Part shown: piece by piece, positions 1 to 64,000 of the stretch
How the letters are laid out: each line of letters opens with the position of its first letter
Position numbering within the stretch: the first letter of the stretch is position 1
DNA from: Ophelia neglecta
Lineage: Eukaryota
Assembly: GCA_965285935.1 (NCBI GenBank)
Contig: OZ260663.1
Coordinates: forward strand, 33,914,001-33,978,000
Length of the DNA stretch: 64,000 bases
Reading direction: 5' to 3'
Program-made: the position numbers and the translations under genes
The notes under the pieces: generated by a model
Seen by the model: the letters and a program-made list of their open reading frames with translations, nothing else
What the model was told of the DNA's origin: nothing
Database searches by the model: none

Positions 1-2246
1 ATGATGAGAAAGATTTTCGTTTCATAGATCCTTGCTAATTTCGCTGCCTGGTAATTTTTTACCAGAACTCCTCAAGTTGGGCCTACCATCAAATCCTGTA
101 AGAAAATGATAAGCAAACCACGTGGATTGGTTGGACCATGTCAACTTAACTAAATGATTGATTGAATGCTGCCCTGTATGTGTGAGTCTCTAAGTGCCAG
201 TTTTATCTGCCAATGAAGCTAGTACATATCATTCTATGAACCCAGTCATACTATTAGTACTGTTGTTTCGAGTTATTCCACTATTTTAGATCATGTTCCT
301 TGCCTTTTAGGCATGTTTATACTATATACACATTAAAAAAAAGCAATCCTCATTTTTTGACGACGTAGGAGAGTCGTGAAACTAATTAGTAACTCAATCC
401 TCCAGCTGACTGGTAGACCAAGTATTCTTTGTGAACCCGTTTCTGCTTGATGTCTTTCAGTGTGGAATTATCTTATCCCGGAGACCCAACCATTGAAACT
501 TGTAATTCCTAGTGGACATTTGTTCATCAAGAGTTGTCGGACTGCTGCTCTACCCTGCTTGTACACGGTTTGCCCGTGGTCTCCTGTTTGGCCAAATATC
601 TACGCCGCGACTGTTGACAGTACGTGTCTTTGCTAACATGGACAGCAAGGGAAACAGGGTACATGTACAAATGCATTTCCTGTCACTGAGTCGCACAGCG
701 CACTTGAAAACCTTCAGAGGCTTGGAATCAGCAGCGCTGCTTCAAATGACTCCATCCAATAATAATTACGAATCAATTACCTTTGCCCAACCTTATAACC
801 AACATCAGACTATTGCGTATTATGACCATATCCTATTCTTATTTTTGACAGTACTACTGACACACACATGTTTCAGGAAGTTCACCTTTAACGTGCATCG
901 AATTCTAACTAAGATCAACTTGAAACTGAATTGATCTAACAAAAGAAGATACTCGGCAACCAATGATCAAGAATAGTCCATTAAATAGGTCACAGTTCAG
1001 GTCAGGTCACAGTTTCCCTACAACAAATGTTCGTTCTTATTTGTGAACACTGTTTGGTTCTAAAAAGGAAGACGTGATATTTCTACGTCAGTGCAGCAGG
1101 CTAATAATAAGACGAAAGCCGTTTATTTGTAAATCATTTAATGATTATGACAAAAAACCTTTGTCCGCTCTTAGACTCATTTCGCTATAGAGACAAGAAC
1201 GCGTTATTGCAGTCGCTTGTTCACGTACTCTATCCTGATGATGACCATACACTTTTCCGGTGTATCCCGACTGCCGCGCCTTGATCTTGAGAGCTACAGC
1301 TTTACCGTCGTGATCTCATCAGAGAGGTTACTTCACCACAGTCGCTATTATTTCTATGGGAACTACGCATCAATTTGTTTTTGAGGTTTGCCAATTACGT
1401 AGTGTCCCTTGAAATGCCTTGAAAAATAAATTGGAAAGGCTCGTGGGTGGAAGGTTCGTCCTTTTATACAAAGGGTCAGTGATTGGTGAAGGTACGACAT
1501 GTGTTTAAGTGTGATTTCTCTACATCATCCCACCCATCCACTTCATCATCCCTACTCCCAACCATACGCATCGATAAATTGCCTAATAAAACATGGCCAT
1601 TCGCCGCGAGGTATAAGTTACCAATGCCTCCAATATTCATGAACTATAGAAGTAGGATATGCCTGGAACTACGTGAGGTGGATCTAGAACATTCGGCCTA
1701 TTGTTAAATGCAAAATGTTGTAACTCCGCCAAGTTGGCCATCCAGCCTGTGGGTTCCTTTGTTTTAACATATTTATTCTTTCGATGACCTCAAAAAGGTC
1801 TAACAGTAGGTAAGTAAATTGTTCATGTCTGCTTAATGCCAATATAAAGTTATTTATAACATGTCTATTGAAGTTGACAAAAAGGATACTTTACTTTGTC
1901 ACGCAAATCATGCTATGAATGTTTTGAATGCTTTTCGCTTTAATTCAGATTGATTAAATTTTAATAAATGTTGATCAATTGGTTACTAAATCATTATATC
2001 TACCGTTTTGTCTCACACACTGTCACTATGGGCAGGGTGTTCAGATTATGCTCAGTTTTGTTGATTAAGTGCTAGGTACCGAAACGGGTCGATAAAACTT
2101 TCTGATTGCTAAGCACATATACAGTAGTACTATATCAAGGAATGTATTGCACTGGCATAAAAACAGAGTGATGCTGTGATGCACGAATTTGAAGCAATGG
2201 CGTTACACAGAAAGCCGAGTGCCAGATAATTAAGATATATATACAA

Positions 2247-2265
2247 CCCCCCCCCCCCCCCCCCC
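2247..2265. repeat. Poly-C tract
   Basis: C19. Confidence 0.9.
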
Positions 2266-5200
2266 TACATCGAACACAATGATTCCATAAAAGAGAACAC
2301 ACAAATAAATCATTACCTTCTTTTATTCAGTGTGTAATCAGTTCTTAATATAACAAAACGATAATTAATGATGGCACAAAGCGAGGTTTAATATGTTAAA
2401 GTGCATTGCAATAATTCGAAAAATTGGAAATTTGGAAATACGTTGCAATTTTCCCAATATCTCATTCACCATGTACGATCTACTTCATTGAGTTAACACC
2501 ACAACAGTAACTCATATCGACAATATATGACCATGTGATTTGGCTGCGAGATGAGACGATCAATCAATTAATCCAATTTAGCCAGCGACTAACTGAACCA
2601 CCGACACAATGGGCTCTCGGATCGACCGGTTTATTTCAGTCTTGACCTATGGTGAAGATCGGACCATGGTTTAAATTTCTTGCATTGAGCACAATGAAGC
2701 AAAACTATTGTGTGATGAACTATTCAATCGCAATGTGAATAATGATGCGTGAAATATTCCTAGCTCAGCCAAAAGTGCAACGTTGAAAAATATAAACTAA
2801 TGGACACGTTGACATAGCGTACTAACACTCTTAGATCCTGTTTTTCCGTTCTGAATAGTTTAAAGATACATATTTTTGTAGCAGTGATGGCGACTCGAGT
2901 TAGCCCATAAATGCGTAACAGTTATTCCACTAGTGTATTAAAGTGTATATGAGCCATATCGAAATAAATTCAATCAGCTAGGCTAGGGTCAACCGAGAAT
3001 TCATCACTGATTGCTTCGGTGAGGGTGCCATGTTAATATTACCCGACGATTGACAATAAACATATGATCGCCGCTTAAAGGAAAAAACTACTTTGAAATA
3101 ATAGTCTAAATACGTGGAATAAAACCTTAATTATTTTCGCGTCATACTATTTCCATCACATGAAAAAAGATATGAAATGCAGTGCAATCTCACGTTTTAA
3201 TAGTTGACAGGCCGAATATGCGTAATGAAAAATACATGTTTTCAAGGCAATAATGTTGTTGTTCAACGGAGCTTGATGTGTCATAAATGTTGTTATAAAT
3301 ATTTAGTATCCACCTGTGTAGTGAGAAATATATGTTGGAACAATATAAATGCCTAGCGAGTGGATCTGGTTGACTGCGGCCAACTAATCTAGCACTGTTG
3401 TATAGACCAGCATCTTATTCCACTCTTCGCGCTCCAATATACGTCACCTTAATCTTACAATTACCGTTGTACACAACACTTATCACTTTTCGGGGTTCCC
3501 TTGTGCAATTGATATCGCAAACGGTAAATAGGAAAATACGATGCAATTAAATGGCCAAGTAGTGTTAATGTTTTAAAAACCACGACTGTCACCGAGAAAT
3601 CTACTAAACATTCTAAATCCACATGGAGCTATGTCTTAGACTTGCTCAGTGAACAATATGTGAGCATAAGTTAGCAGTTCCTTCCAGTTTCAAACAATAT
3701 ATCTTCTAAACAATATCATATCGTGTGTGTGATGTTATAAAAGCGAAAACAAACATCAAGAACTGAATTCCGCAGATCGCTTGTCTGCGAAGAATGTCAT
3801 TAGAAATAGGCCTTCTACGACCATATAGAAGACATCATATTGTCCCCTGAAAACAAACGCAAGGACATATTCGAAGAGGGTCGGTTTTTATCATGTATTA
3901 TCCATCAGGCACGCACATAATTCATTTGGTAAATTGGCCGGGTCAGGATCTTCAGGGACCTTGATTGGTAGGGAATGTCTTACGTATCTTAGTAACTATG
4001 CACTTTTTATCCAGTACGTTTTGCTCTCAGTGGTATTTCAGCGTCTCCGTCTCAATGAGTTGTGTAAAGCCGGAACGTTTGCAAATAAAACATGTCTTTG
4101 TAATTCATGGCAAAAAAGTGCAAATCGATAAGCAGTCTGGCACATTTTCAAAGAGCAGCTTTCTCGTGATCGGTAACACGTCATTTAAATAACAAAAGCA
4201 AGTGTAGACATTTAATCATATTCGATTTTGGTCTCTCCCTTCAGGTAAATAATACTTTAACTCTATAACTCGTTATCGCTGAACCATTTCAACCCCTGCC
4301 ATTCAAGCCACACTTCGGTAAAACTAATATCCAATACTACATGAATAATATCAACTTAAGTTCGTAGACCATTTCTACATTATTGTCATCCTGAAGTCAT
4401 TTCGTGGTGACTATATTGGTTCGAATAGCGCTTTAAGTCACAACTTTTCCCTGAAACTGCATATATAATGAAATTAAAATATAGACAGATGCCACAACGT
4501 AAACCGAATTGCTGCAACACTACTAACACAAAGGGAGTAAATTACCGGCAGACAATGTTCCCTGAAGTCGCCAGGAAATTAACAGGAACCTCAGGCCCAC
4601 AACCACCAATCCCCAGCTCACTACCTGTTTAGCTTCATAACTGTACTAATAAAAGCAATGTTACTTTACTCGTTAGATTGATAATTGAAATATAAGACCT
4701 CGTTCATCTTAAGCATCAAATCTTGGCTAATGATTTAATTTAGCTTCGGAGTACATAAATCGCCAAGAAGTGTTCACAGAACTTATGACATTTTACTTCT
4801 AGACTTTTCATTTATTTTTTGACGATTTCAGAGTGGATTGCGTACGTTATGTTTTCAATAAAGAAGGGCGACTAACGTTATTATACATAATTATAATATA
4901 CCCAGCGAGGAAACTTGCTCAAGAATAACACGTAAAGAGAAAAAGCAAATTATCGCACTAAAGTGGAAAAATTGTATTTCTTTTCCCAATAGTTGTAAAT
5001 TCAAACATGAATACTTCCAACAACCAACAATTCTAGATATTTTAGACGCATGCAAATAGTTATTCATTTTGGGAAAACAAGCAATTATAAGAGGACAAGC
5101 CTCAAGCTAACGAGCGCGTTGCGCTACATTGAATGGCCTGTTTGCTTTTGCATTTTGCCAGCCAATACAGGGTTGACGGACACAATACCTATGAAAAGAG

Positions 5201-6369
5201 GATTTCAATGGTTTTGCTTTAACTGAAAGAAACGTCCCTATGTAGGTAAGCTACGGGTAAATGGAATCACGACAATTCCAAAACCAAATCTTATTCCCTA
5301 TGGTTTTGAACCCAAGGATATGAACACATATAAACCTTTTGCATAAAGTTTTTAATGTATGATATCAAAGCCATACACATCATTAAAACTTATTAAAGAA
5401 AAAAGAAATGTGTATCGTCCAATAAGTCGGTGATATTTATCGCACGATATGCTCATCAGCGCGTTATTGGTAAAAGCTGGCTCTGATGGGTATTTACCGG
5501 AGATCATGTGCAACCAAATTATGGAAAGGAGTAAAGGTAATAGAGAACCGATACAGATCGTCATTAAATTCATCGTCCAACAAAATTCATAGGACGGGTG
5601 AATGCATGGCTTTATTCTTCTACATTGAAACCACTACATATAAGTTAATTCTTTTTTTTTTCTTTTTTTTATAATTCTAATCTAAGTCGGTTTCAGTTAA
5701 GTTTTAATGAGTACCTGGAATATTTGCTTCTGATTATCACTAAAATCATAGAAAACTAGTTCTATATGCGGATACCGCGCGCCTAACATACAACCGAAAT
5801 GGACCAAGCTTAAATGTTATATTTAATTTTAAGGCTTAAATAAGTGTATAAACCACGTGCATTAGCTAGCAGGTTATGATAATCACAGAAGAAACAAATA
5901 AAACATCTTGCTGAAAAGGACAATACAATAAATGTCATTTTAAACTTTTTACTTTTCATATTACCCATTATTATAATCCTCAAAAGTCATTCATATATTC
6001 GATGCTCAGTGACTATGCCCCTCTTTGTTTAGATATCATTCCCACGGCCGTTTAAATCAAAGTGAGAATACAGACTTTTGAAGGCGGGTATTGTTAGTTG
6101 ATCAATATGCGTCTGACTGAAATGGATTCAGTGAGTTATTGCCTTATCATTGCCACCGTATGAGATAGTCACTACATGCCAGTATGAGTTACTGCGCAAA
6201 GGCGTAATCACATGAAGTATGAAAAATGGTACTCATGAAATATGTTCGCGCAGACATGCAATGAGTCATCCAAACGAATTACACCAAGTTACTGTGAGAC
6301 CAACTGACTTGTTATTTCGATCGAACATTTGCCTAGACAAAGAACTTGCAATGAATTGTTTTATTTTCT

Positions 6370-6620
6370 ACTAGAGAAAAGAAATGTGTAATTTTTTAGT
6401 TTAGCTTCCATGTAGGGTGGTCTTTGGCCGAAACGTGCAGTCTGTTTTTTGTGTGTATTTTTCCTATCTCAATAGTGTGAGTTAGTATCCAGATAATGCC
6501 ACTCTGGCACTTTGGGCAACTTTTTTATAAGCATTTACAGAACAGCACCTATATTTGGTAACATATTGGGACAGCCTCCGACATAGTGAGGCAGTTTTTG
6601 ACCAGCACAGGTACCGAACA
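6370..6620 (-). mobile_element. Highly degenerate LINE ORF2 C-terminal remnant
   Basis: Minus-strand fragments SGII..TIEIGK..THFF resemble the RSGILPL.IETGRY..HFL region of L2/Daphne ORF2. Confidence 0.35.
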
Positions 6621-9600
6621 GCTTTTATTTTTATTTGCTTTAGTTACATAGTCTGGATCAAGAAATACATGATGTCGCGGTGATTATGTTATCAACATTT
6701 GAAAAATGAAAAATTAAATGGAGTTTGTTTCCATGCCGGGAGGGGGGGGGGGTGTTGTAATCCCAATTACTTAAACCCTTAATACATTTTCTCAATATAG
6801 GGCCTAAATGTAGGTTCATATTCATATACAATTATTTTGTTTATTATCGACACTTACAATGAATATAGGACTAATGCCATATATATTACAATTGGTTGAC
6901 AATGTCTATATGGGTAAATGGTCGGGTATTGAAGGAATAAACGTAATTTTAGTCTAATATGGTTGTAATATAGGGACATAGGTAGGCCTCAGTACCCATT
7001 CGAGTTGTTCGGCATAAGGAACATTAAGAACTGTAACCTTAACCTATACCATTCCACACCCTGCGCCAGATACGGCGCACAATCTATAAGAAATAAGATA
7101 GAAGACGAATTATTGATTTCGTATCAAAAACAAAAATCTGCTACATTGCACAACGCTCGTTTTGCTACCCCCTACTTGAAAAGCGAACCCATGAAATTGG
7201 ATTTATGACCTAAAATAGTTTTGGTTTTCGTGTTGCTAAATGTAAAAGTATAAGCACGATGCATTAATGAACACATAATGAGCAGATGCAGGTGTCGCTT
7301 CTATGATTTCAGGTAAGAATGTTCTTTATTGAATAATAACGACTTAGCAAACCTGGCACACTAACCCATTCAGTACAGAACGTGCTTTAAGTCTTAAATA
7401 TGTTGTAATGTCTTATACTTCATCCTTTGTGTATTGTAGATTTGCAAATTGACACACTACATAAATAATACCGCCATGACGATTGCGAAGTTTCATTATT
7501 TCAGATGTTAGTGAATTATATCTGACTTAAAATGCTTGTCGACCCTTTTAAAAGGTTGCTTGTGGTAAGGTCATATAATGTTCCACCTGCAAATGAGACA
7601 ATATTCGATTTTGTTGACCCGTCGTTCGATTATTTCCCAATTTGGTCTTATCCTACTGCCAATGTGATGCTCCTCCATGATTGATGGAAATAGGATAGCA
7701 ACAGAATGGCGATCCATCTAAATATGTCAAAGATGTTAAAGAACGGTCTAAGAATTTTACGAAATGTTACGCTATTAATCACTTTTCTTGTCATTGTTTC
7801 CTATATCGCCTATGGCATAGACATAAATTGGTTGTAAATAGAGTTGCGAATGACAAAATACCATATTTCATGTTCATGATTCGGTATATATATACCAATA
7901 ATGTTTTGTTTTCATCAAACCACTTTAGGAGGAAAAACTGCTATTCGTTTTAGCCATTCCGAGAAGCAATATTCTAAAGGCATAACTTGGGTACACGTGA
8001 GAATGTCCTCGCTCAGGGCTTTAACTTTTGGTCGCGATAGTCATGGATTGAATAATACGCTATTTCATTAAAGTATTTAACTCGAAATGAAGAAAAATCA
8101 ATGGTAATTGGCATTCTCGATTGGGGACACAAATAATCTAAATTGATCGAGTTATAATTTATTTTGCTTTATCCTTGAGAAAGGAACTTCGGGTGCAAGA
8201 AAGGTTCCAAATTCGTCTCATGGTTGAAGTAAGCATGTGGTTAGTCTTCCTCAAATACAGATAAAAAGCACGCTATTCTTCTCGTATTTCTATTCTGAGA
8301 AACATTAGATAGTGTTCCGGTCCAATATTATATATTGGAACGGTCTTTACTGCTAACTACAACACGAATCCAAAACGGATTAAGAGAAAGGATACTATTG
8401 ATCCCGTTTCGGTATACATTTCCTTGACGTGTGAATTCACACTGGGGCCTAAGGAATATAAATGTTTCGCTAACTATCTCTGTGGATTTAAAAACGTCCT
8501 ACTGCTTCCTTCCCATTAACTGCACAATTCCCTGAGGTGTTCTAGACGCATTTTTGTGCATTTGACCCCAACGTTGAAGTGGATGATGGAGTGGCAGTGC
8601 CGAATTAAAGATAATATAATGGCTTTACGGAGTCCCTTATAAAACGTAACGGAAGTTTCTTTCTACAACTAATGCTCATGCCTGGTTGATACGTTGAATT
8701 AGTTTGGAACAGGAAAGAGCTATACCTCATCACTACAATACGAATTAGCACCGCGTCTGTTTGCAAGTCATTCCCTTCTTGTAAATTAGGATGGATGATG
8801 AGTTGAAACTTTGTTTTGCGCCAGTAGAATATGCTAAAGCCGCCCATGGTAAAACTTTTACTCAAAAAACATACCAGTATAAAGCAGAACAAATCAATTA
8901 ACCCGTCTTATCATTTTTGCTCGAAAGCCAATCCTTCTTGAATTGTTTCCTTCCACGTTTACGGTTGGCAAAAGGCAACTTGTCGGTAGGCAGGTCTCGC
9001 AATCACTGGCAGATTAATCAGAGTACAACTGGTCATAAAAACACTACATATGAAGCTTATAAATATACTGCTTTTCTTACACTAGTAAGTTTAACCGAAG
9101 TGTTAATTTAAAGATTCACTGCTGGTATAATAACAATACTTAAGTACATCTTAACACAGCGTCGAACGCAAGTATTCGTTATTTTTTCCGATGGCACTGA
9201 ACATGATATGTAGCCTTTCACATTTGCGCAAAATACGGCCCAAAGTGTTTGCCTTGGTTTATGAAGACATCCAACTCCTTATTAGCCATTGAGGCGCCGA
9301 ACAGACGACATTGGGTTTGACAATCATCAGGGATCAATCGCCAGTCCAAATACGGCTGCCTGACAAGCTTAGTCTAGTAATCAACTAGGTCAATAAACAT
9401 GATTGGCCATTCCAACACAACTTGGTTAAATGCCAAGCGGAAGATACCGATATCACCAAATTAAGGTCATACAACAGGCGCATGGGGTTATTTGATTTTC
9501 CATTGGGTAGATAAAAATAGACAGGGTAAGTTTGAATTACGGTGGTTTGCATCTAATGAATTGAGGTTAAAGGTTTAAGTAGAATCTATTTTTTTGCTGC

Positions 9601-12600
9601 TTGCCGTTGCCTCATAAACACCCATGTCGCATAGTGTAAAAGTCGAACGGACAATATTTATTTTTAGAATGAGCGAGATAATTTTGTCTGGAGACGATTT
9701 TTTAGGTGTGATAATATCAGTCGCATACACCTAGAAGCAGAAACTCTAAAAATATGGTGGTCCATTGGCACCTGAACATATGAAACAAATTGACTGGAAA
9801 ATAGTAGTTGATACCTTGCAGACAACGAAAACCTGTAATCATGAACGGTCTATAAACTGGGCCCGAAATAATAAAAACCGACGCTGCAGGTGATCAAGCG
9901 TCGCTCTCCATCTTACTTACTGTAAATGAAATTAATAAATACAAGTTAAAATTGACGTCGATTGCAATCAGAAATAGTCCACAGCTTTAAGATCCGAGTA
10001 AGCCCAAACAAGACGCGACAGTAATCAGTAAAATTCGGAGAAGAAATTTGCCTTACAAGATACCATGACGGAATAAGAACCCTTTAATTGTGAGACTATA
10101 GATGAATTTGTCTCACAATAGCAGAGAAGGGTGTTAAAGACTCTTCATACCAAAGTGGAAAAATGGTATTATCTCCTCGATATTACAATAATATTTTGAT
10201 TATTTACAACGAACCAACCTCGCATTCAATAGTGACTTAAGACGTGCATCTGCAATATTATTAACTTATAAAATGAAGCAGATGCACGGGGCACATAGCC
10301 CTAAGAAGATTAGAATAGATCACTGAAAGCTATTGCAGTCTTTTATTGAATAGGCATAAATGCAAGTGGAGCCTACACATGAAACACAACAACATCTTAA
10401 AGTGAGTTATCAACTTATATTGAATGACTCAAAATACGCCTGACGTAATCCCCTATATAACAGACTCATATCTTCATGTACAGAATGCGTTTACTGTTCT
10501 AAATCAGACAGTCTTCTAATCAAAGTCTGCTCTTGCAGATGCATTTTGCCCTGACTTTTCTTTCATTTGTACGTATTTCTTAATATATATAGAACGTCAA
10601 TTAAAGCATAAATTAATAAAATCTAAGATACAACTAACTGGTATTTCGATAACTTCAGCAAAAAGTGACAAGAATGTGTGCATGTCAAACGCAAACTATA
10701 GTTAATTAAAAGCATGTGCGTTAAGCTGACTCATAGATATCACCCAGGTCGTATCACAGTTTATGGCCAGCTAAGGTACTAAAATCTGCTGCCCAATGTT
10801 ATAATGGCAGGCAATCTATGGATTAGTAGCATCATGTTTCGATGTTCAGAGCATCATTTCCGAAGATGAATCATAACAAAACCGCTATAAAAAGCACTGT
10901 ATGAAAACACTTATACGAAATAACGCATTTCTGGAAATAAGAGGATTAGATCTAGCATGCCCTTTTGCTATATAAACATTACTCTTTTGTTGCAAAAGGC
11001 AAATGCAAGATGACAGACAGCTTTCGCTGCCCCGGCGCTAAACCTTTCCCCTACCAGTGAGTTGTTGCAATACGCGCTATGCACCGAGTCAAAAGAAGGC
11101 ACTTGATGTGTATTGCGGGAAACAGTGCTGCACTGCCGAATGCCGAGTGTCTTTTCGCACATTTGCATTGGTTTGAATTTGTACTAGCTGAGGTTGCTTC
11201 CCATTTCCAAGCGAACTGGGCGTTGTATTAAAATGGTGCCAATTCTGGATTAAGGACTCTTCTGGCGAATTAAACAGCTAAGCATTAGTGGAAGTCAAAA
11301 CAGCCACTGCTGCTGAAAATGCGAGATTTGGGAGTTGGAATATATTTGGAATGAGGTAAGTGAACTCATATTGAATAGGGTATATAAAGCTGAGATTTCT
11401 GTTGGTGTCTATCTGGCTATCGCCAGAGGCTGAAACTTAAGACAGAAGGATATGTAGCATGCCGGTTTATCACGTCCGTCTGAAAGGAGGAAAAGTGGTT
11501 TGATAATGGAATCCATGACTGTCACGCTTCTAGCTCTGCCGTATTCCCCATAAGCCATTTGGCCATTGTCCTCGCCATTATTAGGACATACTATGAACTA
11601 AATTGCTTCGTGTTGTGGCTTTTTGTCCAATGTGTCATAGCTGGCGTGGGGAGTAGTTGTGGAAATGAAGCTCCCTGCATTTCAATTCCCTATCTCTTAA
11701 TCTCTAACAGGTAAAATCTCGCAATAGCTGGCCATTTACGATCATAATACCAACACGCTTAGTCGTGTTACTTGGCTAGTTCACATGCGCGCTACTTCAA
11801 TACTCATTCACACAGCCCGAGCTTGTTTAGGATCTGTTAGCAATAAGCAATATCTGGTTGGGTTAGAAAGATTCTTACATAACATCCCAAACAATGCTGT
11901 TGTTTTATTCGGATCTACAACGTATATCCTCTTGCATCAAGCTCACTGTGTATTCAATGGATTTTTTTCGTATAGGCAGTTAGCAATGTTTTGTTTACAA
12001 ACCGTCGTTTTATTTGCTTGTCAATCGTCTTCTGTCACTCACTCGACTTATTTGCGTCAATAGAGTCCATTTGCATCGGTTACCGCTTTCCTTTTTACAG
12101 CCATGGACATAAAACTGATGGCTTGCTTAATTATGTGGAATTGCATAGTGCCTAAAAAACTGATATGTGACATTCGTGTAGGATGCAAGCATGCCATAGA
12201 TGGAGTTATTATTATCAAGGCAATAGAATGTGGCTCAAATCTTTGGAGGGTTCAAAGTAAATATTTCTACCTCGGCAGGTGGAGAAAGGAACTTAAAAGT
12301 CAATTCTCTTGTAGAATTTGACATGAATTTTTGTTGTATGATACCAAAGTTACTAATAAACAAACTGTTATTTTAAGAACCAGTGTTAGCATGACATTGT
12401 TTTATTGTATCGCTGCTTTAACAGTACCTGATCTATCCACATAAGCCCAGACATTTGGACAGGCTAGATGTTCCTAGCGTATTGGCCTATCTAGGGTATA
12501 TGGATATATGGATATCTTGCCATAAGCACAAACGGCTTTCCTGGGGAAAAAATCATAACGAAACACGGGTTCGATGCCTGCCGGGAAGAGGCGCAGGGGA

Positions 12601-13134
12601 GTAGAACTTTTCACATAGGACACTGACATTTGTACACGTAAGACCTTAGCGGGATGCTATGCATATATGTATCAATTATATTCTTTCTTTCAAGGCGTTG
12701 TTCTGGAGTGCTTTAACGAAGCACGGGTGATTGCTTTTTCAACACTGTAGGGCGACGATCCTGGGTGACCTTTTTTTTTAAACATTCCAGATACACGTTA
12801 AGCCCCTTCCTGACACTGAGATAACCACGAGACCTATCTACATAGCGCAACCTCATCATCCGTAAATTAATAAAAAAAAAAGCAATTAATTATCTGGGAT
12901 TCTTTGCTAGAAAAGGAGTATCCATCTTTACGATCGCGGTTAAGGGAAATGGTAATGTAATATAGACAATATAGAAATATTACAGTGGTTGGCCAAAGTC
13001 TGGCTTGTTTTAAAGGAGAACCCTGGTCGCAAACCGAAGAGTGCTGAGAAATATTCTGCAAAAGAAAAAGGTAAAATTATCCCTGAAATTCTCAGTAGGT
13101 TTTCTGCGAGTTGCATATGTGCAGGCTTTAACGT

Positions 13135-13330
13135 AATTATTATTATTATTTTATTATTTCAGATATTTGTACCGCGCTTTATCAAATAAATGCCCAAAGC
13201 GCCTACATGTAGTTTACATAGTAGGATACATACATTAAACATAAAATAATAGAACAATGTTAAAAACAAATATCAATTAAAGCCCAAGATGACTAGAAGC
13301 GCACAATAACTATTGGCTAACACTATCACA
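13135..13330 (-). mobile_element. L2-type LINE/SINE 3' end
   Basis: Minus strand GCGCTTTGGGCA..TAAAGCGCGGTACAAAT stem-loop followed by an (AAT)n tail, as in L2 termini. Confidence 0.6.
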
Positions 13331-16300
13331 GCACAGTAGCTAAAAGGCGACTCTAGACCTAGTTGAATCCTAAGCTAAAAAGATTTTTTGATAAATCAGC
13401 AGTTTTCCATGATTCGAGTTAAGCCAGAAATAAAATATTAAGCGTTGGGCAAGTAGTGTGAAGCAATGCTTTAATAAATTGCCACCAAAATAGTTAGGTT
13501 ATTTGCATAGGTGATGCATTAATATTCTTACTCTTTATATCAATGAAGAGGCTTACATCGTGATCTACATGTAGGCATTGCTTATTACATGGGAACGCTA
13601 TTATTTTGTAAATAATGAGGATAATTTGTTCCATGAGATAAGAGATCAGTTGACCCACTTACAAACAACCATCAATCAGGGAGAACAAGCCATCTCAGAA
13701 GCATTCCTGCTTCCTATGACGAAGACAAAATGCAGGTTGTAAATGACTAAGTATCATTTGATTCGGGAAATAATGAATGAGAGGGAAGTAGATTATGTCT
13801 TTAGAAATTTGCTGCATTATCTTCTATGAATAATGTAATGTTTTATTCGGAGATGAAGGGAATGGACGTTGGATTTTGGTAATTTTTGCCTACTTCATCC
13901 TAACCTGAATGGATAGAAAACGCGTGCAAAGGAATACCTTGATTTATACAAGTAGCACGGACACTAATTGAACTCGATTGTCCCACTCTGGTCATCTACG
14001 ATAAAACTCATCGAATAATATTAATAAGCGCTTGTCATGACAATATTAAGGGTGTAAAAATAGCATCATCCTTCTTAATTGTCTTTTATAGACTGCACTT
14101 GGTCCTTTAATCGCCCATGTGGTGTCGATGTAAATTTATGTTATTTAATTTAGTATATTGGTATTTTAATAAACTTATAAATTTCGTTTCATAACTTTCA
14201 GTGGATCATGTAAGATGAGATTCACTTTGTAATGTATCTAAAACTACACTGCCGTTTACTTATGCTTTATACAATTGGTGAGTAAACCGTTGATTCTTTA
14301 AACATCGGGCGTTTATCCCAAAGTACGAGAAAATTACTTTTATATTTCACTGGATTGAATCACGATAAAATTTAGACTTTAAGAAGGTAGATACCTCTTA
14401 TATCCAGATTTCCGGTCAGAAATTTAGATATTAGACAAAATATAGCTACCGATAGTACATGAGACGTAAATTGGAAATATTGTTCATGAATCTTTCCTTA
14501 TCCTACGGGCATATCTCAGGGGTCAGGACTCAAAATTATTCATCTAAAGTCCTTTTATAGTGAAAGTTTAAAAAATTAATATTCTCCACTGCCATTGTGT
14601 CAATAATTGCGATGAGACATATGGATGATCCCAAATAGTAACAAGAAGGACAACATTGGGTAACCATGCTATTTTTTTCTCAAAAAAATGATTTAGAAAA
14701 ATCAAGGATTAGCCAAAAATGTCCCAAATTAGATGATTCTTCGTGGCTCATTTATCTCATTTCACAATATTGGGTTTTAATAATGGAAAAAAATAAGCCG
14801 GTGATCCATTTTCTTCTTGGAAGTTCCAAACGAAATAACATGTGTAATAAATGGATCAAGCCTTAATTTTTATGCTGAAGCGGCATCAGTATTTATATTA
14901 TTGTTGCGGGAAATTCTCTTCAACCACTGACAACATGGTCCCTATATAAGATGCGTCCGGAAGGTCCGAAACAGCAGTAACAAAAATACTCCTTTCTGTT
15001 CCTGGCTTTGGCTCTTCAATATATCATATATCGTCCTATTGTGACCGTCAGGTCAAGAACAACATTTAACCTTGACAAACGATTCAGTTTATTCTTGTCC
15101 ACTTTCTTCTTCTGTAGACTTCACAAAGTAATCCTTTGTCCTGCCTGATTTCCTCAGGTTAAGGTGAATGCTTTGCATCAATAATGGCCTATTCCGGGTT
15201 CTCAGATTGGATGAAACCATACAATCATCGTCTGATTGAAACCAAAAGCAGTCGAACTCTCACAAAGTGGTGCTTCGTGACTGTCTTGAGTGGTCCAATC
15301 AATTGGTATTTACCTTCTTGTCCTGTGACATGCCACACTATCAGTAGATTTTGTGAAAACGTGGTCTTTCGGCCTGTTCTTTCAGTTTCAAACACTTCAC
15401 CATTCTTCGCCTTTTAGGTTCGGCGATTTCATATACCATATCTAGTTTCTTTTAATATACTCAGTAAAATACCTTTGAGCGATCTCTCTAGCCTATCCCA
15501 GGGCTAGGGTCACGTGTGACTGCTGCATACTTATTGATATATATTCTCATGATTCTTGGAATACCCGAGAGGAAACCAGTCAAACCCCACAATGCTGGTT
15601 AAAATTGGACAACTTCCTCTAAACTGAAAGCCATGCGCTGGTTTCAGAATGTAAATGGGATAGCACAATCGATGAGATATAAGCAAAGTTACTCTCCAGC
15701 CATTAAGAACCTTTTACATTCTTCAAATATGTTTATATGGAGATTATTGCATATGCAGTCTTACATTTATACCAACGCCTGGTTTGTTATGCACACTTCT
15801 AGGCCATATTTCAAATTAACCTCACTCTGCCAATTTACTTTTGTTTTGTGGTTTGTCTGAAATCATGCCTTAAAGCTTCTCATTCCAAGCGATGTCATCT
15901 TTGATGAATATTAGGTTCACGCCTTTTTTCTCACTTTTTCCTTTTGGAAATGTTAATGTGTTGAATATTAAAGGCTCTGCAACAGAGTTGTTCTTTATAA
16001 CCCCAGATCAATTTAAGGCATTTAGATTGCATGATTATTAAACATCTGCCGCGATTATGCAACCTCACCTGAACAGTACCTTTATAGCCCGATTAATTTA
16101 TCATGTATGAAGGTAGTACGTCCGTGCTAACTAGTTGACTCTGCTGCATAGCTTTAGGCAAATGCGTTAGCAAGATTTAATATTCATTGTATTTACTTAA
16201 CTATAAACAAACTTGCTGTACAGCAAAGATGTTTAAGTGATAGAGTAGCGTTAATACTTTCCACACATTGCACATTATGTAACATTGTTAATAATGTGAC

Positions 16301-17962
16301 TCACTTGGTTCTATATGTATACAATCGGGCAAGCTAATAGTAGGAATAGTAATAATTTGAGGTATGTTCAAGTACGTTAAAAGAACAAACACATTTGAGA
16401 AATTGTTTGTATTATTTGTCTGCTGGCTGTATTCAAACCTTTGACCCTGTACATGTTTTCAATAGCATTGATTCGTCCAGCGACCAAATTCCTCACGGTA
16501 GTTTCGACTTTATTATGGCAAGAACGCTTTACTTGGACATTGCTAATAGAAAGGACGATTGCCACACATCTGCCGGCCGCTTGAACAGGAGGAAGTAAAC
16601 CCGCGGAAGTGCACATGTTCATTTTTGAAATACAGCAAATATCTTTACCTTTCTTTAGTTTGACATAACAAATTAATGTTAAAGAAAAATTGTATACGTA
16701 TATATAAAAACAAATGCATACCATCTTAGAATGAATGGTGTTAATACAGGAATAAAGTTCAATGATTAACTTTAGATCGTTCATTATTAATGAGCTAAAC
16801 AATTATATTGGAAGACTTTCTGCAGTAGTTGCATCTACGCTATTTTCAATCTGGGGCGTTTTAACTCAGAAGAGCTGAGTTCTCGATCTAAGAAATCGAT
16901 TATTCCGGTGTTAATACTCAAAGGAATGGTGATATCTAAGTCTTGATCGTTGTAATGAGAAAGACCCTAGCTACGTTGAGACATTGACTTAAGGTCTAAC
17001 ACAAGCCTCAGGGTGATTGGGTTATGTGCATTGGGTTTTACAGGAATTACAAGCACGATAAGGACTGAACCATTCCGTGAGTGTAACTTTATTTTTATAT
17101 GAATACAGAACATTTTCATGATGTTCGGATACTGCAGCAGATCAATAGCTCAGCCGCAGATTTATTTAGTAAACATGCCTTGGAAAATCCAGGATACTGT
17201 TAACAGTCTACGACACTAGGTGTCTCAACTAATGTAGGCAGAATCAGGTATGGGCCAATATTAATATACTTTTCACTTTCGTCGTTGTCGAAAGGGCACA
17301 TCGAGCGTACTTTAGGAAAAATATCTAAAGTATAGTGCGGGTGTGATAGAGGTAAAGTGTCCCTTACAGGCGCTTCAATGTAAGCAGAAGGTAATACACA
17401 ACCAGTACATATATATCAACATGCCTAATGTAATGGCTATGATAAAATGAACAAGATTGGTGTAATACAAATTATAATAATCACAAAACAATGGAGCCAG
17501 TGGTCATAGTAGGCTGAAGGTGAAATATGTCCCAGATTCTAGGATGAGGTAGGCTCTTTCATGATAAAGGTTAACGTTCAATCAGTGACTTCCGGCTGTT
17601 GTATAGGTGGAGTCTGGAACAAGGGGAGTAGATACCTCCAGACAAAACAAAATCATTCACCAGGAATAATACTTTAAAACGGCCAAAATCAGAAACAAAC
17701 AGCTGAGGGCCTACAAACGATCATGTCCAGCCTCCTAACAGTAATTTCTGTTTTTAAAAATAAGTCATTTAAATTGCACGGTTTTACTTTTTACGTGCGC
17801 TGTGTCTACCGTTATAATAAAAGACTGGTTATGTTTTGGGTCTTACCAATACTTGGCTAATAACAACAGAAATTTTTGTACTGCCCGATACTATATGATT
17901 ATGCACGACATTGACGCCGCACTTCCTCAATATCCTAGCCTTGATTGATAAGCAGCCCCCGA

Positions 17963-17981
17963 CCCCCCCCCCCCCCCCCCC
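17963..17981. repeat. Poly-C tract
   Basis: C19. Confidence 0.9.
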
Positions 17982-18439
17982 TGGATGGACAGCCAGAATC
18001 AGTACACGGCAAATCTACCGCCGGAAAGGAGCCAGAGAATTAATCATCCCTCAGCCGGTACAGCGTTTGGCAGATGATCACTTGTGCATGCCACACACCT
18101 GTTCCGAAAAGCAATATATTTTTAGAAGCCTGGTGATTGATCATGTAGATATATAATCGGGTTATCATATTTGGCCCTCAACGTTAATGCACTCGTCTCG
18201 GCGGCGTCAATGATATAGCCTCATAATACCTGTTTTGGGATTATGCATCATGTTCATATTATATGAACGAGCTACTGACGTAATGCTGGTATTACGTTGC
18301 TAGCATATTAGCAGGAAAACCATGCTTACCAGAAAATACCACACCTTATTAAAGATAAAAATATATAGAAGTGCATTACAAATATCGAAAGCATTAGGTT
18401 ACCGTTAATTGGAAGTGATGGTTTCCCTCTCCTGCTTAC

Positions 18440-18501
18440 CTTTACATTTAACTTCTACTTGCGGCCAGGCTCTGCGCATGGTGAAAAACCAACAGATTCG
18501 C
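18440..18501 (-). other. Candidate exon, possibly a first coding exon (MRRAWPQVEVKCK)
   Basis: Acceptor CCTATTTTCAG, CACCATG at 18479, open frame to donor AAAG|GTAAGC. Confidence 0.35.
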
Positions 18502-19309
18502 CTGAAAATAGGTAGACAAATATTAACAATAAATTGACACGCACACGTACCATCCCAAAAGTTAATTCACATACAAAAACTATCAAGACAAGCACAAAGA
18601 CGCCAGACAATACTAGACACGATACAAAGATTGATCACAGGTCGACCATAAATTGGCGGTAATCATTATACAGAATGATTGAAAGTGTATCGCTCTTCGA
18701 TCCATACTCAGTATGTGCTTTGGCAGGCGCCGATTGCAGTTTCTGCTTAACATAATAAATTTAAAGGTAAATGTCACCATAGATGTGTTCAGTTCTAACC
18801 AATGTAGTAATGAAGTTTGTCATTCAAGCCAGGCAAAATGAATATAATACGAAATACTTCCATGTCACAGTTTTCATGTCAAATGATCGTTTGGCTGCTC
18901 CAACGGGAATGTGTGCCATTAAGAAACGTTGTCATTATAACGAGGCGATGTTCCTAGTCGATCTTGTGGATCATTCGCAAGCTACACTGTCCTGTGATGG
19001 TTAGTACAGTGATGATGTGCTGGTACCTGCCTGTAATGTGCTTCTTTAATTAGTTGGGCTCCACTTGTTCTGCCATCAATATTCCGACTAACGTTCCTGT
19101 GTCGCAGAGATCACACAAAGAAAAAACACATTCAATACTGAATCCTTATTAGTGAAAATTGGTCCCCTTACACAAAGCCTACTTTTAAATAATGCATCAG
19201 TGATTCGTCTGGGAACTCATAAAGATAAATACAAAGAAATAAGTATGAAAAGATCGACACATTATTTCCATTTCCCGGTACATAGAATGTGGAAAAGGGT
19301 AAACATTGT

Positions 19310-19340
19310 TTCTGTCTCTGTCTCTGTCTCTGTCTCTCTC
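19310..19340. repeat. (TCTCTG)n microsatellite
   Basis: About four tandem hexamers. Confidence 0.85.
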
Positions 19341-22300
19341 GCCTCCATCACCTTAGCAGTACCAAGAAAAATCGTTTAGAAGCTTTTGTTATTTGCTGAT
19401 CACTCCGAAAAGGGGGTTAGTTATACTTTACGTTTTTCCGGTGGGCCTGTATCGCCAATTTTGTCTTCGAAGCTGTCGATATTGCGTCACAGAGGGAAAC
19501 AAACCCGTGCATATTTACCGCAACATATTTTGCATTATTTTAAATGGGGAGAGGATCAATAGAGACTTTACAAAGTCCTAAGTGCAATATGAAATCTTAT
19601 CGAGTTTTGGCTTCGGGCAATGTCAAACATCAAATATTTAGGCCAGATGGTTTGAATCAGAATAACTGTCAGCTGCAATTTAAACATTAATTTAATACGA
19701 AGAAAACAAAATTGTAAATGTCGTTAATCGTCACCTTGTTGATAGTGCGAGTAATCTATGGTGATTCAATTGTATTTGATGCCAACGGTACGGCTGACAT
19801 CTAATTTGTTTCCTTTTTCATCAGTTGTTAATCATTTGTTAATCGGTTGAGTACACTCTCCAGGACGCACCCAATTTCCAATCAGAAATATCTCAAACAT
19901 TGAATCTAGGAAATCGAATTTGGTGATTGAAGAATATCAAGTTTATGCACTTCAGTCACTCGATTCCTGTAGAGCAGCTGGCCCGGATAAGATAGGCCGT
20001 CAAACAATGACAAAGGCAGTCTTGCCACTATCCAGATTTCTTTGATTACGCTTTTTAGTGCATTGCGGAATCCAAAACATAAAAAAATGGAAGCAACCAA
20101 ATGACGTCCAAATTTTATATCAATGGTAAAAGATTGCAGCCATACCCTTCTTACCTAAGGTTTCCGGTAGGGTCTACAATACTGGTCTGCTGTTAAAACT
20201 AGATTTGTATGGATTAAGTTGTGCCACATATAACCTTTTTGCTTATTATTTATCTGACAGACAGCTGTTGTGGGGCTGACCCAACTTGAGGACTGTGTCA
20301 CGCATGTGTGTCTGTCCTTGTTACCGTCTCTGTTCTGGTTTTGACCTACTTAACTAAATTTATATAACGACATTTTGGAAAAGAACCCTGTCTTCTTTCT
20401 ATTTTTATTCAATGGCAACATCTTCTGGTCGAAGACGCTTATTCGGTCTTCTTATTACTTTATTTCCTGGAACAATCCAGGATAAATAAATATGATCAAA
20501 CGGAGCTTTTGTTGAACTTCGCCTTAGATTAACGTATTTACATGCAATGCAAGACAAAAAGACGAACTTGTCTGGCAACATCGAATAAAGCATGATCGAG
20601 TAGCTTTTATAATAAAAAAATGTTTGAAGCAATGCTTCAAGTACTCTGGACAGCTTCCGTTTTCTATCTGAACTTTTAACATGGAAGGCTCGTCCTGAAT
20701 TCAGTATCAGCTGGATCCCTTTATTAGTTATGAATCATTCTAACCTCCCAACGAATCCGCACCCAGGCTGTTCTGCCATGGTGCTGCGGTGGATTGAGTT
20801 GGTAAAAATAGTATAGGTTACATAATGTTATTATATAGGAAGCAACATTGATTGTTCTATTCACTTATTCGACCAATATTGGATTGATTAAAATATAGAT
20901 TATACACCTTATCTAGCAACGGTCTACAAATGTTTCAAAACTTAGACCGTGTATTACGCTTAACAAGCACCAAGCATCAACATAATAGCAATATATGCAT
21001 CGTATACTGATATCGTTGCTGCACCCTTGCAAAAGACATCGTTCATATCCCTCGGGGTGGGTGGAGGGGGGGGGGGGTGTGTGTGCTAAATATTGACGCA
21101 TAACACGCCTAGGAAAATGTTTTCATTACCTTAGCCCATGTTCCTATACTAGTATGTTTTAAACTAAACATAAATATTTATGTGTAGCATATATCAGTGC
21201 GTTTTCCTCTACATGTGCAACTATGTCTCATGTCGCAAAATCAGAAACCACCATACCTCTCAAAGTCTGAATAGGATTTAATTTGGCTTGAACCAAATTA
21301 AATTTAAAAACTCATCTGATTTTAATTTTCAGTCACATAGAAAAGACCTACTGGCTCTATGTTTTAAGTTTCATTTCAACGTTCGCGTTATTCACATTGC
21401 GCCTTGTATTCATCTAGATCAATATTTGGGTCGAGAAACACCTATTCCGTCGGCGTGTCACGTTTGGGTTCACGTTTGATCACTGTTTACGAACAGCAGC
21501 GAATACGCTGTTGCATGCCGTGGTAGAAGACGTTCTAATTTTCAAAATTGATGAATTATATTGACTTACAGTTCTCCAGAATATGAGTAAGTGGCCAACA
21601 AATGGGCACATGGCAATCTGTCCTTTTTAATGGCGGACCCTCAATGTCCACTAAGGCCAGATGATTCTGTTTGGAACCGACACCTATACTGAGTATCCAG
21701 GAATTTCAGTTTGTAGGTGATAAACATGTCACTCACGTAGTGTTCTGCAATTAACCTGTAAGTTTGTTATAACACAATATTGTTTATGTGGTACTTCTTG
21801 TCATCTTAAGTGTTGTGGTTAATTAATAATGCTAAGCAAACTGAACTAATTTCCTTTATTAAATGCAACACAACGATTCCACAAGTTATCTAGAAACTTA
21901 ATTAAAGAAAAACATTAAACAAGTAATAATCATGAAAACCACGTAGATTTTTATTAATGTGTGCCATCAACTATGCAAGCGCGTTACACTACAACGGTCA
22001 GAAGCTTCCTAATGAACCAAACCACGTCAATCTTAGTCACTCCATTATATCAGTATTTGCCCTAGAGAGTCTTGTGCATCATCGTGCTGTAAGTCACGTC
22101 CTCCTAGCGCTTTGTGTCGCTGAGAAAAGGCCTTGTCTGAATGTTGTGTCTTTCGCTCAGGAAATTGCAAGGCCTAGATAAGTCGCCAAATCGCCGACTG
22201 GTCAATATTATGTTCCGTTATATTCCTCGGGCTTATATAAGCAGATAGTTGATGGATTAAATCTTGTCGTGGGTTCTTGCATTGCATTTGCACCTTATAA

Positions 22301-25300
22301 CTTAGAAATCCTGTTTGTAGCAATAAAGATCATTGGAATGAACTAATTAACGCCATTGATTGGGTTGCTTATATTGTATCTTTCAAAACACAAAATCCTT
22401 TTTAAAAACTAATATGATGAAGGCAACCCTCGAATTGCCTTTCTGAATGTACATTTCAACGGTAGATGCAAGTGTAATTGTGTTTCAACTACGTATTCAT
22501 GTCTCAGTATCCAAGTTAACATTTTCCGGCGCTTGGAGGCGCTGATGGCTGCCCGAAGGCGGAGCTGATGCTACCAGAGTCGACCACTATCAGAATTCGT
22601 GCCGTCTTGTTTCATGATTAGGGACAATGTTTTCCATAAAGATAGCAGAAGAACCGCCAAAACAAGGCAGTCACAATTTCTATACAATATGCAAATTGTC
22701 CATTAGAGACATGTCAAATGGGGATTGTCGTGTGCTTTGCGTGACACTAAAAAAGTGTAGAATATTAGAGCCGCTGTTAATTGATAATATGAATATATAT
22801 CACAATTTAAAATCAAAGAAGACCACTTAATTGTTCTAGGCACATCGACAGGGGAGGGTTTGTGCCACTACCTGTGGAACACAAATCAAGCTTATCAAAG
22901 ATGGACGTGATTTCACTACGTTGAACGCTTTGGCTAGCATTCGATAGGTATCAAGTTTAAACAGGGAACCTAGTTATCCCTCTTAGGCCCGAAATACGCC
23001 AGTTTTGTATCAATACATTCACGGTTGACATTTGGCAGAATTTACAATTGTGTTAGGACACATCCCGTGGAAACATATAGGCCTACATGTTTGATTGGGT
23101 TAAGCCAAAAGCTCAGTACGTTGAGGTTCGCCTGTTAAAATGGATGCTATGCTGTATACAAGCCTTTTGTTTGCCTCCAAAACGTCGTGATCGGACGGCT
23201 AGATATTTCCACGGCTACCCTTGTTAATCCACCAGTTCATATGTATTATTATTTTCGCAGAGAACTCCGCCATCTATCAAACTACAGTGCATATAGTGAA
23301 GCTGCTCCCCGGGACGCGCAGTGATGGCAAAAGAGATGTCGACCAAAATTCGAAAAATCAATTATCATAGGTGCATACTACTGGTTTGACATATCTTTCA
23401 TTCTGAGAATTATTTGAATAAACGTATGAAAAAACTTGATGCTGTCCTACCTCCGCTTTGATGCTGGTGTTGTTGTTGCTGCAAGATTTACTTGACTGTG
23501 ATTTGTGATCAGATAAGAAAAGTTACAAAGTCATACTCTTCCTAGTTTTCCTAACACACAACTGGTAGTAGCTGCTTACTTTTTCATTAAACCTATCTGG
23601 AACCAATATCTTACAGTCAATGAATTATAACTACTTTGTAATCAGGTGCCAAAATCGATTCCGTGAGCAATTGGAGTATCTCTTTATCGCTAATCTTCCT
23701 ACAGATAATAAAATCTCCCGTTGTCTGTTGTATTGTTTGAATTCGCAAGCCAGCAAAATAGGCTTCGTGTAGTTTTTATTTATATGCATTATGACTCTGC
23801 TTTGGAGCTGTTGTCTCATATGATGGCAAAGCAAGTCGGGAATGTTGACCCTGGTCTCGGCGCTGGATCATGTTGCAGTAAAACCGCTCTGTTTATGTAA
23901 CCCTCTGCCATACCTCGGGATTAGTTCTCCGTTATCAGCTCGTTGCACCTACTACACAAGAAAATTATTGTTTGCCCTGAACTGAAAAAGCAACCGTATT
24001 GAGCGATCTTCTGTTGAGACATGACAACAACCGTCATTGAACGCATCACTCGACGGTCATATTCTCATTAACGAGGTGTGACAGGTAATATACACAGAAT
24101 GGAAACTTTGGTTGAAATGACAGAAATAATTTTACATCAGCGCTCTAAATCTATTTGCACAAGTCTTTGCTTGGCAGAGTTATTAAACGTTGTAATACAT
24201 TAACCCGGATTCATGAAAACACACCCCATCTTATTCAGGATAAATAGTTCATGGTATATTTTATTTTGTTTACAAGGCAGGGGCAATAATGATTACCGTT
24301 ATAAGCATACTTTTAATTGATTGCTGATGGCTATCGTATTTGGTTATTTACACTTCGTAAGTCGAATTTCCATGATTCTGCCAGAAACACGAGGATGTTA
24401 CTCTGACAATATTCTCATCAACCCGTGTGTGAAACTTAATTGTTTTTCCTACCGAGCAAAGTTATGAGATGAATGAATTTCTAGGGCTTTTGGGCTGTTG
24501 CCTTATACAAGAAAACATATATAATTACGTTGGTGCCGATAATATTCGCAGATGTTAAGGATAATTGATATCATTTTTTTGGGTCAAAGTGTCAATTATA
24601 TATTAATTGAAAATTTCATCTTGCCTTTTATTGTATAATTTAAACTGGTATCTGACAGTGTTTTGTCAAGTCTCTATTATGGAGCAAACAAATAGAGCAT
24701 GTTAAATTGTAACCGAAAATTGTAACCGAAAATAGATGGCCCGAGCCAAAGGTCAGTGTTTGCCCTTAGGGGATCTTCACAAATAGGATGACGTTGTATA
24801 TGAATTATGCTAGCATAAATGAAATATTAAAGAAAATTGTCTAATTTATTGAACATTCAGTTCGCATTAGACATTTCGGTTAATCTTCTTCGTGCTATAG
24901 GCTACATTGGATTCTCAGCAGTATTTAAATGAGTCCAACCCACTGCAAGGCATGTATCGACCTTGGTCCAAATAAATGAGCAATGAGCATTCACAATGGG
25001 ACTGATTATATCTGTACACCACGTAAAGCCCCCAGGAGATGTATCATGCTGCTGAGTTGGACATGTTTCTTGGGCAAAACATGAAAGGGTGCCATTAGGA
25101 AATTGAGTTGCAGAATAAAGGAAAACCACCGAAGGCGAGCAATATGGCATCGGCCGAAAGGTCACAAAATCGGCAACGTATATAATGGGGTTTTAAGTGA
25201 GTCAGCATATTTGTATTTGTATATTGGCACAGTAATGATGGTTAATAGACTGCGTGGTGAGCGGCTGTCCTGATAATTGAAGCTGTCGGACGTCATTGAT

Positions 25301-28300
25301 CATATTAACCATGGAGAAATAGGGCAAAAAGTTGAAGTTTCTTATCCATGGCAGTTTTAGTCCTTATTTGAAATATGTTTAAACCGTATATCGGCGAAGT
25401 GTAAATTTATCACTATATCAATATAAGATACCAAATGCGGCTAAAATACGCTTAGGGTTTGGTGTCTCCTCTAGCGTTTGGTTTTGAACATCCGCCGGAT
25501 GTAGAATGGAAGAAATTTCCAGTAACTATCGAAATCAGCGTAAACAGAACCAGAACGTACTCTGATCTTTGTAGCTTGCCAACTTTAAGTATAAATATTA
25601 TGGAAATATATTGATAGAGAGGATTTATGAAAAGCTCAACCCTCTTGATCTTAAGTGGTTTTGGCATTACAAATATTGTGAAGGTTTGGGTGGAGCATAA
25701 GTGGAATATAATAAGTTTTTAATTAGATTAATCGAACACAGTACATTATTGTCATTGCCTGACCGTTATTGAACAGTCAATTTCTGACTTCGAACATAAG
25801 AGTCATTATTTCATAGATTGTTGCAAATTTGTTGTTCTTTTGCTAATGTCACCTTTGGCAATCACGATAAAACTATACATACTATACATTTCGTTTAGAA
25901 TCGGATCAGTCTATAACTTCGAGTTGATTGTTCCGGTGAAGTATGCACCTGTCGGCCGCTGCAGATGCCAAATCTTTTATAAAATCTGCATGATTTGATG
26001 CATATTCCTTCGTTTAAATATCCACGCATATGTGTTTTACATAATGGACTAATATACACTTGGTAATAATCTTCAAAATGGATTAACACCGTGACAGACG
26101 ATATATTTGTTATACAGCCACTCGTGGCAGTATACATTTATCATTGCTAGAATACCTCGAAGCTTGCACATATGGTTGAAATGAGTAATTGTATGGTTAG
26201 AGGTTTCTGAAGCAAAAGTAAAAGAAACAAACCTTTCATCAAGAGCTAAAATTCTCGAAGAGAATAATGCATCATTTCCTTAACCCAAAGGCCGTTACCA
26301 TCATTCCAAAAAGCCAGTCAATTTTCTCATGGGGCCAAAACCTCACGGCTGGCTTTCTTTCGGTGAAAGACGTGCTTTTTTTGGAACCGTCCTGCCATCA
26401 ATCTCCAGCATTTGTGGTACTCTGTACTAGGAGCGAACCCTCACGACCACCGCATGTAAGCCGACTGTTCGCCAGGGGATTTCAATGTTCACTGTTGGAG
26501 CATGAACTATTATGTGAGAAAATGTGAGCACCCTTCTTTGATTTTGTTTATTAAGACAATGTCACCTCTAGTCTCTTAATTTTGAGACAGTTTAGGCCAT
26601 CATAGAATCTTAATGTTAGAGCATAGTTCATCTCTGACCAACATTGCACATGAACTCGCTTGTTTTGTGACCTTTCTGACTTGCACATTAAAAAACTGTC
26701 GACTATTCACAAATGTCTGAGTATGCACCGATCTGAAGAAGAGTTTGTTCGCACATAGTGCATTCTTCCAACGTACTGTTAGCTGCTTTAATAGTAAACT
26801 GGTACAAGACTAGCAAACATGCTTGCTTCTCCAAAGAGGTGGTAATGAAGACATATGTATGTTACATGTAATTTGATTGTGCCTTCGAAGCAAATGACAC
26901 AATTTGCAAGATTGTAGCTGCAACATCGACTGAAGCAATAATTCTGGCAAACGAACGGAAATGAAGACAAATATTAGAGAACACCAAATGTGACTTACAC
27001 ACTCAATGGTGTGATCTTAATATAAACTTCAACATCCCGGTGCTGACATTGGGGTGATTAGAAACTAATATTATCATATTGTTACATGAATCCTAAAATC
27101 GCACATCAAACAAAGGTGAAGAGGAAAGTGGACGTTATACATATAATATTGGAAATCTTGTGTTCCATCACTTTCTCCTGTATGAGCTCAAATATTCTCT
27201 TACTAGTTAAAATCTTAGATTATAGTGTTAAACAGTACTTATCTCGTATAATGATCAACACCAACAAATAGTGGTCTTACAACGATTCCATGTTGGAATG
27301 ACATATTATGTGTTTCATCTGACTTCGAGCCAATAAAAATCTATTTTTGGCTTTTCCCTAGCATAGGAGCTGTTGGTGGTGATAATTGTCTTGTCATAAA
27401 TAGCAATGTTACCTTTGGTTTTTTTGCTCCCCTGCCCAACTCATTAGTATGTGTACGATTTGTTATCATAAAAGTGGATAATACAACTCAATGGCTCGAG
27501 ACAATAACTCTTAATAATCACAGCTATAAGATGAGTACTTCTTCAGAAACCTTGCCAATGGGAAATAATTCCCTGCAATAATACAAAACAACTTATTTGA
27601 GGGATCACTCCCTGGGACATGTAACATATATTAACCAAAAATAATAATATATACAGGGCGTTACATGTAAACTGCAGACACAGAGCGATTATAGCACTTT
27701 TCACAATTTAATCATTCTTCTATTTAGTGTACAGATGTTTGGCATACTGTTTTGTGACCGTTTTCAATTCCTGCCATTTATATAAATATTAGTGAATGCT
27801 AATCTGTGCTTCATATGGGGAAGCGACTTTATAGCATTATAATGAAACAAGTGTGTATTCCATAAATGATGACTCTAGTCATACAATCAGATTGAAGTAA
27901 TCAAAATGACACATTCGATATTTCCTTGGTCAGAAACTCAATCTTTCTTCCCGGTTAATGTCTCATTGAAAAACATGTCACAGCTGGGGGACATAATCTA
28001 TACAGCTTGCCGCGGTCAGAGACAGAATACAAATGTCGGTAGTCGACCCCTTCTGATTAGAGGTTGGCCATTGGGTTAAGGTGTTTACCACCAGCTAGAA
28101 GCAACTGCAACGGCCAGGCGGTTATCCGCCCTGTTTTACTTATATATGGCGAATAATGACTCCCCGACTGAATCTATCGTTCGCATTGGAATTATTCCGA
28201 TAATCAACTACTTTGAAACACGACTTGCAGGGGCTTCATTAAGGTACCCATTAAGTAAAGAATAAATGCCAGCCCAAGAGCATATTCAAACCGTTGGAGA

Positions 28301-31300
28301 GCTATTCATTTTCACCATACGAAAGAATTTGGCTAACCAGTAAAACCACCATACAAAAGTGTAAGGCCATACACAGTAAGCTGGGTTTAATACTTTATTG
28401 CCTACCATAGCTTGTAATTAATCTACATCGATTATGGTCATAAATGGCAAAAATAGGTTTGAACATCGAAAAAATCAAAGATTTATGTCCACAACAAATT
28501 ACAAAATGGGATAAAAGACATTCTACGAACAATTGTAGCCAGCAACATTGATGTAAATTAGGTGAAAGGTCAGCTTGTAGCAGTTCAATTCATTGAAACA
28601 CGCGATATCAATCATCTCCTCCATGTTTGAAAAAATACCTGAAAACTATTGGATACCTCCATTTGCAGTTACCGGACTATCATTTTTTCTCATATAACAA
28701 TATATTCCTCTGATGAATTCGTTTGCAGATGCAGAGAAGTATATTTGTACTCATGGGTTGCAGCTGATGGTACTTAATAAATTAGAATTTCAGTTCAATA
28801 TCTTGACCTTTAACCATTAGAAAGGTGTAGCCTTCCAGGCAGCGATGCAATTCCTAGCTTTTCTAAAGTGTATTAACCCAATAAAGATGTCCGAAGTGAT
28901 TAGTCAATGAAGTAAACTGTCCATACGTCGACTAAACTTCATCCGATTTGATGGGTGGATGGTAAAATTTCATGAGTTGGATCTAAACATTTTGAGATGA
29001 AACAAAAATAAAACATAAGTAGTCATCTACGCGAACATTGCACAGTATATACTGCAGCTAAAACAGGAATATAGAAACACAAAAAAAATATTCATGACAC
29101 CCTTGTTCGCCGGCCGATAAGCCAAGATAGAATAGGTTTACATTTTGAACTGTTTTGATTTCCTGATAATTAATTAAATAAAAAACTACCTGAAATTTCT
29201 TTTGTTTCATTCGTTTTGAATCCGTTTGAAGGTTAATGGTACGTTGTTGACCTACCAGATTAAAAACTATGGACGTACATTATTTCAAATTAATCTACTA
29301 AAATGAGTGTGTTTTAATTAAACCATATATTTATTACAAGAACCCCTTATTATATTGTGTACTTATTACCAGCAGAATCAACGTTGTATGCTTATCGCGT
29401 TTAGGATCCTTGTAAACAAATCTTCTGGCAAAAAAACAGTATGGTCTTAAGAAATGCCCTCTTTCAGATGCACGCAATGAAGTCTGGTTAAAGTGGGGAA
29501 TTTGTTTCGTATTAAAGTAGATAACGCTCCATTCCAGAGCTGAGCAGTGTTACCAGTTATAAGGAGTCGTTCCATCCCCATTTAAGTGCCCAGCCAACGA
29601 ACGAATAAGATTCTTTGGCGCTAAGGTGACTGTTCCTTAATTGTATGATCTCAGGGGAGTTGAGCTGGATCAGGAGAGAAATAAATGACCAGGTCCATAT
29701 GCCAGGGAGCGAAGTACGTGTGCGACGTGAGCGCACATTTTCCCAGATCCATTTGCCTCCTAGCCGATATAACTTAATAAGTTGAAACGTGTCTCCTGCT
29801 AAAGGATTTGACAACGTTTGCTTTCTTTCAGATTATAAGCGTGCAAATATATTTCCTACGCCCAAAAAAGAACACGTCGTGTTTATTCACATAAACTGAA
29901 TGCAAATGGCCAGATTTAATATTCATATCGATGTGAAGAGAGCACTAGCATCTGGTTTATGCTTTTAATGAATATATGGTATTAGCTTTGGTCATTGCCA
30001 TGTTTACGTGGAAATGTTGCTTATATATATAAACTCGTAGTATAACATCTGATGGTTTAATTAAAAGTGTTTGGCGGTATCCCATTACTTGATGATATGA
30101 ACAATATGTCCAGTAGTTCCTGAATGTTATTTTCATCACGTGTGCGGAGTAAGTGTTAAACTAGCAAGCTATTGATTTCTTGAGGACTTCTTTATATTCG
30201 AAAATGTGGCTGCATGTTGAATAATACCTGATAACACCTGGGTTATGTCGGAATAACAATTTAGAATAATGCATTTCGTTCTGCGATATTTCCAGAACGA
30301 GATGAGCACGTATGAATGAGTCTTGTATCGTTGGCTGGATAATGCCATTCACGGAAAACAAATATATGATCAGATACCAACCACGGTCAATATCAATTAA
30401 ACTGCTATAGATTAAAGAAAGCTCGCTATTTGATATAAAACTAGGTTAGTTTATGGTATAGTGTTTGAGCTCTGCAAATCTTGAGCAATTTGACTGTTCA
30501 TTTCGCTATGAGATTTCATACAAACGCTACATGTCCTTTACTATGTCAAGGAAGGAAGATAAAATCATAAGGACGGTGGAGTATTTCTTTATACCATGGT
30601 GTTTCACGCAATGGTTCCATTGAATTATTTTTCATAATTTATAACAGTAAATAGTAAGACATCAATCCATGGAAAGGGGATACCCAATCCATGAATTCCA
30701 TATTTGGTCACATATTATTAGAAAGTAAACAAGAGGAGTGGGTATTGAAGCGGTTGAAAGCTTTTCTCTCGTGGCAGCAGTGTGCTTGTCGAAAATATTA
30801 TCGATAGCTTCTGTTGCAGGAGTTTGTGTCTTGTTGATATAGCCATGACGTGGTCGAAGAAAAATGGAAACTCGAGAGAAAAACCGGGATTCGCCTAAAG
30901 AAAAGGAACACGACTTGCGAATAGGAAGATACCATAAAAACAGAATGGTGAGAGAGTGACTCAGTATTGTGCACAGCGCAAAACATTCATTCGAACAATA
31001 GGTCGACCTAAGTCTACGTGGCTCTATCGTCTGAAGTGCAATTGTCAAACCTAATATCACTGTGTCTAAGACATTCGAAGTGTGTATGTCAATGCCATTA
31101 TATTCTGCCACTCACACTTGGGAGCATCTTAATAAGTGAGCAGATGACCTGCTGCGGCTGGTTTCTCGAGTAAATCGAGTTTGAAATATGTTTGCTTGCA
31201 ACTTCCATATCGATCTGATTCCGTATAAGCCGTTCCATCTTGTCCTAATTTGTTGCAAGACTTTCCGCTCTGCTTGAGAAGAAAGACGAAATCAATACGG

Positions 31301-31802
31301 ATCTTGCCCGCGGCATAGATTTGTTAGAAAGGCCCCGATTTACTCGAGATTTCACGTGAAATTCGGACATTCAATGTCGGATCGATTCCGAGAAAAACAT
31401 CATATCCGATCAAATAATATTCTTGTTTTAATCTTGTATATGGTGCTTTCCTTGCTGAACTGTTGCAGAAAATGACATTGCTGAGAATGTGCATGTGCTC
31501 GCTTTTGAAATACTAGGTGTGCATGGGCATGCAATCGTATAGTAGATCCTTTAATCTTTCCTAATATTTATTATGATTTAGTGTTAAATAATTAAGACTT
31601 AACATCTACCTGTGAATGTTAAATAGGGATATCGTAACAGTGTCATTTTACTTATTCTAAGCAAGAAAGGTAGTTTAAGCATTCAAATTCTGTACATTGA
31701 GCGTGTAAGTTTGATTCAAAGTCATAATTATATTATGATGACCAATTTAATGCGGTTTTGTTACCATAAGCAGATTTACTACCTAATCTAGACAACGCAT
31801 GA

Positions 31803-31820
31803 CCCCCCCCCCCCCCCCCC
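31803..31820. repeat. Poly-C tract
   Basis: C18. Confidence 0.9.
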
Positions 31821-33094
31821 GACTCCCTCGCACCTATAATAATCATGGGATTTCCAAAAAGATTTTGCCTGCAATAGTGGCCGGTATATTCAATAAAACT
31901 AAACTACCAGTTAACGTTATAAAGAAATAACGGGGTTTGCTAATTTGACCGATAAGAAAGAGTGTCAATACACAGCGCACTATTTGATACACTTACACAA
32001 TCATTTCTATAAAACTGTTTACATTTTATGCAAATGATTTAAGAAGATTACATGTTATACTTTTAATAATTTAAGAGAAAAAAATGACACAAAAAAGCAG
32101 AAGTTTATGAAGGTGTCAATAAATGTACAAAATGAAAAAAGGACATAGTAGTGTTTCTATTAACAGTCAGTCTTACAAAGACCATGGATATAATAAAATA
32201 CGTGCATACTACAGGTGCACACACATCTCTCTTTTGACTTAAATTTTTTAATTCAACATAAATGCTTCCGCAAGGCAAAAAATTATATTGGACGTTATAG
32301 ATGTACTGATAGTGAAGGCTATGTGACATTCCTGTCATTCACTAAGCCTTGATTTGTTTTGTAATTATAAGCAAACAGGGACTCTGCCTGAAAACCATCG
32401 ATAGACAGCATTCAATGATGTTGTGTGTATGCCACCAACTTGGAGCTCAAAAAAATCCTTCCTGAAGGTAGGCGAACATAGCACTACTTTCATAAAATAC
32501 ATACGCCATATAACGCGTTACACGAGGTACAACGATAAAGATAATAATGAACGAAGTCGATACCCTAATGTAAAATGACTTGTCATTAAATATAAGTGAT
32601 TCTAATACAATAGGGTATATATTCCTATATAACAAGTAGTAAACGGGGTCGTGGCCTAGGATCGGTTTTTTTTTTCATTACTTGTTTTATGGTTATGCAA
32701 GGGCCAATCGATTTTGCTAGAAGTTCATTTGCGGATCATTGAATAATGCACGGGATTGGTATTAGGTGGAAAGTATCATTTTACGGTCGAAATGCACCGC
32801 TACAAGCTCTGTTAAACAGTACCCTTGAGACTCAACTGGTGTGGCTAATCGGTGTAGACTAGATAATGAGCACACGGAAATTCAATAATGCAGTGGGAAT
32901 ATAGACGAGATCCCCTTCGGCGAAGGTCTAATTCTATAAGGAATCAGCATCCAGCGTGGGTTTTCCTGTTAGATTTGTTATTGCCGGGATTTTTTTTTTT
33001 ATAATTTGGACTTTGAACTACAAGTAGGGGGGATGGGGGGGGGGAGAGATTGGGGATGGGTATTGCTCCTATTCTTTCTTTATTTCCGACTTAC

Positions 33095-33141
33095 CTGAAT
33101 AATTATTCAGTCATATGACATGAACAGTTAAGAGAACTCTG
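33095..33141 (-). other. Candidate 47-nt non-coding exon
   Basis: Acceptor TTATTTCCAG and donor CAG|GTAAGT; its ATGs open only tiny uORFs. Confidence 0.4.
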
Positions 33142-33983
33142 CTGGAAATAATCGCCCACATTACTCTTATATGTTCAGTTCCAACATACAACCAGCAGTA
33201 GTTAAAAAAAAAATCCCCTCCATTGATGCCTTGAAAGCGCAGTGAATGAGGAAGATATAATACTTCCTTAAACAACTCTTTACTGGTAGGGTGGGCCTAT
33301 TGATTTTATCTTTATTAGCCAGATACAGATTCAAGTATACTGTATTGTTGACTACTAGACACGTATGTTATCTACCAGCATATCGCTCCAATGTTGACCT
33401 GTATTTACCACTAAGAAATCTATTCCTACAGTTACAATGAAGGGTTTGGCAACAATGAGTGAAATGCAATCGATTTCAGCTAATGCTAATGCGCACTGCT
33501 GCAACTAACAAATGTTCTGACATAAATGAAACGATTTGGCTTCACATATAGAAACTTGATTAATTTGAAGTCACGGTTCATCCAACTTCTAAATCTAAAT
33601 ACAGCAATACTCGTTTAAGTTTATATGTTGCAAGATACCTGGTGAATGTTATGAAATAAATTACAGTTTGAAAAGTAAATTTCACTTTGTTTTTGTGTCC
33701 TTTTTTATCCGAATCAATTGTATTACAGTGGCGTACAAAGGAAAAGCATTTATCACACTTTATTAACATCAGTCTGTCCTAAAGTATATTTCTTCATCGT
33801 TCTACTTATTGGGTACTTTTAATGAAATCCGAAACAGTTTCGGTGTTTGTAAAGGAGGGATGTTTTTCATAGTTACGGAAAAAATACTGAACACAATGTA
33901 CAGCCACATTAATAAATAATGTCATCAATATACCTATGTGATAAATGACTTGGTAAAGAATTTTCGTAGAATCAGTTTCTTAC

Positions 33984-34403
33984 CTTCCTCTTTCCAGCGC
34001 TTTCCAGAGCGGCGTAATCAAGATATTAGGTTGAAATTCATTCCTTATAACGATATAGAATATATATATATAGGCTATATATACACTTAAGAAATATTCT
34101 TGTTTTTAAACAAAAACCTGCCCACTGAACGCGGTGTAGTGTCATATCCATTATTCATTCGACGTACCGAGTTTATCAAGTATAGTAATGAAATTCCTTT
34201 CAGCATCACGTCCTCTTAATTCTTCGGGGCATGATAAAACAAGCGAGACTCGTTAATGATCCGGTGAATATTACATTTATCACGTTTGTTTCCCAGAAGA
34301 GTGCCTTCAGCCTTTCTCGTTGAAGATTAATTTGAAAGGCCAATGCACTTTAGTCACGCCTTATACACTCTGACAGCAAGAGTTTATATATTGCTATCAC
34401 GTG
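33984..34403 (-). promoter_or_regulatory. Candidate promoter and non-coding first exon of a leftward transcript
   Basis: E-box CACGTG (34398-34403), TATATAAA on minus (34390-34383), strong donor GAAG|GTAAGA at 33984. Confidence 0.4.
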
Positions 34404-35290
34404 ACGATATAGAGGGTTAAGATACAACGATCCATCATTTCCAGTATAATCTACTTTTTAAAAATATCCCACTTTTGGAAATTGGCATTATCGAAATTCT
34501 TCTGCTTTCATCGGCATTGCTTGTTCTCTCTTTGAAGAAGGCAGGCATAACAAATGGTGTGGTATTTGTCAAGCACGACTAGCGTGTTGTTCGCAGTCGA
34601 ATGCTTATTGTATATGCCGATACAACATAAGATGGCATGAAACAATATCCTTTTTCGTTGTAAGCAATATTCATGTGATGGTTACCATGGCAATCATGGA
34701 TATAAGTGCTAAAATAGTGGAAAATTATCGGGATTAAATTCTTTGGCCTGTTTTACCATTGTTAGGTATTGACATGTTTAGACAATTTAGTATTATATAG
34801 TATTAGCATTGGAAAAGTCTGCAGAACTCGAATACAGCAATCGATTTTAATATTATCAAGAAACACAAGTGCGTACAAGTAAACTAACATTATTTACGGC
34901 GTTTATTTACCGTATTTGCCTGAGGATTAGTGCGCATGTGAACGTGCTGTGGTATTTGCACAGGGCTTCTCGTCATTTCAAATATTCTTAGCACGATCTA
35001 CTTCCGCCACAAATAGTCAATATGATACAATATGGTTTGAATAAGCGAGTGACGTTGTTGTTCTTTGCTGTTAAGTAGTAAATGGGCTGTTTCGCTGGTA
35101 AAAGTGTGATAACCAATTAATCAGTACAGGTTTTAATTTACAGTTCCTTGAGAGTCAATCATGATTCTTTTCCAGAAAGGAACTGTAGGTAATACTAAGA
35201 GATCCATTACGATTATGTATGTTGATTGTATTCAATGCTAAGAGATCCATTACGAATGTGTATCTTGACTTATACCCGTTCACAGAATTT

Positions 35291-35312
35291 ATTCAATTCA
35301 ATTCAATTCAAT
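35291..35312 (-). repeat. (TTGAA)n microsatellite 3' tail of the CR1 LINE
   Basis: attca x4 on the plus strand next to tttatt (AATAAA on minus). Confidence 0.85.
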
Positions 35313-35577
35313 CAGTTTTTATTGTTTCCAGGTATGTACAAAATAAAACATAGTACAAGTCATTGAGAATATTTCAACACATGAAGCAAGAAAAAAAATC
35401 TAAACAAAATATACCTAGAAACAATGAGGACTGGACCCCAAGGAGGTATAGGCCCTCTTAATAATTACATGAGAATATATACAAAAAGGTGCAAGTGCAG
35501 GGAGTCGGCTCATCACCCTTGAAGTTAATTATATAAATCCAGACCAAGGAATGCATGCAAGAAACACATACAAAAAA

Positions 35578-38500
35578 TTAATGAACGAAGAATATTAAAT
35601 AAGAAAGAATACGATCCGGAATTTCAAACTTGAGCAGGAATTCTTTTAGATTTAGTTTGAATACAGAAAGTCTACAGTAGCAATCAAACAGACCAAATGC
35701 ATAGTTCCACAATTTAACACCTCTAAACTTTACTGATTTGTTAATAAATGATGATTTCCCCATTGGTACATGTAATTGGGATGACTGTCTTGTGTCATAT
35801 GAATGAACATCTCTATTATAAACAAACAATTCATCGAACAGCTTAGGCAAAATACCATTATAAAATTTATACATAAATAATATTACAAAATAAGTATATA
35901 TTTTAGACAAAGGGAGAATTTGCTGCTGATTAAATAAGAGGTCGGAGGGAGCATAGCGATTAGCTGAACAAACAATTCGAACAGCCCTTTTTTGTAGTTT
36001 AAACAAAGATGATAAAAGGGTTATGTTGGCAGAACCCCAAACCTCAATACAATATGTCAAATATGGATAGATCATAGTATAATACAGTGACAATATGGAA
36101 GTTTTGGCAAGTTTTTTTCTACATTTGCTGAGAATACCAATTCCCTTGGAGACTTTGGTCTTAATTAATTGAATGTGTTCTGCGTATCCAATTTACAGTC
36201 AATTATGACACCCAAAAGTTTTGTGCAGAAAACTTGTTGCAGGGGCTCACCACTAATACATAAATCAGGGAAAGTTAAACACTTAGACCAAAAATCATAA
36301 AGTGAGTTTTTTTAACATTCAACGATAATTTGTTGACCTTTAGCCAATCAACAAGTTTACCGAGTTCAATATTCATAGAATCGATTAAGGAGTTTAAACT
36401 TTTTCCATTTACAAAAACATTCGTGTCATCAGCAAATAACACTGGAAAAAGAACACTAGAAACGTTTACCATATCATTTATGTATAATAGAAATAATAGT
36501 GGGCCCAGAATAGACCCCTGTGGAACACCGCAGTTAATACTTTTTATATTCGAATCAGCATCGCTGAAACAGACAAACTGAGATCTGTTGTACAAATAGC
36601 TGCGAAACCAGTCCAATGCTACCCCTCTCACTCCATAAATGTATAGCTTCTGAAGAAGAATTTGGTGGTTAACTGTATCGAAAGCCTTGGAGAAATCCAA
36701 AAAGACACCTAGGACTAAATCACCACACTGAAGAGAATGGGCAATTTTGTCTAATAGAACGATCAAAGCAGCATTTGTTCCGTGTTTTTCCCTGAAGCCA
36801 AACTGATATTTGTATAATAAATTGTTTTCATTCACAAAATCAATAAGTCTAGAATACATCAGCTTCTCCAGGACTTTTGAGAAGAGGGGCAGAACAGAGA
36901 CAGGCCTATAATTATTTACAAACATTTTGTTACCACTTTTAAATAAAGGGATACATTTGGCTATTTTGAGCTCAGTTGGAACAACTCCTTGGCTCAGTGA
37001 TAAATTGAATAAATGTTCCAAAGGGCCCAGGAAAAGATTAAAAGTGAGTTTAACGATCCTTGCACATACACCATCCCAACCAGCACTAGATTCCTTGAGA
37101 GACAATATTATTTTTCGTAATTCATCACGTTCAACAGGACTAATAAACATTGAGTTGGGGTTGCTATCTCCCATATAATCGCTAGGACTATTTTGCCAAA
37201 GTTGATCCTATATTAACATAGAAATCATTAAATCCATTAGAAATGACTGTTTTGTCGCTCACAGTTTTACCGTTAATGATAAATTTGTCAGACATACTAG
37301 AGGTTCTCTTCTTGTTGATAACCTCCTTAATGACAAGCCAGGACTTTTTTAAATTATTTTTGTTTTTAATTAACAATTGATCGTAATGAAGTCTCTCCAT
37401 TTTACGAATTAAACTATCAAGTTTGCGTTGATGATCATAGTATACTTTTTTATTGTAAGGCGTAGGGCACCGCTGAAATCTTAGATGCAGTTTATTCTTT
37501 ATCTTGATTGAAACTTTGAGACCTTCGGTCAACCATGGTTTACGATTACGATAGTTAAGAGTTATTCTCTGAAGCGGAAAACAGGCATTATAACATTCAG
37601 AGAACTTTTCTTGAAAGGTAGCGTAAGCTGATTGACAATCATGTGAAGAGATAACAGAGTCCCAGGATACTGATTTCAGCCTTCTGGTGAAGGTGTCTAT
37701 GTTAGATTTGCTGTACACCCGCCTTAAAGCATAGGAAGGGCCATCGAGAAATTTCCGTGACATATCGAGTCAAAAAATGGGAAAGTGATCAGAGATCCCA
37801 GTGAACAAAATACCCTGAAACATATTGTTAGGACCCTGATGAAAGTTGTTACAAAAAATGTTATCAATAAGCGTAGCAGATTGTAAATTAACCCTGGTTG
37901 GCTTATTAATGAAGGGCAAAAAAGAGTGGGAGTACATAGCTTCCAAAAATTCAGATGAAGGGATATGCTTATCAACGTTAAGCAAGTTAATATTGAAGTC
38001 ACCAGTCAAATAGGCTATCTTATTTTCCTGTCGAATTTTTGCTAATATATCCTGTACATGGTTATTAAACAAGCTAAGATCTGTATTAGGAGGTCGATAC
38101 ACGACCCCAACTATAACATTTTTCCCTTTACAAAAAGAATCTTTTTGAACCTCAACAAATAAACTCTCAATATTCCCGTTATTGCAAATCAAATCAGCAC
38201 GAGTACTATATACAATGGAGTCGCGTAAATACAAAGATACGCCACCACCCACCTTACTGTCTCTACAAGTGAACTCATGATTATAACCCTCCATGTTGTA
38301 ATAAGCTGCAGTAGAATGTTTCAGCCAAGTCTCTGTTATTCCAAATGCCAAATTTAAAATCGAAGTTATCCAGGTATACAGAAAGCTTATCTAGATTCTT
38401 AGGGATGCTGCGTATGTTAATATGAATCAAAGAGAAACAATTAGGATCAACCTGCAATTGAGAGAGCTGCTGATTGAATGAATCTTCTAAATAGTAGTCA

Positions 38501-38886
38501 CTGATGCAACAGTTTTGATTTTCGTTAAAATATTGTATATCAGGGTCTGCATCAAAGAGAGGAGAATTCAAGTCATGTTCATTTATATCAAAGGGATTGA
38601 AACATTTATCTTCCAGGTCTCTGAGAGAGAGAGAAGTATCGATATTATAAGAATCCTTAATGGCAGCATAAAACTCGGTGTCATCAGAAACGTGGTTAAA
38701 AGGGAACAATGTTTCAGAACAGCAAATGCATATCCATTCCTGGTTATTTCTGTTTAAAACAATACTGTCCGTTTTTGAAACCATTGGCAAACAATGTACA
38801 TGATAATAGCCGCTGCATATGGAACATATGATGTGGCAAGAGTGAGATAACACACGTCTCTTACAACAATTACAATAACAAGTCAT
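35578..38886 (-). pseudogene. LINE ORF2 (PHD finger, apurinic endonuclease, reverse transcriptase), broken into five frames
   Basis: ORF-track pieces 38281-38886, 37770-38351, 37188-37763, 36275-37174 and 35578-36093 are collinear parts of one CR1 ORF2. Confidence 0.93.
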
Positions 38887-39588
38887 CGTACAAACGTGTG
38901 AAGTAATGACATACCTTCACATCCCACCGCTGGATCACACAAAATAGGACTAGAATGGAGCAGACATGGGTGATGAAAACGTGCAAAAAAGTATAAAATA
39001 TAAAAAAATAGAAATACATACAGTTGAATCTCTTGCAAAGCATGGTAGTGCAGCAGGACAAGACATAAATAAATTCACCACATAACTGACATTGTGTCCA
39101 ATGTATACGCGTTATGACTGGTCAAAGTTAACAAGGATACTTCAAGTACGGCAGTATACAAAGGCATGCCGAGCAAATAATTGTGCAAGACTGCCGCCCT
39201 TCAACAACACAACGCTAGTGTACAAGAGTCTCAAGCAAGGGTCAAGAACCATGTACAAACACACATAAACTCTACTTGCCTCCCACCGAATAACGCTATG
39301 CACAAGGTGACATATAATACCATCTGTATAGGTGTATGTGAGGAAATTAAGATACACGCGGATCCAACAGGGCCCATTAGGCGACAAATGTCTAAATTTC
39401 ATTAAAGCAGATACAAAGCAGATACAAGAGCATTTTATAATGATAAAAATTAAAGTGTAGGCAAATTAGGATACTCGTGAATCATACAGACCCAGTAGGT
39501 GACAAATGACCAAATTTCATTAAAGCAGAAACAAGGACAATTTATAATGATACAAAGTGTAGGCAACATAACCACGAGTAAACCAACC

Positions 39589-40279
39589 CTAAGCATTGCT
39601 GTATGAAGACGGCATCGTAGACTGCATGGTTTCAGCCGCGTTAGTTAGCCGAACGATCAGGGGCCTACCTGGGTCTTTTTTACTTTTGACGAAGACCTTG
39701 CCGTTATTAGCCCAGGCACCCTCGATAGCGGAATCCGGGTTGTCTATCATAGTCTGACGAAGATCTTTTAAGTTTTAAATTTTTCCTGGTGATGTCCTCG
39801 AATATAAGAATGCGAGGTGTCAGGTCCTTAAGAAACGTTGATCTATCCTTCAGAACATATAATTTTGTAGCGACTTTGATGAACTTACAAATTATAACCG
39901 GAGGGCAATTCCGATTTCTCTCCGAAGAGCTGCGGGGAAGTATATGTCCCACATCAATGTCCTCTTCGTGAACTTTCAACTTCATTGTGTCGTTGAAAAG
40001 GGTCAAGCACGCCTGGACACAGGATTGTTGCGGTTTAACAGCCAGGCCATGGATTCTCACGGAGCTCTTCCTGGTCCAACCCTCCAAGTCATTGAGGTCT
40101 GATTGCGTTTCCTGTAGGCCTGCCTCAAGCCTGGTTGTCCTATCAGATAAAGATAAAACCATCTGCTTCAGAGAAGCAATAGCATCAGAACTGCTTTTTT
40201 CCGTAGCCGTCACCCTGGCATCCATCGCTTCCATTTTATCCTGGATTAGAGATGCTATTGACTGTTGAAAAGAATCCAT
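39589..40279 (-). pseudogene. LINE ORF1 (coiled coil, RRM-like region, C-terminal domain) with one frameshift
   Basis: Coiled coil then LEGWTRKSSVRIHGL..DIDVGHIL..PPVIICKF..IFEDIT; a frameshift near 39770 continues as KDLRQ..AWANNGKVFVK to TAG at 39589. Confidence 0.85.
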
Positions 40280-42737
40280 GGCCGATATATTTTATATTAA
40301 TATAAAATCCTAACCAAAGGATATGAATGTTACTCTGGCGCCAACAGAAAAAAAGCATGCAACTTAAACCTTGCCAGCAACGTATGTATTATGGGATCTA
40401 TCCGACTGCCCACAATCAGTTGACCTTTGTTGAAGGTATATCGAGACCGTGGTATAATTATTAATTAACCGATGGCTGCAGCGGCTAATCGAAGTGTGTG
40501 CATCGTGGAATACAGTAATGGCAAAATGAACTAAAATGTCCGATATGATCAATGTAGTTCATACCAACCTTAACTGTGTCCTTTCTTACTTCAGGAGACT
40601 GGCATTGGTGTTTTTATAGTAGCAGTCGCCAACACCGGGTGCATTGAATTTATGCCATTGTTCTATATATATTTAATACATTATTACACAGGCAAATCAC
40701 TGTCCAAAATAGTCCATTAAATTGGTTCGAAATAACCAGGAACCATCAGTCACAACTCCACAAACACTAATAAATCAATATTCACCTCCCAAGCAGTATA
40801 TAAACATGTAACAAAATAAAACATTCTAAAACAAAATATTATAAAACATTCAATAAGAATGAGGATGCTTTAAATGTAACATATGGAATGATCTAAACAC
40901 CACGCGTGAATAGGAGAGAACCCTCATGATATCTTTCTGCATATTTGTTCCTGTTTTTGTTCATTGCACTTCGAGGTAGGAGGTAGCGCCACCTCTATGG
41001 CAACTATTTAGGAGATTTCAATAACTCGATTTGTTAGCCTTTTGTAGGGTTTGCAATCTCAACATGCATGGACAAAGACTACAAGTTGTTTTCATTGCAT
41101 AATAAAGAGGCCTATATCCGGAAAGAGATTTAAACTTCCGTTGTACTGTATATGGAGCATGAAAATGTATACCCGTAAAGTTAGGTTTACATTCACTTGT
41201 CTGTTTTATGTTTGCGCGCAGTACACCATTTAGATTGAACAAGGTTTCTGGTGATGCTGTTTTGCGACTATTTTTGCCATTTCAATCAGGGTTAAGTTTG
41301 CAATGTAATGTCTGGTACGGTGTATTAAAAAGCATTGATGCATCTGAAGTATACCCTCAGATCATTACGCCCTATCCCGGATTATCAGTTTGTGGTAGCG
41401 ACTGTGTTTGTTATTGATTCCTCCTCACGAAATGCACAGTTAACATATTATGTGACATAGAAGCGGACGTAGGTCAACAGCTGTGTTGCATAAGCTTTCC
41501 CAACTTCTACTGCTTAACCAATCATGTATGTAGTTAATCCTTATTTTCAGTGCCATCCATTCATGTTGATTCGGTTATTTCCTCAGTCAAGAATGAGGAG
41601 ACAAATCACGGAGTACACAATGAATAGTGATGAATAATAAGAGCGAATTATACAGCCTCGTTCCCTTTTACTCTTCGGGGCGCAATGTGCTTAAGGCTAT
41701 GCAAGACAGATGAGTGTCTATTGATTATGATAGATAAGCCAAAATTATCAGGCATCCGCTAATTATAACAAGTAGGAGATAATGATCTCATTACATGAAT
41801 AGCTGCAACATTTCAACAGCCTTTTTTCCATTTATACAAGTGCTTCCAGTACGCTAAGGAATCGACAACAGGCAATAAGAAAAATCTAGCAGTCTATGGT
41901 TTAAATTAGATTATATTTAATCGCAATCATCAATGAAAATAACATTGGTAAATTGCTCTTTTGCTCTTGTTTAATGACAAAGCAATCGGAACATAATGCG
42001 AGGTTCTTTTTATAAAAAAATAATCATATGGACAAGGGAATGAATAGACTATACAGATACATATCATATCAATAATACAATTATGTCAATACCGAGGCTA
42101 TTTCCACCCTTATTTGATAATAATGTTTTACGTATTTTCGGGGCTGAAGGCAGAACTTTAGTACGACTTTGTCATTTCTTAATGTCCACAATTTCTTCTA
42201 TTGACAAATGAGGTAAACATATATGATTGTATTGCCTCGTCCTGATCGTACCACAAATATTGGACTAGAAGGATTTAAATGCCCAAATTGCAGTAGGCGA
42301 TGCAGATTAATTCTCGGTTCAATCTTTTTTATTGGCAAAGCAACACTGAGTTTCTCTCAACTTGTGTCCGGATACTTTCCTTAAAAAAAACATTTTGTTG
42401 AAGGAAATCCGAACGAAATGTTCGCTAATCAAGTTGCATTTGAGCAATTAGGGACACGGATGTTTTGATACTATTCCTATTGACGATGTTGCAGCACCAA
42501 ACTGTTTGAACAATCACTTCTGTTTCAGTCGATTGCGATTAGCTTCTAAACAACTCGTAGAATCTGTTTTTTTTTTCACTATTTCAATACTGATTGTTTT
42601 CTTGATGGTTTTGGCTATATTTCATTCCATGTAACACTAATTGATAAAGTGTGATAATTTTCAATCTTTTTGGGCCCAATGTCACATTGTGTTGCATTTT
42701 CGGTCGTCCAACATAATTCTAGTATAACTCTGTCGAT

Positions 42738-43060
42738 GTTTTCAGTTTTCGCACAACTGATGATCGAAATATGGCGTCGATTTCACAGTGACTCACCTAC
42801 TGCACCCGCTACTCGTGTTTTATAGTTGACACTCACCTTACTCACACTTGTACTCTTTATCTGCTACACGACTAAAATATTATCGATAACTCTTATATGT
42901 TTCCAGTTTTAGCACAAATGATAATCGAAATATGGCGTCACTTTTCACTGTGACTCACCTTCTGAACTCGCGACTCGTTTTTCATAGTTGACACTAACCT
43001 TCCTCACACTTGTACCCTTTATCTGCTACACGACTAAAATATTATCGGTAACTCTTATAT
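42738..43060. repeat. Two-copy tandem duplication, 161-bp period
   Basis: ATGGCGTC at 42771 and 42932; both units share atctgctacacgactaaaatattatcg. Confidence 0.9.
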
Positions 43061-44142
43061 TTTTAAGTCATAGAGGAGTGGAAACGCTTCAACAGAATTG
43101 CACATAATAATATCTACCGACGTGCGCCGAGGAGACGCAGTTCTGGGTTTCGAATGTTTTGAACCGAGGAGATTCTGCGACTTAAACCATATTTGTGCAT
43201 TGCACTGTATTCCTGCTTAAAATATCTTACATCAACAATGAGTTGACGCCCAACTTTGCTGAAGTGGTGATTGTCACTGACAGGAGCCCAATTTATCTTT
43301 TATCTGGCTATGAAAAACGCCACTCAACCACTGCAACTTCAATGTGATGTGGAGCTTGAGTGCTATTGACAAATGTCGAAAGCTTTGCATTCCTGCCCTA
43401 CCGGATACACTTTTGTGATGCCGGAGCATGAATAGTGGCAATAAATCTATTTCTTGAATTGTTTATGTTTGCATCGGGAAGTAAATCGTCTGAATACATG
43501 CTTCAGTGTCTCCGATGTGTCCTTCCGGTGTGCATCTATAGTGCATAAATCTACGGGACCTTTTGTACTGTGTTATTAGTCTTAGCCAGGTGCTAGCTCG
43601 CGTTCTTCTTCATTGTTTATATCTAGACTGGGCCGATTTGTTAAAAGAATTTCGTAATAGGATTTCAACAAAGCCTTCGTTTCAAAGACCTTTTTGATTA
43701 ATGAACATTGCTGCGGACATCGAGGGACTTTATTGTACCTTATCTGCACATAAACTAGTCGGATAGTTGCCTATCAGACTGTACGTTTAGTGACGGGTCT
43801 TAAATGGGGGTATTCCTTCATAGAGAGAGATATTTATGCTTTGAGTATGGCATTAGAATGCTCTTATATCTCATAAAGGGTCTTTGGAGATTTTGTTCTT
43901 CACTTACATTATCCAACGAAGAATGTTTATTATGATATTACTGACTATGTCATATTCGGCAAGAAACACCTAACACTATGATAGAATTTTATACATAATA
44001 TAACGTTATATGATAAGGTTATAAATTATATGATTTATTAACAATACAATTTAGCTTAATTTATTTATGTACTAGGCACTTATAAGAAATAGGATGCCTA
44101 CATAAATGATAAATTATTATATTTTTTTGAATTGCAGATAAA

Positions 44143-47100
44143 ATGTCATTTCTAACTTGGATAATGTTTTTGATGTTACGGTGCTACGGCGGCAACACAC
44201 AAGGTGAGTAATGGCAAATGTTGATGTCGAATCAAATAAGTCAAAAATGTGCTTACTCTAGACATTTGAAGAAAAAACGGTGAGGATAAGTTTTATCGAG
44301 AATTGTGCATTAAATCGGACCGACATGAACAGAAACAGTCCCCAAAACAACACTTCCCAATCCCCTAGCAGTAAATGAATTTGTAACGAAAAAGTACTAT
44401 TCTATTAAACTTGATAAATTACAATGAGAAGCATAAATGAAAGTTACGCATAGTAACTTCTTGCTGTTACTTGAATCCCTAGATTGTCCTAATGTCGTCA
44501 CTTAGTGCAAAGATAAAAGATCATGACAAAGATAACATTATATTTCAAACCTAGACAAAAGCTGTTTGAAAAAGCATATGGAAAATATCAAACATACTTC
44601 TCGGCTTGAAAGTATGCATGTCATGTCGACTGGAAAGCCAGACGGGAAGGACATTGCCCAGTTAAACAGCATAAATTGGTACTGAACGCAACGTTGCCTA
44701 ATATTGAAAATACTGAGAGGATATTGAAACTAAGTTAAAACTTTAGCAGATATGGCCCCGGTCCGGTGATGAATGACATGGTTCAGAAAACTAGACGGAT
44801 TGTGAGATCTTGAGTCCTTAATACAGTATCTAAAAGAATGAGCGCATATGGCCTGACGAGTGCATGAACGTTTTAAACCTAACGTTTTTGAAGATGTCCC
44901 AATATGAATCTATTTCCTTAATATGGCCCACATTTTATTGCCATTCATTGCCTAAGCAAGCAACAACTTCCAATCATTGAATCAGCGTCCAGAGACGCAC
45001 CGAACGTTATTATATTACAATAGAAATACCCAGCTGCCATTGTTCCAGTTTCATAAAATGATAGCAGTCCACTCACTTTATAATATGACAGGAACTTGGA
45101 TTTCGATTTCCTGGACGGTTTTCTTAGAAGAGGAAGGCTCAATTTAAGATAAACATGAAACTTGACACATGCTTACGTGCACAAGGTATGGAGAAGTCAC
45201 TGGTTTGCAAGGATATCCGCCTTTCCAAAATGAAGGCATATTGTTGATACATTATCTCACTACAAAAACGATTTCTGACAAAGGCTAGACAAACTATGAA
45301 AAATAAGAGAGATCTCCATCGCTGGTTGGAACGTACACGAAATGATAATAAGCCGGGCAGGAAGACAGCTCCCTGTTGCTTTTTGCGCTGTTTGCAATTA
45401 TTTATGATTAATCATGTATAAGAACAAACATCCATTAATTGATATGTTTCATTTATTTTAATTATTTCAAAGTAACACACATTTTGCCTGATAGAGAGCA
45501 TGCTGTCTCGCGTTGAGTAATGTATCACAAATAGTGACTTTCCTGCAAATAGGACGTGCCCTACGATAAGGTTTCTTGACGACAATTAGTAAAATTTAAT
45601 TTACAATATATGTTCGCTATATTCTTTTATAAGTTTCATCATTGGTTTTATTAGCAAAACAAGTATCTTTAATCAACTGACAATATATACATGCATATAG
45701 GTTTTTCTTTAATGTTTCAGCAGACCACAACCATCTTCATGACATATGTAAAAGCACTCTGCGAATAGTTTGGCTACAATCAGGCGACACCGGAAGTATA
45801 TTTCTACATTTAAACGAGTCGGCAGCCAATCTTTCACATCATGAATTGGATGCCCCTTCGTGCCATATTCAGTTACTAGGATGTAACGGATGTAAGCTAC
45901 GCATATCAGTTCAAAACCTACACCTACCTGAGTGTGAAGTGGCAGAAGTCCCCCAATTTCCTGTGTGCATGGCGAGGTAGGAGACACTTGTTGTTTACTA
46001 ATTGTTACACACTCAGTATCAGCTAAGTGGCCCGATTTAGGTTTCAATACTGTCGCCAGGTCATGTCAGTGTAAAATAGACCTACCAGAAAGCATTTAAA
46101 TGCCTGCCATCTTTCATCGGGAAGTCATGGTTTAGCCTTGATAAATAAAATTGATTTGTGTATCTGTACCAAAAGTACCAAATTGGGAAAAAGGATTTGC
46201 CACGAACAGGCTTTCTGAAATAAGTTTTACATTTCCAAAATATAAACAGTCCTCCAAATTGAGTTAACTTGTATGTAGAAATACGCAGGTTTGTCAAGAA
46301 AGTAGATATCCTGAATGACTACTCGGCAAATAGTAAAGAAAAGTATATTGTAAGATTATAGCCTTTGTTAATGCGTGGCAATCAGGGAATGTTTAACAAC
46401 AACTTTCATCTGTACAAAGACTAGTTAGGTTTCTTATATACAAACCCACATGTGTTAAATCACCTCATACATAATTATACATTACACCATTCTATTGCCA
46501 CAGGAACTTGCTAAGGACATTTTTTGCCTACATTTTAATGCCACAGAATGAGAAAAGTCATACCGGAAAAGGAACGCATTAATTAACGATTGTCCTTAAA
46601 GTCCTTGAAACTTGCAGCCGTGCATTATTAAAAGGGATAAACTTTTTTAATCACCAGCATTAAAGAACAGAAATCGTACCTTGTGTGAATAAGTTTATGC
46701 ATTTGTCTCGGAGCGAACAAATTGGGTCACACTCGTGTATGGCGTGGTTTGACGGGCCGCCAAGGGCCAAAGGAGGTTTTTAGTGACACTTCCGCCACAC
46801 CATATGTTCCGCCAATGCAAAATAACTACAAATATTTTTGCGCGCAAACTTGTTGATAAGTTCCGTGGGTCTTATTTGGAATCGTTCCATCTGCAGCAGG
46901 TTTTTACGAATATCAAGTTATTACAGTTATGAAGCCAAGCATTGAGTATTTTCAACCTTAGGTAGTCGTTCTCTTTAAGTTTACCATGTGCATGTCGTAA
47001 TTCACGCAATGATATTAATAAGTAATTTAGTCGGTTTGTCAGCACATTGACAAACTGCCTCCTGTGGTCGTCAATACGTGATGTTAAAACGCTGTTATTT

Positions 47101-50100
47101 GTTCTCGTGCTTTATTGATATTGTTAGCAATATGAAAATTTAATAAGATAACAAATCAAATAGTTTACGGAGTATATTCTATTTTTTCAGCTGTGACCAT
47201 CTGCTTGTGTATGAATCCTCCTACAGTGATATTACGTCGCAATTTTTATATTTGAAAAATAACACCGACTTTTATAACCGAACTTTCGAATCCATATCAT
47301 CAAGTGTGTACATAAAGCTGTGCCTAGAAAATGGGGAGATGAAAAATACAAACATTTCTTTAGATATAACATTTCAGGTCATAGGTAAGAATGATATGTA
47401 TTATATATATTTCGCACAGTCTATTTTGGTGTGCCGCAAATTTGACTGTTGTATTGTAACTTGGTGCCATTTGCACATTTGTACCTGGTTTCGCAACTTA
47501 TTGTTACCCCCTAAAATGAATATGCAATTATTGCGATGTTGGTGGAAAGTTGACCTGCATTGTTCACACTAGAAATCATTTCTCCTTTATATGATTTTCA
47601 GACAAGGTAGAACTGTTCACAGGAAGTCCGTATGGATGGCACCATCGAGGGTCGCTTCAATCTCCAGCCTTTCCCCACGGCTATGCCTTGATGGGAGAAC
47701 AATACATTTACACTTTGAGCAACACTGACAGGACTGGCAGAATACATGTGCAGATGACAGACTGGGATCTAACACCAAACACTAGGCTACTTGTAAGTTT
47801 CAGTGTAAAGAGTGTTTGAATTTCTGCGAAAACATACGAGCACAGCGAGTTCCTTATTTGCTGTGTGAGGATCAAGTAGTATAGGGACATAAATAACTAG
47901 AGATCGGCTAGGCAGTGACGTGGGTGCAATTGTACTTTGGTCGTATTTTTTCACTATAAATCCGGGAGCTACCGTCTAACAAATCTATAATAGCAGTGAG
48001 AAAGTATATATAATGTTTATCAATGGAATAGAAGGAATTAGCTCAATTGGAAAGCATTATTCTTTTAGATTTTTGATTGCACGAACCGTTCCGAATGCGT
48101 ACCCTCTGTGCATTATGGGTACTATTTTCGACCGGTTGTGACTTCACTCAATCCCACAATGCATTTAGTGTTTGAACCGGAGTACGGAACATTGGATTCC
48201 AGATCCAACACTCTTGGTTTTAGGGCGTCTTTTTTATATCTTACAGGTAGGTGAAGCGTATTGGTCGATTTACATTCTCATTCTAATGTGGAAAACTTTA
48301 CATTTGATAACGTGTGTTTAAAGGACACAGAAAAGCAATGATGTGCTAACATCGAACAATTTCCTGTTACAGATAATACGAGTGTGATATCTCCAGTGAC
48401 CGGTACGATGAAATTGTTGAAACGTACAGTGTTGAACCATTGAACCAGTGTTGTTATAAATATATACTAAAAAGTTTGAGATGAAATAATTATGCTATGG
48501 GTGAAAAAAATTTTTTTTAGCAATGCTTCCATTCAAACGTGATTAAGAATTTTATATATACTCCACGCATGCCAACTATTAAAGGGTACATTTAGAACAA
48601 ATTGCTACAGCTCCTGGTTACATTCATTTCTGTTATGTCACCAATTGCCTTATCCACGTTATGTAATCACCCCTATCTAACATATTTCAAACTTTCAAGC
48701 TTGTGGGAAATATTTTGGCTATCGTCTGGGCGGTGGAGGTCACATGACATTTTCGATGTCACAACGTCTGTACGAAAGACGCTCACATGACTGCGTATGG
48801 GTCATTCGGAAACACAGTGCCTTCGATTTCGTGCTTCTCAGGGTAGAAAATACGTCATTTGTATACGGTAAGTCACTCAGTTAAGGTTCGACATATCATA
48901 AGTTCACTTATTCAGACAAACATAGTTTAGAATGATTTTTATTTCTTGAATCAGATATCAGATCAGAAATGATTTATTCGAACAATTATATATATACAAC
49001 AATAAAAGAAAAAAAAAGAATGAACTGAAAAATAAATCCTATCGTAATATTGGTCATGGAGACTTTCATTAACATTTATACAAAAATCGCTAGCATGAAA
49101 GCCATCATAATATATGATAACATAGATTTACCGGTTATAACGAACAATACTACACAATCAGTATATTATTAGCAATTGTACGAACGATAATTGCAGTTCT
49201 GTACAGACAAGTTATAAACAGAAAAACATCAAAAACACAGTGTTAAATCAATGTTAGAGTATGTAAGGCATGGACTGGTAAGGGACCAGTGTATAGAAAA
49301 AAGGCCAACAACAACGGGTAACATAATGTAACAGGGATATATGAGCAGATCATGGTCACTTAACCATGATACACCACACTCCTACTAGCTTGGCTAGAGG
49401 GGTTACCCCTTTGGATACCTGGTAGAGCTGTTGGCTGGAGTGTGAGAGGTTGCCGGTTCATACCCCGCTGAGACCACCGGTTGTTACAATACTATTACTC
49501 CAATGATGGCAAGACCATTGGAGACGAGACCGACACAAAGAATCTCAGGCGACCATAACCCGCCAAACCACTATCACGCACACTTACATGCAGCGCATCA
49601 CCCAACACAACACGTGTAGTAGTATTAAGGCACCGCAGTACACAAAGCACAGGAAATATTAATTTTGTACATACTTTTTAATATAATTCTTATTTTAGAT
49701 ACCTGGAAACTAGAGATACGCGCCAGTTTGACATCCCAGTCGACAATTCTAGATACAATCGAATCAGGGGGAAAAATACCGCGGCTACTCAATGATACAA
49801 CATCAAATGACCGCACTCAATCAGCGTCGCTGGGACCACGTACATACACCAGCTACAGGGGGTTCTACATCCGGTTGACGGGCCTATTATCATCAAGAGA
49901 TAATTTCTCATTCACCTTCGTTTCGTTTAATAAACCTGTTTATGGTATGAGTCATATTGCAAACCATATAAAATTCCATTTTAAACGACCTTATACTTCA
50001 ACAGTTTATATTTGAAAATTGATAAATGGATACAATAAAGATCTGGTACTTGCACTAGGTACCTGCGGACATTCCAGTGATCATTATTGCCCTGACTTAT

Positions 50101-52094
50101 CAGTACCACAAGGCGGGGCGTGCATTGACAGGCGTCTGGTATGCGACGGACATGCCCACTGTATCAATGCCAGTGATGAAGGCCCACTATGTTCATGTTT
50201 GTATACAGTTATTGTCATTGACCGGTTTGCGTTTGATAAGTTAACTTCAGTGTATGTAAGTTTAAGCAATTCTTAATTAAACGTGTTAAAGGATCAGACC
50301 TACTGCTGGTTAACCTACCTCAATTATTTGGCTTAGCCGCTCGTTAACTATCGATCGCCAATCAATCTCTCCACCCGAAACGGGACAAGAGAAATTTTGG
50401 GTACATGAATGACCTTTGCTACCTAAACAGAATTATTTATTACCCTCAGTTACATGCATAATGATGTTGCTTGTGCAGATCAGCAGCCCACTTCTCGTCC
50501 AATTGCTGCGATCCCTTTCCCAACGTGCGAACCTAACGAGTTTCGCTGTGGACGTGCTGGGTATCGTCCGGGAAAATGTATTCCACTGCACATGACATGT
50601 GACGGCTGGATAGACTGCCACGATGGCTCCGATGAGTATTTCTGTGGTAAAGTTCTTTCATAACTGTTGATTTAAATTCTATACAGTTATGAAGTCTCGA
50701 TAACTGACGCGACAAGATAGCGGCTACAGCGTCAGTGGCCAAGAACAAATTGACTTTTTTGGCAGCAATCTCTTTAAACATTGATCTTCTTCACCCTAAG
50801 CTCATATCCGGTAATCAATTTGGAAAAAAAGACAATATGAACATATCACTTTAGATACGGAAGTGCCTAACCAGGGAAACGACCAAAATGAAACGGCAAT
50901 GCATGTCTCCAAATCATGAATTACTTTACTGAAGTATTAAGTCTCTCATATTATATATGTTCATTGTAGGGACAACATATTCATATATGTCGACAAAAGA
51001 AAGTGAGTGTCCGTCTGAGGCTATAAATTGCGGCCGAGAATGTGTCCCACTAGATATGGTCTGTACGCACATCTCTTGCCAAGACCAATTGAGTTACTGG
51101 AAGTGCCCTTCTAACAGTAAGCAATTGGCTTGATACGCCAATAATGTCCACCAAACCCATAATCAGTCAATGGTGCGGATTGACTTAATGTCAGAGTTCA
51201 TATCGTGTCGGCTAATGAGAACATTGAATGTGAAATGAAGCCTCCAATCATGTATTTATTTTCAGTAACGAAGTCGCGGGAGGTAGACCTTGAACTTGTT
51301 TTCCCGCTGTGCTTTGCGGCGTTCGTAGTCATCATAGCCATCTTTGCCATAATTTTGCGCTTTCGACAGAGGATGAAACCCACGCGACATCAAGTGCTCT
51401 CACCCCCTTTGAGACCTACCAGGCTTCCATCAAGATCACGCCGTCGTACGATACATATTCTATTATATTTCATTCTCGTTTTTTGTCTATTCTCGTTGGA
51501 AATAAAACCTAAAGAGGGACGAGGATATTGAAAGCTGAAGTTAAATTGGATGTAAATATTAATAACGTATGAGAGATTATGACTCCTCCCTTAGGGATGT
51601 ATACTCTCACACCTAAACGACATACTACTTATGATATTTCAGCTCGTAGTGGGATATACTGTGGAAGAGCTGGTACTTGTCTCCATCTGTCGCGAAGCAC
51701 AAGCGCTGCCAGCTCGGAACCCTTTCTTGCCAACCCGCCGTCTTACGAGGACAGCTTGATCGGCTCACCGACAGGAGAAACTGTGGCGGTATACACCGTC
51801 TATGTATTAAGCATAAATCATCACCAATCAATTTTAAATGTTTAAACACTACCAGTTATTTCTACAGTACAAATGTTTATTTCTTCTTTTTTGGACTAAT
51901 TGTGCTCAAGCCCATCTTTGACAGGTAATAGAGTTTCTTATTTTATTACGTTTTTATGAACATTCCAGGAAAGTTGCCTTGGATCCCAAACTACCAGTCA
52001 TAATACATCGCCTCTGTTGGAGCCACCGCCTCCCTACTCAGCCAATAAAAGACTATTAGACAAGGAGGGTCTAGCCGACGTCATGATTGCTTGA
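44143..52094 (+). CDS. Multi-exon type-I membrane protein: signal peptide, 3 CUB(-like) domains, 3 LDL-receptor class A modules, TM helix, cytoplasmic PPxY motifs (LRP12/LRP10/NETO-like architecture), ~747 aa
   Basis: GT-AG exons with consistent phases: 44143-44203 ([20 protein letters not shown]), 45721-45976, 47191-47384 ([22 protein letters not shown]), 47602-47792 ([12 protein letters not shown]), 48069-48246 (GFRASF), 48373-48402, 48700-48867 (CGKYF..DCVWVI), 49699-49944, 50059-50196 ([20 protein letters not shown]), 50479-50646 ([21 protein letters not shown]), 50970-51116, 51266-51445 ([23 protein letters not shown]), 51643-51803 (PPSYED), 51969-52094 (PPPPYS, TGA). Sum 2244 nt, no internal stops. 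Donors at 50196, 51445 and 51803 are weaker and were chosen by phase. Confidence 0.9.
48950..49330 (-). mobile_element. Probable LINE 3'-UTR remnant in the same intron
   Basis: Minus-strand AATAAA followed by a short (TCTGA)n tail, preceded by T-rich UTR-like sequence. Confidence 0.4.
49405..49650 (+). mobile_element. tRNA-derived SINE-like insertion in an intron of the CUB-LDLa gene
   Basis: A-box-like TGGATACCTGGTAGAG (~49412) and B-box-like GGTTCATACCC (49455-49465) at tRNA-like spacing; no complete cloverleaf. Confidence 0.5.
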
Positions 52095-52989
52095 GGCCTT
52101 CGTATTTTGTGCACAAATACTTGACAGATTAGAGAACCAAGGAAGTTTAAACCATTCCATGTACAACATGGTTAATAAGATTTTTTTCTGGTGAAACTGT
52201 TAATTGTTTCGAATTAAATGTGAACAAAAGAAACAACCGAAGTTGGTGGTATTTAACAAACAGACAAGTAAATATCACCTCTTCTCGTAGACGGGTCTTG
52301 AGTGGGCAGTCGATGTGACAGTGTATAGATATCCTGCCGGGTATATGTTGTTTTTTGTATTAGATGTGCCCTTGAGTTATATATGTAGCCTTTTTCTTTG
52401 TATAAGTTATGATATTGCGACCACAAAACATAGCCCTAGTCACCAGTAAACATTTTACCGCTGCTTGTTCACTCTCAAACGTCCACTGTGATAAATTTAG
52501 TCCTGGGCACTTACATATCACCGATAATGTAACGTATGGTTTTGTAATAAATATATGGATATGTGACATAGAATCCTCTATGTTTCTTCGTTACTTTCAT
52601 ATTTCAATGATGAGGTATATATGTCCTCGAACGGCGGGAAGGGCCGTGGGGGCAGGGGGTCTTATATCCGGTAATTGCATATTTTTCCCTGATTGTATTA
52701 TATTTACTCATAGAGCCATGTCATGGCGTCATACGTCATATTGCCGTTTTGTTCTATAATATAGTAGACAATATATATTAGTCTATCTTTTTATATCCAT
52801 CTATTTATTTTGTTTGAGTGCATTTATCGGCCTCGGTAAGAAACATATCGCACAACTCAAAGAGTGCTATAAATGCATAAAATAGCACTCTGCCTAGAAA
52901 AAGAGAGTATGAGGTATTATAAATCAGATAAGGTAAGCAGTTCATCAAAAATGAATAATCATATATTACTTTAAAAGCAGTAAACGTTT

Positions 52990-52995
52990 AATAAA
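52990..52995 (+). terminator. Candidate polyadenylation signal of the CUB-LDLa gene
   Basis: AATAAA ~900 nt after the TGA; ATTAAA near 52214 is an alternative. Confidence 0.25.
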
Positions 52996-55135
52996 CGGTA
53001 CGATCCGACAGCTTTCATGCTATTATTCGTGCTTTATTCCAAACATTTTGTTCACTATTGGATGAATAAGACGGATGTAATGATAAGACCACAATCCTAT
53101 TCACGACTTTTTGGAAGCAATTTCAAAAGGTAAGATGGGCAATGCTCAATTAATTACAATAATTCAATCACGGTAATTCCTACCTTACATGACCATTAAA
53201 CCCAGATCTGCATGATATTATATAAAACTATAAAACTGGGACTGTGGCGACCTATCCAACTTCTGTTTTTAAGTTTGAATGCTTATTTGCCCTACTTTGA
53301 CACACAATATTTGGAAAACTCTCCATCTTTGAAATTCGGTAGAAATATCCCAATAACAAAGTTAAATTGGGCCAATATTGTGAATTCCGTACCAATATCC
53401 CAATTAAGGAGTAGTGGGCCAGTATATGTCAATTTTTTTCGGGCATGATGTACATTAATGAGTTCCTTAGCGTCTTGATCAGTTAGCATATGTACGCATT
53501 TGGCCAATACTAGCCCAATTCCCACATTCAGTTTGCAATTGATGTGATTTACATACAAGTTAATCTAATTGGTTTTTGGTCACAAGACAATAATGGGGGA
53601 CTGGCTAGTTTGACGGCTTAATTTGGAGGGCTATTTTTTTATTCTCTTTGAAGTTAGAAGTAGCAATACATGCATTTAGGTGAGATTATAGGAGCATTGT
53701 CAATAATAGTTTTTCGCTTTGAATGTTTGCAAAAATATATTATATTTAAATAAAAAATATATATAAAAATATATATTTTAAGAAATTATTAAGCAATAAC
53801 TGCATTAAATGTCTAAAGCTCGAGGAAAAGTCTTAAGTTAGTCAATCTCTCAAAATAATGTGGATGGCTAGCCTTAGGTTATATGCACTTGAGTGCCACT
53901 CCTCAAAAGTGGCGAAACTTTTACTATTATTGGCCTATTTTAGCGGTAGAAAAATTATGTGCATGAAAACAGAGAACCTCTCAAGTATAGGATTTATCAA
54001 ATCCTAGTCACTAGAATTTGGCAGCCCACGCAATTGGCACAGATTCATGGAAAACATCAACTCCAATGACTGACTAAATTGCATATACTATTGACTTTGT
54101 ATTTCGACTCATGACCGGAAAGATAAAATTTCCGGCTTAATATGTTTTCGTATTAAATTTATATATAAGATACTAAATTCTAGATGGCTAAAGGCGAGCA
54201 GTAAGCGAATAAATCATCCAGTTACTTGATAGTTAATCCTACGTCCCGAATTAGAAAATTATCATTAAAATATGAAAGCATTCAACCCTAAAGACCTAAT
54301 GTGCCAGTGGTAAAATAAAACGTGTGACAACTTAATTGCATCAGCTCTGATAAAGCTTTTACCCCCAAATACTTCTACGTGTATTTTTGGGAAGTGTGAA
54401 TGGCGTAAAATCCAATTCATTCTCTTTCATACGTTTCCAAAGCAGTGTTGTTTGAAAACAAGTATGATATAAACTGCACAAAATGTGTATCAAGTCTAGC
54501 CTTTTATATTGATGGAAGTGAACACTGCAAGACACGTGTTTTCGTCATGAGTGATCATATACTTCCCGCTAATCAGGATTGGTGGTAATATATTTATATA
54601 TAGTCTTTGTAGTCCTGTCAGTTTATTACGACATCTCAAAAGGTATTTATTTATTATGGTCACAATTTGATATTTTCATTATATGAGCACTTTTTGGTAG
54701 TTTATTCATGCGCTTTTGTGGCTTTATTTTTGTGTAATGTATGTAATCTTCCACTTTCAAAATGAAAATTATTATTGAAACCCTTAAACCCACAACTATT
54801 GTGACCAAGCTCATGAAAATACACTATCCACACGAATAGTAAAATTACCGTTAGGGCTATTAGAAAGTTCACTGGCCGTGATCAATATATTCGAACATAG
54901 ATATTCGACGCTTACGCTTTCGTCAGATATTTTTATGGTTTAAATGCATAAATCTATAACGGCTTTTGACCTTCTTAGACTATAAAGTTACGTAACATTT
55001 TAAAAACGTATTTCTATATTAGCCGTCATGGAATATATATCTGGAATTAAGACCTGTTTCCTCAACACTTCTCTTTCCGTTGTTTAAATGCAAAGATAGT
55101 GAAATAAACTAGTAAGTAGAATTCAATATTCACAT

Positions 55136-55141
55136 TTTATT
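55136..55141 (-). terminator. Candidate polyadenylation signal of the minus-strand gene
   Basis: AATAAA on the minus strand ~415 nt after the stop codon; a second one lies ~40 nt closer to the stop. Confidence 0.4.
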
Positions 55142-55556
55142 GACAAGCTTTAAGGAAATCACATGGATACATAAAATTTATTGATGATAGATTGTCGTCG
55201 TTTTATCTAAATGCAAATGAACCAATTAATTATAGTCAAACTAGTCAGGTTACAAAAGTTAATGGCGCAAAGATTGATATATCACAAAGATCATTTATAA
55301 CATTTTCTAGTGTTTGGTCGATAATTATCCCGAATAGTTAAATTAGCAGAGCAATTCACACAAAAAATAATTAATATATTACGAATACATTGAGTGACCG
55401 AATAATTAACTTGCGGCAATTAGTACTTGTTATTTGAATGTGGTTATATTCAAACAAATCTACGGGAATGCGGTGGCACAATTTGGAAAGACTTTAAAAT
55501 TAAGCGGCACAAGGAATATAATATAAGGAAAAGCCTGTATCAATAATCAATATGTT

Positions 55557-57609
55557 TTAGTTGCAAGTTTGGTCTTCAATGTAGGCGACGACCAAGGCGT
55601 GTGATCCAGCCCTAGCGTATCTAGCGGGGTCGTCATCACAGTTGTTGGTCGACTCCTTGATGCATTGCTCGTATACAGCAAGACTCTCGCAGGGGTCAAT
55701 GCTGTCGTGGAGATCACTGAGAAACATGATATCACAGTCAACAATCGCCAGCTTGCTACAAGCCAGGGCACTGTACTTTCCCACTGAAGCTAAAACAAAG
55801 TCAAATGGCTGTATACAACGAATAGTAAAGTAATAACTTCTCATCCCGGACACGTTCACTAATAAGTCAAGCTAGCCTATTAGAAATAAACTAGTGTTAT
55901 ATGAGTAAATTTTTTTCGCATTCTGTCAACCAAGGTCTTAGCGACAACATACGTTTTATTGCAGTACACAAACATGATGTATAGGTATTATACTTTCGTT
56001 GGTACTACATCGATTACAATCAATCGATACTGATATCGATGACGTTTTTTATATCTACATTTTCAATTTAAATGGTAGATATGTACCTTGTCCAAGAGCG
56101 CTGATGTCAACATTAGGGCAGATGTTGTCATTTTTCCCGCTAGCTACCATATCAATCAGGGCGTGTTTAAATGATGTCATGATCTGTAGGTCACAGATCG
56201 TATCCTCTGCCAAGCAGTCAACATATTCCTTTGAAAATGAACAACGTAGCTCAATGTAACATAATAGATAATGATATTTCTAGGGTAGTCTATTTGCATT
56301 CAGGATCAGGGTACTGTCTTTAATTCCAATTTACATAATGTATTTACATTTGATAATAATTTAAGCATATTTTACCTTGTTCTTCTTTTACAAAATAAAA
56401 TGTTGTATACCTGGAAAGCGCCACACATGCTAGTTTCGTCGGTGTCACGTGTCCGAGTGTACACCAAGAATCGTAGGCCACATTTTTTCAACGTGGCATG
56501 GTAGCAAGTATCGGAATCTGCTCAAATGCAATAACACATATAACTATTATCAGAATCACACTGGATTTATGTATAAATAACAGGGTTTAATATATAAATA
56601 CAGACAAAACGAAATGAAACAACTATGTGTTTGTTTCTTGCCTTTTAAATCATATAATCTTCTATCTCAATATACAATTATAACAGTGCCAATAATACTT
56701 GAAAGCAATATGTATTTATTTCTACAACCATAAAAGAAATGCAAATTCAACTTCAAAATATATTTCGCAGACTGAAGTTGTTCATACATCCAGTAAACTA
56801 GTATACTTAAATTACAAAAAAGCTGGATACCATTAGCTAAAATTGAATTAATAGTCAATTTAGGGCTGTACCTTTTGTGTCAAATCGAACATGTTGAATT
56901 TCATTCAAGGTGAGTACGCCGTTACCTGACATGGAAAAACCAAACCTTAATTTATTCAAACCAATACATAATCGAAATGTCATATATATATTGTATAATC
57001 CTAATAAGACTTGTACTTTTCTGATAATAAGACACCGTGCTACTCACCGTCAATGTCCATCTGCTGGAGTTTTGCCTGTGCGGTCCTGGATGGTAGGAAC
57101 ATACACTTGCGCAGCTCCGTGAAGGAAATAGACGAGCTCTGGTCTACATCGCAAAGGCGCAAGAGTACTTGTGCATCGGGGTTGGCATCAGCAGAGCGGC
57201 GTCTGTGGAACAGAGAGAGATATAACATTATGATTTTATCGTAATATTATAACAATTAACATCTCGTTGAAGTGTGCACGTAGTTATTACATGGTAAACT
57301 TGAGTGTATAATTCGAATATTGTAAATACTGTGACAGCAAGGGCCTAGTATACTATACTACACATATTTATAATACCGTCTAAAAAAAAATAGCCACGTA
57401 TTCTTGAAATCAATGCCAAAGCAATGTCAATTTAACTGTTGCTTTGATCGTTGCACTACTCACTTCCTAAAGTTCCATGTAGCTCGGTAACCGGGCCCGC
57501 CATTCCATGTCGGACCATGACTGTCTGGTTTCCGGCAAGCGCTGCCGTAATCAATTGCAGCCAGAACTATGGTAGCAAGGAGCAGAAGACACGGGCGATG
57601 GATCTCCAT
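55557..57609 (-). CDS. Secreted precursor: signal peptide, 23-aa Gly/Trp-rich peptide, RKRR furin site, EF-hand pair, two 6-Cys helical repeats (DUF19/CPG4-like), ~278 aa
   Basis: Minus-strand GT-AG exons 57609-57464 (MEIHRPCLLLLATIVLAAIDYGSACRKPDSHGPTWNGGPGYRATWNFR), 57202-57048 (KRRSAD..CDVDQSSSISFTEL..MDID), 56925-56872 (GNGVLTLNEIQ), 56517-56411, 56228-56087, 55789-55557 (..EDQTCN*). Sum 837 nt, phases 2,1,1,0,1 consistent; the second EF loop DIDGNGVLTLNE forms only after splicing. Confidence 0.88.
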
Positions 57610-57746
57610 ATCTGAAAGAATCTGCATGTTAATACGAATCACTAACACACCATGTCTTTCAAGGAAAAGTATTATCAGTATTAATGATTATCTATGCTTT
57701 TCTTTGCCATTGTAATGTTCAGTTTTGAAATTTAGTCTAAACTTAC

Positions 57747-57844
57747 CTTTACGAGTCCAAATTTCCGTTCAAACAAAAATGGGTTTATCTGGGTTTTAAC
57801 TGATCCAAGTTTGAAGCTGACAACGACACGACTTCTCTTTTATA
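57747..57844 (-). promoter_or_regulatory. TATA box and non-coding first exon of the secreted-precursor gene
   Basis: Minus-strand TATAAAAG at 57844-57837, Inr-like TCAAACT ~57812, strong donor AAAG|GTAAGT at 57747; next acceptor TTCTTTCAG opens the exon at 57611, two bases before the ATG. Confidence 0.7.
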
Positions 57845-57911
57845 AGCAACGCTCTCGGCTATCTATACCATGACTATCGCTGACAGCCAATGGCGTTTAG
57901 CGGGCGTAAAC

Positions 57912-58056
57912 GGGAAATTCTTAGAATGCGTAAGGGTCCGCATTCTTGTGGTTTTCAAAGTTTATTCCATCATGCTGTAGACATAATTGAGACTTTTATG
58001 GTCAGTAAAGCCAGAAGGAACCAGGAACCGTTAACATGCTGTGGCAGGGGATTTTT
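57912..58056. promoter_or_regulatory. Two NF-kappaB/Rel-like motifs upstream of the secreted-precursor gene
   Basis: GGGAAATTCT at 57912-57921 and GGGGATTTTT at 58047-58056, within ~250 bp of the inferred TSS; motif match only. Confidence 0.4.
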
Positions 58057-59289
58057 TGATTAGATATGTTGGAAATAAGACTAGGAAGGGGTCTTAAAAT
58101 TGCAATACTGCTTTGAAAAGTATCAACGGTGTAGGCAGGTTAGTTTAAGATACAGAATCATGAACAGTTTATAAAAACAAAAAAAAATATTAACTGTCAG
58201 GATTAAAATAGTGTAGTCATATTATTCCAGCTGGTTAATACATTGCAGTAAACTTTGCCGATTTTCGAAATCATGATTTACACCAAGGTAATCAATTTTG
58301 GATGGAAGATGGCTTAGAATTGATTTAATTTTCAGACTCTTTAAGAATTTTTTTTACAAATTAACAGCATAGTACACATTAAAAATATAAAACATAGTGC
58401 CAATTGCAATAAGATTAACAGTCATGTCTTTTTCCACGCCACCTTGCGGACACACTTTCTCTCTCCCACGCACCACATCACCCGTGAAATATAAACCATA
58501 AAAAGAACGATTACAAATTCATGGCTACAAAGACAATCATTTACGACTTCATCGCTTCTTTGTAAAATGGTTATTGGTTATTTTTCTTATATCACCAGTT
58601 GGGTGCTTACATAAGCTTCATAAAAGTTCATATTGGTGCCATTAAGGAACCAGAAAATTTGAGTTGCTACGTCGTCTATGAAATTCCTGGACTCGTTGCG
58701 CTTTCTTTCATCATGACAGGAACTGGATCATTACTCCGTGTGAAAGTGATATAAGTACTTTCATTAAATAGGCTCTACGCTCAGAGCGGGGTTGTAAACC
58801 AGGTTTCTGAACAAAGGTTTTTCATTACTGCAGTAACCCAATATTGTTAAATATAAGTCGAAAAGTGGCTGAACGACAGCAATGTATGCTTTCAACAAGG
58901 AAATGGGGGCCAACTTTTTGCCAAGACGGCCCAGCAAAGCCATCTATCTATTTTGAATCTTTAACATTAGACGTTATACACCGTGTTTTGTTTCCTGTCT
59001 TCATCGTGCAAGAATACTAGAATTCAACGTTAAATGATCGTCACCGAACCACTTACTACTCCCTCAATATCGGTTTGGAGAAAATCCTAAATAGAATGGC
59101 CGCCTATATCGTCGGCAAATATTTTACAAAATGTGTCTCTCAATGCAGTTGTGTAATAAACCTAAATGTCTGCTGATAATGGCCTTGTCGCAGAGACCCT
59201 CGTTAATGCTGTTTGTCATGCAATCGTGTAACTGAAGAGCATAGCAGCATAATTTTAAGATTTTTCACCATTTGTTCATTGAATAGGCA

Positions 59290-60700
59290 AACATCCTACA
59301 GATTAAAGTATTCTAAAACATAAAGCTCATAATAAACCGTTCAAATTATCACTACAAACCTTTGTAGAACGCATTAGAAAAAATACCCCTACATTTCTGA
59401 ATTATAAACTGCTAGGGCAGTTCCTACTTACACAGATGACAAGGCTTAACTTGTAAATAACTGTAGAATAGTATCTGTATTACCACTGTTCTCAGAGGTT
59501 TTTGAACGTACTATGTACAGCGGAATAATTTCATTCGTTAATCTGCATAACTTACTCTAAACATATCAGTTTGAATTTCGAGAGAAACATGGCACTGATA
59601 TGGTTTTTGATAGTTTTAGTAGATAAGATCATGGAAGCATTTAATGAGGGGGATTTAGTTTTGGGGGAACTTTTTGATTTAGCACGGCCTTTGATACGGT
59701 GGATCATGAAATATTACTGTTAAAAAGGTATAAATATGGATTAGGAATGGTCGCTTATGACTGATTGACGAGTAACCGCTACAGGCATAAATATTGGGTC
59801 CCTTTTAATGATTGTAAATCATCCGAATAATACGTTACTCGTGAGGTGAGAATATTCGGACCGCTTTTATTCATTCTCTGTGTGAATGACATGGTTAATA
59901 TGTCGTTTGTCGTCTTTCCAATTTTATGTGCAGACGACACCAACATATTTATAAATGGAAAATATAAACATTCTTGTTACATCTACGAGTATGGAGCTAC
60001 GAAATAATGTTATTTGGTTAGAAACGAATAAGCTCCTCTTCAATATAAAAAAAAAAACAAAACATTATTTTATCTTTAGTGTTAGAAAAAGTATCTCCGT
60101 ATTCCTACCTCTAGTAATTTATAATGATGATTATACGAATTTCGTGGGTGATATGATACCCGAAAATATCTGTGTCTGAACATATTAGTAAAATTGGCAA
60201 TAAAATGTCTACAGGTTTTGTCATATTATGTGAAACTAGAATGTTTCTTGTTAATGGAACATTGATGACTTTGTACAACTGTTTTATTCTTCCTCCTATA
60301 ACATATTGTGTTAAGGTATGGCGGAATACTGAAGCTACTAACCTCATAATCTAACAGAAGAGAGCTATAAGAATTGTAAAATCAGCCAAATTCAGGGATC
60401 TTACTCTGCCTCTCTTATGTATTCAATATACATAACACTTTTATATACACTTTTTACAAATTTACCAATAATATGTTACCTGTAACTTTCAATGAAATGT
60501 TCATTCATATTATGCAAATTCATAACCACTGGACTAGACAGTTACCTAAGCTACATTGAGTCGTTTCTCTAGCATACAGAAGACTAAAAATTTAGAACAT
60601 GTATCATGAGGTCGAATGTAAAATATAATCTTTCAAACTAAATTTAAAAGGGATCTGTTATTATCTGGCGACACTTTGTTAGATTGCCTATAATCTGTGT
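59290..60700 (+). mobile_element. Older degenerate CR1 RT/C-terminal fragment related to the 35-40 kb element
   Basis: Degenerate equivalents of VSVLPLFS, YQF.FREKHGT, GDLVLG, AFDTVDH, GPLLF, ADDTNIFING and ITYCVKVW, with many stops and indels; boundaries approximate. Confidence 0.88.
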
Positions 60701-61109
60701 GGACTCTTAAAACTAGACCTATATTATATTGTATAATTATCATTATTTTTCTCTTGCTAATCACTCTAAAACAACTTAGTTTGGGAATAGTTTTGTTTGC
60801 TGCTCAGCCTGATTTTATTTTTTGTACAACCCAGTATTGATTAAAGTATGTTCCAATGATAGGGCATGTAGAACTTTTTTTTTCCTGCTCTTTTTGCCAT
60901 GTGTTCTTTCTTATATTAATTGTGTTTACAAAGTGTTTATGTTTATTATCATGTCAATACACCCTTTTTTGAAACCCTTTTTTTGTGAGCCTCCTTTGTC
61001 AGGATTTTTATGCAATCATATGGGTTTGGAACATATCCAATTTGGCAAATGCCATCCACTAACATAGGAAATGTGACAAAATCCCCCTTCAGGGAATTGT
61101 CATTGCATA

Positions 61110-61286
61110 CAGTGAAACATGTGTTTGTGGTCACCTCTGTAATATGGTCGTCTGCCACAAAGGTCACTAAATAATAGCCCCATTCCCATTTACGCCTGTA
61201 TAAACTGACCTATCTATCATGGTCACCCACTTATGCAATCAGTTTTATCCCGTTTCTTGACTGACTTGATTTGACAGGTTTCACTG
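61110..61286. mobile_element. Tc1/mariner(pogo)-type MITE
   Basis: TIRs CAGTGAAACATGT...ACAGGTTTCACTG with TA on both sides. Confidence 0.8.
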
Positions 61287-62176
61287 TATTTGGCACATTT
61301 CTCCCCCTCAAGAACGAATTCGTCATTGAAAAAGAACCTAAAAGGTGACTGCTGTGCAATCAGTCTTGATGTTTAAGAATTGGCAAATTCCACACCCCTC
61401 TTCACAAATTTCGAAATTCCACACCCTCAAAATTGAAATTTGTCATATTCTCTGCTTGCCATTTTTGCGGCCCTCTCCTTATAAGTATATTACATCTTCC
61501 AATCTTCAACTTTATTCAGTTATCAGACAACGAAATCTCCCAGCTTCAACTCTCACCGTTTTTATTTAAGTTATTATAATTATGCTTATATTAGGTCTAT
61601 GTGTGAACTATACTGAACTGGGTGTACTGGGGAAATTACACAATTTATAGCCAAAAAGTCTAATAGAATAGATGATATAGGCTTTCGGCTACATGCACAG
61701 ATGAACAGGTCAGTCCATAACCCCTATAAAAATGTCATCATGTGCAGTGTGGTATCCGTGGTTGTTGGTCATTATAAAAGGAGCTTTCATGTTCAACCAT
61801 ATCGGTTGAATTGTTTTATGTAAACATATATGTCATGTTATTGGCTGTAGTATGTTGGCGAAGGCGGTTAGCAAGGAAAAGATCCACAAAACAGGCATAT
61901 TTGGAGAAACGCGGGTGACAATGGCGCGAGAGGGGAAGGCCCAATAGCCAACCGAACTGATATAATAGTATTTGTTTCATAAACCTTATTCACGATCGTT
62001 CACGCTCAGGTGATTCTTTTTCATTCCTTTCTGGAAAATATAAAGCCAGTTTAAAACAAACCACGAAACGATTTTTACCTACAAGGAAGCTTATCTAAGT
62101 TATGTGTAGAGCGCTATATGAATGTTTGAAATAACATCTACTCTCGTTCATAAGCATTCCCTATGCTTTGTGTATA

Positions 62177-62345
62177 CAGTGAAACCTCCTCTATATTCAG
62201 ACCACTTGCTTGTCAATTCAAACCACTAGTATGAGAACCAAACTAGATACTTTCAATTTTAATTAACCTGTCTTAACAGACCACTTCTATAATCAGACCA
62301 GTATTTTCCAGTCCCTTGGGTGGTCTTAATTCACAGGTTTCACTG
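62177..62345. mobile_element. Tc1/mariner(pogo)-type MITE with the same TIR type
   Basis: TIRs CAGTGAAACCT...AGGTTTCACTG flanked by TA; internal repeated CAGACCA motifs. Confidence 0.85.
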
Positions 62346-62413
62346 TATATATAGCCACCAGGGATTAATGATTATGCTACATTAATCCCTAAATCCCAAG
62401 TGTTACCATAATG

Positions 62414-63170
62414 TTACATGCTGTTCAAAGCTGCTGGCAATTCACCTTCACTTTCCGCTAATAACCTAGTATCATCGGGATATAGTAGAACAAAAGAGAA
62501 CAGATATAAATTTACATATATTATAAACTCATCAGATTCTAACACATCTCTGACCAAATCTGTGAGTGTGGATATACCATTATATGACTTTTCAACATGA
62601 TCCATATCATTAAACAAATGTAAAGAATACTGGTGATAGGTTTTCCCCTTGCCTAACACCTATATTACACCCAAAAGCCGGAGACAAATGACTATTAACG
62701 CTTACAAGAGACTTTGTAGGATTCTACATATCCTGTATAATATTCATGACTTGCCAATTAAATTCATTCCCTATCAATTTTTGCCATAATGCTTCTTTAT
62801 TCACAGAATCAAATGCCTTGAAGTAATCTATTAAAGCAACACATACTCTTTTCTGCTGTGTAAAGTTTAATGAGCTGGTGCAGTGTAAAGATTTGATCAG
62901 TTGTGGAATTCTCTTTCATAAATGCTGCTTGTCTATCTCCTAAAATTCCACAAGCTTCAATATAATTTGTTTATCTATTATTTAACACTGATGTAAAGAA
63001 TATCAATACAACTCATTAATATTATGGCTCTGTAATTATCTGGATCACTTTTATCACCTTTGTTCTTATACGATGGTACAATATCTATAGCCAATTGCCC
63101 CCATCTCTGGCACTACACCTGCTTTAAGAATCAAATTAAATAATTTGCAGTATACATTGTGAATTTTTTT
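62414..63170 (-). mobile_element. Degenerate LINE RT fragment of a different family (L2/Daphne-like)
   Basis: Minus-strand KGDKSDPDNYRAI, QAAF..NSTTDQIFTL, IDYFKAFDSV..LWQKL, LLYPDDTRLLAESE. Confidence 0.8.
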
Positions 63171-63182
63171 AATTAGTCTCTT

Positions 63183-63370
63183 AAAAGTGAGCGCCCCCAA
63201 AGGGGCTCGCTCGCGGGGTGAGCTCTATAGGTAACGTGTATACATAGGGAAAAAGTGCATAAGAAATCAAATGAAATTATAGAGATAAATGACTCGAACC
63301 TGGTCAATTTCCGGGACTGCAGTACCCGCCGTAGTAGTATTAGAACGAAGTAGTGTTCGTAGTAGTACTT
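63183..63370. mobile_element. Possible Helentron/HINE-like non-autonomous element end
   Basis: Abruptly truncates the RT remnant; GC hairpin GAGCGCCCCCAAAGGGGCTCGCTC (63189-63212), then degenerate (GTA)n at 63330-63368. Confidence 0.35.
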
Positions 63371-63549
63371 TTCGACGAGGAATTTGTCAGCTTAAAGGTA
63401 GATGCGTACATAGCTACATGTATTTAACAACAATCGAAATAGGTCTAAATGTATACTTAATTCTTCATAGATACTACGTTCTTGCATTACCTTATTTATT
63501 CGAGAAAAAACACAACAGACCTAAATTACGTGGCTGGGTTGTAAAATCA

Positions 63550-63900
63550 AATACAAAGCGGATGATAAGGAAACCTAACAATCCCCTACAACAAGTGGTT
63601 CGACATGTGACTGAAAAGCATGAGTTCCTTAATGTAACAAAGGAGAAAGAATAGTTAAAAAAGGGCCATATGGAAGGGCCTATCCCTGGAGGTCTATCCA
63701 ATAGGGTCCATATAGAACAGTTCAGAGAATTTTACCATGACAAATTTGCATTTTGTTCTTCAAAGGTAAATAATGTTATAATGTTTAGGGATTTGGTTTT
63801 CCTTGGGAAAAATTGTCGATTCATGTAGATTTCTATAAAATTGATGTTTAAAGTATAAAGTATCCAAGTGCCAGTATCAGTGCTGGAAATAAGCTTTAAA
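63550..63900 (+). mobile_element. CACTA/EnSpm-like (CMC) transposase C-terminal remnant
   Basis: KRMIRKPNNPLQQVVRHVTE..*LKKGHMEGPIP..QFREFYHDKF..NNVIM resembles, from recall, the region after the FPFEN motif in animal EnSpm-like transposases; in-frame stop at 63652. Confidence 0.6.
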
Positions 63901-64000
63901 ACTATGTAGGTTTGGTACTTCACAGGCAAAAGTTACTCACACATAAAAGATAAAACATCACATTTATTTAATACTGTCGGTACTCTCAACGTGTGAATTT

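Follow-up and report, generated by a model that had tools for sequence, protein, structure and literature searches.

Vasopressin/oxytocin-neurophysin precursors carry a short peptide that begins with Cys and follows the signal peptide, then a basic site and a 14-Cys carrier composed of two homologous halves. Mytimycin precursors consist of a signal peptide, a peptide, a dibasic site and an acidic EF-hand extension, and exist as multiple, variable copies (PMC8004829). As summarized in PMC8398477, the secreted precursor encoded by HCS2 of Helix contains an EF-hand region as well as short peptides, a peptide standing right behind the signal. Nucleobindin-2/nesfatin is presented, in the passages of PMC8398477 and PMC5627052 that deal with it, as a secreted EF-hand protein from which convertases yield an N-terminal bioactive fragment. 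The N-terminal domain of RGM is the BMP-binding part of that protein, according to the titles of PDB entries 4UHY, 4UHZ, 4UI2 and 6Z3M.

Here we analysed a window of 64,000 nucleotides from Ophelia neglecta, the whole stretch of DNA along which all positions below are counted. An initial annotation had proposed that positions 55557-57609 encode a short furin-released peptide joined to an EF-hand pair and tandem six-Cys (Cys6) domains.

Results

Sequence evidence confirmed that the region 55557-57609 (minus strand) is a real gene, predicted to produce a secreted protein from six coding exons. Joining the exons yields an 837-nt ORF (278 codons and a stop) in a single frame, with fitting phases and GT-AG borders at 5/5 introns. 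Exon 1 (57464..57609), with a GTGAGT donor behind it, bears the signal peptide, the peptide and the beginning of the basic site. Exon 2 (57048..57202) encodes the remainder of the basic site, EF-hand 1 and the first part of EF loop 2, and exon 3 (56872..56925) the rest of that loop and its exiting helix. The first and second halves of Cys6 domain 1, with three Cys each, are encoded by exon 4 (56411..56517) and exon 5 (56087..56228), while exon 6 (55557..55789) encodes Cys6 domain 2, a predicted RGM_N-like three-helix bundle, and the stop codon. Exon 4 ends between LQ and EY, the same position as in the Owenia and Ptychodera genes, and the protein terminates in ...QTCN immediately after Cys6 domain 2. 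The signal peptide, RKRR, two EF loops and two Cys6 units announced by the initial annotation are all present at the coordinates that it gave, on the minus strand.

These elements exceed what chance would assemble because the genome holds eight more intact copies with the same exons, because exons 2-6 of the two closest copies are constrained relative to introns, because annotated full-length proteins of Owenia and Ptychodera align collinearly with the exons, and because three intron positions are shared with the genes of these two animals. The public runs containing the locus are DNA only, and their contigs span introns and exons alike, without splice joints; the predicted splicing rests on the eight intact paralogs, on the collinear annotated proteins of one annelid and two hemichordates, and on the shared intron positions.

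By these comparisons the gene is a member of an old, undescribed bilaterian family that extends from spiralians to hemichordates. Nine intact copies form two clusters (A and B) on C5 of the Ophelia genome, the window gene being A1, and full-length homologs with the same part order were found in Owenia fusiformis, Ptychodera flava and Saccoglossus. Exon 6 shows 32-39% and exon 4 shows 37% similarity to P0004 of the annelid Owenia, more than the roughly 29% to the hemichordate. The introns in common with the homologs lie before the basic site, within domain 1 and between the domains. In P0010, a relative that has no EF-hands, a basic site is likewise followed by the two domains. All database members of the family are annotated as 'uncharacterized'.

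Searches were carried out with the window gene exon by exon or with natural full-length homologs as queries, and domain 1 (exons 4 and 5) and EF loop 2 of the window gene were judged in pieces and via these homologs. Protein searches with one homolog, a 5-sequence profile and a 28-row profile added Saccoglossus alone, the other matches being bacterial EF-hand noise, and TPR and ankyrin proteins among the phmmer matches were discarded as helical-repeat noise. ESM Atlas feature searches stayed below 0.9 throughout, with only generic EF-hand clusters and weak, unnamed clusters of arthropods. The EF-hand and Cys-repeat parts are joined in the annotated orthologs, as had been assumed at the outset, and our searches produced no end-to-end match to a described family.

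Upstream of the coding region, a CCAAT-box-like element (CCATTGG on the gene strand, minus, 57887..57893) is invariant in the A1-A3 alignment, and a TATA-like box (CTTATAAAA, 57838..57846, minus) is kept in the upstream regions of A1, A2 and A3; both are putative promoter elements. Apart from the conserved TATA-like box, the A3 flanks are ~35% diverged. A probable non-coding leader exon (57747..57815, minus), whose 5' end is an estimate set about 25-30 nt past the TATA-like box, ends in AAAG before a GTAAGT donor that is invariant in A1-A3. It is followed by a probable 5'UTR intron (57612..57746, minus, GT...AG) with donor and acceptor conserved in A1-A3, the acceptor lying 2 nt upstream of the ATG.

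The predicted signal peptide (57538..57609, minus, 24 codons) has a hydrophobic core and ends in G-S-A before a Cys; its cleavage point was placed by the -3/-1 rule, with small residues at both positions, rather than by a prediction program. It is identical at 24/24 residues between A1 and its closest paralog, A2. The variable peptide that follows (57469..57537, minus, 23 codons, Cys25 to Phe47) is the fastest-evolving part of the gene, with a net charge of about +2 and a single, unpaired Cys at its first position. This Cys after the signal peptide is present in every EF-bearing member seen, including all nine genome copies.

The basic site R-K-R-R (57196..57468, minus) spans intron 1, with Arg at 57466-57468, Lys at 57464-57465 and 57202, and Arg-Arg at 57196-57201. 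It arises only upon splicing, when the end of exon 1 (...TTT AGG AA) meets the start of exon 2 (A CGC CGC TCT) to give F-R-K-R-R-S, which matches the furin motif R-X-(K/R)-R after the predicted signal peptide. All nine paralogs (RKRR in two, RERR in one, RGRR in two and KR in four) retain a basic site where exons 1 and 2 meet, as do the annelid and hemichordate homologs, in which RRRR, HKR, RARR, RQRR and RYRR occur. Only some copies conform to the strict furin consensus, four paralogs having a plain K-R. In the homolog model the segment is predicted to be disordered, an accessible context for a convertase. The sequence bears out the proposed secreted modular precursor, with a convertase-type site between a short peptide and the EF-hand/Cys-repeat part, and homologs retain the basic site on which that proposal depended.

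Across members the peptide ranges from 7 to 58 residues and from about -1 to +11 in charge. That of sister copy A2 is Arg/His/Trp-rich, and a relative in another assembly, present there as at least five identical tandem copies, has an Arg-rich peptide of net +11, while B-cluster peptides are neutral, acidic or just 7-10 residues long and the Ptychodera counterpart is an acidic stretch of 58 residues. The initial description of a mildly cationic Gly/Trp peptide thus suits the window copy but does not extend to the family, in which other copies go down to an acidic 7-residue peptide.

Comparison of recent duplicates revealed an uneven rate of change. Between A1 and A2, 11/74 nt differ in the peptide versus 63/1211 in introns (binomial P 0.0015), and 8/23 peptide residues differ, with pN 0.162 and pS 0.061 in the peptide versus pN 0.011 and pS 0.034 in the rest. 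Exons 2-6 of this pair have a pN/pS of about 0.33 and a divergence of 1.6% vs 5.2% in introns. Likewise, 7/32 positions and an indel distinguish the B1 and B4 peptides, vs 3.9% in introns (P 0.0002). The peptide therefore changes 3-6 times faster than introns in two of the three recent pairs; in the third, B3/B6, it is unchanged. In the older pair A1/A3 the peptide has diverged at about the pace of introns, a pattern that a plain lack of constraint would also give, and in the two closest Owenia copies the peptide differs no more than other parts. A local mutational event could also account for the clustering of substitutions. The carrier, which comprises everything behind the basic site, shows conservation and purifying selection. 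A variable peptide beside conserved EF and Cys parts, which the initial annotation had anticipated among paralogs, was thus found, and the hallmark of host-defence precursors (a fixed signal, a hypervariable peptide and diversification) is seen in A1/A2 and B1/B4 and not in B3/B6.

Both EF loops have canonical ligands at positions 1, 3, 5 and 12 and look canonical by eye (D-x-D-x-S...E and D-x-D-x-N-G...E). Loop 1 (DVDQSSSISFTE, 57115-57150, minus) lies in exon 2, and loop 2 (DIDG/NGVLTLNE, 57048-57057 and 56900-56925, minus) is split by intron 2. Exon 2 alone falls under the Pfam EF-hand_1 cut-off (E 0.0034) because the pair is split by the intron, and the 17-residue exon 3 piece is too short for Pfam; in full-length homologs the pair passes the EF-hand_7 cut-off. 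The AF2 model of the Owenia homolog has a standard EF-hand pair followed by three and again three helices, its first 71 residues being disordered.

The two Cys6 units, one from exons 4+5 and one from exon 6, are homologous, and their cysteines fall in register when aligned. Sequence and model comparisons suggest that they are remote relatives of the RGM N-terminal three-helix bundle (RGM_N), which ranked first both among sequence profiles and among folds. Owenia homolog P0008 scores 33.9 bits against Pfam RGM_N (PF06535; cut-off 24.2), paralog B4 scores 17.1 bits, and RGM_N appears at E<=1 in 8/16 isolated family domains; exon 6 of the window gene itself had no match in the Pfam search, staying below every Pfam threshold. 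RGM N-domains make up the top five PDB matches of the family profile (E 0.006-0.13). The AF2 model of the exon-6 domain (pLDDT 92.7; helices 12-27, 32-47 and 53-71) is a predicted three-helix bundle superposable on solved RGM N-domains, and ranks 1-10 of a Foldseek search with it are all RGM N-domains (RGMB, RGMC, RGMA), with prob up to 0.93 and TM 0.52-0.60. VIA comparison of the model with RGM N-domains gave Z 6.0-6.8 over ~60 residues at ~20% identity, values to be read knowing that three-helix bundles are common and that a Z below 8 is by itself weak proof. In an ESM Atlas shape search the matches were generic bundles of helices, and row 10 was an RGM cluster. A complex prediction of the exon-6 domain with two BMP2/4-type mature domains from the same genome (L035) scored 0.00, gave no answer and is neutral on binding. 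The initial annotation had not recognised the domain combination: in our searches it indeed matched no described family end to end, but the Cys6 domains themselves are remotely RGM_N-like.

Discussion

We propose, at roughly even chances, that the locus encodes a convertase-processed pro-protein from whose acidic, Ca-binding carrier a diversifying peptide would be freed, most likely to serve in host defence. Cleavage of the signal would expose the N-terminal Cys, and furin or a prohormone-type convertase would cut behind the basic site, freeing the 23-residue peptide, whose lone Cys could dimerise or bear a modification. The remainder would be an acidic Ca2+-binding carrier of ~225 residues and net charge about -15; its task in the secretory pathway would be to escort the peptide or keep it neutralised, and it may bind a ligand of its own. 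Since the peptide diversifies while the signal, the cleavage site and the carrier are fixed, it most likely targets fast-changing outside partners. Antimicrobial peptides, toxins and some hormones, among other effector systems, are marked by this design: the signal, the cleavage site and the folded carrier stay constant and the peptide diversifies. Host defence would be the likeliest class for the peptide, and the Arg/His/Trp-rich A2 peptide, the Arg-rich tandem relative and the charge of the carrier are defence-like traits. A cationic antimicrobial mode cannot be the function that all members have in common, because the peptides of other members are neutral, acidic or 7-10 residues long.

Given how strongly it is conserved, the carrier may itself be the principal functional product. 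It is possible, if doubtful, that the EF-hand pair and the two RGM_N-like domains form a secreted Ca2+-dependent binder, perhaps of a BMP/GDF-type ligand, and that the N-terminal stretch is only a pro-segment or linker to be removed, hardly constrained except at its first Cys and the cleavage site. Conservation of the module reaches from spiralians to hemichordates, with purifying selection, P0010 retains both domains after a basic site although it has no EF-hands, and the RGM N-domain binds BMP in RGMs. Neither length, charge nor motif is conserved in the peptide, which the model shows as disordered and which diverges near the intron level between A1 and A3. However, neutral drift fails to explain why the peptide changes 3-6 times faster than introns in each of two independent pairs; furthermore, the link to RGM_N is remote, exon 6 of the window gene is without a Pfam match, and ligand binding is putative.

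A neuropeptide or hormone precursor, with a receptor-acting peptide and a Cys-rich packaging carrier, is unlikely. The peptide does adjoin the signal peptide and precede a basic or dibasic site, and the two homologous, disulfide-rich carrier halves resemble neurophysin. An EF-hand region has also been recorded in a neuropeptide gene of a mollusc (Bogdanov et al. 1998, as relayed in PMC8398477). Against this, the peptides are unconserved even among recent duplicates, the window copy has neither an amidation Gly before the basic site nor a PRX motif, and nine divergent copies would be unusual for a receptor-matched ligand; the scallop pleurin precursor (supplement of PMC5996578) has neither EF-hand nor Cys domains.

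We consider unlikely an ancient bilaterian peptide-carrier system in which the invariant Cys exposed by signal cleavage would be N-acylated (as in Hedgehog and Spitz) or disulfide-dimerised and a convertase would free the peptide from a Ca2+-loaded carrier with two RGM_N-like bundles that bind a BMP/GDF-type ligand; if true, a single gene would provide a diversifying effector together with a modulator of growth-factor signalling that is conserved. A chance assembly of ORFs or a dead copy without function, which would suit public runs that hold the locus as DNA and gave no RNA support, is barely credible in view of the five in-frame GT-AG introns, the nine intact copies, purifying selection on exons versus introns, the conserved promoter and leader-exon signals, and intron positions shared with annotated orthologs of two other phyla.

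The convertase-processed precursor that we favor can be set against the known systems. Like neurophysin precursors it has 14 Cys after the cleavage site, a likeness by analogy only, since the neurophysin fold is beta-rich and without EF-hands and the hormone of these precursors, a cyclic nonapeptide carrying an amidation signal, is strongly conserved.

The mytimycin comparison made by the initial annotation was factually right as an analogy, not as membership (PMC8004829). Both systems share the part order, including an acidic EF-hand extension, and are multi-copy and variable. In contrast, the mytimycin peptide has ~54 residues and 12 Cys, versus 23 residues and one Cys here, and its extension has 75 residues with a single EF-hand and nothing further, instead of an EF-hand pair and two RGM_N-like domains. 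Membership was rejected on peptide Cys content and length, by comparison with the published description (PMC8004829).

As in HCS2, compared by description, the peptide lies next to the signal and an EF-hand region is in the same precursor. Pleurins, unlike the peptide here, end in -(Y/F)PRX-amide, conserved across molluscs, whereas this one carries neither the motif nor an amidation Gly. Pleurin/HCS2 was rejected as the true family, the peptide ending in ...T-W-N-F before RKRR without (Y/F)-P-R-X-Gly. Nucleobindin differs by its lack of Cys-rich domains and its conserved fragment of ~80 residues, and no sequence match was found between nucleobindin-2/nesfatin and the window gene.

The Cys6 domains share with RGM_N a small, disulfide-locked three-helix bundle with the spacing C-x8-C-x7-C-x(about 26)-C. 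Unlike in RGMs, the domain occurs here twice in tandem after an EF-hand pair, without the RGM_C/partial vWD part, the GDPH autocleavage site or the GPI-anchor tail. Whole-protein RGM identity was rejected: homologs gave no RGM_C match, and the protein stops right after domain 2. The true RGM gene of the genome is at C8:29.955-29.960 Mb, and RGM_C loci occur in the genome on C8 and C1 only.

If the peptides are active, the family would offer new short peptides for defence or signalling and a handle on why mytimycin and HCS2 precursors bear Ca-binding modules; if the carrier is the active part, the RGM N-domain fold, which binds BMP, would for the first time be seen in use beyond RGMs. The EF-hand pair followed by two RGM_N-like bundles is a domain combination new to description, and the gene is a fresh variant of the peptide-plus-carrier precursor design, outside the mytimycin, pleurin and RGM families.

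Gene structure of the A1 precursor

Reading of the minus strand between 55000 and 58200, together with an ORF listing, revealed short open frames that five GT...AG introns join into one predicted frame of 837 nt (278 codons plus stop). The interval that the initial annotation had assigned to this gene (A1), 55557-57609, runs exactly from the stop codon to the ATG. Exon 1 (57464-57609) encodes a 24-residue signal peptide ending in G-S-A, followed by a Cys-first peptide of 23 residues. Exon 2 (57048-57202) encodes the end of the RKRR site, all of EF loop 1 and positions 1-4 of EF loop 2, which is completed in exon 3 (56872-56925). Exons 4 (56411-56517) and 5 (56087-56228) together provide six cysteines (Cys6 domain 1), and exon 6 (55557-55789) provides six more with the same spacing (Cys6 domain 2). 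Exon 1 ends with a codon for Arg and the first two bases of one for Lys; exon 2 adds the third base and Arg-Arg-Ser. Since the Lys codon is divided between the two exons, RKRR exists only in the spliced message. All the elements initially described for the spliced product (signal peptide, RKRR, EF loops and two Cys6 repeats) were thus read at the locus.

In their upstream regions, A1 and its near paralogs A2 and A3 share CCAAT-like and TATA-like boxes as well as an invariant AAAG|GTAAGT donor and an acceptor located 2 nt ahead of the start codon. These features suggest a short untranslated leader exon followed by an intron of 135 nt in the 5'UTR. The three public runs that hold the locus are all DNA, and their contigs span introns and exons alike, without splice joints. 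These contigs display many single-base differences in the A1 introns. In all three runs, one contig form omits 81 bases of intron 2 (56959-57039), ending 8 nt before the exon-2 donor; this is either a length variant of the intron or a form derived from a paralog.

Homologs in annelids and hemichordates

All searches used single exons or natural full-length homologs as queries. When exon 6 was run with phmmer in an exhaustive search of 1.8 billion representatives, 11 matches came back; the TPR and ankyrin proteins among them were discarded as helical-repeat noise. The true matches comprised full-length proteins (276-337 residues) encoded by three genes of the annelid Owenia fusiformis and by the hemichordate Ptychodera flava, together with one UniParc entry; a last-exon fragment of a relative from an ENA assembly was also matched. 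Saccoglossus contributed one further, truncated member. Named database entries of the family are all "uncharacterized" or "EF-hand domain-containing".

Members with EF-hands all follow the same order of parts: signal peptide, a Cys where cleavage is predicted, variable stretch, basic site (RRRR, HKR, RARR, RQRR or RYRR in the homologs), EF-hand pair and two Cys6 domains. Every A1 exon aligned collinearly with the full-length homologs, and the independent annotations of O. fusiformis and P. flava back the predicted spliced model. Furthermore, introns occupy three matching positions in the A1, Owenia and Ptychodera genes: just before the basic site, after ...LQ within domain 1, and between the domains. 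Exon 1, encoding the signal and variable peptide, is therefore a discrete module of old origin.

Past the basic site, the A1 protein contains 14 cysteines, two in the EF part and six per Cys6 domain. Both EF-part cysteines are missing together in hemichordates, suggesting that they pair with each other. With the EF-part and domain cysteines paired, the Cys at the peptide start would be left unpaired. This residue is kept in every EF-bearing member and may form an intermolecular disulfide or bear a modification.

A 1380-nt intronless, transcript-like Logan contig (ERR14707600_75881; L047), also among the matches, encodes a 235-residue secreted protein, P0010, in which the basic site RRR is followed by two RGM_N-like Cys6 domains without an EF-hand; it thus forms a branch of this domain family that lacks the EF-hand. 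The ENA relative (ERZ25069296, contig ctg17461, 21.5 kb; L033/L034) is repeated head to tail at 4.3-kb intervals in at least five identical copies. The last exon of this relative is 63% identical to that of A1, and its exon 1 encodes a signal peptide and a Cys-first, Arg-rich 21-mer (net +11) with several internal R-x-x-R motifs.

The Cys6 domains resemble the N-terminal domain of RGM proteins

The cysteines of domains 1 and 2 align in register in all members, which identifies the pair as a true tandem duplication. The Pfam profile RGM_N (PF06535), the N-terminal domain of repulsive guidance molecules (RGMs), matched the Owenia protein P0008 at 33.9 bits (cut-off 24.2) and the Ptychodera protein at 21.6 bits, and 8 of 16 isolated family domains at E<=1 (best 1.9e-5). 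When a profile built from these 16 domains was searched against the PDB, N-domains of RGMB, RGMC and RGMA took the top five places (E 0.006-0.13). AlphaFold2 with the 16-domain alignment modeled exon 6 as a confident three-helix bundle (pLDDT 92.7). The top ten Foldseek matches of this model were without exception RGM N-domains, taken from structures of complexes with BMP2 or GDF5 (probability up to 0.93, TM 0.52-0.60), and RGM N-domains also topped VIA-align (Z 6.0-6.8, ~60 residues aligned, ~20% identity). In the full-length model of Owenia P0004, the first 71 residues are disordered, and an EF-hand pair of standard form and two bundles of three helices follow.

Taken singly, these lines are all weak, given how small the helical domain is, but they are concordant. 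Because a Pfam scan of A1's own exon 6 gave no match, RGM_N included, we call the domains RGM_N-like, with a remote relationship. A1 itself is not an RGM, as it has neither an RGM_C domain nor a GPI tail. The true RGM gene of the genome lies on contig C8 (29954931-29960002, minus strand), where RGM_N (35.2 bits) adjoins RGM_C (88 and 170 bits); a lone RGM_C-like exon was seen at C1:55436787-55436951.

A variable peptide in a conserved frame

Besides A1 (window, C5:33.914-33.978 Mb), the 762-Mb genome has eight intact copies that share its set of exons. A2 and A3 lie 22 and 38 kb from A1, and six copies, B1-B6, lie at C5:28.07-28.115 Mb, apparently three genes duplicated as a block. Elsewhere in the window, a non-LTR retrotransposon (35578-40279, minus strand), its frame broken into several ORFs, carries an AP-type endonuclease (Exo_endo_phos, 37770-38351, minus strand) and a reverse transcriptase (RVT_1, 36275-37174, minus strand). 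On C1, ~128.52-128.68 Mb (L039-L044), ~30 near-identical ORFs of a TGF-beta-family mature domain (113.6 bits each, open frames of ~343 aa), which follow one another at intervals of almost exactly 5.0 kb and are grouped in blocks of either orientation, form a large tandem array of one ligand gene.

Among the paralogs of A1, the signal peptide, basic site and carrier (the part after the basic site) are conserved and the stretch from Cys to basic site is variable, the pattern named in the initial annotation as favoring a peptide precursor. The peptides of A1 and A2 both have 23 residues, with eight replacements towards Arg and His in A2 (net ~+6, three Trp). B1 and B4 have 7-9 residues ahead of R-G-R-R, and B2, B3 and B6 a hydrophobic 10-mer ahead of K-R. 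The description "mildly cationic" suits A1 (net ~+2) but does not generalize, as A3 is at ~-1 and the Ptychodera peptide is an acidic 58-mer. Likewise, the proposed furin-type R-X-K/R-R consensus holds for five of the nine copies, whereas four have plain K-R.

Between A1 and A2, differences numbered 1/72 in the signal region, 11/74 in the peptide region and 63/1211 in introns (binomial P = 0.0015). For B1 and B4 the counts were 0/72 and 7/32 plus a 3-nt indel, with introns at 3.9% (P = 0.0002); for B3 and B6, 1/72 and 0/35, with introns at 2.9% (no test). The A1/A2 peptide changes are separate point substitutions, and over whole codons 9 of 10 are non-synonymous (pN 0.162 vs pS 0.061). In the older pair A1/A3, peptide change is near intron level. 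Two independent pairs, A1/A2 and B1/B4, therefore exceed the neutral rate in the peptide. This points to episodic diversifying selection more than to a simple absence of constraint, with a local mutational event possible in such short regions. Exons 2-6 are under purifying selection, since A1/A2 divergence there is 1.6% vs 5.2% in introns, with pN 0.011 below pS 0.034.

Possible functions

The architecture and its conservation are established, as are the selective regimes and the domain 2 fold. The notion of a modular secreted precursor is supported; release of a peptide for defence or signalling is a proposal. Signal cleavage just before the Cys and a convertase cut after the basic site would free the peptide from an acidic, Ca2+-binding carrier (net ~-15). 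We rank first, at about an even chance, a host-defence peptide precursor, its structural part included, because host-defence peptide genes show this pattern: signal, site and acidic carrier stay fixed, the peptide diversifies and is sometimes strongly cationic, and the genes are amplified in tandem. The main rival, possible but distinctly less probable, takes the conserved module as the product and the peptide as a pro-segment. Since it is through the N-domain that RGMs bind BMPs, the RGM_N-like carrier could conceivably bind a ligand. A neuropeptide precursor would fit the layout but not the hypervariable peptide, and is improbable.

Comparison with known precursors

As initially noted, mytimycin precursors carry an EF-hand extension behind the peptide, and a dibasic site separates the two; unlike in A1, the peptide is a module of 54 residues with 12 Cys, and no further part comes after the EF-hand (PMC8004829). 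In Helix HCS2/pleurin, PRXamide peptides occur together with an EF-hand region (PMC8398477). We rejected membership of this group, as the A1 peptide has no PRX-Gly motif and the scallop pleurin precursor lacks the EF-hand and Cys domains that A1 has (PMC5996578). Vasopressin-neurophysin is comparable to A1 in layout alone. The initial annotation had not recognised the domain combination; the Cys6 parts can now be described as remote RGM_N-like bundles, and their pairing with an EF-hand was not found in the literature searched. The family is old and unstudied, with an unusual evolutionary signature, and is a peptide-plus-carrier type of precursor that unites known domain types in an undescribed combination.
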